Shown here: piece after piece, positions 1 to 64,000 of the stretch
How positions within the stretch are numbered: the stretch's first letter is position 1
How the letters are laid out: every line of letters starts with the position of its first letter
NCBI GenBank assembly: GCA_001600815.1
Contig: BCKZ01000006.1
Location: 683,048 to 747,047, forward strand
Direction: 5' to 3'
Source of the DNA: Alloascoidea hylecoeti
Taxonomy: Eukaryota
DNA length: 64,000 bases
Notes under the pieces: generated by a model
What the model saw: only the letters and a program-made list of their open reading frames with translations
Database searches by the model: none
What the model was told of the DNA's origin: nothing
Position numbers and translations under genes: made by a program

Positions 1-578
1 CTTACTCATGGTAACAAGACGATCACTATCACTACTGCTGGTACTGTAACAGTTACTGATTGTCCTTGTACAATTACCACCACTACATGCCCACCATCTG
101 GTCCAACAACAACACCCCCAGCTCCAGCACCTCCAGGTCCAGCACCTCCAGGTCCAGCACCTCCAGGTCCAGCACCACCAGGCCCCGTACCACCAGCTCC
201 AGCACCACCAGGCCCAACACCACCAGCTCCAGCACCACCAGGCCCAACACCACCAGCTCCAGCACCACCAGNNNNNNNNNNNNNNNNNNNNNNNNNNNNN
301 NNNNNNNNNNNNNNNNNNNNNNNNNNNNNNNNNNNNNNNNNNNNNNNNNNNNNNNNNNNNNNNNNNNNNNNNNNNNNNNNNNNNNNNNNNNNNNNNNNNN
401 NNNNNNNNNNNCACCACCAGCTCCAGCACCACCAGCTCCAGAACCACCTGTCAACCCCTCCACTACGCCAAACAAACCCTCCATCCCAACTGCTACACCT
501 AACAGTGGTGCTAATAGATATTCTGTTGGTGGTGGACTTATTGCCAGTATTATTGCTGTTGGGCTCTCTTTATTCTAA
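1..578 (+). CDS. GPI-anchored cell-wall protein/adhesin-like, 3' partial, Pro-Ala/Gly repeats, interrupted by assembly gap 272-411
   Basis: Frame 1 from base 1 reads LTHGNKTITITTAGTVTVTDCPCTITTTTCPP then (PPAPA/PPGPA)n; the TVTDCPCT motif is typical of fungal wall proteins. After the gap the frame ends NSGANRYSVGGGLIASIIAVGLSLF*, a GPI signal. The ORF-track frame before the gap is the wrong one. Confidence 0.8.
116..446 (+). repeat. 15-bp coding minisatellite (ccagctccagcacca-type) spanning the N gap
   Basis: Tandem 15-nt units on both sides of the gap. Confidence 0.85.
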
Positions 579-3053
579 TAAGATAAATTATTTGATTTTT
601 GCTTCTTAATGGTTTTATTACACTCTTCTGTGACTAATTCCAGATATTGCACATATATTGAAATTCTTGTAAAGAAATCTATTTAATATTCAAACTACGT
701 TTTTTGGAGTTCTTTGCCTTTAGCCCATAGCTTTAGATTTACTTTTCTTTATTGCAAAAGGGCTACATGAATGTCCTATTAGCTTCCGCCTCTTTTTTGA
801 ATTCTTTTTCAACCTTGAGATTTCTATATTTTCCAATTTTATTATTGTTTTTTATACTTTTTTCTGAGCTCTATTACATTGTATATTTATGCATGCATTA
901 ACTAACAATATTGCTGTATGTTACATAATTATAAAACAAAAATTTCTTTTATATAAACAACTAGTTCATATATATTTCCTTAGAACTATAACTAATTTCC
1001 TACAATAATAACTATAAAATAAATAAAATTTCTTTCAATGTTTCATCTAATAAAAGTCTAAATTAACGTTAACGTTTTGCCATTTACCATTTACCTGAGT
1101 AACTAATAGTCTCAATTTCAATCTAGTTTTTACTAATTGGGATTCCTATAAATATTTGTGAATGTATAATTTCACAAAGTAGTTGCTTATGGAAGGGTAA
1201 AAAGTATAAAATTGAAAAATTAATAGGTAAAGCTTAATTATAAGACGTAAATGAGGATGCATATGCATGTATGTTTGCATATAATCGCATCAAACCTGAA
1301 ATTGATATTTAATGCGATTTTATATTATTCTCTTTTCTGTTTAGATGGCAAACAATGCAATTGAGTTATCGTTCAAGCTCTTATACAAGTGACTTCCTTG
1401 CCACATTAATAATTGTACATGAACCACTATCCACTATCCACTATCCACTATCTAGCTATATCTTTGAAAACTTGTTACATGCATATGATTATAAAGCCAT
1501 ATATTTTCAATATTATTAAGAACTCTGCTCATAGTATGTGATGTAGTTGTAAAAAGATCCTTAATTATAGCTTTAGTTTCAATTCTAATGGTTACAAAGA
1601 ATGGAAATTAATACTCAAATGTAGTAGATTAAATTAATGGTAAAATTTAAGAGATGTACTACATTTAAAACTATATCCATTAGTATTTGTCTGTGGTATT
1701 CATATGATTGCATCGAGTAGCTGAGCTAACTAAAATATTATTGTGTGAGAAGTTTTTTTTATATCATGTAGAGCCGTTGAGCAAATAACTATGTTCAAAT
1801 CGCTTAATTATCCCTCCTCTTACTGAGAATTAATGACAATTTTTTTAATCCTCCCACACACTTCCGATGACATACATTACTTCAGTATCGATCCCACAAG
1901 TACAGACCATTATATCCACCCCTTTCATACCAATAATAGCATATTATATTAGGTAGCCAATAGAAGGGAATTTGTATGTTTTCTCAACTGAGTATATATA
2001 TTTAAAGGTTTATTGGATTATCTATTGTATTTTATACTCTGGTGATAGTAACGCGCTCTAAGATAAATCCCAATACTCCAAATACATAATATGTGAATCA
2101 AAACACAACAATTTTATTACTCAATGCTTAAAATTAAAGCACCATTGATTTCAACTTAATCAGAGCATAACATGTACTACCGGTATATTCATTTTTATTT
2201 TATTTTTATACAATTAATCCCGCAACAAGATTGCAAAGAGATCTTCCCATGTGAATGGGTTAAACAAGGACAACATCCCTCCCGCGAATAAAAAGATAGT
2301 GAAATAACACTAGATGAAGCTACTCATGAAAACGATTGCAAATAATGGAAAAGTTAGTGATGTCAGGGGAAGAAGATGAGGCAACTAAGACCCAACCTAT
2401 GCAGCTGGACTTGTATAGGAGGAACTTTAGTAGCTTATCGGATCTCCACTTGAAAAGTGAATTACCCGCAGATGAGAAAAACCTATGTAACTACTATAGA
2501 GGGACTCACTGCAATTGTTCCTTGTATTACGGAATTTCCAGTAATGGAAATTATTGAAGAAATGGAAACTTCAAAAGAGCCCATTAACACAGCTTCCGTA
2601 ATAGAGCGCTTGAAGAAGGCATTACCTGGTTCTCCACTAAATTATCCCTAAAATTGACAGGTTAAATACTTTTATAATTTTGATTTCGAATTTTTAGACA
2701 TCTTGAGAATTATGTCTTGATTTTCGATTTTTCCTTGGAAGAAGCCGAACCTACAAATCCTTTTTTCTCCACTTTCAACTTCAACTCTTTTTTTAAAATT
2801 CCCAATCCCCTCACCTCACTCAATCTTTAATATATCCAAGTTTAAAGGATTCCTCAGAAATCTTTGGAAAAATCCACTTTTTAATATAAATGTATTATAA
2901 TTAGTGAATCAAAACTACATATGATATAAGCGTTTACCTATAACTATAAGTTAAAAGTAAATTCAACTTCAAATATTAAAAATTCTACCTAATCCCAGAA
3001 TTATAGCGATAAGTTTATAAACACAGGTTTATAATTACTAATATAAATGTCCA

Positions 3054-4672
3054 TTATTGTTTTATAGTAGATGTTAAGTATTGCTTTAATATGACATTTC
3101 GAATATCATCGTCAACAACATAAAGTTTAACATCCGAAATGACACTTTCAGGTAAAATATTAATAAAATCAGAAAATAACTCTTGTATTTGATTATCATC
3201 AATTTTAGTATTTATAATTGTTTCATGATTATTTTGTAACCATTCTGTAGTTATTTTTTTTAATATTTTACTTTTCATTATAAATTGTTTTAAATTAACA
3301 ATTCTTTCTTCTTGTGATGATTTCATTTCACTATGAAATAATTTAAATATTTTTTCCTTTTCTCTATCTGTAAGTTTTGAATTTGCAAAATTTGGTTCCT
3401 TTCGATATTTTCTTTTGAAATCTATATAGAAACGTTTTGATTTGAAATGAGTTTTGATAAAATTAATAAACTCAACCTTAGGATTTTTTGTTTTTACTAA
3501 AGTTATGTCGCTAGTAGAAGATACTTCCTCACGATCTTGGTCTTGGTCTTGGTCTGGATTTAAAATTGAAGTTTGAATTGATTGTTTGTTTGAATCATTA
3601 ACACTGCTATTAATACTTGTTTGATTTATAAATTCTTTGGCCCATTGATCGTATATTTTTCTTCTTTGTTTGCTAGAATCATAAATTAGATATCGTTCAT
3701 CTTCTAATAATTTTTCATATTCATTATCCCAATTACTATCTGGGTTTATTTTGTTATCAACGAGCATTGCCTAGAAAAAAGAATAGTTTGTTAATTTCTG
3801 ATAAATGGCTATTCGAACAAGCGAGTTTAAATGAAATTCACTTACAATAAATATTGATTCCTTTTGTTGGGGTGTTAGTTCTTCATCATCTGATGAGAGG
3901 TCTAGATCTGCTAGGTCAATCTCATCATCATCTTTCATGTGAGTTGTTATTGGATTGTCATTTTCCGTTCCAACGACATTTTCATCTGCGGAATTCGTTT
4001 GGTTCTCTTCCTTGGGAGCTTCATCGTTAAGCAAATTTAGAGTTTCTTCAATCATAGTATCATTATTATGAGTTTCCTCAACAGGTTCAACGTGATATTC
4101 AGTTTCTTCATTTTCCTCAAGGATAACAATACGATGGTTGGATACAATTGCTTCTGTTTTTTCTTTATTGCGGTTCTTCTTCAGTCCTCTTGCTTTTGCA
4201 AGTGTGATGATTATTGTATCTATATCAATCTCATCCACAGAGTCAAGAACTTTTTGACTCGGAGGAGTCCAAAATGATTCTTTTGTAGATTTGTTATGAA
4301 AAAAATGACGTCCTGATTTTAAAAATACTAATGCCCATGGTTCAAAAGATAAATCTATTTTAAATCGTGGTTTATCTTTATTTCGTTTCTTTTTGGTGGA
4401 AGTTTTCCTTTTTCTTTTAATTTGTGATGATGAATCATTTGATTGCTTCTTTATTTCATTATTGAGTTGAGTTTCAGGATCTGGTTTTGGTTTTTCATAT
4501 GTTGATTGTTGAGTAACAGAATTGTAATAATAATAATGACCTTTTGAAATAATTAATAAACTGTTGAAAATAAACACGATAGAAATAACATACCCGAAGG
4601 AGCCAAATGACGAGACCAATTTAACGGCAGAGATATATTTTCTATATTTTCTATATCTGGTTTATTTAACAT
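3054..4672 (-). CDS. URN1: WW/FF-domain pre-mRNA splicing factor (Urn1/Dre4-like); introns 4593-4541 and 3845-3771
   Basis: Spliced WW domain LPLNWSRHLAPSG|HYYYYNSVTQQSTYEKP, second WW-like EPWALVFLKSGRHFFHN, FF-like IAMLVDNKINPDSNW; GTATGT..AAG and GTAAGT..TAG introns restore frame. Confidence 0.8.
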
Positions 4673-4825
4673 TTTGAAGATGGAGTGAAAAATGAAGATA
4701 GATTTATAAATTTGGGAGGCCATTTGTCATGTGATGTAGAAAACCAATTGCAATTGCAACTTCGCATCACTACTCCATCAGTTTGGCCACCACCTCCAAA
4801 ATCCAAAAAAAGAAGTATTTTAGAA

Positions 4826-5819
4826 ATGGGAAGCAGAAGATATGACAGTCGAACGACAATTTTTTCTCCAGAAGGGAGACTGTACCAGGTAAGTTTATTG
4901 TCATTTAACCAATTGAACCTGACTGTGATGGAACGAAGCAAAATCCCAACCCTCCAGGTTTGCCACTATACATATTTCTAACAGGTTTATATTCACCATC
5001 TTATAGGTAGAGTATGCTCAAGAAGCTATTTCCCATGCTGGTACCTCAATTGGAATTTTGGCCAAAGATGGAATTGTTTTGGCTGCTGAAAGAAAAGTTA
5101 CAAGTAAATTACTGGAACAGGATACTTCTGCTGAAAAAATGTATACCTTGAATGAGTATGTCTTTAACTATGATTTCAAACTACGCGTAAATATCTTTTA
5201 ACTAACTGAGCTAGTAATATGGTATGTGCCGTCGCTGGTCTTACTTCGGATGCAGGAATTCTCGTCAATCTTATCAGATCCACAGCTCAAGATCATCTTA
5301 AAACATACAATGAACAGATCTCATGTGAAGTATTAGTTCGTACCGTGTGTAACTATAAACAAGGGTATACACAACATGGTGGTTTACGTCCATTTGGTGT
5401 TTCTTTCTTGTATGCTGGATGGGATGATAAATACGGATTTCAACTATATACTTCAAATCCATCTGGTAATTTCTCAGGTTGGAAGGCTACTTCTGTTGGT
5501 GCCAACAACTCTGCTGCTCAAACTCTGTTGAAGCAGGATTATAAAGATGATATTGATTTAAAAGGTGCTAAAGAATTAGCTTTAAAAGTATTGAAAAAGA
5601 CTATGGATAGTTCAAATCTTACCAGTGAAAAGAGTATGTATTTTTTTTTATTCGACTGAGTCAATTAATAATAATTTATTAACAAATGTGTTCTTAGTTG
5701 AATTTGCAACTGTTGGTAAAGATAGAAATGGAAAGGTTTATCATCATATATGGAAACCTGCTGAAATCCATGAACTGTTAAAAGAACAAGGGCTTATCAA
5801 GGAAGAAGAAGAAGACTAG
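4826..5819 (+). CDS. PRE9: 20S proteasome alpha-3 subunit; introns 4889-5006, 5156-5214, 5634-5697
   Basis: [33 protein letters not shown]...[16 protein letters not shown]; canonical splice sites join exons in frame. Confidence 0.95.
4959..4967 (-). promoter_or_regulatory. PACE-like (Rpn4) site AGTGGCAAA inside PRE9 intron 1
   Basis: tttgccact on + strand, one mismatch from GGTGGCAAA, in a proteasome gene. Confidence 0.45.
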
Positions 5820-6055
5820 ATTAATCTATATAGTTGTTAAACAATAAAAATAGAAAGTTATCATAACGATTAGATAAACACTAATTATTAAGTAAATGCT
5901 AAATATGTATTGTGTCTATCATACTATCAATAGACATAAAGATATTAATATTAAAATACTTGAGAATGAATTAAATATACCTAAATCAAACTTTTCAAAC
6001 GCCACATGTATAAATGCAAAAAAGTGATATAACCATAAAGATAAAGAGTTAGAAA

Positions 6056-6601
6056 TCATAAAATAATACTCATCATTGAATAACTTGACATTGTGACAAA
6101 TAAGATCTGAATGACACCCCAGCACATTGGGATCCAAACAGTCATTGAAAAAAACCCAGCTCGATAAATGATTGACAATCTAATATGTTTGGTTAGCTCA
6201 AAATATTCCACTTTGTATTATTTGATTATACCACATACAATAAACCAACAACAGTACCACTCGTACAAGCTTGAATGCCACCGATCATAAGATATGTTAA
6301 GATTATATACAATCCTCCCATTATCTTCCTATGCATAAGTGCGGCGTATAGGCCAGCAGCCCCATAAAAAGCAGCGAAGAAAATCAAGGTCCAGTATAAA
6401 GTGAATTTCCAGATATCTGTTGTATAATATAGGTAAGTGTTGTCACCGGAGTCCCCAGCATAAGGCCAGTACAATGATGGGAATGGCGGAGTGGCATATC
6501 CTATCGGAGCATCGGCAGTGGAACCGATATGATGTGTTCTGTGGATATAATTAATATGTTGTTGAAATCAAAAGAAAACCTTTAAACGTTTCTTACTTCA
6601 T
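6056..6601 (-). CDS. TMEM170-family small membrane protein (YPR153W/May24-like); introns 6596-6539 and 6238-6180
   Basis: Spliced MKTHHIGSTADAPIGYATPPFPSLYWP...LYYTTDIWKFTLYWTL...IYRAGFFSMTVWIPMCWG; several hydrophobic helices. Confidence 0.8.
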
Positions 6602-7319
6602 TTGCAGTTCAATCGATAATTTAATTTTGAAGGGCAGACAGACGCTTCGATATCAACACATCCATACACCCATAATTCACACTGCATAGTAACATGATAA
6701 AATGCTTCTTAATTTTATACGGTAGCTTATAGATGTTACAGTTCTCTGGTTATAAAGGGCTAATATCATTAGAAGTCTTCAATTGAAAATTCTTCGCAAT
6801 TGAATAACTGATGTATTATGTAAGTTATACTTCCAAACGGTTGATTATAAATGTCTTAAATATTTAGTCCTTAATTTTCTGTAAAATCATAAATAATAAG
6901 ATTACCACCCAAATTGATGTAATAGGAAGAAAACATTCTCTTACACAATATCTTCTGTTATCATATCCAACTGGTAAGAAATCAAATCGATTTTGACTTC
7001 AAGATTTGTAAATAAGGGCATGTTACAATTGTTAAAATGGGCATTGTCTATGTTCTTTTCAATAGTTGGAGCAGAGAGTAGAATATTAACTATAAACGAA
7101 AAGGATTGCTATCCTTCCTGTCCGTCACGTTACATACACATGATTGTTACATGGAAGCTCGCTCCTTTTGTGGAGATGAAAAAAAAAGATTATCCACCTT
7201 ACCGCCCTTCTATATGAAGATATTAGGCACTACTTATACATGAATTAATTCCTTGCTCTTGTAGTGTTTGAGTTACTTAAAATTACTTCTTTGCTATTAC
7301 GTTCTGTTCTAGTCCATAC

Positions 7320-7878
7320 AAGCGGGAAATGGAAAACCGATGTTTGAGATTACACTGAATCACTTTTTACGCGTATTTGAACCGTAAAATATCCCGTAAC
7401 AAGATTGTAAAATACTTCGCCGTTCTTAGATCTTCCAAAATTATAGGTTTGATAAAACTCAATAACTACGAATCAACATTACTTGAGCAAACAATGGGTC
7501 GTGGTTTTTTTAAATAGACATGATAAGATTCTTTACAAGCCGGCTCACGTAGAACATATGGTTACTATGCATACACGTTCAGGAAAACATATTAAACAAG
7601 AACAAATGTCTAAAAGCCAACAATCTACATCCCATGTTGCAGATCCTATTTTTCTAACTATTAACCGAAGGAAAGCTGATAGAGAATTGCTATTAGCTGA
7701 AATGAGATCTAATCGTGAACTCATGAGCAAACAAATGGAGGTGGAAATGGAAGTGTCCAATACACATCACAATGAACTAATGAACCAGTTATTACGCCTC
7801 TCGTTACCCAAACTTAGACCTCATAAATTAATAATTGATATCCTGAAGGATGGTAATTTATTTAAGTGTATAATATAA
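7320..7878 (+). pseudogene. Degenerate dispersed-repeat relic followed by short ORF beginning MHTRSGK (possible retroelement gag-like fragment)
   Basis: 7323-7520 is colinear with 20618-20865; the ORF from ATG 7567 has a coiled-coil-like stretch; no RT/IN/LTR seen. Confidence 0.35.
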
Positions 7879-7956
7879 CATTAATTAAATGGTTAATTGT
7901 TTAAGTTTAAATTTTTATAAATATTGCACTGATATATCATTAATTATGTATTATTT

Positions 7957-9651
<1,695 letters not shown>

Positions 9652-10836
9652 TTATTGATGACCACAACTGATAAAATATATAATTAACAAAGCAGTAATC
9701 GAGATTATATACCCCATGTATATTAAATTTCTTAATATTAATCATCTTATATATATTGGTAATAATGCCAGATGATTGGATACTCTAAATGAACTGATGT
9801 GTTTCTTCTGCTATATTGTTGATTTTATTTTTTGTCTTATCACACCACCTTGAATAATCGAAAAATTCTCGGTGGTGTTGTATCAGCCGCAGAACCATTA
9901 TTGGAATTTAACACATCCACCAATATGGCATTGCTTTATTTTTTCATTTCTAAACATTAAACTCTTAAAATAGGTTACTTTTATTAAATTGAACTTTGCA
10001 ATTGATATCAACAAGAAGAAAAATATCATGATAATGAATCAACGAATAGTTTAAGCTTTATGTTTAAATCATGTGAGCCTTGAAATCCGTTATACTACAA
10101 ATCCGAATAATAAAGTGGTTTCATTTTTAGCAGAAACACATAATTTTTAGACATTTGAAATAACAAATTCTATGGAACGTTAACGGCTTCACGGACAATT
10201 GCAGTATTTTATATACATATAATACAATCAAAAAATTATTAAGAAGGCTTTATTCATTTCAAAATTGCAATTGCCAAAGGAGGATTTTCTATCGGATTTA
10301 TATAAATATTGCCGTGTGTAGTTCTAATTATACCGTTCATGATTTATAAAATAAGCATGCTATAATTTATAAAAGTTGTTATAACTTATATATTTATATA
10401 TGTGGTCTATATGAATTATTATAAATTTTATACCTGTAAGTTATGGGCTATACAATACAAAAAATACTATAACCATAAAAATAGCTTACAAAATAGGCAC
10501 ACCTAATGAACACACTCTGTTCTATTAAACTTCAAGAAGAAGAAAGAATTAATTAACGTATGTGAATATGGATGAAGGATATCGATATCTCAAACCAACA
10601 ACCAGATCTAGAGGTGAAAAAGACGGACACGTTGCTTCTGATGCTACTGTAAGCCAAGAGAGCTTCAAATAGAATGTGTTTCATGTATCCTAGTTTCTGT
10701 TTTTTTTTTTAACTTTTTATATATTTTCTAATTAAATTATAGAGAAGTTTATCACTCGTTAATCTTAAAAGAAAAGGCATAGACCATAAAGTCAGTCACT
10801 GGAGATATATTGGCATATTTCCAAACCATGAATTAG

Positions 10837-10908
10837 TCGGTAATAGTTTAGTGGCTAGAATTTCCGCCTGTCACGCGGGGGACCGGGGTTCAATTCCCCG
10901 TTACCGAG
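10837..10908 (+). tRNA. tRNA-Asp(GTC)
   Basis: TCGGTAA/TTACCGA acceptor stem, anticodon loop CTGTCAC, GGTTCAATTCC T arm, downstream T-run. Confidence 0.95.
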
Positions 10909-11229
10909 TTTTCTTTTTGGTTTTCCTTTTTTTATCGTGTTTTCTGGACTTTCCGTGACACAACACTGGACCACTGGATATGGTTGTCAGTGGTTGAACA
11001 GCTTGAGCCCCTTGCGTCAATCTCTATTATTGCCATTTCGATCCTTTTCTGTGCTTAAAATTTCATAATTTAACTTAATTTCGAACTTTCTGAGTACGAT
11101 ATTGATGAATAAATATTAGCAAGCTGATATATGCTACAAAAATCTTCGCCCCACGTACTATGTTCTTTTGAGTGGCTTTATTCCATCCATGAGCACACTT
11201 GATGACTTCAGGTTACAGCTATTCTGTTG

Positions 11230-12220
11230 CCGTTGATAAGGAATATATTCCCGTTTGTCTTGTTTGTCCTGTAGATTCTGTTCTCCATCAACGTGAATGT
11301 GAGCCAAATATAGTATACCATGGCCGATAATTATTTACAATTATATTATCTATTAGAATAGTATACCTAAAGATTTATAAGACATGAGATAACGTATAGC
11401 ATTTCCATTTTATTTTAAAATAAAAATGCCTAAGTTACTGAAGAAATATAAATAGTAACAAAAGAGGTTTAGAAATTAGAAATTAGAAAATCGTTAAGAA
11501 ATGTGACTGTAATGTTAACCATCTTGTGAACTTTATAATAAGGAAGTTGAAAAGTTTTACAAATTTCTTTTTTTAGAGTCTGAACCATCAAAATTGCAAG
11601 TAACTTGAAGATTAGCTTGAATGTAAGACTAATGTTTATATTCAAACTTCAAACTTTAATAGATTATAAATGTGTTCTAAATATTCGACCTTCGTATTGC
11701 TTTCTTTCGAATAGTTTTATTCTGTGAGCACTGAGCAGTCATATTTGGCAATGACTCCTACCTACTGTTGTTCTATTGAAGTTGGTAAGGACTAGGTACC
11801 TGTTGACCTTGTTAGCTTTGCTGGTTGTGTAGATTCCTTTCTAAAAACAACACACATGTGGCGATAATTATTCATCCATATGGGTGAAATTAAGTGAAAT
11901 AACCTCGGCTATAATAAGTTTATACTTGATCAACTGAACTACAAAATTAAAATGATTTCAAAATATTTACAATTATATTGTTAATTAGGATAATATATAG
12001 CTATAAGGTATATAACATGACATAAAGTATAAATTTTCTATTTTATTTTAAAATAAAAATGCCTATACAAAAGTTAGAAGAAATATAAAAGTAAAGTAAT
12101 TAAATAAAAAGGTTTAATTTAAAAAATTGAAAAATCGTTTAGAGATGTAATTATAATGTTAAACCATCATATGAATTTGAAAAGGTTTTTACAAAATATT
12201 TCATTTTTAGAATCTGAACG
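11230..12220. repeat. Diverged direct tandem duplication (copies ~11230-11590 and ~11780-12220)
   Basis: Shared blocks gttgRtaagga, tgtagattc, cgataattatt, attttattttaaaataaaaatgccta, gaagaaatataaa, aaaatcgtt, ttttagaRtctgaac in the same order. Confidence 0.7.
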
Positions 12221-13177
12221 TATCATTATTTTATATTATTGTATAATTTTTAATTCCTAATATTGATATTAAAAAAAAAAACTTGTATAACAATAAATAA
12301 ACCTTTAATAATATTTATAAAATATATTATAAAAATCTTAAAATTGTTAAAAGAAAAAAATTATAAAATGATTGATAGTTACGAATAATAAAATAAAAAT
12401 TTTGAAGGTTTCAAAAATCAAATATCAAAAATCAAAGTCAATAAGATTTTAAAAGAAAAGTGAAATGTTAAAAAAATTAAAAAGTAAATAAAATGAATAA
12501 TTGCAAAACGAATGAATGAAAGGAAACAAAATAATACCTACCTATTAAAAGGTAAATGATAATAGCAATTCAATTGCAATTATAGGCTTTATATACAATT
12601 TAGATTTGATTGATAAAAGAAAAAAATATATCATGAGAGTTAAAAACGAATAAAATGGTTGTAATGATTAAATATAGACAATGCTAAAAGGCTAAGTTAA
12701 ATTAAGTTAAAAAGGATATAAAATAAGAAAGCCATATAAACGAATAAATGTAAATCAATGAAGTGAAGTGAAGTAAAGTAAATGATATTTAGAATGAGGT
12801 ATGAATGAGAATGATAAAAAAAATTATAAAAGCAAAGATTCTATTTTGAAAAAAAGAGAAATCAAAATATCAAATGAATAAATCTAAGAGAATAATCAGA
12901 AAGATTATTATTGATGATCATTTTAGATAATAAAGCATGTTGTAATGATTCAATTGCATTTCACATTTGTTATGGAATTCCAGATTCTAATCAATTGCAA
13001 TTTGCAATGTTTTATTAATATTAAATGAATGTTTTTTTTTTTTTTTTTTTTTTGTTATAAAACTAGATTTTTCTTTTCTTTTTGTAATAATTTTTCAATC
13101 TTTAAATGAATAAGAATAGAAAATAAGGTTTTCTTTTGTATGATTGGTTGATTGGTTGGTTAGTTTTTTTTTCTAGG

Positions 13178-13265
13178 TTTTTGAATTTTTGAATTTTTGA
13201 ATTTTTGAATTTTTGAATTTTTGAATTTTTGAATTTTTGAATTTTTGAATTTTTGAGTTTTTGAA
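13178..13265 (+). repeat. (TTTTTGAA)n microsatellite, ~11 copies; further simple repeats (TATAAA)n and (GATTGT)n to ~13365
   Basis: Directly visible. Confidence 0.9.
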
Positions 13266-13401
13266 CTGAATGCATTTTTTTTGTTAATTTTTAATATGAA
13301 GATAAATATAAATATAAATATAAATATAAATTAGTGATTGTGATTGTGATTGTGATTGTGAATGTGAATATATTGTAATGTGTAGTGTTTGTTATATATT
13401 G

Positions 13402-15192
13402 TCATGTAGAAACCTTACTCTTTCCCTTTTTTAAAATATTTCGATTAACGTTAGCGTTGACGTCTTTTCTAATATTTTTATTATTATTAGTATTATTTTT
13501 TTGATCTAAAATTTTTTGATAATTCCATAATTTACTTTTCCAAGATTCTAAATCTTTATGTAAATTACATAATTTTTCAACATCTTTTAATTTTTTAACT
13601 TTTGAAACTTTTTTATTTGGTGATTCAAGACTAAAATATAATGAAGCATATTCAGAATATGTACGACGGAATTTTTCAGCTAATCTAAACATTTCTTGTG
13701 ATGAATGGACAGTTGGGGTTAAAGTTTGTGGAGATATTTTTGAACGATATGATGCAGTATTGTTTAAAGTATCATATTCAGGAGAAGTATTTGAAGAATT
13801 TGAACTTAAGATTGGAGATCTTATTCTTGAAGTTGTTGAAGTATTTGAACTATTTGATGAATCAGAAACAGTTCTTGATTTCTTTGAAGGGTCATTTGCA
13901 ATTTTTGGAGAAGGTTTTGTATTTTTAAATTTTGAAACATTTGAAACAATTGAGGTTGAATTTGAATTTGGATGTAAATTTAAGTGAGATGGAGAATCAT
14001 CATCATCACCAGATTGAACAAATTCCGAACTAAGAATTTTGGGTCTTTTTCTTCGAGGAGAATTAGATTTTGAAATATTATTAAGTATTGATGAAGTTGA
14101 AGTTATAGAATTTGTAGTTGGAGAAGGTCTCTTTTTTGAATTATTTGAATTAATTTTTAAAATGGCACCTCCAACACGAGGTGAGGAAGGCTTAAGAGGC
14201 AATGAAGAGATTGAGTTATTTAGAGGAGTAGTTTCAATATTAAAAGTTGGAGTTCCAGGTACAGATTGAGGTTGTGGTTGAGGAGTAGCATTCCGTCGAA
14301 CTTTTGGATCCAGTAACATTAATCTCCACGGATGATTTTCTTCAATATTTAATCTATCAAAAGCAGATCTAGCATCACTTATTATTTTCAGTCTTTGTTT
14401 TTCATCATAAAATTTCCATTGCCATATTCGGATATCTTTGTAATGATTATCAGATAGGTTGTACAAAGCTTGATATTTATCCTCATCATCCTTGAATAAG
14501 GAGCCGTAATCTTTCAGTATGGCCAGAACCTCGTCGATGTCGCCCTTCGTGCGCTGTGCGACGGTCTGAGCATTGTTCGGCTCCAGGGCCAGCAAATGGA
14601 TGACTCTGTTTGAGATGGAGTAAAGAGACTTGGACGGGGCAGTTGTGAGCGGCAGGGTGCGGGATTTGGGGGTGATGGAGGGGGTGTGCGGTTGCGACTG
14701 GGGGTTCGGGGAGGGGTTTTTGGACGAGCGTTTGGGCAGTTTGGCATGCCTGGAGGGGTCTTTGGCCGACGGCAGGAGAGTGGCTTTCGTCTTCTGCGAG
14801 TTGGATTGGTTCAGTTGGGATAACAGCCTGGAGGTGGCAGGGCCCAATTTGATTTGGGAAATGGACAGTTTCTGGGATAATTTGGCCAGAGTCTCGCAGC
14901 TCTGGGAGGAAACCCCGCCGCGGAACAGGTCCACCCGCGATGGTTCCGGGACTGCGGACAGCGGGAACGACTCGTCGCCGATCCTCAGGGTGTACGTGCC
15001 GTCCGCGACCGTCAGGCGCACCCGCAGACCTTCAGCAGCGCCCACGGCGGGGGGGCCGGCGGGGGGGCCGGCGGGGGGGCCGGTGGGGCCTGAAGGGGCC
15101 AGCACGCGGAACACGGAGGACGGCAGGCGCATCTGGAAGGCTTGCCGTTGGGGGCCGTCGCAGGGCAGCAGAGTCGTGTGGGACGGAATCAT
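13402..15192 (-). CDS. RNA polymerase II elongation factor ELL-like protein
   Basis: Long ORF (first ATG 15192); central RVIHLLALEP...YKDIRIWQWKFYD region and C-terminal occludin/ELL-like helices (AEKFRRTYSEYASLY...LHKDLESWKSKL). Confidence 0.65.
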   Translation of the reverse strand: MIPSHTTLLPCDGPQRQAFQMRLPSSVFRVLAPSGPTGPPAGPPAGPPAVGAAEGLRVRLTVADGTYTLRIGDESFPLSAVPEPSRVDLFRGGVSSQSCETLAKLSQKLSISQIKLGPATSRLLSQLNQSNSQKTKATLLPSAKDPSRHAKLPKRSSKNPSPNPQSQPHTPSITPKSRTLPLTTAPSKSLYSISNRVIHLLALEPNNAQTVAQRTKGDIDEVLAILKDYGSLFKDDEDKYQALYNLSDNHYKDIRIWQWKFYDEKQRLKIISDARSAFDRLNIEENHPWRLMLLDPKVRRNATPQPQPQSVPGTPTFNIETTPLNNSISSLPLKPSSPRVGGAILKINSNNSKKRPSPTTNSITSTSSILNNISKSNSPRRKRPKILSSEFVQSGDDDDSPSHLNLHPNSNSTSIVSNVSKFKNTKPSPKIANDPSKKSRTVSDSSNSSNTSTTSRIRSPILSSNSSNTSPEYDTLNNTASYRSKISPQTLTPTVHSSQEMFRLAEKFRRTYSEYASLYFSLESPNKKVSKVKKLKDVEKLCNLHKDLESWKSKLWNYQKILDQKNNTNNNKNIRKDVNANVNRNILKKGKSKVST

Positions 15193-15294
15193 TCTGCTCT
15201 CTGGTTTTGGGGAAGAAGTTCGTACTGCCAAAGATGGGAGGGAACCGGGAATGGGTGCGTCACGTGTTCGCTATACTACTGCTAACTAACTAAA

Positions 15295-17199
15295 CTAATC
15301 CGACAGAATCGTAACCAACGTCTTCCATCCGGGCGTCTCAAACAACTCCTGGGCCTCCTCTTCGTTCTGGCCGGCCGCAACCGAATACGCCAGCTGCTCT
15401 TCTTCTGCCTTCAGGATCCCCAACGAGTGGAGGTACGTTAGCAGGTGGAAGTCTGAAAGCCGTGTTAATATCTCGGGTAAACTGTCCACTTTAAAGTGTT
15501 TCGCTATTGAGGAAATATCCTGTGATGATCCTATTGCCTGGCGGTTTTCAATAACAAACGGCTTGGAGATGTTTTTGAAAAGTGGTGTGGGTTCCGATGG
15601 GAATCCATGTGTCAAAGTGACTAAAAAATATTCAACTGGGAACGAGCCTTCTGCACTTTTCTTAACCGTTATTCCATATTCATTAACCCTTGTGTAGAAA
15701 ATATCCGGCACATATCTTGTTTTGCAAGCTTTTTGAATCATAACCATTGATGCATGTGTTGAAGGTACAACTAAATCTGCTTTAACCATAGCTTCAGCTT
15801 CTGTTGACACTTGATAAGATGCAATATCAATTTCTCCCTTGATATTCCCACTTACAACACAAGTAACGAATTTTGAACTAAATCTATTATTATCTGACCA
15901 TTTAGAAACATTTGGATGTTGACATTGTAATTTCGCCGCAAAAATTGCTTCAATTGATGTTAAAAAATATGAATCTTTATGTCTTTTACAAATAACACTT
16001 CCATCTCCTTTACCTGAATCAATTAAATCTGTAAAAATTATTCCAATTTTTCTTAATCCAAATTTTTTACCAATTTCATCAACTTTATTAATTTCTTCTT
16101 CATTTTCTTTTTCTAAATTAAGTGTTAATCCATCACTTTCTCCATTTTGTGCTGGTTCATAAATTACTTCAACAACTGCTTTTATACCTAAAGGAACTTC
16201 TTCATATGATTCATACCTACCATATAAATATCCTAATCTTTGATATCCTGTACTTCTCCATGAATCCAAAAAATTATTAACAAGTGAAGAATCTGCAAAT
16301 TCAACATGATCAACCATTCGAAATTCTTGTCTTTGTAATGTAATTGCTGAAGGTTGACATTTTGAACAAATTCCATTTGGCCATGATTTATGACCACTTG
16401 GACAATTCTTTTTAACTTTAAAATTTGGTTCTGATAATGGATTAACATATGATGATGCTGCATTTTTATTTGTTGAATCATTAATATGTTTAACATGTGA
16501 ATGAAATGATAAATGTTTAATTTTATGATTTTTTTGATATTCTGCATCCCATGGTGCAACTGGTAATGAAAATTCACTTTGACTTTGTCCATATTGCTTT
16601 TCTCGTTTCATATATCCATCTTTTGAATCTAATAAATCATCAATAGGTAATTGTTTTTCATTATCATTGACATTTGAGTTGGTATTAGGATTTTTTTTTG
16701 AACTAGAATTAGAATTAGAATTAGAATTGGATTGTGATATAGATGTAGATGAAGATGGAGTTGAAATTGATTCATAAGTTAAAAATAATAAATCACCATG
16801 TCTATTAAGTTAGTGTTAATTTGTAGGTATTTTTATTATCATATTATCATGTTTAAAACATACTTTAATTGTAATTCACTAATGTTATGACCTACAAATT
16901 TAGATGCTTCTTCACCCTCATCACCAGGTTTTGCTCCAATCTTTAACGTATTAAAATTCACATTTTTCAAATGATTTGATAACTAATTCAATCATGTCAT
17001 TAAAATGTTAGAATTTAATTATCTTTAATACTCAATAACCAAATACTTACTTGTTCTAAAACTTTTGAAAAATCATCATTTGGACCTACTTGTGCCCTAA
17101 ACATTCCATCTTTTGATCTAAATCGAAGAATCTTATTGATTTATTAATATAAATTTATCATAATTTCATAATTTTAAAAAAACTTACTATTCCTCCCAT
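15295..17199 (-). CDS. NPL4: Cdc48 cofactor Npl4; introns 17187-17132, 17050-16983, 16863-16802
   Basis: MGGI|ILRFRSKDGMFR, CPSGHKSWPNGICSKCQPSAITLQRQEFRMVDHVEF, FSSKFVTCVVSG, FPVEYFLVTLTHGFP. Confidence 0.93.
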
Positions 17200-17369
17200 T
17201 ATTGCCACTCACTTGCTACAATTATATAAAAAAAGAAGTTTAATTATGTAAACCTTTAAAGTGGAAAAGGTAGGTAGGTGTATGGGTGTTTTTCATGAAT
17301 GAACAGCAAAACAAAACCATTTTTACTTTTTGGTAACTATTTTTCCTTTCTTTAAAATATAAAAGTAAA

Positions 17370-17986
17370 ATGTCGAACAATACAGAAAATATTAATACAG
17401 GTCCGGAATCAACTCCTAGAATTTCAATCTATACTCCACTCATTTATCTTGGAATTTTGATAACTTCATTAATTATCTTTTCTGCTCTTTATCGACGACG
17501 GAGTATAAGTAAGTATTCAAATTTCAAAATAGCAATACAAAATTATATATTAACAAATAAATAGGAAAATTGGCATCTATGAAGCCATGGTTTGAAACTA
17601 CAAGTAATTCCCGTGATATTTATTTTGTCCTACGTGATGAAACAAAACCAAAACCACATGATAAAGTCCTTAAAGCAGCTTTAATTAGAAGAGGATCAGA
17701 AGCATTAAGACAATCATTTAAACAAAGAGAACAAGCACCAATGATTCAAATTTTATATCAAAATGGTTCCATTGGTGATGAATTATGGAATAGATTTCAA
17801 AATGCAATGAAATTAATTGATTTAGAAGTTAAAGAATGTATATTAGAAGCTGAAAGTTATAAAAAAGGTTGGGCTGAAAGTTTTTTTAAAACTTGTGGTG
17901 AAGTTACTTTTAATGAAGCTTATAGAAGAAGAATTACTGGTTTAACTGATAAACAAAATTTTATTAAAGAAGATTGGGGTTTATAG
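17370..17986 (+). CDS. SEC66: Sec63-complex subunit Sec66/Sec71; intron 17509-17564
   Basis: ISIYTPLIYLGILITSLIIFSALYRRR TM segment, VLKAALIRR, LYQNGSIGDELW; intron GTAAGT..TAG joins the two ORFs. Confidence 0.9.
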
Positions 17987-18199
17987 GTTTATTTTATTTA
18001 TAAATAAAAATATATTGAATTTAATGTGAAATTTGAAATATCAAATGTATTATTTCTTATTAAAAAAGGCAAATGTAATTGCACTCATATAATCATATAT
18101 CATGATTTATTAAACATATGCATTATTATTAGTTTCTAGTAAACTAATTAACGTAAAATTAATATTATAAAGATGAAGATTAAAATTAGAAATAAAATA

Positions 18200-19990
18200 T
18201 TATAGTCTCTTCCCAGGTACAAAAACAAATAAAACTGTTAATGAAGCAGTTAAAAAACAAATTAATAAAAAAACAAATAAACTTCTTTTAATTAATAAAT
18301 TTTTAATAAATTTTTCTTTTAATTTTATTAAAATTCTATTAAATGGATAAATATTTCCAATTGAAAATCGAAATCCATTTTTATTTTGAAATTTATTATT
18401 TCTATTTCTAATTCTTTCTTGTTGTTGTCTCTTTAATGATTCTAAATCTTTATCTTTTTTAAACCATTTATTTCTTTTTATTGATGATTCTGGATTTAAT
18501 TGTTCTAAATCAGGATTTAATTTTGTAAATGAACTATTTATACTTGCAACTGCTGTTAAATCACCATCATCATCAATTTCATCTGTTGAATAACCAATTG
18601 ATTCACTATAACCTAACCAAACTAAAAATGGATCAATATTATAAATTGATGATATAATATAATAAATTCCAAAAGCAAATGGTAATAAAACGGTTATTCT
18701 TATTCTTTTTGGACTCCAATCTAATAATATATAAATAAATCCAAGCCAAAATCCTGCCCAAAGACATAATAAACCAATTATTAATCTAATTAATGAACCT
18801 TTTGCACATAAATTACCAAAAGCATTATATTTTAAAAATTCAGGATATGATTCATATTCCATTGCTTGAAAAACATAATCCCTTGCTTCATCAAAAATTT
18901 CAGGATCATCTCTTCCTTCAATTTCAATTGAATTCCGAACTTTTTGTACTATTGAAGGCGGTATAATTATTTCACGTTCTGCTCCAGGGATAAAATATGT
19001 AACCATTATATTACGACATGATTCACGTATATCATGTCTTGAAACAAATGAATTTTCATCCATATTGGAGTATGAATCACTTACTCGAGGAAATAATGCT
19101 TCTAATGTTTCGGCATTTATTGATGAACGTTGTCGACTTTTATGTTGCTTATGATATTGATTTTGATTTTGGTTTTGATTTTGATTTTGACGGGATCGAG
19201 AGTGTGTTTGAGATAAAGGATGTGAATCTGGGTCTGAAACAGTTGGTAAAGAAGACGTATAACTAGGTTGTCGATTTGATACACGACTTTTTGATGTACT
19301 TACTACTGGACCTAATTGTGGTGAATGTGAAGTACTTGATAATAAAGGTTTAGTTGGATCAGAACCTCTTTTATAATTTGGAATTCCTTGAGATTGATCT
19401 ATATCATATTTTGAATATCCCTCATAAATTTTTTCAGGATAAGATGATAATATTTTGGGTTTTAATTGAGTAGATAAGTTACTTTCTGGTTGGGAAATCG
19501 AAGATTTTGTAGATTTTGAAGATTGTGGATCAGATGGTATACGTTGTTCTTTTTGTAATTGTTGGATTAAATATGTTATACGTGCCATTTGTTCGGGATC
19601 TTGAGAATCAATCTCATCACCTCTTAAGAAACAACTTAAACGATGTGAATCTTTATCATCTAATAAACCTCCTTGCATTAATGCTTCTAATAATATACTT
19701 GAAGTTGCACTACTACCATTTTTACGGGCGGATGGTGTTGAAGCAGTATTTGGAATCGATTGAGATTTTTCCTGTTGGTCAAAAAGTAAAATAGATTGTC
19801 TTAAACCTCTAATAAAATAACGACATAAAGATAAATGTTGAACGACATCTAACCAAAAATCCAAATAATCGATACTTCTTTGATCATCCCTCATAAAAAG
19901 ATAAAACGACCATAAATCCACAGGAGTTTCTGTTTTCCTGTTCAAAACTTCAAACAGAGTTGGTAGTCTATGTAACCTCCTTTCCTTCAT
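18200..19990 (-). CDS. RAX1: RGS-domain bud-site selection protein
   Basis: RLPTLFEVLNRKTETPVDLWSFYLFMR...YLDFWLDV, IEIEGRDDPEIFDEARDYVFQAME, C-terminal TMs ending VPGKRL. Confidence 0.9.
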   Translation of the reverse strand: MKERRLHRLPTLFEVLNRKTETPVDLWSFYLFMRDDQRSIDYLDFWLDVVQHLSLCRYFIRGLRQSILLFDQQEKSQSIPNTASTPSARKNGSSATSSILLEALMQGGLLDDKDSHRLSCFLRGDEIDSQDPEQMARITYLIQQLQKEQRIPSDPQSSKSTKSSISQPESNLSTQLKPKILSSYPEKIYEGYSKYDIDQSQGIPNYKRGSDPTKPLLSSTSHSPQLGPVVSTSKSRVSNRQPSYTSSLPTVSDPDSHPLSQTHSRSRQNQNQNQNQNQYHKQHKSRQRSSINAETLEALFPRVSDSYSNMDENSFVSRHDIRESCRNIMVTYFIPGAEREIIIPPSIVQKVRNSIEIEGRDDPEIFDEARDYVFQAMEYESYPEFLKYNAFGNLCAKGSLIRLIIGLLCLWAGFWLGFIYILLDWSPKRIRITVLLPFAFGIYYIISSIYNIDPFLVWLGYSESIGYSTDEIDDDGDLTAVASINSSFTKLNPDLEQLNPESSIKRNKWFKKDKDLESLKRQQQERIRNRNNKFQNKNGFRFSIGNIYPFNRILIKLKEKFIKNLLIKRSLFVFLLICFLTASLTVLFVFVPGKRL

Positions 19991-20549
19991 GGTGAGATTA
20001 AAAACGAATGATAATACTCACGATAAATATAAAATAATGAAAGTCAAAATTGAAAACGAAAAAAAAAGAAGTAGAAATGGAAATGAAAATATAAATATAA
20101 ATAAATTGAAAGTTGAAAATGGTAATTAATAAGTCATTACTTAAATGAAAATGCCAGCCCTATAAGAAGATCCATGCATACTTTGTTTACCAATTTCCAC
20201 TTTGGGCAACGCACACATATTTGACATCTCATACATAATGAAAAATAAAAATACAATTGAAGAAGCAAAATTGAAAAATTAGATCTAAATTTAAATCTTT
20301 TGTTTTAAAATAATACATAATAATAATAATCATTGTCGCAAGTAACCGAAGGTTTACTGTCTCAAGTTGACTCTCGTGTAGCTATTCTAGAACGTCTGTT
20401 GTTCTCCCAGCGTTCTTCACCTGTCATTAACCATTAACACCAGTGATCCCAGCATTAGCTCTGTTATAAACCTTATTTAAATATTCAATCCACATTATTT
20501 TTATAAGGTGGTGCACATTCCTTGAGCATTGCTGCAGCTGCGAAAATAC

Positions 20550-20870
20550 TCCTCGAAAAAATGCGACCGGTACCCGTAAATTTTAAATTCCTTTTAATCA
20601 GTCACTACCTCCAAAGTGGGAAAAGGAAAATTGGCGCTTGAGATTAGATAATGCAATTGTTCACACTCAGCTGAATCCTGAAGTAGCCCGTAACAAAATT
20701 GCAAAAGACACCACCGCTTTCGGATCTTCCCCAAGGAATACGAGGAGTTTAATAATGCAAGGACAAAAACTTTCGTTTTTTGTGGAAGATGAGATATTGA
20801 ACCATACTCAGGAAATGGCCATATTACGTGATTAATCAATGAGCCGTGGCCTTTAAAGATAGATAGATAG
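20550..20870 (+). pseudogene. Degenerate dispersed-repeat relic (same family as ~2220, ~7390, ~42300)
   Basis: cccgtaacaaaattgcaaaa...gatcttcc and flanking blocks align with 7323-7520. Confidence 0.55.
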
Positions 20871-21711
20871 GAGAAGATATACCTTTATAGCTGTATTTGT
20901 TCTATACCGTATAAGTTATAGATTATAGCTTTACTATATAATATATAAGTTATACAAAAAGAAATGCTTGTCAAATTTTATAATGTCAGATCGAAATAAC
21001 GGTATACGTAAGACTTTTGGTACCGCAAATCAAATCATTAAATGAGTATGGACTTTGTAGACGGGCCAATATTAATATTGAGGACCTAATAATAAACAAC
21101 AAGTTTGACAGAGTTCTAGAATTGTTATGAAAGCTTGAAAAGGGTATATAGAGAATGCTGGGAAAGGAACAATTCAATACTCCTACTTTGGGACATTAAT
21201 AATAATACTTGTATGGTTAATTAAATCCTTACAACTTTTTCGTCCCCTCACTAGGTATATTGTTCAGAGATGATTCTTATACATATTCGAAAAATCAATC
21301 AATGCTTTTCCAAAAAAAACCATCCTAATTAATAGAAATACCATTGTAACTCTACTACAATTGTAATCATTTAATTATAATCATAAGCTACTCAGTAAGT
21401 ACTAATTAGTAAGTACAGTCATTTCATTTAATTTAGGCCATAGTGGTTAATAGCACTGGTTACTAATTTTCGGCCGGATTTGCTCAACTTTGCTCTATAT
21501 CGCTACATTTAAAATATTATGAATAGGTCATAATTATGTGACCGAAATTTAGATATGGAAATTGCCGATATTCAATGATTAATATGGCCTAAATAAAGTG
21601 ATATTATTTAGAATTTAGACTAAGTAATTTTTAGAATGCGTACAATTCAGTCCAATATATTACAAAAAAGTGGTTATGTAAGTTGTAGCGGCATGTTAGT
21701 CATCAACCACC

Positions 21712-21731
21712 CTCATCAGAAAAAAAAATTC
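21712..21731. promoter_or_regulatory. PAC core (CTCATC) plus RRPE-like GAAAAAAAAATT upstream of UTP11
   Basis: Ribosome-biogenesis motifs ~30-50 bp before the ATG. Confidence 0.55.
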
Positions 21732-21760
21732 GTCACATAAAGCTTTCTACTTACCTAACC

Positions 21761-22507
21761 ATGGCGAAATTAATCCACAATATCCAAAAGAAACAGCACA
21801 AAGAACGTGCTCAACCCCAGGCACGGGCTAAATTTGGTCTCTTGGAGAAGAAAAAAGACTATGTCTTGCGTGCTCGAGATTATCATCGTAAGGAAGCCCT
21901 CAAGAAGGTCTTAACTTTAAAATCGAAAGAAAGAAATAAGGATGAATATTATCATGCTATGACAAGAGCAAAGACAGACGAACGTGGTATTAGGATAACC
22001 GATAGACAAGGTGATGAATTTGAAGGTAGTTCATTAACTAGTGCACAAATACAATTACTCAAAACTCAAGATGTTGGTTATGTAAGTACACTAAGACGAT
22101 CCGAGAAGAATAAAATCGAAAAAGAAATTCAAAATGTAACAATAAAAGGAGAAGGAAAGCATACGATTTTTGTTGATAGTGAATTAGAAGCTAAAAAATT
22201 CAAACCTGAAGAATTTTTTAAAACAGATAAAAGATTATTATCTCATAGTGAAAATCGATTAAGATTAAATCAATTAGAATCAATTAAAATTGATGATTTA
22301 GATGAAGAGTCAAGAAATGCATTAAGGAAAGAGAAAGTTAAGAAATTAAAATTATTACAAGAAAGAATGAAGCGGGAAGAGGAATTAAAACAAGTTGAAA
22401 ATAGAATGAATTTAACAAGGGAATTATTAAAAAAAGGTGGTGTGAAGAAAAAAGTCGATGACGAAGGAAGAATTACTTATAAATGGAAAAGAGAGAGAAA
22501 GCGATGA
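21761..22507 (+). CDS. UTP11: SSU processome protein Utp11
   Basis: KQHKERAQPQARAKFGLLEKKKDYVLRARDYH...YKWKRERKR. Confidence 0.96.
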   Translation: MAKLIHNIQKKQHKERAQPQARAKFGLLEKKKDYVLRARDYHRKEALKKVLTLKSKERNKDEYYHAMTRAKTDERGIRITDRQGDEFEGSSLTSAQIQLLKTQDVGYVSTLRRSEKNKIEKEIQNVTIKGEGKHTIFVDSELEAKKFKPEEFFKTDKRLLSHSENRLRLNQLESIKIDDLDEESRNALRKEKVKKLKLLQERMKREEELKQVENRMNLTRELLKKGGVKKKVDDEGRITYKWKRERKR

Positions 22508-24929
22508 AAATGTTAACATGATTTTGGTATAATTGAATTTTACTATATTCCTACTGGATAAACTTTAGACATGTCAACTCATAACTTATAGATATCATGC
22601 TTAATCTCGAATATCAACACTACAAACACAATACATGTCTTATTTTTATGGTGTTATATATGGTATTATAGTGTTAGATAAATTGTTGATAGTGTAACCA
22701 TTTGCAACTATAGTACACAGAGGAATTATGTCCTAAGCTTTAATCCATCAATATCATAGGTGTATATAATATATAGTGTTCGAACGAAAAAGTGTAAGTA
22801 TATGATCAACTGTGCGCACTTAGTTAGTTTATCCGTGAAACCTGCTCAATAGTGTATAAATTGACTGTTTTCATAGAGAGTGACAAAATTAATACAGTAT
22901 ACCCCTTACTACCAAATTTCTACTCAAAAGATCACCAAAGGAAAAAGCATCAATTATTAATCAACGAGATGACCAAAGAATCCTAGCATACCGATGGAAC
23001 TTCTATCACTCTGGCTCCGAATTATTTTCCCGATCCTGTGCTGAAATCGTACTCAACGAGTATTTCCCTCCATAATACCGAATTTAAATTGAAATTACTT
23101 TAACTAATACAGTGTAGTACATACATATACATACGGTTAACGCCAAACAGATTGATGAAATATCAATTGCAATTGTTTTATTTAAAAGTGGTTAAGAGAA
23201 TATAGCTTTGTCAACCAAGCGATATAGTCATTTTATATAGAATCACATACTTTATGGCTAGGCACTATAAGTTATATATTGCGATATATCGGAGCTTGTC
23301 AAGATCCACCCATGCATGATTATATCAAACAGAGTAACTAATTATAAAAATTTAAAGGAGTATGTCTTGAAACACGATTGTCAGGTATTGAAATCATCTC
23401 AACGCAATAATCTGGTAGGTGTACGTCCTCTTTTGTGACCCGATCCAGTTAAGAGCAGGTGAAACAGGGGGACTATGAAGTTACCTTTAGCATCGGGGCC
23501 CATCGATGAAAGAAAAAAGGGGTGAAAAAGAAGCAAAGTGATCATGGCTGTTCAATGCTGGCCACGAAGCTTGGCTTCTACAAACTTTGGGAAGAGGGCT
23601 GAATTTGGAGTAGCAAGGAGGATGTGATATCTCTCTATATTGCGGGTTAAACCAGATTCACCGTTGGTCTTCAAACAGGGTACAATTCAATCGACAAACT
23701 GAAGTTCAATGGGTTTCTTAAAAGGGCCATAACGTTATAAGCATATGCATGTTGGTGAAATTATTAATTAATTGCTTTCACACGTGTTGAGATTATTCTA
23801 CTGTGTAGATCATGATTAGTAGCTAACCATTATACAAGTATTAGTTATATATTAATACTAATTGATATATACATCATGTAGGTCTATAGTTATAGCTGCG
23901 CTTAAATTTGGGTTTATAGCTGTATTTGCCATATACAATTAAAGTTGAAATATTATTATATTACTATCATGCCGCAATATTATTCTCCGGATCCACGTTT
24001 TTCAGAATATGACTATTAGATCGTAATAGAAATAAAAAATGATATGCAGCATATTTGTATAAGTCTTATATGATATATCTTTAAACTGTAATTCTATATA
24101 CAACCAATATATAAGCCTTATAACTTATACCGCTTAGATCTGGTTAGAAGAGCTCATCTGAGACATGTGAGGTTAATTATAATAACTTATCTACTATATT
24201 TGGAATTGCAATCACAATAAATCATCAGGAATATCAATTTATGAATGACGATATCAATAGTATTATGAATCAATTGGAATCATTAAATAATTAAAGATTG
24301 ATAAATCAGCTGGAGGTATAGCACATGTTGATAATTGTACACATGGTTGAAATAATTGATCCTATAATTATAAGTTATATGTAATTTTTTTATGTCAATT
24401 GAAAATGTTTCAGTTCTTACCATCTTACTACTCGTATTTAGAGAATATTGACATTGACCAGCAGTTCACAGTGACAAGTCGTATCTATCCGGTTTATTTA
24501 TTCTGAATTCAAAGACACAACACCTGTCAAATATCAAACACGAACTGCCTGTAGTCGGTCACAGCGCTATAAATATATGCACAAGTTTAATGTTCACTAT
24601 AAGTTATATAGTAAGAATATATTATGATTAAGTAATACACTTTTAACTGTTTTTTAATTATTTATATAGGCAATACACGTGTTGCAGTTATAATGATCAC
24701 TTTGTGGTGTTTTAACATACGGTACAATATACTAATTATATAATTACATGTACACTTTCTAGCTTTGAATAATAAGTTCAATTACAAGATAATTCTTAAA
24801 TATATATAAAGAGGAATTACTCTTCCTCATAAAGATAAATAGAAACCTATTATATCAATTCTTTGCTATCTCACATCATTTCTCACGATAAGCGCTACAT
24901 CTAGATCTATATTCAGTTAAACGCCCACT

Positions 24930-25814
24930 ATGAAACTTTCAACAATTACTACACTTTTGCAATTGGCTTCATCGGTTTTATCAGCTCCCATTTCTTTGGC
25001 AAACTGGAAAAGAGCTACTTCCGAAAATTATATAAGGATTTACTCCAATAATATTAGATATGCAGCTACTTCGTTACAAACAGGAGAAACTAAATGGCCC
25101 AATAGGAAAACTCTCTGTATCGATAGTATTCAGTATAATGCAAGAGATCAAACAGTTGTCGGTCTTCAAGAAGTTTTAAACAGTCAATTGACAGATATCA
25201 TGTCCGGACTAGGAAGCTCGTGGTCTTACTATGGTGTTGGCAGAGATGACGGCTTAGAGGCTGGAGAATACTCCCCAATAATATACAAAAACGATCAATG
25301 GGATTTGTTAACTAGTGAAACTTGGTGGTTGAGTGAAACCCCTGAAACTCCAAGCAAAGGATGGGACGCTAATAATAAGAGAATTTTAACTTATACTTAT
25401 CTTGAGAATATTGACAGTGGTTATAAAATTAATGTTTATAATACTCACCTTGATGATACTGGATCAGTAGCAAGAAACCAATCTGCTTACCTTATACTCG
25501 AGAAAATGAATAGTAGAGGAAACTCAGACCAAGTTATTTTATTAGGTGATTTTAATTCAATCACAACAGGTGCAGCATATAAAGTTATATCAACTAAATT
25601 AACTGACACTTATGAAAGTGCTAAATATAAATATGGTTATAATCTTACATTTACTGGTTTTACTGATAGTACTTCAGATGACACACGAATTGACTTTATT
25701 TTCTCAAATTCAAGCTCCACTACTACTAATACGTTCGATATATTGCAATCAAAATTCAATGGCACTTATCTTAGTGATCATCGTCCTCTTATAGCAGATA
25801 TCACCCTTAATTAG
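24930..25814 (+). CDS. Secreted endonuclease/exonuclease/phosphatase (EEP) family hydrolase
   Basis: Signal peptide + KR site; NIRY, GLQEV, GVGRDDG..GEYSPI, NTHLD, LLGDFN, RIDFIF, SDHRP motifs. Confidence 0.88.
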   Translation: MKLSTITTLLQLASSVLSAPISLANWKRATSENYIRIYSNNIRYAATSLQTGETKWPNRKTLCIDSIQYNARDQTVVGLQEVLNSQLTDIMSGLGSSWSYYGVGRDDGLEAGEYSPIIYKNDQWDLLTSETWWLSETPETPSKGWDANNKRILTYTYLENIDSGYKINVYNTHLDDTGSVARNQSAYLILEKMNSRGNSDQVILLGDFNSITTGAAYKVISTKLTDTYESAKYKYGYNLTFTGFTDSTSDDTRIDFIFSNSSSTTTNTFDILQSKFNGTYLSDHRPLIADITLN

Positions 25815-26998
25815 TTGATTTTAAATACCACAGCTATAACTTATAATAAGCTATACGAATGAAAATTTAACTTTTAAATACTAATACTTAAGCTTCAGCT
25901 TTATCAAAAATTACGAACAAATAAATAAATTAATTAGATACGTCAATATTATATTATATTAAATCTGTTTGGTGAATAAATTTGTAATTAAACCTGAGTA
26001 CTCTGATAAAGAAGATTGAAGTTTTTTTTATTTTGAAAGGGTATAGTCACAACAATCTATGAGCTTGTCCATTTTATTAAGAAAAAATAGACTCCAACAC
26101 TTTGTTCATTGAGTTACCGAAACCTTTTGTTGTTAGTCAGCTAAAACAATATTCACAGATGTGCCAATATTATTGAGAGATTTTTAAGATAATTATTCTC
26201 TAAGATGGTGAAATTATATTCAGAACCACCAATAATTAGTGACTCAAGTAGCGAAACTTATAATTATCCAGTTATTCTACTTAATTTCAGCCATTTTACA
26301 TAAAATCTTTGGCCATCCGCAGATGTTCGGCCAAGTTTGTCACCCGAGATTGCCTAACTCGTAATAATGCGACTGTAAATCAGGCCGATATTATTGATCA
26401 TCATGGCCGAACATTAAATAAAATAACTGCATGACGATAGAATTTACTTCCTTTTCCATACTTGCTTTATATTAATTTAATGATCAGTATGTTCACACAT
26501 AATTGTTTGTGTCATTTACGGTGTATTGATATCGATGGTTTTTTCCACGGTACGGTAAGGAAAGATTTAATTCCGAAATTAAACGGAAACACACACATGC
26601 CCCTGAACATGCAGATGCGGTAATAAAATTTTGCGTTTTGAATTTCTCGTAAATGAATATTGTGCATGGTCAATGAATTACCTGGTATAAATAAGATTTT
26701 ATAGCTATGAAAAGTTTTATGGAAGGGCGATTAAATGATTATTATATGTTAATCGCATTATAGTTGATTTCAATAAAGTTTAATATAAAAATCTCATAAT
26801 TAATTACAACATGAATATTAATATTGACTTTTTCAAGTTTTTGTTAGTTAGTTAACGTCGGTAACTCCATATCTTTCCCGTAAATAAATCAATAAGTCTC
26901 AATTATATGATATGTACCGGTGAAGATCAGACAAAGTAGTATCATATACCACTGAAAAATACGTCTCCTTGATAATTGTATTGTTAACAATAAATCAA

Positions 26999-28027
26999 TT
27001 AATTATATAACTCCATATCGAGTTGTTGATACCGGCTCCTGTTATTTCTAAAGATTCTTGAAGAAAATTTCCTAACAATCTTTTTATAGAATATGTATTC
27101 TAACATAAAAATAGTAAGAACCAATAACGTTATTAAGATAGTAAATACTATCCAATGTCTTCCCATTAATTTAATCGTCGAAGCATCACCTTTATGCCAT
27201 GATGAACCCTGAGTAACAGTGAAGAAAGGATTTGACTTTATATATGATGGATCTGAAGGATCAGTACCAACGTCATTACCTAAATAATATGGTGGCATTA
27301 TAACTGTAATTTGATAATCATCGGGTATAATGTTTCGTTTATATTTCAGCCAAATTACCGATAAAAATAAAGGACCTGTCCCATACATTGTTGTAAGATA
27401 AGGAATCAACCAATTTCTATTATAACTTTTTAATTTAGTCAATACTTGTAACAAAAAAGGATGTTTCGGAACAAATCCCATAACATTGTTACCGATTCCT
27501 GTTGGTTTTGATTTTCGAACCCAAGCACTTGTGGTTAAAAGAGGATCTAATCTTCTCGCACACCCATTATCTAGATCGACATAAACACCNCCATAATGAC
27601 TNAATACAAAGTACCTAATAGCGTCGGCTCTCATGACAACGTATGGATAAGAATCATAGGTTGGAACGAACCATGGGTAATTTTCTTGTAAGAACTCTCT
27701 GGATGTCTNTGTTGACCACAAAATATATTCATAATCTGGATGAAGTTCAATACATGATTGCTGTTGAGGAAGCCATATTTCAGGGATGGTTGAATTATTT
27801 TCAGATAACCAGACTTGATGTATAATCTTGGGGATTTTATATTCAGTATTTGAAAAGCTATCAGCTATTGAAGTGTCTATGTGATTGTCTTTGTTTGTGT
27901 TTTCTGTGTAAGTATATTTGTCGAGGTTTTCGGGAACCAACAGCAATATAAGTTCAAACACTTCATATAGAGCATATAGCAAAAATATAACGTGTAATCC
28001 TATTATGATGGCAAGGTCTTTCCTCAT
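26999..28027 (-). CDS. Mannosyl-inositolphosphorylceramide synthase, GT32 (Sur1/Csh1-like), copy A
   Basis: N-terminal TM, IPKIIHQ, RADAIRYF, GVYVDLD (DxD), TGPLFLS, QGSSWH, C-terminal TM. Confidence 0.9.
   Translation of the reverse strand: MRKDLAIIIGLHVIFLLYALYEVFELILLLVPENLDKYTYTENTNKDNHIDTSIADSFSNTEYKIPKIIHQVWLSENNSTIPEIWLPQQQSCIELHPDYEYILWSTXTSREFLQENYPWFVPTYDSYPYVVMRADAIRYFVXSHYXGVYVDLDNGCARRLDPLLTTSAWVRKSKPTGIGNNVMGFVPKHPFLLQVLTKLKSYNRNWLIPYLTTMYGTGPLFLSVIWLKYKRNIIPDDYQITVIMPPYYLGNDVGTDPSDPSYIKSNPFFTVTQGSSWHKGDASTIKLMGRHWIVFTILITLLVLTIFMLEYIFYKKIVRKFSSRIFRNNRSRYQQLDMELYN
27453..27849 (-). repeat. 397-bp inverted repeat, left arm
   Basis: Reverse complement of 30003-30399, including N at 27590, 27602, 27709. 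Confidence 0.9.
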
Positions 28028-29285
28028 TGATGGAAGTGTGAAAATAAAGATGAAGGGAGAGAGAAAAGAAACACGATTTTTTAAAGGAGAATGAGGAAAG
28101 GCTAAAAGGAAAAAATAACCGTATGCGTTTTATTTTATTGGAGTTGTAATCAAAAAATTGTAATTGTAATCCACAAATTTGATCCGTTCACGAACCGAAT
28201 ACGTATCCGAATTCGCGCTTAGCATGCGTGTGTTTTCCAAACAAAGTTTGATTTACGAGATGAAATCTTAAGTTTACGGAATATTTGAGCACGAACGTGT
28301 ACCGAAATTCGCCACCGTATCCAGCGCTACCCACACAAACATCAACCAAGATGGATTTATGGGACAATATAACTTCTATCATTCTTATACATCAATTTAA
28401 TTACCTGAGAATCGCATGCGAGGTACGAGTCCTTTAAGCGTATAAAATTTTCACAACCAAATGAACAATCTTACTTACACTATAGCTAAATTGAACAATT
28501 TTTTTCTCGCCAAATATTGGTTGGCAAAATATCCATGCTATTATGCATACTTACAGATAAGGAAATATAAGTACATACATATGCATGCCTTCAGACGGCT
28601 TCTTTGTTAATTTGCACATTACGCACCTAATTGTATGCAAGCGTGACCCCATTTTTCTTGAATATTTGTTCGGTCGCGAAATCTGGAGGCCATTTATGTC
28701 TTTAATATATAGTAGAAGTGATTTTGGTGGTGTGGTTAGATTTTCGAGGTTTGTCGATATTCCTAAAAGTTCATTTTAAGTGTCCCAACCATAGTTATTA
28801 TGCAAAGATTTGACCAACCAAACGCAACGCTAACCAATTCAGAAACCATTTTCGACCATATCGCGGCATGAGTAAGAATAGGATCAATAGGATGGCAGTA
28901 CACTAAACTATATTTATTTAATATTAATATTATATAGTTAGTGGTTCCCCCAATTTCAGCGGGATGTGGCAAAAGAGTGGCCCCACTTTCGAGGTTCAAT
29001 ATACAGAGGCAACAAATGCAATTGTTTTGTTTTTCTAGATCTTAATTATAACTTCTGTCGACACACAGACCGAAGCAATATAAAATGTTAACTAATCGTC
29101 GACTCTTTCCAAGAAACAAGCTTTAACAGTAGTAACGTTAACACCTGAAGAAATAAAATAAAAACATCATTGTAGAGAGATTTAGAACAGACAATGAAAA
29201 GATGATTCGGATTCACGCCATAATACTATTTATAATTATAGTTTCAGAAATATTGTTTAATAGAATTTATCTTCTTATTTAGAAA

Positions 29286-29323
29286 TCGGCTGATTGATTT
29301 CTCGGCTGATTGATTTCTCGGCT
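29286..29323 (+). repeat. 16-bp tandem repeat TCGGCTGATTGATTTC x2.4 in the shared promoter region
   Basis: Directly visible. Confidence 0.8.
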
Positions 29324-29833
29324 TCTAGAAAAAAAAGGGTATCTAAATATACTCTTGTTATCTGGAGAAATGCCCATCAAAGCGTATATCTATAAGTGCA
29401 AATCTTGGAAGAAGATTTTTGTAACCCTTTTGGGTGGGATTGTGCATTAGTCTGTTTCATCACTTTGCTTAGGCACAATTATCGAGGCTACTGTGGATGC
29501 ACGTGAGTGTGCGTAATTATTTCACAGCCCATTAATGGCAGATAAGACTGCATATTCATAGATAGTGTACTAGACTGTTATACCAAATCCTGCAATTGTG
29601 TAGTTATGTCATAATATGTATTATATAAATGTCCATTCTTTGTAAGCTTATAGTTTCCCGGGTTGGCATCTGTTTATCAGACTAACAATATATCAGATTT
29701 GCATACAGTTACTTCTCATGCAAGACTTATTTATAAATAATAAATATGCCTCCCTTCTCCTATGTGATGTTCAATACTTCACCATCCTTCTGATTCTCTC
29801 TCAATCCGTTATAAATATACAATTGATAACAAT

Positions 29834-30832
29834 ATGAGAAAAGATCTTGCCATTATAATATCATTTCATGTCTTTTTTCTAATTTATGCCCTCTATGAAG
29901 TATTCGATCTAATGCTGCTACTTCTCCCCGAAAATATCAATGAAGATATTTTTCAGGAACCAACTGTTGATGCTCACAAAACTATAACACATGAGTTCTC
30001 AGATACTGAATATAAAATCCCCAAGATTATACATCAAGTCTGGTTATCTGAAAATAATTCAACCATCCCTGAAATATGGCTTCCTCAACAGCAATCATGT
30101 ATTGAACTTCATCCAGATTATGAATATATTTTGTGGTCAACANAGACATCCAGAGAGTTCTTACAAGAAAATTACCCATGGTTCGTTCCAACCTATGATT
30201 CTTATCCATACGTTGTCATGAGAGCCGACGCTATTAGGTACTTTGTATTNAGTCATTATGGNGGTGTTTATGTCGATCTAGATAATGGGTGTGCGAGAAG
30301 ATTAGATCCTCTTTTAACCACAAGTGCTTGGGTTCGAAAATCAAAACCAACAGGAATCGGTAACAATGTTATGGGATTTGTTCCGAAACATCCTTTTTTA
30401 TTAAAGGTTTTATCAAAAATCAAAAAATACAATAGGAATTGGTTTATTCCTTATCTTACAACAATGTATGGGACAGGTCCTTTATTTTTATCAGTAATTT
30501 GGCGAACTTATAAAAGTCAATTGCTTCCAAAAGATTATAGAATCAGTATTATATTACCGCCATATTATCTAGGTGTTGAGAATGATACATCATCAAATCC
30601 TTTTTTCACTGTAACTCAAGGATCATCATGGCATAAAGGTGATGCTTCAACAATTATACTAATGGGCAGACATTGGATAATATTTACAATCTTAATAACG
30701 TTATTGGTTCTCACTGTTTTTGTATTTGAATATTTGTTCTATAAGAAGTTATTAAGATCACTAAGAGCTTATAATATTAGAAGAAGAGACAGATGGCCAA
30801 CTGAATCAAAATTGTTTAAAATTGATTTTTAA
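29834..30832 (+). CDS. Mannosyl-inositolphosphorylceramide synthase, GT32 (Sur1/Csh1-like), copy B
   Basis: Same motifs as copy A; both start MRKDLAIII. Confidence 0.9.
   Translation: MRKDLAIIISFHVFFLIYALYEVFDLMLLLLPENINEDIFQEPTVDAHKTITHEFSDTEYKIPKIIHQVWLSENNSTIPEIWLPQQQSCIELHPDYEYILWSTXTSREFLQENYPWFVPTYDSYPYVVMRADAIRYFVXSHYXGVYVDLDNGCARRLDPLLTTSAWVRKSKPTGIGNNVMGFVPKHPFLLKVLSKIKKYNRNWFIPYLTTMYGTGPLFLSVIWRTYKSQLLPKDYRISIILPPYYLGVENDTSSNPFFTVTQGSSWHKGDASTIILMGRHWIIFTILITLLVLTVFVFEYLFYKKLLRSLRAYNIRRRDRWPTESKLFKIDF
30003..30399 (+). repeat. 397-bp inverted repeat, right arm
   Basis: Reverse complement of 27453-27849, N at 30143, 30250, 30262. Confidence 0.9.
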
Positions 30833-31468
30833 GAATACATGATATTCATACTCCACATATTAATATTTATGATCCTACTCATTATCATATAACTTAATTT
30901 ATAATGTAAATATATGATATATATACCATATAGTTAAATATTTATAATTATAGACACATTCTTTATGACTTAGATACAGCTACTTTGCTTTGGTTATAAA
31001 TTATCCGCTTCGCTCATTCCTGGTTAATAAAAAAAAAATTTCATCAATAACAATAATTTAGTTTGGAGGTTTTGAATCGGAGAAATTACAATTATTTAAT
31101 TTGACATAGCCTCCTTTCTTAATTACACAAGTTGTGGCTCCATTATATAAATATTATAATTGATATTACCGTTATTGATCGAGTTTGACTCTGGAAGTAC
31201 GACGGCGAAACTTTTCCAATTGGCCCTGACTTTTGGTTTGTAAAATTCAATTCAATTGAAATTGATTATCTAAAACAGCTGCCACTCTACGGAACACGGA
31301 GTCGATCAAATTATCTTTTCGGTATTTTCGAATGGGTGGGAAAATGTATCTAATTGGTATAAAGTATAACTTGTATTTATATAAGACTTGAAGTTATATA
31401 TACAAGTGCAAAACTTTTATGAATATAATTATAAGGTTATATAATCTACATTTACAACAAAAAATCGA

Positions 31469-33991
31469 TTATGTTGTCCATAATCTAGCTGTTCCATCTG
31501 CTCCAGCACTAAATAACCAAGGTTCCTTTGGATGCCAAACAACATCCAGAACACCTAAACTATTAACAACTTTGTGTCCTTGAAGAATTTTTAGTGGGAC
31601 CAATAAAGGATTTGTCATTAGATCATCATAAACAGTACCATGAAAAACATTAACTCGACCATCATCTGAAGCTGAACAGAATAAAGGTAAACCACCTTTA
31701 TGAAACGAAACCTTTCTGACTGCCTTTTCATTATAACGTAAAGTTTTATAAGGTTTGGTTGAAAGATCAAGATCATGCCATGTTATTCTTTTATCATAGG
31801 ATGATGTAATAACATTGTCACCTTGTGGATGGATATCAAATGAACTTAACCATCTAACACCAGGCATAAGCTTTTTAGCTAAAATCTGAGCAGATAGATC
31901 ATATATTCTAATACTTATTTGTGTTGCAACATAAAGTTCTGGTTTAAAAGGATGGAATTTAGCATCTTGAATAATACCACGAGATTTTCTGAACGGTGAT
32001 TGTGAAGAATGTTTAGAAACTTGATGAATAAGAACTGAAGTATTACTCGATTCTGGAGAAACAGTAACAAAATAATCACCTCTTCTATGCCATGACAAAC
32101 GTTTAACTGTTTTTGAGCATGTAATAATTGCTCCAATTCCATTTTCTGATTGCTTTTGACTTGGTTTAGACCATGAAGCAAAAGTCTTCTTTGAAATAGA
32201 TGCTGAAGTTTCTTCGTCTCCATCGTTGTTTATGTTAACTGCTTCTGCTTTGTTGGATCCACCATTAGCAGCGTAACCCCAACCAGATTCAATTCTTTGT
32301 CTTCCATTGTTTTCAATATCAATTCCAAAGATTGGAGGAACAATCAAATAAATATGTTCACCAACTGCACATGCAATAATACCATCTGAACTATTTGGAT
32401 TCCATTCAATAGATTCTACGTTATCTTCCTCATCATTCTCACCTTTATTAACTAGTCTTATTCTCCATAATTCTCTTCCATCTATTACTCCCCAGACTCT
32501 TAATGTTCCATCATCACCACCGGTTGCCAAATATTTTCCTGTAGAGTCAATAGAAACTGTCCGTATTCTACCTTCATGACCTCTAAAAATAGTAGAGCAA
32601 CGAATAGGAAATGGTCTTAAATCCTTTGGAGATGGTAACGTTGGAATTAGTGAGTCAGGATTAATATTAAGTTTGTTTTTTCTGGCTCTTGGTGCAAGAT
32701 ATAAATCCAAAGATCTTTCAAATCTTTCTCTAATTGAATTTTCATAACCAGGTACTACTCGTAATGACCCGTATTTTTTAGGTATAAAATTCTTTTCCCT
32801 ATCTGAAGGTTCCATGTTTTCCCATTCTTCTCTTTCTTTGTCTGTCATTAGATATTCTTCTGGTGGATTATAACTTTCTTCGTTTGTGGGAGGAGGTAGT
32901 TTTGGAGCTCTAATATGCATAACATGATCTTCTTGAGCTTCTGCATTATCAGCCCAAATATCATAGGTATTTTTTTCCTCTTCTTCCAATTGTTGTTTTC
33001 TTCTTACTTCCGGTGGAATGATTCTACCTTCTCTAATAGCTTTAACAATTTTCATGACACGTTTTGCTTCATGTTTAGAAGGAATAAATCTTCTTTTTGG
33101 CTCTGGTGCTGCACTAAGAGGCATTATTTCCGTTTTTGATGTGAACCATTCTATGGTTGGTTCAAATGGATTAATTTCAGGGTCTGGATTTATCCCCTTT
33201 GAAATTTTTCCAATTAAATCAATTTCTTCCTTTGTTAAATTGAGACTAGCACCAGTATCTTTATCAAGCAAACCTGTCCATCCTTCGGGTAATTCAATTG
33301 ATTCAATTAATGTATCTATAGCGGAGCCTGTAGCAGGTCTCATTATTCGTTTACCATTAATATTATAACCAATATGTGGCATATCATCATAGACACTAAT
33401 TGGAATATTACCAATAGTATTTGTATCCTCAGCATCGGTATCATCACTTTCATATTCAGGAATTATTTCAGGATATATTGGACGTGGTTTACCGTCCGCA
33501 CCAGTCACATAATGAATATCATCTGAATCTGAATCTGAATCCTTAGCATTAATTTTAACAGCCATATCACGTTTTAAAAGTTCATCAACAGTAAGATTCT
33601 CATTATCAGTGGTGGGTTCATCAACACTTGAATCTGATTCATCAACTTCTTCACCAATTAACTTCTCTAATTCTCTATCCTCCTCATCTGTATCTTCTTC
33701 TTCAACTTCATTCTCTTTATTAGACCTTTCTGGTCTCAGTAATGACTCTGTAGTTTCATTATCACTTTCACTATCGTCATCTTCATCCTCTGTATTGACA
33801 TCAAGTAACCCATCTACCGAAAATTCTTCATCGCCTGTGCTTTCTTCTTCATCAATTTCTTCAACTTTTCTCTTTTTTTCCTTCTTTATCTGTTTCCGCA
33901 AGTTAACATTTTTTTCTTTATTACTAGCAACGTTTGCACTACTCTTTGGTTTAGACTTGGATTTAGTCCGTTTGATTGGTCGTAAACCCAT
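31469..33991 (-). CDS. ERB1: Ribosome biogenesis protein Erb1/BOP1 (WD40)
   Basis: [65 protein letters not shown]; first ATG at 33991. Confidence 0.96.
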
Positions 33992-34030
33992 TTTCCTTTT
34001 CTTTGAAATTGGTTTAAAAGCCTTTTTCAG

Positions 34031-34138
34031 GAAAAAATTCAGTGATCTTAAATTTTTCTTCAAACTAAAAAATTATGTTTCTACAGGTAGGGTAATGGCA
34101 TCGGCCACATCTGAAAAATCTCACGTGTGTTACACGTG
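34031..34138. promoter_or_regulatory. ERB1 promoter: RRPE-like GAAAAATTT motifs and two CACGTG boxes (34122, 34133)
   Basis: Motifs visible 40-150 bp upstream of the ATG. Confidence 0.5.
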
Positions 34139-35880
34139 CTCAAAATTACGCATTAAAATGGAGTGCATTACTTACACCCATTTTTTGATCCAACATAACC
34201 AACTAACAACAACATTAAATGGTAATTTTAACGATTTATGCGGGTAGATAAACGGCAAATAGAAATCACTACGCTCATATTTTTTTTTTATCGGATTGCA
34301 TTGAGGCGATATGTTGGACTCAAATATTATTATTCATGATATACTGTTCTCGACACCATTTTATGAATTTAAATCAAGCCGCTGCCAACAACAATAAATG
34401 ACAATTTTAAAGATGTAACCGTATAGATAAATGATAAATTAAATCTATTATGCTCTTTTAATTTTTATTGGATCTCGTGAAGGAGGTGTGTTGAATTTGG
34501 ATCATATATAGCGGTTGACAGGAGGGCCATGGCGATTTATTGAGGGGTACAATCATGGTGAGGTTTTGGATTTTGTAGCCACGAAGCTTGCCAAGCATTG
34601 CAGCATTAATGGTAATAATAATTTACATTCAGATAATGAAGGTGATTGTTGAAGGAAATTAAGGAAGTTATTTATTTTCAAGTTGTTCTCAGATTTTGTT
34701 TGTTAAGTGATTGAAAAGTTTGGTATTTATCTTTAATTTTTCTTTTGTGGAGTTTAGTATTTCTATTATTGACATACCAGTAGCTATTGCCAATACTGAA
34801 CTTACAATTAAAACAATATCGCTATTTTCAAATTCAATGTTTTCAATCTACAGTATGCATCGTCATACGAAGTAATTCTGACAATGTACATATCCATATA
34901 GAGTAAACAGGTATATGCACAGAGTCTTCTTCAGTATTTTGTATGCACTGTCATTTTGCTTCTCCCCCATAGTCCAACACACGGCCATAACCACAACCAC
35001 CAAAATTAAAAAACGACCCATTGACATTTACTATAAGTTTTGACCCTGGGAAGTATATGTAGATATGTTGGTTCATGAACGTTCGTAATTATAAGATATG
35101 TAGCTATAGGATTATAATTACATGAAGACCGATAAATCAAGCTCGTCCAACTGTAGCTAGAGGACTTCTTATATTTGAACTTGCAATTAAAATTTCCGAC
35201 CCTGCCATAGAAATAGTCCGTACACATATAGCTTATTGATATTATTTCATCTTGCGGAGTGTGAACATGAGCATGTGAACTACAACAATTTATACATTCG
35301 ACTCTCTATAAAATGCTAAAAAAATAATTAATATTAAAGTTAAAGTTGTAAAAATATTAAGTAGAATGAATCCTATAATTAATGTGAATAACAGGCTCAA
35401 TACAAATTTAATGTCTATCTCAATACTACGAGACTAAAGGAAATACTCTTTTAAAAAAAGTGTTTAGTCTCAACTCATGAAGAGATAAAATTGTATAACA
35501 TCTACACAATAAATTCCAAAACGGAATTTAATTGCTAGAAATCATAAGTAATATGAGTTCCAGATCTATACCTTAATCTTCCAAAGATGTAACAGACAAA
35601 CATATACTGAAAAAACTATCAATTGATAATTTATACGTAGTCCTGACTTGACACTTTGAAGTTAAAGAAAGAAACAAAGAAGGAAATAAAAGATTTTATG
35701 TGAAGTCTCGGGTGTTTGGATGTATTGTTATGACAACGTGATTTCTCACAAAATACAAAACAAACCTCTTTTTTAAATCAAAGAAAATCAAAACAGAACA
35801 CTTATATTTATTTCATTATTTATTTGCTTTTTGAGTTATATACCCCTTTTATGTCATTTTTGTCTTACTATAATTAAAAA

Positions 35881-38800
35881 ATGTCTGGTTTATCGGAATC
35901 TACCCTCTTTTTAGTACAACGTCAATTGGAAATCTCACTAAAGAGTACTGGGTATAATGATGGGAGTTCCGACTCGAGCTCCATAACAGTTACAGACACA
36001 AAGAACCCACCAACAACACGATCTAGATTGGCGAAGAAGAGTGATGCTGAACCTACTATGATGTCTCCTGATGAGGCTCTTCAAGTTATTACCTCGTGCA
36101 TCGAGGGTTTGGATATGTTAAAGAAGGAATTGTCAGAAGAGAAAAATAATACTTCAAATATTCAAACAAAATCACATTCACGATCACGATCTTATACGTC
36201 TTCGAGGGCAAGCTCGAGGAATCAGCTTCAAAACCTGTCTCGAAGTAATTCAAGGTCAGGTTCTTCTTTAAACAACTCCAAATCTATTAAAGAATTGATC
36301 TGTAAAAATTGCATTATGGCATTTGATTTATTAAAACTATATAATATAAATTCAAACTTAAAGGTAAACTTAGAAATTGATAAGAAGCATTCTAATTTTA
36401 TATTAAGATTAATTGAATTAGATATGATTGAAACTGCTTTATTACAACTTTGGAAATTATACAAAAGAATAAACAACGATTTATTATTAATTTCTCATTC
36501 GTCTTTAGAGATTGATACGAATAATATTAGATCAAAACCAAGGTTTGAAAACTTGTTATGTTATGAAATTCCAACTAATACTCATCTTGAAATACCAACT
36601 ACGTTATCAAATATAATTATAACAAGCTCAATATTTCTGCTACAATGTCTTTCAAAACTATCATTAATTGAAATCGCGAATATTGATTTTTCAATTGATA
36701 AATTAATTAATTGTTTTTTGCCGAATAATATAAACAGCCCAATATCATGGTGTAATAATTTTATTACTGATAAAACAACAAAAGAAACAAGGCTTAAATA
36801 TTTCTCGAAATTATTATTAATTATTTCCGATAAGCAATTGGGTAATGATACCAAGAGCATCGGAAATAACATAAGTAAATTCTGCTTATCACTTTTATCA
36901 ATTATAATTAACCCTATGAAAATAGATGATCAAGCAAAATTGGAGAAAAACTTAAAATCATTAATACAGTTATTAGAATTAAGCATCAGAAAAGACCCAA
37001 GAAACCTTTATGACAAATGCAGTGAATTGGTATACTATTTTGTAACAAATGTCAATAGACTGAAAAGTGATAAAATGTTGGAACTGGTTACGATATTTAA
37101 ATCTATTCAAGATAACGTAAGTTTGTTTAGAAACTCTAAATATATCGTAATACTAATATTTAACTATAGGAGTATATCGTTAATGGGTTCAATTGGGATC
37201 CGATTATTAAAGACTTACAGCCAGTTGAGGAAATTGACAAGTTCAACGGTCTATTAAGATTTATAAAACATAATTTAAATACGGTCAATGAAAAAGAGAA
37301 CGAACAAAAATTGAAATTGTATTGGAAAGATGTTTCATTATTAAATCAACTACTTAATCACACTAAACTACTGTTAAATACCGTGAAGGATAAAGCATCA
37401 TCTTCAAATAATATGCTAGAGTTACTTAATATTTTAAAATTCATTAAGATTGGTAGTAATGATAATAATTTAACACGAGAGCATCTCAATATAATTGATG
37501 CTATATTCCTACTTCTTAATAATGCAAAAGATTCAACAGCAAGTGATTTCATTAAAACTGTAGCAACTCCTTTATTCCAATCATTAAATTCAATATTTAG
37601 CAATATTGGAAACAATACTAATAATCCTTCAATTATGAAAAGAATTCGCAATTTATCAAATTTAATGATTAATTATACAACAAGGCTTAAAAATATTAAA
37701 GAAAATATTAATAATATAATTAAAATTTTATTTAAAATGTCAGTTAATCTAGAAAAACAATATATAAAAATATCCTCTGATAAATCATTAAATGTTTTTA
37801 AATCAAAATCAGAAAATTTTATATTTTATTTAATTGAGTCTAAAGATTATAAAAGTGCTATTATTAGCTGTGTGGGTATGGTCTCCTATCTTTTACAACA
37901 TAATGGTGATAAAACAACATTTATGAATGTTAATGATCAGATAATCAATATGATCAATAATTATAATCTAATTAATAATAATGATTATTATAAAACGGGA
38001 TTGAAATGCTTAACCTTTTCATTGCAAAATATAAACGATAATGATTTGAAATCGATATATTTTGAAAATGATAACGATAGCTCAACACATGAGGATGGCT
38101 TTAAAATAAGCAGAGAAAACTCACCAATTTTATTATCAGGATTACAAAAGAAGATTAAGACTTCATCATCTAATTATATCTATTTGAAATTAAAAAATAT
38201 TTTTTATAATGATAATTATCCGCTGTTTATGTTGTTCATTATCATGCTTTTCAACCCTATTATAAGTTTAGATGATGATAATAGTGATCAATTGAAAAAA
38301 GATGTTAACCAATTATTGGCCAGACTAAATGATAATGAGAAGTATAATAAAGCCCATTATGAAACTTCTTTAATATTAAATATTCTATCTTTTCAATTTT
38401 TTCTATTTCAAAAGGAACATGTCGATTCATCATTAAAATTCCTAGAGTTAGAGGATGAAGTAAATAAATTCATAAAACATTTACAGCTTCATACACAACA
38501 GGATATAGGTATCAATACGTATTGGATAGAGCAAGAAAAATCATTATTTTTATCGTTATTGGATTTATTATTTGTTAATGGTTTTAGTGGTCCTTTGATT
38601 ACATTAACGCAAATCTGGGAAAAAAATAGGAAAGACTTAGGATTAGATTTTAGTTGTTGTTATTATCGTTCGAGGGCATATCTTGACTTAGGATTTGTGA
38701 AAAATGCAACCATTGAAATATCCAAAATTAATAATATTATAAAGAAACAAAATCGAAATTCAAAACTTTCGAATCCTAAAAATGCTCTATCTTATTTTAT

Positions 38801-41800
38801 AATGATCTTTAAGCTAAAACTATTACAATTGGAGTGTTGTTTAATTATTGGTAATGCAAATCAATCAAACGAGCTATTATCGTCGATTTTAAAATTTGTT
38901 GACTCTACTTCTGATTCTGTCATAAAAATTCCAGTTCAATTCGATATGAACGAAATTGTGAAACAAGAGTTTAATCTTGATTTATCATACTTAAGCCATC
39001 TCTCTTCACTTTTAATGAATTTAAATGGTAAATGTTGTGAAGCAATCATCCACTCGAAACGATCAATTAAAATTTCAAGAACTCTATTATCTAAAATAAA
39101 TTCGGTATCAATCACTAGTTCAAACTATTATACCATATTACGTTTAAAATGGAATTTATCACATCAGATTGTTTCAAGTTTTCTACAAACTTCTGTATCA
39201 TATTGTAATATTGGTATGGGTCATGATGCTGAATTTTATATCCAAGAGGCTTTAAAAATATTGATGGTTAATAAATGGTGTCAATCATCAATATTATTTA
39301 AGTTATCGTGCGTTGAATTTTATACTTCATTCGATAAAGTACAACTTGCAATGGATTTGATTAATGAAATTGAAGAAGAATGGGGAAAAATTAATTTTGA
39401 TGATAAATGGGTCACTTTATGTTATTATAAAGCATGCGCACTGCTCTATCATAAAATTGGCGACAATACGAATGAAATGTCATCCTATTCAAAAATATCC
39501 GAGATGATGAATGAAGAACATATAATTGAACAATTCAAAACTTTATCGATTTCAACAGCATCAGAGAATGACTCATTAGAGTCATCAAGTAATAATGATA
39601 TTACAAACTTTAATAATCTGATGACTCCCGTTTATAAATCCGGTCTTTTGGAAAAAGGAGAATTTCCAAAACTTCTACGTTTAAAAACTGATATTATGAA
39701 TCAAACTTCAAAATATGATTTACTCCTTAAGTATGATTCATTAGACCCAGATAAAAATGAAATCAATAAATTTGATTTACAATCAGCCGATAAAGCAACT
39801 TATAAAAGTAAAATGTTAAAGGATGTTATATTATATCATATTGCAATAGCAAGAAAAAACTTAGCACAGGCTAAAAGAGTCCTATCTACGGATCCAATTT
39901 TTTCAATATTACGTGATTCAGCAATATCAGTTCCATCTATATCAGGTTTAAACGAACAGGTTATTGCAAAAAGTGGATTTAATCCTCTAACACCAAGTAA
40001 TACTAAATCAAGAGGGAAAAAAGTTACACATAGTAAATCTATAACACCAAATGTGAAGGTTCCAAAATATTCATCAAAGCAGGAAAGTAAGTGTGTCACT
40101 GATGCAACTGAATATTTAACAATTGCTAAAGATCTATTTCTTGATTGTTCAAAGAAAGCATTTCTTGTGTGCACTACTGCTGAAATCCATGATATTGCGA
40201 AACTACTACATACATCATTAACAACATTATCTGCTGTATCACCATGCTATACATTAAGTATACTGTCGACATTTGCTGAAATTATGGAGATTCCCAGAAT
40301 TATCCCATTACATTATGAGAAGCAATTATCATTATATAATCAACAACAACAATTACTTCAACAGCAGCAGCAGCAAAGCAGACATTTTTACCTTCCATCT
40401 GATATTGAATCTTTTTCATTGCCCGTTGAGTTTTTGAATGATAAATTCGAAAAGAAAACAATTGAATTATTGCCACGTAATTGGTCAGTTATTTCAATTG
40501 ATATCTGCCCATATACTGGAGACTTATTATTATCTAAATATAATTCAAAAACAACACCATTTATTATTAGATTACCAACAAATAGACAAATGACAGAGGA
40601 TAATGATGAGAGTTTTTCGTTTTCTGATGGATTGAAAGAATTGTATAAGATAATTGAAGAAAGTGATGAAACCGCGCGACGGCCCAAGAACGGTGACATT
40701 AAAACCAAAGAAGATCGAAAATTATGGTGGAACGATAGATATGAATTGGATAATAAGTTACAAAAATTATTACATGATGCAGAATATTGTTGGCTAGGTG
40801 GATTTAGAGGAATCTTTCAGCAGAAGAAAAGAGATTCTGCACTGATGGGTAAATTCCGCCATTCCTTTGTTAAAACATTAAAGAAATATTTACCATCGAG
40901 AAGATTAACCAGAAATCGCAATCGTGGTACCGCCGGTAAAAGGAAAGGCAATTTAGGAGATACTACACAAAGTGAAAATGAAAAAGGTAGGAAGAAAAAA
41001 TTAACAATTAATGATCTAAGCTCAGAAGGTCAATTAGAGATTGATGATAGAGTATTAGAACTATTCATTGGTCTCGGAGACCCAACGAACTGGGAAGGTA
41101 CAGAATTATTAGAAGATTTAATATATTTTGTACTCGATATTCTTTTATTTCACGGAGAACAAAATGCATATGATGAAATCGATATTGATCAGTTATATGT
41201 TGAAATTGAAGAAAGTTTAAAAATATATCACAATGAGGTTGAAAGACTACAGCATTCAGATGTGATCAGCGATTATGAAGAAGCGTCTGTTATAGACCAT
41301 ACAATATTGGTATTGGGTAAAGAATGCCATAGTTTTCCGTGGGAATCATTGCCTTGTCTACGACAATTATCAATTTCTAGAATGCCTTCTTTGATGCTAC
41401 TCGAGAATTTATTACAAAATTATAGAGATGGAGATTTTTCAAATGACTATAATGATATGTGTATATCAGTTTCCTCATCTAAAGGCGGAAAATTTATATT
41501 AAATCCTGGGGGGGATTTAAAACGTACAGAAGATATTTTCAGACCTGAGTTTGTAAAGCTTGGATCTGATTGGAGTGGATTGATTAATGAGAAACCTACC
41601 GAAGAGCAGGTACTCAGTTCTATTAGTGAGTCTTCTATTTACATATATATCGGACATGGTGGAGGGGAGCAATACGTCAGAAGCAGTAAAATTAAACAAT
41701 TACCTCACTGCAGCCCTACCTTTTTACTTGGGTGTAGTTCTGGTAAATTAAATAATGGTGGTGAATTTGAACCTTGGGGTACATCATTTGCCTATTTAAT

Positions 41801-42029
41801 TGCTGGGTGTCCGATGTTAGTTGCTAATATGTGGGATGTTACGGACAAAGATATCGATAGATTCAGTATTTCGATGTTAGAGAAATGGGGATTATTCAAC
41901 CACAAGAAAGATAGCACCAAAATGAATATAGCAGAATCGGTTGCTAATTCGCGAAATGAATGCATGTTAAAGTTTTTAAATGGAGCTGCTCCTGTTATTT
42001 ATGGATTACCTCTCCAGTTACAATTATAA
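35881..42029 (+). CDS. ESP1: Separase; intron 37117-37169
   Basis: C50 peptidase motifs WWNDRYELD, CWLGGFRG, FPWESLP, YIGHGGGEQY, LLGCSSG, ANMWDVTDKDIDRF; GTAAGT..TACTAAT..TAG intron joins the two ORFs in frame. Confidence 0.93.
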
Positions 42030-42199
42030 TACATTATAAAATACAATGTTAATTATATATTATTATTTATTTACTATACATCAACCCTAAATATCCTTTT
42101 ATATCCACTTCCCTCTTGGCCATAATGATAATTTTACATATATGCCTATATAATCCTCTTATTTAAATCGTTCTTATATCCAATTTAAAAAAACTTGTG

Positions 42200-42600
42200 A
42201 GGAATGGTCGCTTACCTATAGACAAGAAGAGTTGTATAGGGTGAAGTACCAGAAAATTATCTCGAAATTTCATACCCGTAAAACTTCTTAAAATACCCAA
42301 CTCCGTAACAAAATAGCGTATAGCAAAACCAAAAATATGCCCATTGAGAAAGGCTCAAAACTTAGAAGACGCGATTGCTATGTAATTTTCCTACGACGAG
42401 GAGAGTAAAGACTACAGCTTTCATTTTGTAACGACTCAATTTACTGTCAGACCGTAATTCCCAGTTATCACGCATCATGTAGGTGGCTATCTCAAGTGGA
42501 ATAAGAATTTTCCGTTATCACTTGTTGAAACGGTTACAATATTAATTTTTGTGGATACGCAATGATTTTCTTTAAATTTAAAAACATGAGTAGAATCGTA
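42200..42600 (+). pseudogene. Degenerate dispersed-repeat relic (LRNKIA copy)
   Basis: ctccgtaacaaaatagcg at 42301; tacccgtaaa block shared with 20571; acctat..ttgtatagg shared with ~2395. Confidence 0.4.
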
Positions 42601-44254
42601 CAGCTCTTGCTGAGATAATTGATTGCTGGTAAATAATATCATTTCGTATCCACAAATATTACTGTTGTCGTGAAGAAATATTGTTATTTTTGACAATAAC
42701 AACAATATGATTGTCATCAATTCTCGTAGCATTAAGTAAATATATCGTTTAGTGTTATATATTAATATGAACTAATCACAAGACATCGAAGGCAGTCACT
42801 CTCCAGAAAATATATTTAAGAAAATGTAGATCACTCAATAACTTGTTATGTCCTTTTAACTCGGATATACAAAGGTTGGGGGTCAGGTGGAAAAGTCGAT
42901 CAAATAAGTCTAGTCCCAAAATACATTATTGTTGGTCTTTTCCAGCAAAATTAGTAATTGTCTTATTAAAAGAATGATACTATTCAACTCTATACAGCTT
43001 CTTTCCGGTAACTTTCTACTTTTGTTTCGCCAGTAGTACGTCATGATCACAATTCTTCTTTCACATGTTTGTGCTTCTGCAACATATCATACGTTCATCG
43101 ATATCGATATCTTAAAAAAGGGATTTCTCGCAAGTCTTTTAACTCTATTTAAAATTGGATATACGAAATATTGAGATGAGAGAATTATAATATATATAAG
43201 GCCTTCATATATGTAGAATTACCATGATTGCCCAGAGGGAAGTGGTGAAAAAAGGGTGTAGAGGTATATAACTTATAGAGTTGATTTCAAATTTTTATAA
43301 ACGTTAACTAATTTCGGATTATGTTATGTTTATTACTGATTAGAGTCTTATAGGGGTGATACCCCTATCAATATTGATTGTTATTATATTGCTATAATAT
43401 AAATAATTATAAGGCGAAATTTTACATAAACTTAAGCTTACCGGTAACTTTTCATTGCCATGAACGATAATATATTAGAAATTTAATTTAGGATTATAAC
43501 AATTTAATTAATATCAATATTGATTATATGCCATTTAAATTGTGGTGTATATACAATTTCAATGTTTTACATATAATTAAGGCTTTTTAGGTTTAAGCTT
43601 AACTTCCAATAGAGTTATATACTTGCTTAACATTACTTGGATATTCTGCAGTGTATTAAAACAGAGTAAAGTTAATTATAATTGCATGTGATCCGATAAG
43701 CTGCCAATTGCATATAATATGCATTGAAACAACTTTTTTAAACAGACCTCGAGAGTTCGTGAATTTAAGCTTATCTTTATAATTACGATTATATAAAATA
43801 GTAATTATAATTATAATGATTTCTTTCTTTCTATATAACATGTTATATCCATATCATAACACCTAAGTGTAATTCAAAAATAAAAAAGGAGCTCGAGTAA
43901 CAAAACATGAAAATTCGAAATGAAAAATGAAAAATAGAATACTAAATGATCACCAATTATTAATATATAAAATTGTAAAAAAACCGTTCCAAAAGAAATT
44001 ATGCCGCTGACCAATCTGGAACATTAGTTAACAAAATTGGATATAGTAAAATAGAATCTTTTAAATTTTGATACATGCAGATAATTGATATTAATATTTG
44101 AAATTCATATATGTATATCTTGATTAATTATTATTATTATTATAACTTTATAATTCGAAAGTATAACATCATCTTTTTATTTTAAAATCCCAATGTGTAC
44201 AATATAGTATCATTATATTTGAAGTTCGCCTTACAATTAGGAATCTAAATGTAG

Positions 44255-45851
44255 TTAAACATTCTCAGTTGTAGTTTGTGTTTGTGTGACAATCGTTATA
44301 TCTGAAGAGGGTTTGTTCGGATCCATAGTCAAAGTTGGTGGAGACGATCTAGAGCTTTCTGAGCTTTCTGTTGAAATTCTCAGTAACTTCTCCTGTTCTA
44401 ATAGTTTGATTGTCTCTTGTATATCCTCTTCAGAATCTTGTTCATCACGATCAGTATTACTGTTTACCTGTGAATTGGATTCCGACTCATTGTGTACACC
44501 AATATTGATGGAAGTTGATGTTAGGGGTGATAGTTGATCATTTCTAATATTAATATCACCTTTTATTAATGATGCGGGGCCGGGCGTTGTAGATTCTTGT
44601 GCACAGTCTTTGACATTTCTTTGTTCCGATTGAAATTGATCTTCATGATCATTATATCCAGCTATAATATATTGCTTAATAAAAGATAATTTAGAGCCTT
44701 TCGTCATGTTATCATTATCCAATATGTTAATTAAAAAATGATCTTGTTTTAGTTTATTAGAAACAATCGTAAATTCAGAGTTCGTTAATTGATGATTTAA
44801 CAGAAATTCTGCTAATAATTGACCTGTATTTCCGTAAGCCTTGTATTTTAAATATTTCATTTCAAGTGCCTTTTGAAGTGCTTCTGACATTACTCTTTTT
44901 TTATTCGGCCTATTAAGAGCATGTAGATCCTTAATTTCATCTCTGTACCTAGACCTTTTTTGAGCAGCTGTAGTAATTGTAGTTGGAGTGGATCTTGACG
45001 TTATTGGTGAATTTCTATGTGTCTTTGAAATTGTTAAAGTTGAGGTTGAAGCCTGAAATGGCAAAGGTTGATTAATGGTAGCGTATGATGAAGATGGTTG
45101 ATTAAGAACTGACGGATTTTCATGATCATGATCAGCGTTTATATTAAGAGAGTCAAAATCTTCATCATTATCATTATCTGAATGATCGTGGGTAGAGATA
45201 TTTTTGGTTTTACTAAATTCAGAGAATTCAGTGGAATCGTTTAATGTTATTAAATGTTTATCTATTTTATTAAGATACTTGAAGAAACCAGGCATAAAGA
45301 GTTTTCTTAACCAATCTCGTTTTTTAGCTGAATACCCATCTACAATAGCTCCGTCAGGCCCACGACCATTTATAAATTCATCTAAAGATTCTTCATCTAA
45401 TACGAAATAACTCTCATCTGAATTCCAAGTGAAAGTCGTTGCCTTTTTTCGAATTTCACTCCATGATTTATGATATCCTAATAACTAAAATACAGTAAAA
45501 AAGTGTTATTATTTTTGTATAATAATGAATTTTAATCATAGGATTGATGCTGAGATCAAAATCTAAAATCTTAAAATGCGTCTGTGAATCGCAAAGCCAT
45601 CCATCCATAAAAAGTATCATACATACGATTCTAAAATGTTGTAGGACTTTCTGTCTTGTAAATTTTTCTTTTGATTCGGGAAAAGTTTTTATTAATTCCT
45701 GAATAATGTGTCTCCATGAAGTTCCAGAAAATTCACCATCTCTTCTATAGTAAGGGTCTGAATCGGAAAAAGAGACGAGGAGGTCAATAAGCGCATTGTC
45801 CATCAAGTTTTCCCAACGAGCATGGTTTGGTTTGCGACGTTCTTCAGACAT
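44255..45851 (-). CDS. Myb/SANT-like DNA-binding domain protein; intron 45626-45485
   Basis: ARWENLMDNALIDLL...GEFSGTSWRHIIQEL...FTRQKVLQHFRI|LLGYHKSWSEIRKKATTFTWN; spliced frame runs into the 45295 ORF. Confidence 0.7.
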
Positions 45852-46143
45852 AATCATAATATTAATCAAAATAGATATGAAAAGTTGAAGTATAATTAGT
45901 TGTACGTATATTTGCAATACCTAAAGGGATATAACCAAGAAATGCAAAAAAAAATAAAAGAAATTAAACCTTTAAATATCCATAATAATTTGTAGAACTG
46001 CAGCTGGAAGAAGTCTCAGTTAAATTTATAAAAGTTCAAACAATGATGGTTATGTAAGCGGATCATGTAAGAAAAAAGTAAATGCATTATAATTATGTTA
46101 TAATATATAAAATAATATAATACATAATATTTATATTTATATT

Positions 46144-47190
46144 TTAAATGTTATGTTCTTTGTAAAATGCCAGTTTGACCAGTTCGAATACTAACTCCTG
46201 GGTTGCAGAATTTGTAAGGAATACAATGACTCCTTCATTATCATTTGATTCTGATTCGTATGAAAACAAATTCTGGATTCTTTTTAAAGTGGTAGCATTT
46301 ACTAATCTTGGTACATCTATTATTGGAACTCTAAAATCTTGATTTGTGCCTTCTTCAGTGATATTTGCTTTTTCGAGTTTCAGTAAATCTGCTAACCAGG
46401 AATCGGTTTTTTCTGTATTATGATCTTTCAAGTTTGAATTTGATCTTAAAATCAACATGACACTATTTTTTCTTCTTATTTTATTGGCACTATTATCCCA
46501 AAAATCAAATTTTAGTTTTCCAGTGTTTTTAATTCCTTCCACATCTAAAATGCACTCTTTAAGCTCTGCTTCTATCATTCTATTTATAGCCTCTGATTCG
46601 TCTTCAGGGTATTTAATATCGTTAACTACTTTCTTTGATATTATATTTCCTGATTGTTTAATAAGATCAAAGGGTAAATATGTCTTCAATCCCTTTTTCC
46701 ATATTGTTTTGAAATTGTCAATATATATTTGTTTTCGATAGATATAAGAAACTTGTCTTCCTGTTTTACATCCCTTAGATAATGGCATTAACCATCTTTG
46801 ATCCTCATAATCTCCAACGATTCCAAGTGGTATTAATAGGGCTCTAGGAACAAGTGGTCGTGATCTTGAATAGATACCAGTTGATAGTGTTCTTTCCATG
46901 CGAATACTTGATTTTAAAATTTTACCAAATGGATTAGACTCAAGATCATGGTCAATTGAGTATGTAGAACCCTTTGAATTATTTGCCGAGTTGATATATG
47001 CTCTACTTGTACTTTTACCTTTTAATTTTTCAAATAATGATAATATTTCATTTTTATCAATTGCTGGTGGATTCGGTTTATACTTTTTATGTAAGTTTGG
47101 AGGTGAAACAGACGAATCAATTAAATTTGCTTTGCTTAATCTCCAGGTGATATTTTTGGCAGCTTGAAGTAATTTATCAGGTTTTTTCAT
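46144..47190 (-). CDS. Probable mitochondrial Rrg8-like protein
   Basis: SNPFGKILKSSIRMER...LVPRALL motif recalled from Rrg8-type proteins; position near ESP1 fits recalled yeast synteny. Confidence 0.5.
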   Translation of the reverse strand: MKKPDKLLQAAKNITWRLSKANLIDSSVSPPNLHKKYKPNPPAIDKNEILSLFEKLKGKSTSRAYINSANNSKGSTYSIDHDLESNPFGKILKSSIRMERTLSTGIYSRSRPLVPRALLIPLGIVGDYEDQRWLMPLSKGCKTGRQVSYIYRKQIYIDNFKTIWKKGLKTYLPFDLIKQSGNIISKKVVNDIKYPEDESEAINRMIEAELKECILDVEGIKNTGKLKFDFWDNSANKIRRKNSVMLILRSNSNLKDHNTEKTDSWLADLLKLEKANITEEGTNQDFRVPIIDVPRLVNATTLKRIQNLFSYESESNDNEGVIVFLTNSATQELVFELVKLAFYKEHNI

Positions 47191-47352
47191 TATCAATTAT
47201 ATCGATGAATTCTTATTTTTGTGACACAAAAGCAAACTTCCGTACACCCCATAATTTCAACAAATAGAGAATATCGATTTCAATTTCAAACTTAAGTAAC
47301 AATAGATTTTTATACACATAAATATATATTCGAACATTATTATTTCAATCTC

Positions 47353-48246
47353 ATGAATAATTTGAAAATGTTACGAATACTACGACCAAGGATAATAAAT
47401 AAGGAGATAAGGTCCTTCTCAACCTCCAATTCCATGAGCTACCCACAATTCCAAGATTCCGAGGGTTTGAAAATACTGAAAAATATGTTTCGACAGGTAA
47501 TGAGTACAACTTCTCATCAAGGTAACTATTTATTATAATACAGTAATTTAATATAATCATAAATTATACTAATCGATCAAACTCTCGTTATATTAATGAT
47601 ATTAGCTATAATTTTAACAACTCTAACGGACACAACGGCCCAGGATGCAAGAGGGATGACATTATCATCAGTGACATCTCTTTCCATTCACCCCGAACCT
47701 TTAGTCCAATTCAACATGCAAATACCATCGAGGACAAGCGAGGCCTTACATTCAAGGAATTTGTTTGCACTGAATTTTTTAACACCAACGAATGGATCTA
47801 TACAGAAGCTTCGGAGATTTTCACAGGCTATAAACCCAAAATTAAGGCAGTCACAAGTTAAAATTGACGAACAGGATCATGATCTTTATCACGATCCTTT
47901 TTTAAGTACAAATGATTTTATATATGCAAATGGGAATTTTATCAAAGAAGAGTCAATTTCTGATACTAATACAGAAATAAATTGGGAGAAAGCGTTAAGT
48001 ATGGAAATTCCATCATCAGGCTCTTGGATCCCAACGATAGCAAATGCCGCACACGTTATTTATTGTGATATTTATAAGACCTTTACAGTGAATGATCATG
48101 AGATTTGGGTTGCTAAGATATTGGCAATTGAAAAAAGAAATGAGGCAAAGGGAGGAGTATTATTTCATAATCATGGATTCCATGGAATAGGTGAAAAGAT
48201 AGATGACCTATGGCCTAAATCTAAGGCTAAAATTGGTTCCAGATAA
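47353..48246 (+). CDS. Flavin reductase-like FMN-binding protein, probably mitochondrial; intron 47522-47605
   Basis: Arg-rich presequence, ARGMTLSSVTSLSIHPEPLVQFN, DHEIWVAKI. Confidence 0.8.
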
Positions 48247-48436
48247 TTATAAATAGTTTTAATAATATTCATCATCTTTGTAAATTGATCATAGAACTTT
48301 AACATCAAATTTGGTTAATACCTGATCTTTAGTTAGTTGTCTGTACCAATAATACTATAGTTTTAATACTCTTTCTTTATACCATTATAAATTGTTGTTC
48401 ATAAGCATGATAATCACAAATTAAAATTAATATTTC

Positions 48437-50596
48437 TTATAGAAGCATTGTATTAGTAATACTTCGAGAGTCTTCCAAAGGACTTGAGTCGATATTAAGC
48501 AGATTTGACTTTAATTTTTCACTTATTGTAGGGGAAGAATTAGTATTAGATATTGGTAAAATATTATTATTAGTGTTTAAATTTAAACCTGATGTCTCAA
48601 ACCGCTGAATCTCATTTGCATAATATTGTATTTTAGATTTGAGTTCTTCACATTTTTGTTCGATCCTTGCAATCCCATTTGTAAATTCTTTAAATACATT
48701 ATCTCTCCGTATTTTTCTTTTGTTTCTTTCAGTTGCTCTTTCATATATAAAAGAGTTTTTAGAAGTAATTAATTCATTATTCATTTTTTTAACTTCATCA
48801 TTTAATTTTTCACTCTTTTTAATCAATTTGTTCAATTTAACTGTATAAACGTTATCTTTATCATTTTCTAAATTACTGATATTCTTATCATTGCTTTCCT
48901 TTAAAATTCGAAACTCATCTTCAAGTTTATTGAGTTTTCTTTCCATTGGTTCCCATTCTCTCTTACATTTGAGATGCTCATCTTTAATCGACTCCTCTTT
49001 TATAATTAAAGCTTCTAAATCATTCTTTATTGAATCGTGTGCTTCTTGTATTGCTTTAACCTGACCACGTAGAGATAAGATTTTTCTCCAACTTCTTTCA
49101 TCATTACTATTTGAATTACCAATATTTGATCTTAGCGTTGTGATTTCTGATTTTAATTTATTTAGCGACTTGGAATCCTTATTTCGGATCTTCTTCAAAT
49201 TTTGTTTTGCTTCAACTATTGAACTTTTCGCAATTTCTAAAGCTGAACGAAGTGTTGATTCACCTGATGATTTTCCTTTACACTGTGGAGACAAGAATGT
49301 TGGAGGAATTTGAAGGGAATTTAATGATGAAGAGGATTTTGGTGGAGTTGTTGTAACAGAACAAGATCCAATTATTTTTCTATTTTGCAGATTTTGTGCT
49401 GGAGATATTTGTACTATTTCAATATCGTATTGGGTTAGAGGCGCTAAACCTCCAACTATTATATATTCATTATCATTATTAATTTCATTATCAGTTTCAT
49501 TTCCGGTATCGTTTCCATTTCGATTAGAGGTATCATTATTGCTTTTATCTTCATTTTCATTGTCATTTTCATTGACATTGAGATCTTCATCTTCATTTTG
49601 ATGAAATGAATTCGTTAGCGTAACTTGAGTTTTTGGCCATATAATTCCATTAACACATACTTGAATCTCCATAATCTTTGGACATTTAATAGAAAGTTCG
49701 AACCCAACCGAAGACTCACCAAGATAACAAACAAAACAATCTTCATTGTTATTAGTATTAGTATTGGCATCAGTATCGGTATCAATATTAGCTAGAGCTT
49801 CATCATAGTTCAGTGATGAGTTATATCCAATAACTTTTTTGGAATTTGACTCTAACGTAGATTCTGATTCTAATGCAGCAATCAATGCTCCTAAAATCGA
49901 CCATATTGGTTGAGATTGAAATTGTTTTGAACTTTTTTTTTTTCGTTCAATAACTGAAAAAATATAGGTTCGGAAATTCCTAATCGATGTATTATCATAA
50001 TCGTAAACATCGTTATAGTAATCACCATTTAATATAGGCTTTGTGATATCGATGGAGGGATATACCCGTCTTTCCGAATTATTATTATTATTGTTTGTCG
50101 TTGTATCAATTGATTTTTTCCTTAAACATGTCCAAATGGTATGGATAACAGCGGCTGAGTATAAAATAGATGTGAATCCTGTATCAACAAGACGTTCATT
50201 TGAAAAATATGCAAATAGAGAGAATAAGGCAACTGTCATCTGAGTCGCTACACGAGGGTCGCAACCAGTTATCTCAGTGGAAACGAGGACATGGGCAAAG
50301 ATACACATTCCCGTCATACACTTCATCAGATCGTAGTAGTAGAATAGACGTGTGAATGCATAAGAAGTTGCAATCTCGACCAAGTTGAGAAGAAAGAGAT
50401 GCCAACTGTAAAGGTGCTTCTGATTTGTGGAGTTTCTTGAAGAGTTCTTATAAATTAAGTGTTCTAACGTTCGGTAAATAAGAGAGGTTCCATTATGAGT
50501 TGATCCCAACAGGAAGACCAAAGACATTATGTGAGGCATTTTGAGTGAGACACATGCTAGAGCCAAGGCATCCAGGACTGGATAATTGCCCTTCAT
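48437..50596 (-). CDS. Membrane + FN3-like + coiled-coil protein (Nnf2/AcrB-like)
   Basis: N-terminal TMs, QPIWSIL, VCVNGIIW, IVGGLAPLTQYDIEI, long C-terminal coiled coil. Confidence 0.6.
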   Translation of the reverse strand: MKGNYPVLDALALACVSLKMPHIMSLVFLLGSTHNGTSLIYRTLEHLIYKNSSRNSTNQKHLYSWHLFLLNLVEIATSYAFTRLFYYYDLMKCMTGMCIFAHVLVSTEITGCDPRVATQMTVALFSLFAYFSNERLVDTGFTSILYSAAVIHTIWTCLRKKSIDTTTNNNNNNSERRVYPSIDITKPILNGDYYNDVYDYDNTSIRNFRTYIFSVIERKKKSSKQFQSQPIWSILGALIAALESESTLESNSKKVIGYNSSLNYDEALANIDTDTDANTNTNNNEDCFVCYLGESSVGFELSIKCPKIMEIQVCVNGIIWPKTQVTLTNSFHQNEDEDLNVNENDNENEDKSNNDTSNRNGNDTGNETDNEINNDNEYIIVGGLAPLTQYDIEIVQISPAQNLQNRKIIGSCSVTTTPPKSSSSLNSLQIPPTFLSPQCKGKSSGESTLRSALEIAKSSIVEAKQNLKKIRNKDSKSLNKLKSEITTLRSNIGNSNSNDERSWRKILSLRGQVKAIQEAHDSIKNDLEALIIKEESIKDEHLKCKREWEPMERKLNKLEDEFRILKESNDKNISNLENDKDNVYTVKLNKLIKKSEKLNDEVKKMNNELITSKNSFIYERATERNKRKIRRDNVFKEFTNGIARIEQKCEELKSKIQYYANEIQRFETSGLNLNTNNNILPISNTNSSPTISEKLKSNLLNIDSSPLEDSRSITNTMLL

Positions 50597-50805
50597 CTTC
50601 ACCAAAATTGAAAAGGGGATGCTGGTGGATCTTTAATTTTGGGAGGTGTATAAACACGTGATTAAATAGTATATCTACAACGAAATATTTTGGTCCAAAT
50701 TACCGAAATTAAGTGGAAAACTGTAAATTTATATATTACCAAGAATTCATTATAAAGTAATGTCGTCGTATAGATTATTTCACGTTATCATTAAAACTTA
50801 TATCA

Positions 50806-52392
50806 TTAAATATTTTCATTTGGGTATTCTTCATACTCAAAACTTCTTTTCTTATTCTCTTCATCATAGACACCATTATATTTAGCATCTTCTATCGCTT
50901 GCAACACTCTTTTATTACTTAAATCTCTGTGTCTTTTCTCGGGTCCAAATAATGTTACTATAAGAAGAAACCCAAATACGCATCCCATAAAAATAGCCAT
51001 AACCAATGCATAATTATAAACACCATCTCTTTCATTGCCTTGTTCATCGTATAATGGAAATCTCTCTCCTATTGTTGCTTCAATTGTTGAGGAAGCCGAA
51101 GAAACCAAATTTCCTAATTGATAGATTGTTCCGACTGTAAATGCTCTGAAATTTTGAGGTGATAATTCACTTAAATGAATTGGTACAATTCCCCACCCCC
51201 CCATAACAAAGAACTGAATGAAAAACGCGCCTGCATTTATCGCACTTGACCTAACAAAGGCCCACGGATAAATCATAGCCCCTCCTCCAATACAACAAAT
51301 AATTATCATCAATCGTCTTCCAAAAAGAGAAGAAGCATGCCCCATAACAATACCCCCAACTATCCCACCAATATTAGCAACTGAATTGGTAACTGTTGAT
51401 CTATCAGTACCAAAACCTAATTGTACAGATAACAACGTTGGGAATAAATCTTGAGACCCATGAGACATGAAATTAAACCCAGAAGTGAAAAATAATAAAT
51501 AAATCATCAACAACCAGTACACCTTAATTGCTTGGAGTCCCTCATGGATAAAATGGCTAGAGTGACCTTGTTGGTCATGACCATGTTCCTTCATTTCTTT
51601 TCTGATCTGTTTTTGTGCTTTAAAAGCTTCGGTCTCATCCATAGAAAACCTCCAAATTGCAAATAAAAGAGCAGGTCCTGAAGAAAACCAGAAAATAGAT
51701 CTCCAACCTTGTTTTGTAGTATCAACTAAAGCTCGATTGAATATAATAACTAATAAATAACCTAAACAGTACCCTTCTTCTAATATTCCCGAAATGATAC
51801 CTCTTGCGTCTGCTGGACAATCATCAAATGCTGTTGCTGAGGCATTACCAAATATACCTCCCATTGCAATACCAAATAAAGCTCTAACTCCTAAAAATTG
51901 CTGATATGTCTGTACAAATCCAGTACCAATTTGCAAAACAACAAGTAATAATAAATTTATAATATATGGATATTTTCTACCATATCTATCACCAGCGATT
52001 CCAAAAATAACCGCTCCAACAGATCTCAACATCAAAACCAAAGTAATACCCCACGTAACATCTTTTGTACTAACATCAAAGGTTTTTGCAATAGCTCGAA
52101 CGTTTAATGAAACAGCAAAAAAGTCGAAGGCATCCCATGTCCAGCCAGCCATTGCAATTGCAAAAAAGTTCCATTGTCTGAGCGTTAATTGTTTCAATGG
52201 CTTAAATGGGTTTAAATTATATTTTGCTTCCTGTAAATCCTTTTTTGTAGGTAGGAGTGTTGTGAAACAATCTTTGAGATATTTTGTTATCGTTGATCTA
52301 TTAATTACTGGGGGTTTTTCCTCTAACTCATGCTCCAGTATATGCGCAGTGATATTAATATCATTGTTGTTTGCAACCTTCACATCTGACAT
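50806..52392 (-). CDS. JEN1: MFS carboxylate transporter (Jen family)
   Basis: WTWDAFDFF, LVLMLRSVGA, signature NFMSHGSQDLFPT, GWGIVPIHLSELSP. Confidence 0.9.
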   Translation of the reverse strand: MSDVKVANNNDINITAHILEHELEEKPPVINRSTITKYLKDCFTTLLPTKKDLQEAKYNLNPFKPLKQLTLRQWNFFAIAMAGWTWDAFDFFAVSLNVRAIAKTFDVSTKDVTWGITLVLMLRSVGAVIFGIAGDRYGRKYPYIINLLLLVVLQIGTGFVQTYQQFLGVRALFGIAMGGIFGNASATAFDDCPADARGIISGILEEGYCLGYLLVIIFNRALVDTTKQGWRSIFWFSSGPALLFAIWRFSMDETEAFKAQKQIRKEMKEHGHDQQGHSSHFIHEGLQAIKVYWLLMIYLLFFTSGFNFMSHGSQDLFPTLLSVQLGFGTDRSTVTNSVANIGGIVGGIVMGHASSLFGRRLMIIICCIGGGAMIYPWAFVRSSAINAGAFFIQFFVMGGWGIVPIHLSELSPQNFRAFTVGTIYQLGNLVSSASSTIEATIGERFPLYDEQGNERDGVYNYALVMAIFMGCVFGFLLIVTLFGPEKRHRDLSNKRVLQAIEDAKYNGVYDEENKKRSFEYEEYPNENI

Positions 52393-54026
52393 TTTGAATT
52401 TTGAATTTGTGATTTGAATTAGAGTAATTAAGCTTGGGACATACAGTTATCGAAGGTTGTCACCTTCATTTATATAGTTTAAACATATACACTTATAAAA
52501 CTATTTTAAGTAATAATGAGGAGAAGAGTGAGAATTTGTAACTTTATATAATTAAAATATCTTTATAGTTTGAAATTGTTCAGCCGGCCCGAATATTATT
52601 GGACCATAATTACGGAATTATTATGGAAATATAGTTTATAGATAAAAATTTAAGTGGAGAAAATAGTAGGAGTAAACAGAGTCATGAGTAAATATCAGTG
52701 GTATATATACAAAACTATCCTGGTACATATAAAATCCTCTATAGTGTAGTGAGTTAGTAACTTTAAACTTGAACGTTTGTAGATAAAGCACTGTTAGCAA
52801 TTGCTTTTATTACACTTCCATTCCATCTGTAATAATAAAGTTTGCTTGATTATTATCAGAGATGAGAGAGGTGTTCCAAACTACCAATTATTATATACTA
52901 CACAGCGCGCGGAGAAAAGGAAAAATATAATAATTGTTGAGTAGTGAACTTACAGGTGTATGAGCCATATAATCTTTCAACTCATGTTTGCCTGACGTTA
53001 AAAACAACAGAACCACACTCAAGGATCATTCAAGCTTAATGTATTTATAAGTGACAAAATCAATTGGGACAAAATCAATTGGAATGTGCGCCAGGCCTAT
53101 AGCTACAGCTAGCTAGCGGCTATTTAAGATTGGAAATAAAATTGATATATACTGTTCCATCCTTTGGTGTTTGCGAAAATTGAATTATCAATTTAGAATG
53201 AGCTCCAATATAATTGTAAACTTATAATATAAGACTTCACAAACACAATTAATATTAAGAACGTGAACGTTAACAAGAATCCGGAAATGATTGAACTATC
53301 AATAAGAACTTTTAGTTAATTAATACTTTCGTTTGATTAGCCTTGTTTACTAATCTAGATAGTGCGTCTGGATTGGAGTTGGAGTTGGGGTCTACGAAAG
53401 GGTGCATACATAAGGCTGATTATATTTATTATTAGGTTTTTGAAAGCTAAAACAGAGTGTGTCCACTGCATAAGGCTGAACTGATATGGACCATGGCAAA
53501 ATATATAAAGATCTATGTTATAATAATTAAAAACACTAGATTTAGTGAAAATTTTATACCCAAAACTTCCTGGTTATTTGATAGCCAGGATTAATTAAAC
53601 ATTAATTTTTAATTAGCGTCTTTGGTCGATAATGTTACATTCTTAGCATATCGCTTACCCCACCCTTTATTTTCAGGTCATGCGTTAATCGGATGCAGGA
53701 AAATCCCGAAGAGGTAACTCTTTCATTTGGTTGGTGGTAAGCATAATCAATTCGTCGTTGAATGTATATACGTTACACTTTGAAGGTTGTGAGAATTATT
53801 CTGTAGTAAATCTCATTTTAATTATTAGTTGTGTAGTTATTCAATCCGCCGTAGTGGAATAGAAGATGACTCAAATAATTCACATAATACCGGAAAAATT
53901 CAATTACTCATATGCATGCCTCAGGTTCATCTTGTCACCACCGTTTATCTTAATTATGATTATTGTGGATAAAGTTAATTTTCAAATCTTTAATCAAATG
54001 CAATCATCAATATATATTAGATAATT

Positions 54027-55610
54027 TTATAAAGTATATCTAAAAAGCGGATTTTCAAAATCAGTTAAATCTGCAAATTCTATATTTTCAATGTTTCCTA
54101 AACGGCTCATTTTAGCATCCTGCTCTTCATCTTTAACTTTGTTTGCCCTCCAATTAATATAATAAATTATCATAATCACCAGCGTATTTACGCAATAACA
54201 AACGACCCAGGAAATCTTTGCACCTGTATATCCTGGGGCCTGGTTGCTGATAAAAGTTTGAGGTCCAACTACATTTCCAACTGCATAGCCAACTAGATAA
54301 ATTGCATTAACAGTGACCTTTTTCGTATAACCTGCTGTATTGGCAGAGAAGCAAGATAATAAACAAATTATTGCAATAGGAGAAATTGAAATCAAATAAT
54401 ATCCTGCCAATCTAGCCTTATCGTTAGAAGCAAATGCAAACATACAAGTGAATATGTCAACTAGAACCATCACAACAGAAGCAATGGCCATTCGATGTGG
54501 TATCCACCTTGACATCAGACCAAATAAAGGAAGTGCAACTAATTTAACAGCCCCTGCTGGCATATCCATTAATAACGCGTGAATTTTAGTGTAACCAAAA
54601 TCCTCTGTCATAACTATGCTGCTAAAACTTTGCATACCACCATTTGGAATACAACTGGTAATTCCACCAATAAAATAAAGATATGTTCTGATATCCTTAA
54701 ATGCTTCAATAAATTGATATTTCTTGAAGTGTTTATTTCCAAAACCTTGTTGATTGCCTCTAATTCTTACAACGACTTGCTTTCTCTCTGTTTCACTTAA
54801 GAACCATGCTTTTGAGGGAACATCAGGTAAATGAAAATACACAATAAATGAAAGAAGAATTGTGTATAACCCAATTATAATGAATAGAATTTTCCATGCC
54901 TCTATACTATATTGGTCTTGTCTGGTTGCTAGCCCATAAGCAATCCCGGCACCCATAATTGTACCAAATCCATTAAAGGCAAACCAAATAGAAGTTCTAA
55001 AAAATTGTTCCTCTTTTTTATACCATTGTGATGTAATTAAAACAAAAGCTGGTGTTATAGCTGATTCCAACATTCCTAATGCAGTTCTTAAAAAAACAAA
55101 CCCAGCGTAATTTGGAGTTGCATGTAAACAAATGACTATTCCCCATAATAATATAAAAAAGCTAATTGTTTTCGCCAAAGGGAATCTCTGTAAAAGAAAA
55201 GAAGAAGGAAATTCAAACACCAAATAACCAAGATGAAATGCTGTTCCAGTCCAAGAATACATATTTCCTTTCATATTTAAATCTTTTCTTAAGCCCATGA
55301 TTGATGCATAGGAATTTGAGGTTTTATCCATATATTGACACGCGTAGAGAATACACATGACTGAGCAAACGTATAAATCTATTTTTCTTAGTAGCCTTCT
55401 GTTCGTTGCTTTATCAATTGTGAGTGAGTTATCAAAATATTCCAATGCCTGATCAACTTCTCCGGCCTTTTTGCCAAATTTTTTATCCTGTTTTTCATTA
55501 TCTTCATTTTTAGAGCTATCAGTATCGCGTTGACGTTCACTGGATGCCTTTTCATACCCGGCATTATCTTCATGAAGAACTTCAGCTTTATCTGAGTTGA
55601 AGGAAGTCAT
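54027..55610 (-). CDS. MFS allantoate/ureidosuccinate permease (Dal5-like, ACS family)
   Basis: LLRKIDLY, SQWYKKEEQFFR, RIRGNQQGFGNKHFK, NTAGYTKK, FADLTDFENPLFRY. Confidence 0.9.
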   Translation of the reverse strand: MTSFNSDKAEVLHEDNAGYEKASSERQRDTDSSKNEDNEKQDKKFGKKAGEVDQALEYFDNSLTIDKATNRRLLRKIDLYVCSVMCILYACQYMDKTSNSYASIMGLRKDLNMKGNMYSWTGTAFHLGYLVFEFPSSFLLQRFPLAKTISFFILLWGIVICLHATPNYAGFVFLRTALGMLESAITPAFVLITSQWYKKEEQFFRTSIWFAFNGFGTIMGAGIAYGLATRQDQYSIEAWKILFIIIGLYTILLSFIVYFHLPDVPSKAWFLSETERKQVVVRIRGNQQGFGNKHFKKYQFIEAFKDIRTYLYFIGGITSCIPNGGMQSFSSIVMTEDFGYTKIHALLMDMPAGAVKLVALPLFGLMSRWIPHRMAIASVVMVLVDIFTCMFAFASNDKARLAGYYLISISPIAIICLLSCFSANTAGYTKKVTVNAIYLVGYAVGNVVGPQTFISNQAPGYTGAKISWVVCYCVNTLVIMIIYYINWRANKVKDEEQDAKMSRLGNIENIEFADLTDFENPLFRYTL

Positions 55611-58600
55611 TTTTCGATGAATGAGAAATAGTTATAAGAGCAAGTACTGAAAAATGTCTTAGTCCACAATAGTGAGAATAGTCATTATATATAAAAATAT
55701 TTTTTATACCAAAAAGAGTTACGGATATTCAACAGAAACTAAGATACCCACCATATCCGCATAAAGGATAATATGATTTACTACCCCACAGTCAATTAAT
55801 TAAGCATCAATTAAGCATTAATTATGCTTTAACTTTAGGTTTACTATGTATATAAGCTTTACTTTTGTGGAGATCTATACCATTCCTAGCAATTATGTAT
55901 GCCATATGCATATCATCGTTATATATAATATAAGGGAATTGGAATTTGCAAACTTATAGCACTTTAACATTTTATATTATATTCATTAGATATCTTTCGT
56001 AAATCAAATCATTTTATTTGCAACAATTAATCCCGAGTATAATGCTTAGGGCCGAGGGTATTAACTTAAGAATTTTGAATTTAGAGTTGCGAAATACTTA
56101 GGTAAAGATATACGATGAATTATATTAGCCAGCTTAGATTGGTATAAGTCTTGAAAAGCCTCCAAATATGCATAAGCAACATTCATGCTCATATTTATCC
56201 GGTTGCAAATTAAGCTGCATGTTGAAGTTCTGAAAAAAAAACATTTCCAATATGCATATTGCTTTATATTGAACTTGTTCTTTCAACCCAACCATAACTT
56301 CTACATGATTCCATGGTTTCATTTTATCACAACTGTTTAATATATCGATATCCATATCTTACACTTTGTAGATATAAAATCAGGTTGAGTTACTAAAGTG
56401 ATCTCAGTTATCTATTATAAATTTAGGGGAATATCTAGTCTTTATTACTATTCTAGAAAATTATTGAAGACAAATTTAATATAGCGAATCATAGCAAGAC
56501 AGATCTGCAACACAAATATAAAAGTCAAAGGTTTCCCGGATTAATTCAACCCCGGTTTCCAACTCTAATATTCCAACTTTAATACTTTAAACTTCACAAA
56601 ATTGTGTTAGAGTGGGACTATGGAAACTACGGAGACACACCTTAAAGAGTTCCAGTTATCTGTACTAGTGATATAAAGAAACCGGATATCAATAGATGTA
56701 TTGGTATATACGACTAAGTAGAACTAGAGAAGATGGCGCGGGATTAGATAGGAAAGGAATAACACCAGTTCTGGTTTATAATTAATTGTCGCCCCGGTGG
56801 ATATATGATTACAAACTGTATTAGTAGTTCAATTATAAGCTCATAAAAGAGTCACGTAATTAATAGGGTCCAATGGATTAACTCTGAAGTATACAGCCTT
56901 CGGGGATCTCTAATTATAGTATTTAATTTTAATATATTCGGGATCTTATTTATTATACAGAAGTTACTTATACTTTATTATAAGTATTAAGGTTAATCAA
57001 GAAGTGGAACAAAAATAACGTTTGCTCATTACTAAGAGACTTAGCTTATACAAGTTACAGTTAATTATGACCTGTTCAAGGAGAGTTGGACACTATAATG
57101 ACATAACAGTCGCGCTCGCGCTTACACACGACATAAGGGTAACGCCCATTGGTGTTGGGCAATGAGGGGTTTTGGACGCATCATCGAACTAAAATTTTCA
57201 TCGCGATCAACAAATACTTTTTTGGAATTTTTTTATTGGATATATGTATTCTACCATATACCTATTCAATATCTTCGATGTGTTGTAAAGTTTTTTTCCC
57301 AGTTCAACTTTTGTTTCTGAGAGACCTTCTTTTGGAGGGTGTTTTCCTCACAATCTGCCAACCTTTTCCCGTACGCAAAAGATATCTAATGAAGACGGTT
57401 AGACTAACCTCTTCTGTCATTTTATAAATTCCCCCCTCCTCCTCCTTATAGGAAACGCGATCAAATGCTTCTAGCATCCGTACAGTACTCTTCATATGTC
57501 AGCGCTTAAATTCAGGCAGCGAATCGGGATTTTTGAGGATCTCCCACATCACACCAATGCATGCTGTCTGATGAGAATCTATTCCGTATTTAGACCCAAG
57601 GGCTTTATGTAATCCCTAGCCCAAAGTTTTTAAATCGTTTTAGGTTGGTTCTATATCAACTAAAACAACACTAGATGAATTAAAGGAGTGTATAGCACTG
57701 TGTACTAGTGGAGGAAAAGTCGATAATAATCCCTTATTGTGGTCATGCGTACTTCACTAGATAGTCTTAATGAAGTTTGCCTTTTTAGTACCGTAACAAC
57801 CGATGGGTGGGTGACACATTCTAACGAGATGATGCTTATTACAATGCTTAGAAAAAGTTGAAACAGGAACCTAAAACGATCCTTGCAATCAAGAGTGGGG
57901 TATTAAGAACATAGAGATAAGAAAAGTGAGATAGGATATGAAATTGTGAAATATGCATTATACCAGTATATAGTTATAGGAGTTATGTAGAGTTATAGAT
58001 ATAGAGAGAAGATTACTTCCTGAAAGTTTATGAAAATTCATTTGCTAAAGATCAATTAATTGTCATCATTAGATTATTATCATTCTTTTCTTTACAAGGC
58101 CAATCAACTTCAATAATACAATCACAACAAATATTGAAATTCACTCTTAACGAGTTCAGTTTTTAGAATTCTTCTTTTAAATTTCAGTTGCATTATTATC
58201 TTAAAGTCATTATTTTGTGTTTGTGTTTGTATTTGTATTGGAATTATTATATACCGAATATCGTAGAATCAGGAATAGCTCAAGAATATTTTTGTTTCCG
58301 CTATCATAATAAGTAACTAGTTGCAATGTTTACAATTATAAATTCAATTAATGTTTTGAGTGAAATCCGGGATCACAGATCGAGCCGAGAATCTTTCTTC
58401 CAATGAGCCATAACAATATCTAGTTCTGTTCTTCATTATCATCTATCATATGCATAAGTAATTACAATCTAATTTTATAGATCTGCAGTTCCTTGACGAC
58501 ATGGAGAAAAGAGAGGTGATTTATGAGCCATTAACTAACTACAGAAGGTGGTTTGATTTAAATAATATACCTCTTTTGTCTTTTATAATAAGGTTATACT

Positions 58601-58909
58601 TACTAAATTTCTAACGATGATAGTAAAAATATATGTTCAAAATAAACTTTTTACATGAGCATTGAGCACTAATTACTTATTTATTGATTATAATTAAGGG
58701 GAAAAATGTTATAAATCTCTTTGTAAAGCATGTCCTCCTTATACAGGTGCCATTGCTAATCTTCTCTGTATCGTTTCAAATTGATCAATGTCCACGAAGG
58801 GATTTAACGACCAAAGATTCATGTATAAAAAGACCTTTTCAGGCAAAAATATGAAGAAGGGCCTAGGAGTGCCAGCACCAACGAGGATCGCTTCAAAAAT
58901 AAAAATAAA

Positions 58910-58980
58910 TGCGTCAGCCCGGAGTCGAACCGGGGGCTCTTCGATGGCAACGAAGAATTTTACCGCTAAACCACTAACGC
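58910..58980 (-). tRNA. tRNA-Gly(GCC)
   Basis: Reverse complement GCGTTAG...anticodon loop TTGCCAT...GGTTCGACTCC...CTGACGCA, followed by T-runs. Confidence 0.95.
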
Positions 58981-59287
58981 CTTGAAGTGTTCGAAATAGA
59001 ATCGATGTTTTAGGAAAGATACCATTAGGAAAATGAAAAACTCTAGAAAAAAGTGTTATTTGAAAATTATTAAGTTGAAAGAAAAAAAAATATTAAAGAT
59101 TAAACTGGTAACGTGATAAGAAGGTGTACAGCATGCAAATAAGAATCTGCAAGTATTTCGAATAATATTATTGAAAACGGAAGAAATTTGGAGTTATTTG
59201 TATTTTTCCAGAGTAATCCTTGGTCTAGTACAATAATTACCATTAAGATAATCAACGAAATTCCAAACATATTATAATTCTGACATC

Positions 59288-61042
59288 ATGGTATCAGGCA
59301 TCTGGTGGAAAGAAGCTTCAATTTATCAAATTTATCCATCCTCTTTCCAGGATTCGAATAATGACGGAATCGGCGATATTCCTGGAATAATTTCCCGTCT
59401 TGATTACATCAAATCTTTAAATGTTGATGCTATTTGGCTATGTCCCTGTTTTAAATCTCCACAAGTGGATATGGGATACGATATTAGTGATTATAAAGAT
59501 ATTCACGAACCATATGGTACAATGAGTGATATTGATGAATTGATTGATGGATTACATAAAAGGGATCTAAAGATTTTAATGGATCTGGTAGTCAATCACA
59601 CTTCAGATCAACATGAGTGGTTTAAAGAATCTAGAAAATCTAAAGATAATGAATATAGAGATTGGTATATTTGGAAAAAGGGGGTATATGATAAGGATGG
59701 TGTAAGACATGCCCCAAATAATTGGGGTTGTTTCTTTAGTGGTAGCGCCTGGGAATATGATGAGTTAACAGATGAATATTATTTGCATCTTTTTGCAAAA
59801 GAGCAACCTGATTTAAATTGGGAGAATCCGAAAGTTGTTGATGCTGTTAAAGATATTATAAAATTCTGGCTAGATAAAGGTGTTGACGGTTTCAGATTGG
59901 ATGCATTAAATTTCATAAGTAAAGAAAGTGGGTTTAAAGATACGATTTCCAGAACTGGGGAAAATGCTAGAAATAAATTTCATTTTCCTGGTGAATATTT
60001 TAGAGGGGGTCCAAAATATCACAACTTTTTAAAACAAATTGGTACAATTTTAAATAAGTATGATGCATTTAGTGTCGGAGAAATGGGGGGTATGTATGAC
60101 CCAAATGAATTCGTTAAAACTGTTTCTAAAGATAGAGGTGAATTAAATACAGCTTTTCAATTTGAATTATCTGATTTAGATCTCGGTAGAGAAAATAGGT
60201 GGTTTAAAAGGGATTGGACAGTGGAAGATATATCAAAAATTGTTGGAAAATGGCAAAAGTTCATGTATGATAATGATTGCTGGAATGCTTTATTTTTAGA
60301 AAATCATGATTTGGGTAGATCTGTTTCTAGATTCACCAACGATGATCCGAAATTTAGAGATTATGGTGCGAAACTATTATCAATTTTTTTATCTTTCCAA
60401 TCAGGGACCCTATTTATTTATCAAGGTCAAGAGATCGGTACTCCAAATGTATCAAAAGATTGGAAATTATCACAATATAGAGATTTGGATACATTGAACC
60501 CTTATAAGGAGGCTGTATCTAATGGAGCTACAAAAGAGGAACTAGAGTCAATGATAGAACAATTTCGGTTAAGATCAAGAGATAATGGTAGAACCCCAGT
60601 TCAGTGGAATAATAACAAATACGCAGGATTCTCAAATGTGAAACCTTGGATTGATGTAAAAGATGATTATTTACAAGTCAATGTTGAATCTCAAGAAAAT
60701 GATCCAAAATCCACCTTAAACTTTTGGAGAAATGTTCTCAGTTCAAGGAAATCGTCTGCTGCTTTATATATCTATGGATTATTTGAAATGATACCACATC
60801 AGAGGAAGTCCTCAAATATATTAGCGTATATTAGAAGGTCTGGAGATGAAAAGGCATTAATTGTTTGTAATTTTTCAAAGAATGAAGTTGATTATGAAAT
60901 TCCAGTGGAGTTTACAACAATTACAGGAAGTTTTATTTTGCATAATTATGATGATGAGTTTAAAATCAATAAGAATGAAGATAGTTCTGGATTTGTTAGA
61001 TTACGACCTTATGAAGCATTTGTTTATCAGGTAAACTTATAA
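59288..61042 (+). CDS. GH13 alpha-glucosidase (maltase/oligo-glucosidase type)
   Basis: WWKEASIYQIYP, DLVVNHTS, QPDLNWEN, GFRLDA, VGEM, LENHD, SRDNGRTPVQW. Confidence 0.93.
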   Translation: MVSGIWWKEASIYQIYPSSFQDSNNDGIGDIPGIISRLDYIKSLNVDAIWLCPCFKSPQVDMGYDISDYKDIHEPYGTMSDIDELIDGLHKRDLKILMDLVVNHTSDQHEWFKESRKSKDNEYRDWYIWKKGVYDKDGVRHAPNNWGCFFSGSAWEYDELTDEYYLHLFAKEQPDLNWENPKVVDAVKDIIKFWLDKGVDGFRLDALNFISKESGFKDTISRTGENARNKFHFPGEYFRGGPKYHNFLKQIGTILNKYDAFSVGEMGGMYDPNEFVKTVSKDRGELNTAFQFELSDLDLGRENRWFKRDWTVEDISKIVGKWQKFMYDNDCWNALFLENHDLGRSVSRFTNDDPKFRDYGAKLLSIFLSFQSGTLFIYQGQEIGTPNVSKDWKLSQYRDLDTLNPYKEAVSNGATKEELESMIEQFRLRSRDNGRTPVQWNNNKYAGFSNVKPWIDVKDDYLQVNVESQENDPKSTLNFWRNVLSSRKSSAALYIYGLFEMIPHQRKSSNILAYIRRSGDEKALIVCNFSKNEVDYEIPVEFTTITGSFILHNYDDEFKINKNEDSSGFVRLRPYEAFVYQVNL

Positions 61043-61365
61043 AATTTTATCTTATCTAATAAATCTTTGTTTTATTATTGCTGCAATTGGTGTCCATTAA
61101 TCCTTTGTAATGCACTAGATTTTTTTTATTTTTACCATATATTTAATTAGATAACGGTCTACCATTTTTGGATTTCAGTTCTTGCAATTGGAACCTCGAC
61201 ACGGTTGATCTACGACTCCAATTTGGGTTTCACCCCAAAAGGTCGGAGTCTGATTATTTACAAGCACATGACCTTAATTACATAATCACAATAATAACAA
61301 AGCCACCTTCTTCTTTCTATCATCAGTTGAAGAATTGAAATTGAAATTGAAATCTAAAGAAAAAG

Positions 61366-63792
61366 ATGTCCAACACATCTTCTTCAACTCCTTTCAAGTC
61401 AGATCCACAGGACTCTAAGTTAAGGCAGCGTCTTCAATCCGATAACGATACACCTGTTACTCTATCATCTCTTTTGAAAACTAAGAATGACGAAGATAAA
61501 GATGAAGATGAAGAGGAGGTGTTTGATGAAGAAGATATGAAAAGACAATATATTGCAATCATAGATTTTATTAAAAAAATTGAAGCTATAGTTGCTCCTA
61601 TAATATTCACAATAATTGGTGCTTATTTCAGATTGAAGAATATAGCAAAATCAGATATTGTGGTTTGGGATGAGGCCCAGTAAGTTTATATTAGAATATT
61701 CCTTGGAAAGTATTTATTAAACTAACTAGTTTATCAATCAATCAATAGTTTTGGAAAATTTGGATCTTATTATTTAAAACATGAATTTTATTTTGATGTT
61801 CATCCACCTTTAGGTAAACTCTTAGTTGCATTATCAGGTTATTTAGCAAATTATGATGGATCTTTTGATTTTGATTCAAATACAAAATACCCTAAAGATG
61901 TTGATTTTGCAGCAATGAGAGTTTTCAATTGTTTGTTTAACATTGCTTGTATTCCAATTGGTTATTTCACTGCAAAAGAATTAAAATTTAGTTTATCTTC
62001 AGTTTGGTTATTAACAATAATGGTTACTTTCGAAATGACTTATGTTGCATTATCGAAATTTATATTATTAGATTCTTTCTTATTATTTTTCACTTTCACT
62101 ACTTTTTTCTGTTTAGTTAAATTTTATAATCTAAACAATCAATTAAATCAACAAAAAGACTCTAGATTTAAACTTAAACTAAAATGGTTTAGTTGGTTAA
62201 TTTTATCAGGAATATCAATTGGTTGTGTTTGTAGTATTAAAATGGTTGGACTATTCGTAACTTCAATTTTTGGCTTGGTTACAGTTATTGACTTATGGAA
62301 ATTATATTTAGACAAAACAATTAGTTGGAAGGCTTATTTAACACATTGGTTTTTTCGTATTTTTGGATTAATCATTGTACCTTTTATGACATTACTTTTC
62401 ACTTATAAAATTCATTTTGATATGCTTTATAAATCAGGTACAGGAGACCCAAATATGTCATCTTTATTCCAAGCAAATTTAGAAAATACTGAAATAGTAT
62501 CGGGTCCAAGATCAATTGCATATGGTTCAAAAGTTACTATTAAATCCCAAGGTTTAGCTCCTGGTTTATTACATTCACATACTCAAAGATATCCAACTGG
62601 TTCACTACAACAACAAATAACGACGTATAATTTTAAAGATGATAATAATGATTGGATTATTGAATTTCCAAGACTTACTTTTAATGATAAAGAACTTTAC
62701 TTTTCAACAGTTGGATTAAATTTCCCCCCACAATTTATAACCAATGGTAATAAGATTCGGTTACAACATATCCACACAAATATTAATTTGCATTCTCATG
62801 ATGTAGCAGCTCCATTATCACAAAAATTATTTGAAGTTTCAGGGTATGGTAATCAAACAATTGGTGATGAAAAAGATAACTGGATTGTTGAAATTGTTGA
62901 TCAAGCTACGAGCGATGAAGATAAAGACAAAATACATCCAATAACAACTTCATTTAGATTAAAACATCAAAATCTCGGTTGTTATTTAGCAACCACAGGT
63001 AATAATTTACCTGCTTGGGGTTATAGACAAGGTGAAGTTGTATGTAAACATGCATGGAATCCAAAGGATAAATTAACATGGTGGAATATTGAAAATCATG
63101 AAAATGAAAGATTACCACCACCTCCAACAAATTGGAAACCACCAAAGACTAAATTTCTTAAAAACTTTATATTAATGAATATTGCAATGATGTCAAGTAA
63201 TAATGGATTAGTTCCAGATTATGATAAACGTGATCCAATTGCTTCTGAAGCATGGGAATGGCCAACTCTACATGTTGGATTACGATTATGTAATTGGGGT
63301 ATTAAAACATTAAAATTTTATTTAATTGGTAATCCAGCAATTGTTTGGCCAACAAGTTTATCAATAATTCTATTTATTTTAGCAACTGGTATATCAATTT
63401 TATTATGGCAAAGACAAGTTATAAAAATAAATGAATCATTTTTAAATCATTATTTTATAGCAGGTTTAGTACCATTTTTATCATGGATTATGCATTATTT
63501 ACCATTTGTTATAATGTCAAGGGTAACATATGTTCATCATTATTTACCAGCGGTTTATTTTGCAATGATTGTTTTAACTTATTTAATTGATGAATTTAGT
63601 AACAGATTTATATTATTCAAATTTAAAAATAATGGTAATATTTTAAATGTTGTAATTTATTTTGCATTTTATGCTTTAATTATTTCAACATTTATGAAAT
63701 ATTCTCCATTATGTTTAGGAATGACTGGTTCTCCACAAAATTATTCAAATTTAAATTTATTAAAATCATGGAAACTAACATCATTATTTTAA
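61366..63792 (+). CDS. Protein O-mannosyltransferase, PMT2 subfamily (PMT6-syntenic); intron 61680-61748
   Basis: VVWDEAH|FGKFGSYYLKHEFYFDVHPPLGK, MIR repeats (LLHSH), RVTYVHHYLPA. Confidence 0.92.
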
Positions 63793-63810
63793 ACATACTT
63801 ATTATATATT

Positions 63811-64000
63811 TTATAATTTTATAGTAACAGAATATATTCTAACAGAAGTATCTTCACTTGAAACTGCAACTTCTAAATTAACAGTTCCATCTTCAAACTC
63901 TTGTTTACCAGGTTTCCAAGAAATTCTTGAAACTCTTGTTGCAGGTGTAAATTTATCATTTATAATAGCTAATCTTTTAAATCCCAAATCATATTTAAAT
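63811..64000 (-). CDS. ELP2: Elongator WD40 subunit Elp2, 3' end only
   Basis: Minus frame reads KFTPATRVSRISWKP...VAVSSEDTSVRIYSVTIKL*, resembling the last Elp2 WD repeat; convergent to a PMT gene as in S. cerevisiae PMT6/ELP2. Confidence 0.7.
   Translation of the reverse strand, partial: FKYDLGFKRLAIINDKFTPATRVSRISWKPGKQEFEDGTVNLEVAVSSEDTSVRIYSVTIKL

Follow-up and report, generated by a model that had tools for sequence, protein, structure and literature searches.

Two described yeast systems are among the closest to the locus analyzed here. In the FF region of Saccharomyces chromosome XIV, 24 kb lie between 4.2-kb inverted repeats that contain whole genes, and the region has been documented in both orientations; inversion there is described as a by-product of conversion, and neither about 53,800 mitoses nor 950 meioses produced a flip (Salzberg et al. 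2022, PMC9731477). The MAT locus of Hansenula (Ogataea) polymorpha has 2,049-bp identical repeats and occurs in both orientations, and inversion, induced by starvation, alters the choice of MAT genes expressed; PCR across repeats of this sort may give ambiguous results (Maekawa and Kaneko 2014, PMC4238957). We analyzed a divergently oriented pair of glycosyltransferase genes with inverted, near-identical catalytic cores in a 64-kb window (the whole stretch of DNA under study). A sequence-only reading had proposed this pair as an invertible cassette.

The gene pair and its mirrored core

Both genes give a PF04488 match at 73.9 bits, and their best named matches are Csh1, Sur1 and MIPC synthases at 42-52%. 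The only solved-structure match was Och1 (9n3s, E 1.4e-9). The pair is like S. cerevisiae Sur1(Csg1)/Csh1, described as GT32 IPC mannosyltransferases (PMC11594620), in having PF04488 with a DxD motif and two hydrophobic helices. In contrast to those proteins, it is known from its sequence, shows a 3-residue insertion and motif changes, and has a long stem in the tree, with 1.21 changes per column. In a midpoint-rooted tree of family members only, the pair is supported at 100/100, on the budding-yeast side of a 100/98 branch and apart from a more canonical Sur1/Csh1-like gene present on contig C12. The identity given earlier, MIPC synthase, agrees with the domain, the motif and the place within the Sur1/Csh1 family; for these two genes the name itself is a homology label, and they are a long-branch offshoot of the family.

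Table 1. Features of the gene pair (window coordinates) and other inverted pairs in the genome
Feature	Position	Strand	Remarks
Gene 1, Sur1/Csh1-like GT32 glycosyltransferase	26999..28027	-	342 aa; hydrophobic helices N-terminal and C-terminal; DxD motif (DLD)
Gene 2, paralog of gene 1	29834..30832	+	332 aa; 77-78% identity to gene 1
397-bp repeat, left arm	27453..27849	-	gene 1 codons 60-192; Ns at 27590, 27602, 27709
397-bp repeat, right arm	30003..30399	+	Ns at 30143, 30250, 30262
Second identical patch, 47 nt	27360..27406	-	gene 1 codons 208-223
Mirror of 47-nt patch	30446..30492	+	in gene 2
Single-copy inner segment, 2,153 bp	27850..30002		both N-terminal anchor/stem regions and intergenic DNA; would be inverted by a crossover
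Intergenic region with both upstream regions	28028..29833		halves unrelated to each other
Decayed copy of dispersed non-coding repeat family	28488..28782	+	15 further genome matches, 73-90% over 40-100 nt
ADH pair, inverted, matched Ns			contig C17
Metallothionein pair, inverted, matched Ns			contig C17
Oxidoreductase pair, inverted, matched Ns			contig C1

All 394 of the 394 called bases agree between the left arm and the reverse complement of the right arm, with mismatches beginning at 27452 and 27850. The earlier description of the cores as exact reverse complements holds for every called base, but the repeat cannot be called perfect because three positions are uncalled. Those positions are mirrored, as had been stated (27590/30262, 27602/30250 and 27709/30143, each pair adding up to 57852), and the window has no other single Ns. 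Across the family, conservation is highest in the core, and a structure model (mean pLDDT 59.9) places the left arm, roughly, in the first half of the catalytic domain. Outside it the two genes are diverged, indels included, and our comparison agrees with the earlier account both on this divergence of the 5' and 3' parts and on the length of the enclosed segment. Between the core and the 47-nt patch lie 46 nt with 14 mismatches, and two more identical patches of 26 and 23 nt are shared by the genes; all three of these shorter patches had been overlooked. The homogenized share of the ORF is 39%, and the rest is near saturation.

A hidden RNA gene in the spacer between the genes was considered and rejected: Rfam gave no match there (E up to 1), and no tRNA was found. 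The dispersed repeat copy in the spacer is probably unrelated to the gene pair. A Helitron-type 5' end was considered for it and rejected, since other family copies extend upstream of that motif. A search of the inner segment for short repeats resembling recombination sites returned two AT-rich palindromes and nothing more.

Read contigs and the mirrored uncalled bases

The reads were checked over 27603-30249 alone, using Logan contigs, in which bubbles are merged and variants dropped, from four runs (X1-X4) that may themselves be the assembly's source. In all four runs the inner segment was a single 2,213-nt contig (27820-30032) with 0 other letters, corresponding to the 2,153 bp plus 30 nt into the arm at either end. 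X1, X2 and X3 each gave the core as a single 490-nt contig, and X4 gave a 235-nt piece of it; the shared 490-nt contig would start at 27360 in X2 and would end at 30492 in X1 and X3. Within the core, 0 other letters were found over 247 nt (235 in X4). For the 490-nt node, the expected depth relative to the inner contig is 1.67 with differences at the three N sites and 1.83 without them. Ratios for the shared collapsed node were 1.5-2.5 in three of the four runs (X3, 95.5 vs 53.1; X2, 17.5 vs 6.9; X4, 34.8 vs 22.9), and X1 fell under expectation at 1.06 (11.3 vs 10.7), other contigs of that run having depths of 7.1 to 13.6. The sequence-only reading had named a collapse artefact as a danger to its own case. 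Because the inner contig stops at the repeat and the core collapses in all four runs, the near-identity of the cores is real. The assembly itself runs through both arms without a gap.

Matched Ns are found at 3/3 of the other close inverted pairs detected with identity of 98% or more, and also at a 99% direct repeat on contig C3 (offset 2,430). Over a 644-kb sample, the window being part of it, there are 11 single Ns, of which 6 are at the gene pair, 2 at the direct pair and 3 in a retroelement-like ORF. A tandem pair on contig C14 has dense Ns written where its copies differ. No single N was found at the paralogs of TEF1, histones, HSP70 (10 loci) or sugar transporters (9 scored of 128 candidates); the ADH survey took in 30 of 43 ADH_N matches. 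Ambiguous bases are an outcome of collapsed repeats in assemblies, according to one report (PMC4237348). In this assembly, near-identical repeats that lie close together are generally marked by matched Ns. The mirrored Ns are no evidence of flipping, because such Ns occur at other inverted pairs and at a non-invertible direct repeat as well. At the gene pair, judging from the control pairs, about three differences between the copies most likely lie behind them. They flag unresolved repeat copies, and reading them as biology is unwarranted.

Probable gene conversion and the alternatives

The core has 0 synonymous differences across 80.7 sites, compared with a pS of 0.51 (dS about 0.85) in the flanks. 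By region, pS takes values of 0, 0.37, 0.50, 0.77 (the N-anchor) and 0.92 (codons 192-207, adjoining the 47-nt patch), with identical runs of 397, 47, 26 and 23 nt. Of the 123 degenerate codons in the core, no more than 2 can differ, versus 33% of 105 same-residue flank codons (P = 4e-19), which rules out chance and protein constraint as causes of the core identity. A near-identical tract, synonymous sites included, thus lies within otherwise diverged paralogs, in a patchwork of differently aged tracts, and the identity is present in the reads (over 247 nt of the core and at its inner boundaries). Old flanks, a core without synonymous differences and the extra identical patches together point to recurrent gene conversion. 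We consider it likely, on this sequence evidence, that a divergent mannosyltransferase gene of the Sur1/Csh1 family was duplicated in inverted orientation long ago, and that ectopic gene conversion has recurred between the two copies. The sequence-only reading had allowed for conversion as the simpler explanation, and the synonymous contrast and the patchwork favor it.

Under recurrent conversion, a break in one copy would be repaired from the neighbor 2.2 kb away, and the most recent tract would cover the catalytic domain's first half. Promoters, N-terminal anchor, stem and C-terminal part would escape, either because they are too diverged or because selection keeps them different. The three mirrored Ns would be sites that differ between the copies, to which a short-read assembly was unable to assign a letter, so that the true identity would be about 99.2%. 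The same recombination may, rarely and without regulation, invert the inner segment as a by-product, which would not be the purpose of the locus. In one inverted-repeat reporter in yeast, however, about 50% of the recombinants selected carried the inversion (PMC6334234), so inversion need not be a small share of events. Neighboring paralogs at 89-92% identity in the 644-kb sample have identical runs of 302, 152 and 142 nt. A protein search found no sister species with the pair (next match 50%), and a search for gene-2 fragments gave 6 matches, all at 47-55%. In a metagenome scan no close relative was found among the 80 loci listed of 288 (best segments 27-54%), and the scan's other genomes held no look-alike of the gene pair.

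Two rival explanations concern the identity of the cores. If the assembly had collapsed far more diverged cores and written a single consensus twice, the mirrored Ns would be places where the assembler failed to separate the copies; the X1 depth ratio fits this, and Logan contigs merge bubbles too, even across the 46-nt diverged stretch. However, the inner contig reaches exactly 30 nt into each arm in every run, the core shows 0 other letters over the 247 nt covered (235 in X4), and the depth ratios are 1.5-2.5 in the remaining three runs. More differences should also give more Ns, because the C14 tandem pair has them densely where its copies differ, and the assembly separated unlinked TEF1 copies at 97% with no N. 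We therefore think collapse quite improbable. Purifying selection on the catalytic core as the sole cause of identity would suit a region in which the family is most conserved, but the synonymous sites are identical as well, which refutes it unless the core is an assembly collapse, and histone paralogs of this genome are just 80-88% identical in DNA. It has next to no chance of being correct.

The remaining alternatives concern inversion. As the earlier reading had it, and as the geometry of an in-frame core predicts, a crossover there would leave both ORFs open and exchange promoter and N-terminal anchor/stem between the C-terminal halves. Homogenized inverted repeats around a unique segment, a feature of inversion polymorphism, are present, and by analogy with the Saccharomyces flip/flop region a rare by-product inversion is plausible because a crossover would give in-frame chimeras. 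A recurrent, unregulated polymorphism, with conversion sometimes resolving as inversion and native and chimeric isomers segregating among natural strains, would add to the conversion explanation and not replace it. ORFs stay in frame after any core crossover, and the age of the pair would have given ample opportunity. The FF region re-inverts repeatedly in this way, with crossovers cited at about 4% of conversions (PMC9731477), and 350-bp inverted repeats reorient intervening DNA in S. cerevisiae (10.1101/519397). Yet the FF repeats are ten times as long as this one, and four mismatches per 350 bp cut the rate about 20-fold (10.1101/519397), with three likely here. No chimeric protein was found among the best 120 of 420 matches, and another record, P0001, which is the gene 1 protein with K, L and G at the three X positions and may come from the same strain, joins the gene-1 N-terminus to the gene-1 C-terminus as assembled; with one or two records, this is a weak argument. 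Such a polymorphism seems to us possible but rather unlikely. We give far less weight to a regulated flip/flop switch, in which promoters and N-termini would alternate between the C-terminal halves to vary the sphingolipid or surface state, as in the methylotroph MAT inversion. It takes from the locus the geometry of the inverted arms and nothing more, although a flip could alter expression because the upstream regions are unrelated and the C-terminal halves differ. Tyrosine and serine recombinase domains (PF00589, PF00239) had 0 matches in the draft genome, with controls matched in 14 and 12 of 14 genomes, which extends the earlier remark that no recombinase is visible in the window; PF05202 also had 0, but its control likewise matched nothing. 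With no such recombinase found in the draft genome and no short dedicated sites, the locus does not fit a site-specific cassette of bacterial or Flp type. The absence is not fatal to a switch, because the Hansenula MAT switch also has no recognizable recombinase (PMC4238957), but there the identical repeats are about 2 kb long, against 397 bp with three uncalled sites here. Moreover, identity carries on as a patchwork, a dedicated non-coding repeat is absent, unrelated housekeeping pairs and a direct repeat have like anatomy and Ns, the assembly crosses both arms, and on/off logic is missing because both genes are intact whichever orientation obtains. Nothing supports the switchable surface or sphingolipid cassette proposed earlier. 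That the inner segment inverts often enough to be useful, perhaps in response to stress, giving a clone four mannosyltransferases from two genes and varied sphingolipid head groups, is likewise very improbable; if true, it would be a recombinase-free phase-variation cassette in yeast outside mating type.

Comparison with known systems

A regulated switch at this gene pair is unlikely. Recurrent conversion would make the pair a clean example of partial concerted evolution, with a domain-sized tract homogenized within old paralogs, and the genome holds several such inverted pairs. The ADH, metallothionein and oxidoreductase pairs are likewise close inverted copies with 98-99.8% tracts and mirrored Ns, and the N-termini of the ADH genes are again unique and fall outside the tract; the tracts of these pairs differ in being longer (650-1,290 nt) and in spanning most or all of the gene. 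The gene pair would matter more if both orientations existed, since the repeat lies inside reading frames and inversion would create new enzyme/promoter combinations, a fungal case of which was not found in open-access text. The pair resembles the Hansenula MAT locus (PMC4238957) in having inverted repeats around a segment, in a budding yeast whose genome gave no recombinase of the serine or tyrosine class. It differs in its short repeat with uncalled sites and in being known from an assembly and contigs. With the FF region it shares a paralogous coding inverted repeat that conversion would keep alike, with inversion as a putative by-product and no dedicated recombinase proposed (PMC9731477). 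Unlike the FF region, it has its 397-bp repeat inside the ORFs with 2.15 kb between the arms, would yield chimeric proteins on inversion, and has a single orientation on record.

The divergent GT32 pair and its surroundings

The pair is divergently oriented in the window. Its neighbours, which include UTP11, BOP1/ERB1, separase and an endonuclease/phosphatase, are genes usual for a yeast, and the upstream regions of the two genes are unrelated. The reverse complement of 30003-30399 equals 27453-27849 at 394/394 called bases, as the sequence-only reading had stated of the two GT32 cores; its description of the 397-bp repeat as perfect can be upheld for these bases only, as three positions are uncalled. 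The 6 single Ns of the window do form three mirrored pairs, each summing to 57852, and in gene 1 they fall at codon 107 position 1 and at position 3 of codons 142 and 146. Both repeat arms are crossed by the assembly without a gap, and gene 1 and gene 2 are the only copies in their own genome (24.8 Mb in 136 scaffolds that contain N gaps).

Named proteins among the matches listed are Sur1/Csh1-type IPC mannosyltransferases (42-52%). Since a 43-protein tree joins gene 1 and gene 2 as each other's closest relatives (100/100), with a stem length of 1.21, while a gene on contig C12 of the same genome clusters with canonical budding-yeast proteins, the pair is, as judged from this tree, an extra, fast-changed branch of the Sur1/Csh1 family. 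Homology predicts that it likely carries out MIPC synthesis (PMC11594620). No published case of gene conversion between SUR1/CSH1 copies was found in open-access text. No long near-identical repeat was found among the three OCH1-like genes of contig C4.

The window also holds a copy of a dispersed non-coding repeat family, with 15 further matches (C1, C3, C4, C5, C6, C10, C11, C13, C29), copies about 70-80% alike, and no match in Rfam. The decayed inverted repeat downstream of the separase gene is possibly an old transposon remnant.

Features of the window and of other contigs (C-numbers) and loci (L-numbers) of the same assembly
Feature	Location	Orientation	Details
Gene 1 ORF	26999-28027	-	342 aa, PF04488 match
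Gene 2 ORF	29834-30832	+	332 aa, PF04488 match
8-nt tandem repeat	13162-13273		about 12 copies, directly downstream of ORF 13402-15192
GC-rich stretch	14001-16000		up to 47% vs about 31% elsewhere; between and within ORF 13402-15192 and NPL4-like ORF 15295-16611
Dispersed repeat copy	28488-28782		few hundred bases, conserved core
Decayed inverted repeat	42086-43264		non-coding; arms about 100 nt (80%) around a 39-nt inverted repeat
ADH pair	C17:430388-438434 (L203)	convergent	890-nt identical run, 3 mirrored Ns, unique N-termini; 183-nt foldback also inside
Metallothionein-like pair	nested in C17 ADH pair	head-to-head	identical 63-aa genes; 653-nt inverted repeat, 98%, 1 mirrored N
ADH_N-domain oxidoreductase pair, 374 aa	C1:1224016-1231729 (L200)	head-to-head	1,290 nt, 99.8%, 2 mirrored Ns; whole-gene duplicate; a perfect 32-nt inverted repeat and two further ORFs lie between the copies
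Oxidoreductase pair	C14:482000-485500 (L190, L195)	tandem	dense single-N cluster where copies diverge; one copy frameshifted as assembled
Four close paralog pairs	C3:1129700-1204000 (L228-L236)	direct	inside 75 kb; identical runs 142-302 nt, 89-99% identity
OCH1-like GT32 cluster	C4:1101200-1108100 (L012, L013)	one opposite the others	three genes around a lipoamide dehydrogenase-like ORF

Core identity, probable gene conversion and assembly

Synonymous differences number 0 at 80.7 sites in the core, against a pS of 0.51 in the well-aligned flanks (dS about 0.85), 0.77 in the N-terminal anchor and 0.92 in codons 192-207. Protein constraint does not account for this: if core codons differed as often as flank codons, 2 or fewer differences in 123 codons would have a probability of 4e-19. 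DNA identity between histone paralogs of this genome is only 80-88%. Downstream of the core lie further identical runs of 47, 26 and 23 nt, and regional pS changes stepwise (0, 0.37, 0.50, 0.92). Tracts that differ in age within an old duplication are the hallmark of recurrent gene conversion, and in its sequence the pair bears this hallmark. The homogenised tract takes in the DxD motif and begins just ahead of the catalytic domain's first strand, in a model whose pLDDT of 59.9 makes it a rough guide only. Both the divergence outside the cores and gene conversion as the simpler explanation, as first noted, are supported. The feature is real and probably belongs to an already known kind, partial concerted evolution of inverted paralogs. 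The direct pairs on C3 suggest that gene conversion between neighbours is frequent in this genome.

Single Ns are rare, with 11 in a 644-kb sample including the window: 6 in the gene pair, 2 in a C3 direct repeat (99%; 1160155 and 1162585, offset 2,430) and 3 in an ORF whose translation we interpret as retroelement-like. Because a direct repeat, unable to invert, has such matched Ns, they mark close repeats that the assembly left unresolved; PMC4237348 names collapsed repeats as one cause of ambiguous bases. Screening paralog families turned up a further three inverted pairs of close copies, with mirrored Ns in 3/3. Of the C17 ADH proteins, one has 351 aa; the other has 400 aa, and its N-terminus is extended by what resembles a mitochondrial leader. 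Unlinked TEF1 copies (97%, 156-nt identical run) and, in the 644-kb sample, neighbouring paralog pairs at 89-92% identity have no single Ns. Most simply, the three mirrored Ns would be three copy-to-copy differences, for an identity of 99.2%.

Four DNA runs (X1-X4; at most 3 samples, each run possibly the source of the assembly) were compared as assembled contigs over window positions 27603-30249. In 4/4 the inner segment is a single 2,213-nt contig (27820-30032; 2,153 bp plus 30 nt per end) and shows no alternative letters. In X1, X2 and X3 the core forms one 490-nt contig, which by coordinates would span 27849 to 27360 or 30003 to 30492, its predicted end being the exact end of the second identical patch. 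The ratio of core depth to inner-contig depth is 1.80 in X3, 2.54 in X2, 1.52 in X4 (235-nt piece) and 1.06 in X1; a 490-nt node should give 1.67 with copies that differ at the three N sites and 1.83 with copies that do not. Near-identity of the two cores is supported in these contigs, which merge small bubbles, do not reveal the letters at the Ns and cannot phase the repeat. The sequence-only reading had allowed that reads might reveal far more diverged cores; such a gross collapse is unlikely, as a collapsed two-copy core fits the depth in 3/4 runs, though not in X1, whose other contigs vary in depth from 7.1 to 13.6.

Orientation of the inner segment

From the sequence, any crossover in the core would keep both frames open and exchange promoter and N-terminus between the C-terminal halves, and the in-frame core geometry agrees with the original proposal on this point. 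Identical inverted repeats in S. cerevisiae reorient at about 1e-6 per division. The study 10.1101/519397 reports reorientation of DNA between 350-bp inverted repeats in this yeast, at a rate about 20-fold lower with four mismatches; in PMC6334234, about 50% of selected recombinants of one reporter were inverted, which favours occasional inversion. We regard an inversion polymorphism, unregulated and added to gene conversion, as plausible though less likely than not, and a regulated flip/flop switch, the cassette originally envisaged, as unlikely. The recombinase domains PF00589 and PF00239 have 0 matches genome-wide with working controls, extending the earlier remark that none is visible in the window; a PF05202 genome search also gave 0 matches, with no working control match.

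A gene-1 protein on a 9.9-kb contig of another record (P0001), which may come from the same strain as the assembly, has the assembled join, with K, L and G at the X positions. Chimeric proteins were not found among the best 120 of 420 protein matches listed, nor was a full or partial gene 2 found in other records by these matches and a fragment search. No published in-frame invertible paralog cassette in fungi was found in open-access text.

In the mating-type switch of Hansenula (Ogataea) polymorpha, the repeats are 2,049 bp and identical, inversion is induced by starvation, and no recombinase is known (PMC4238957). The closest natural case is the flip/flop region of Saccharomyces chromosome XIV, whose 4.2-kb repeats are homogenised by conversion with inversion as a by-product, and which stayed unchanged over about 53,800 mitoses and 950 meioses (PMC9731477).
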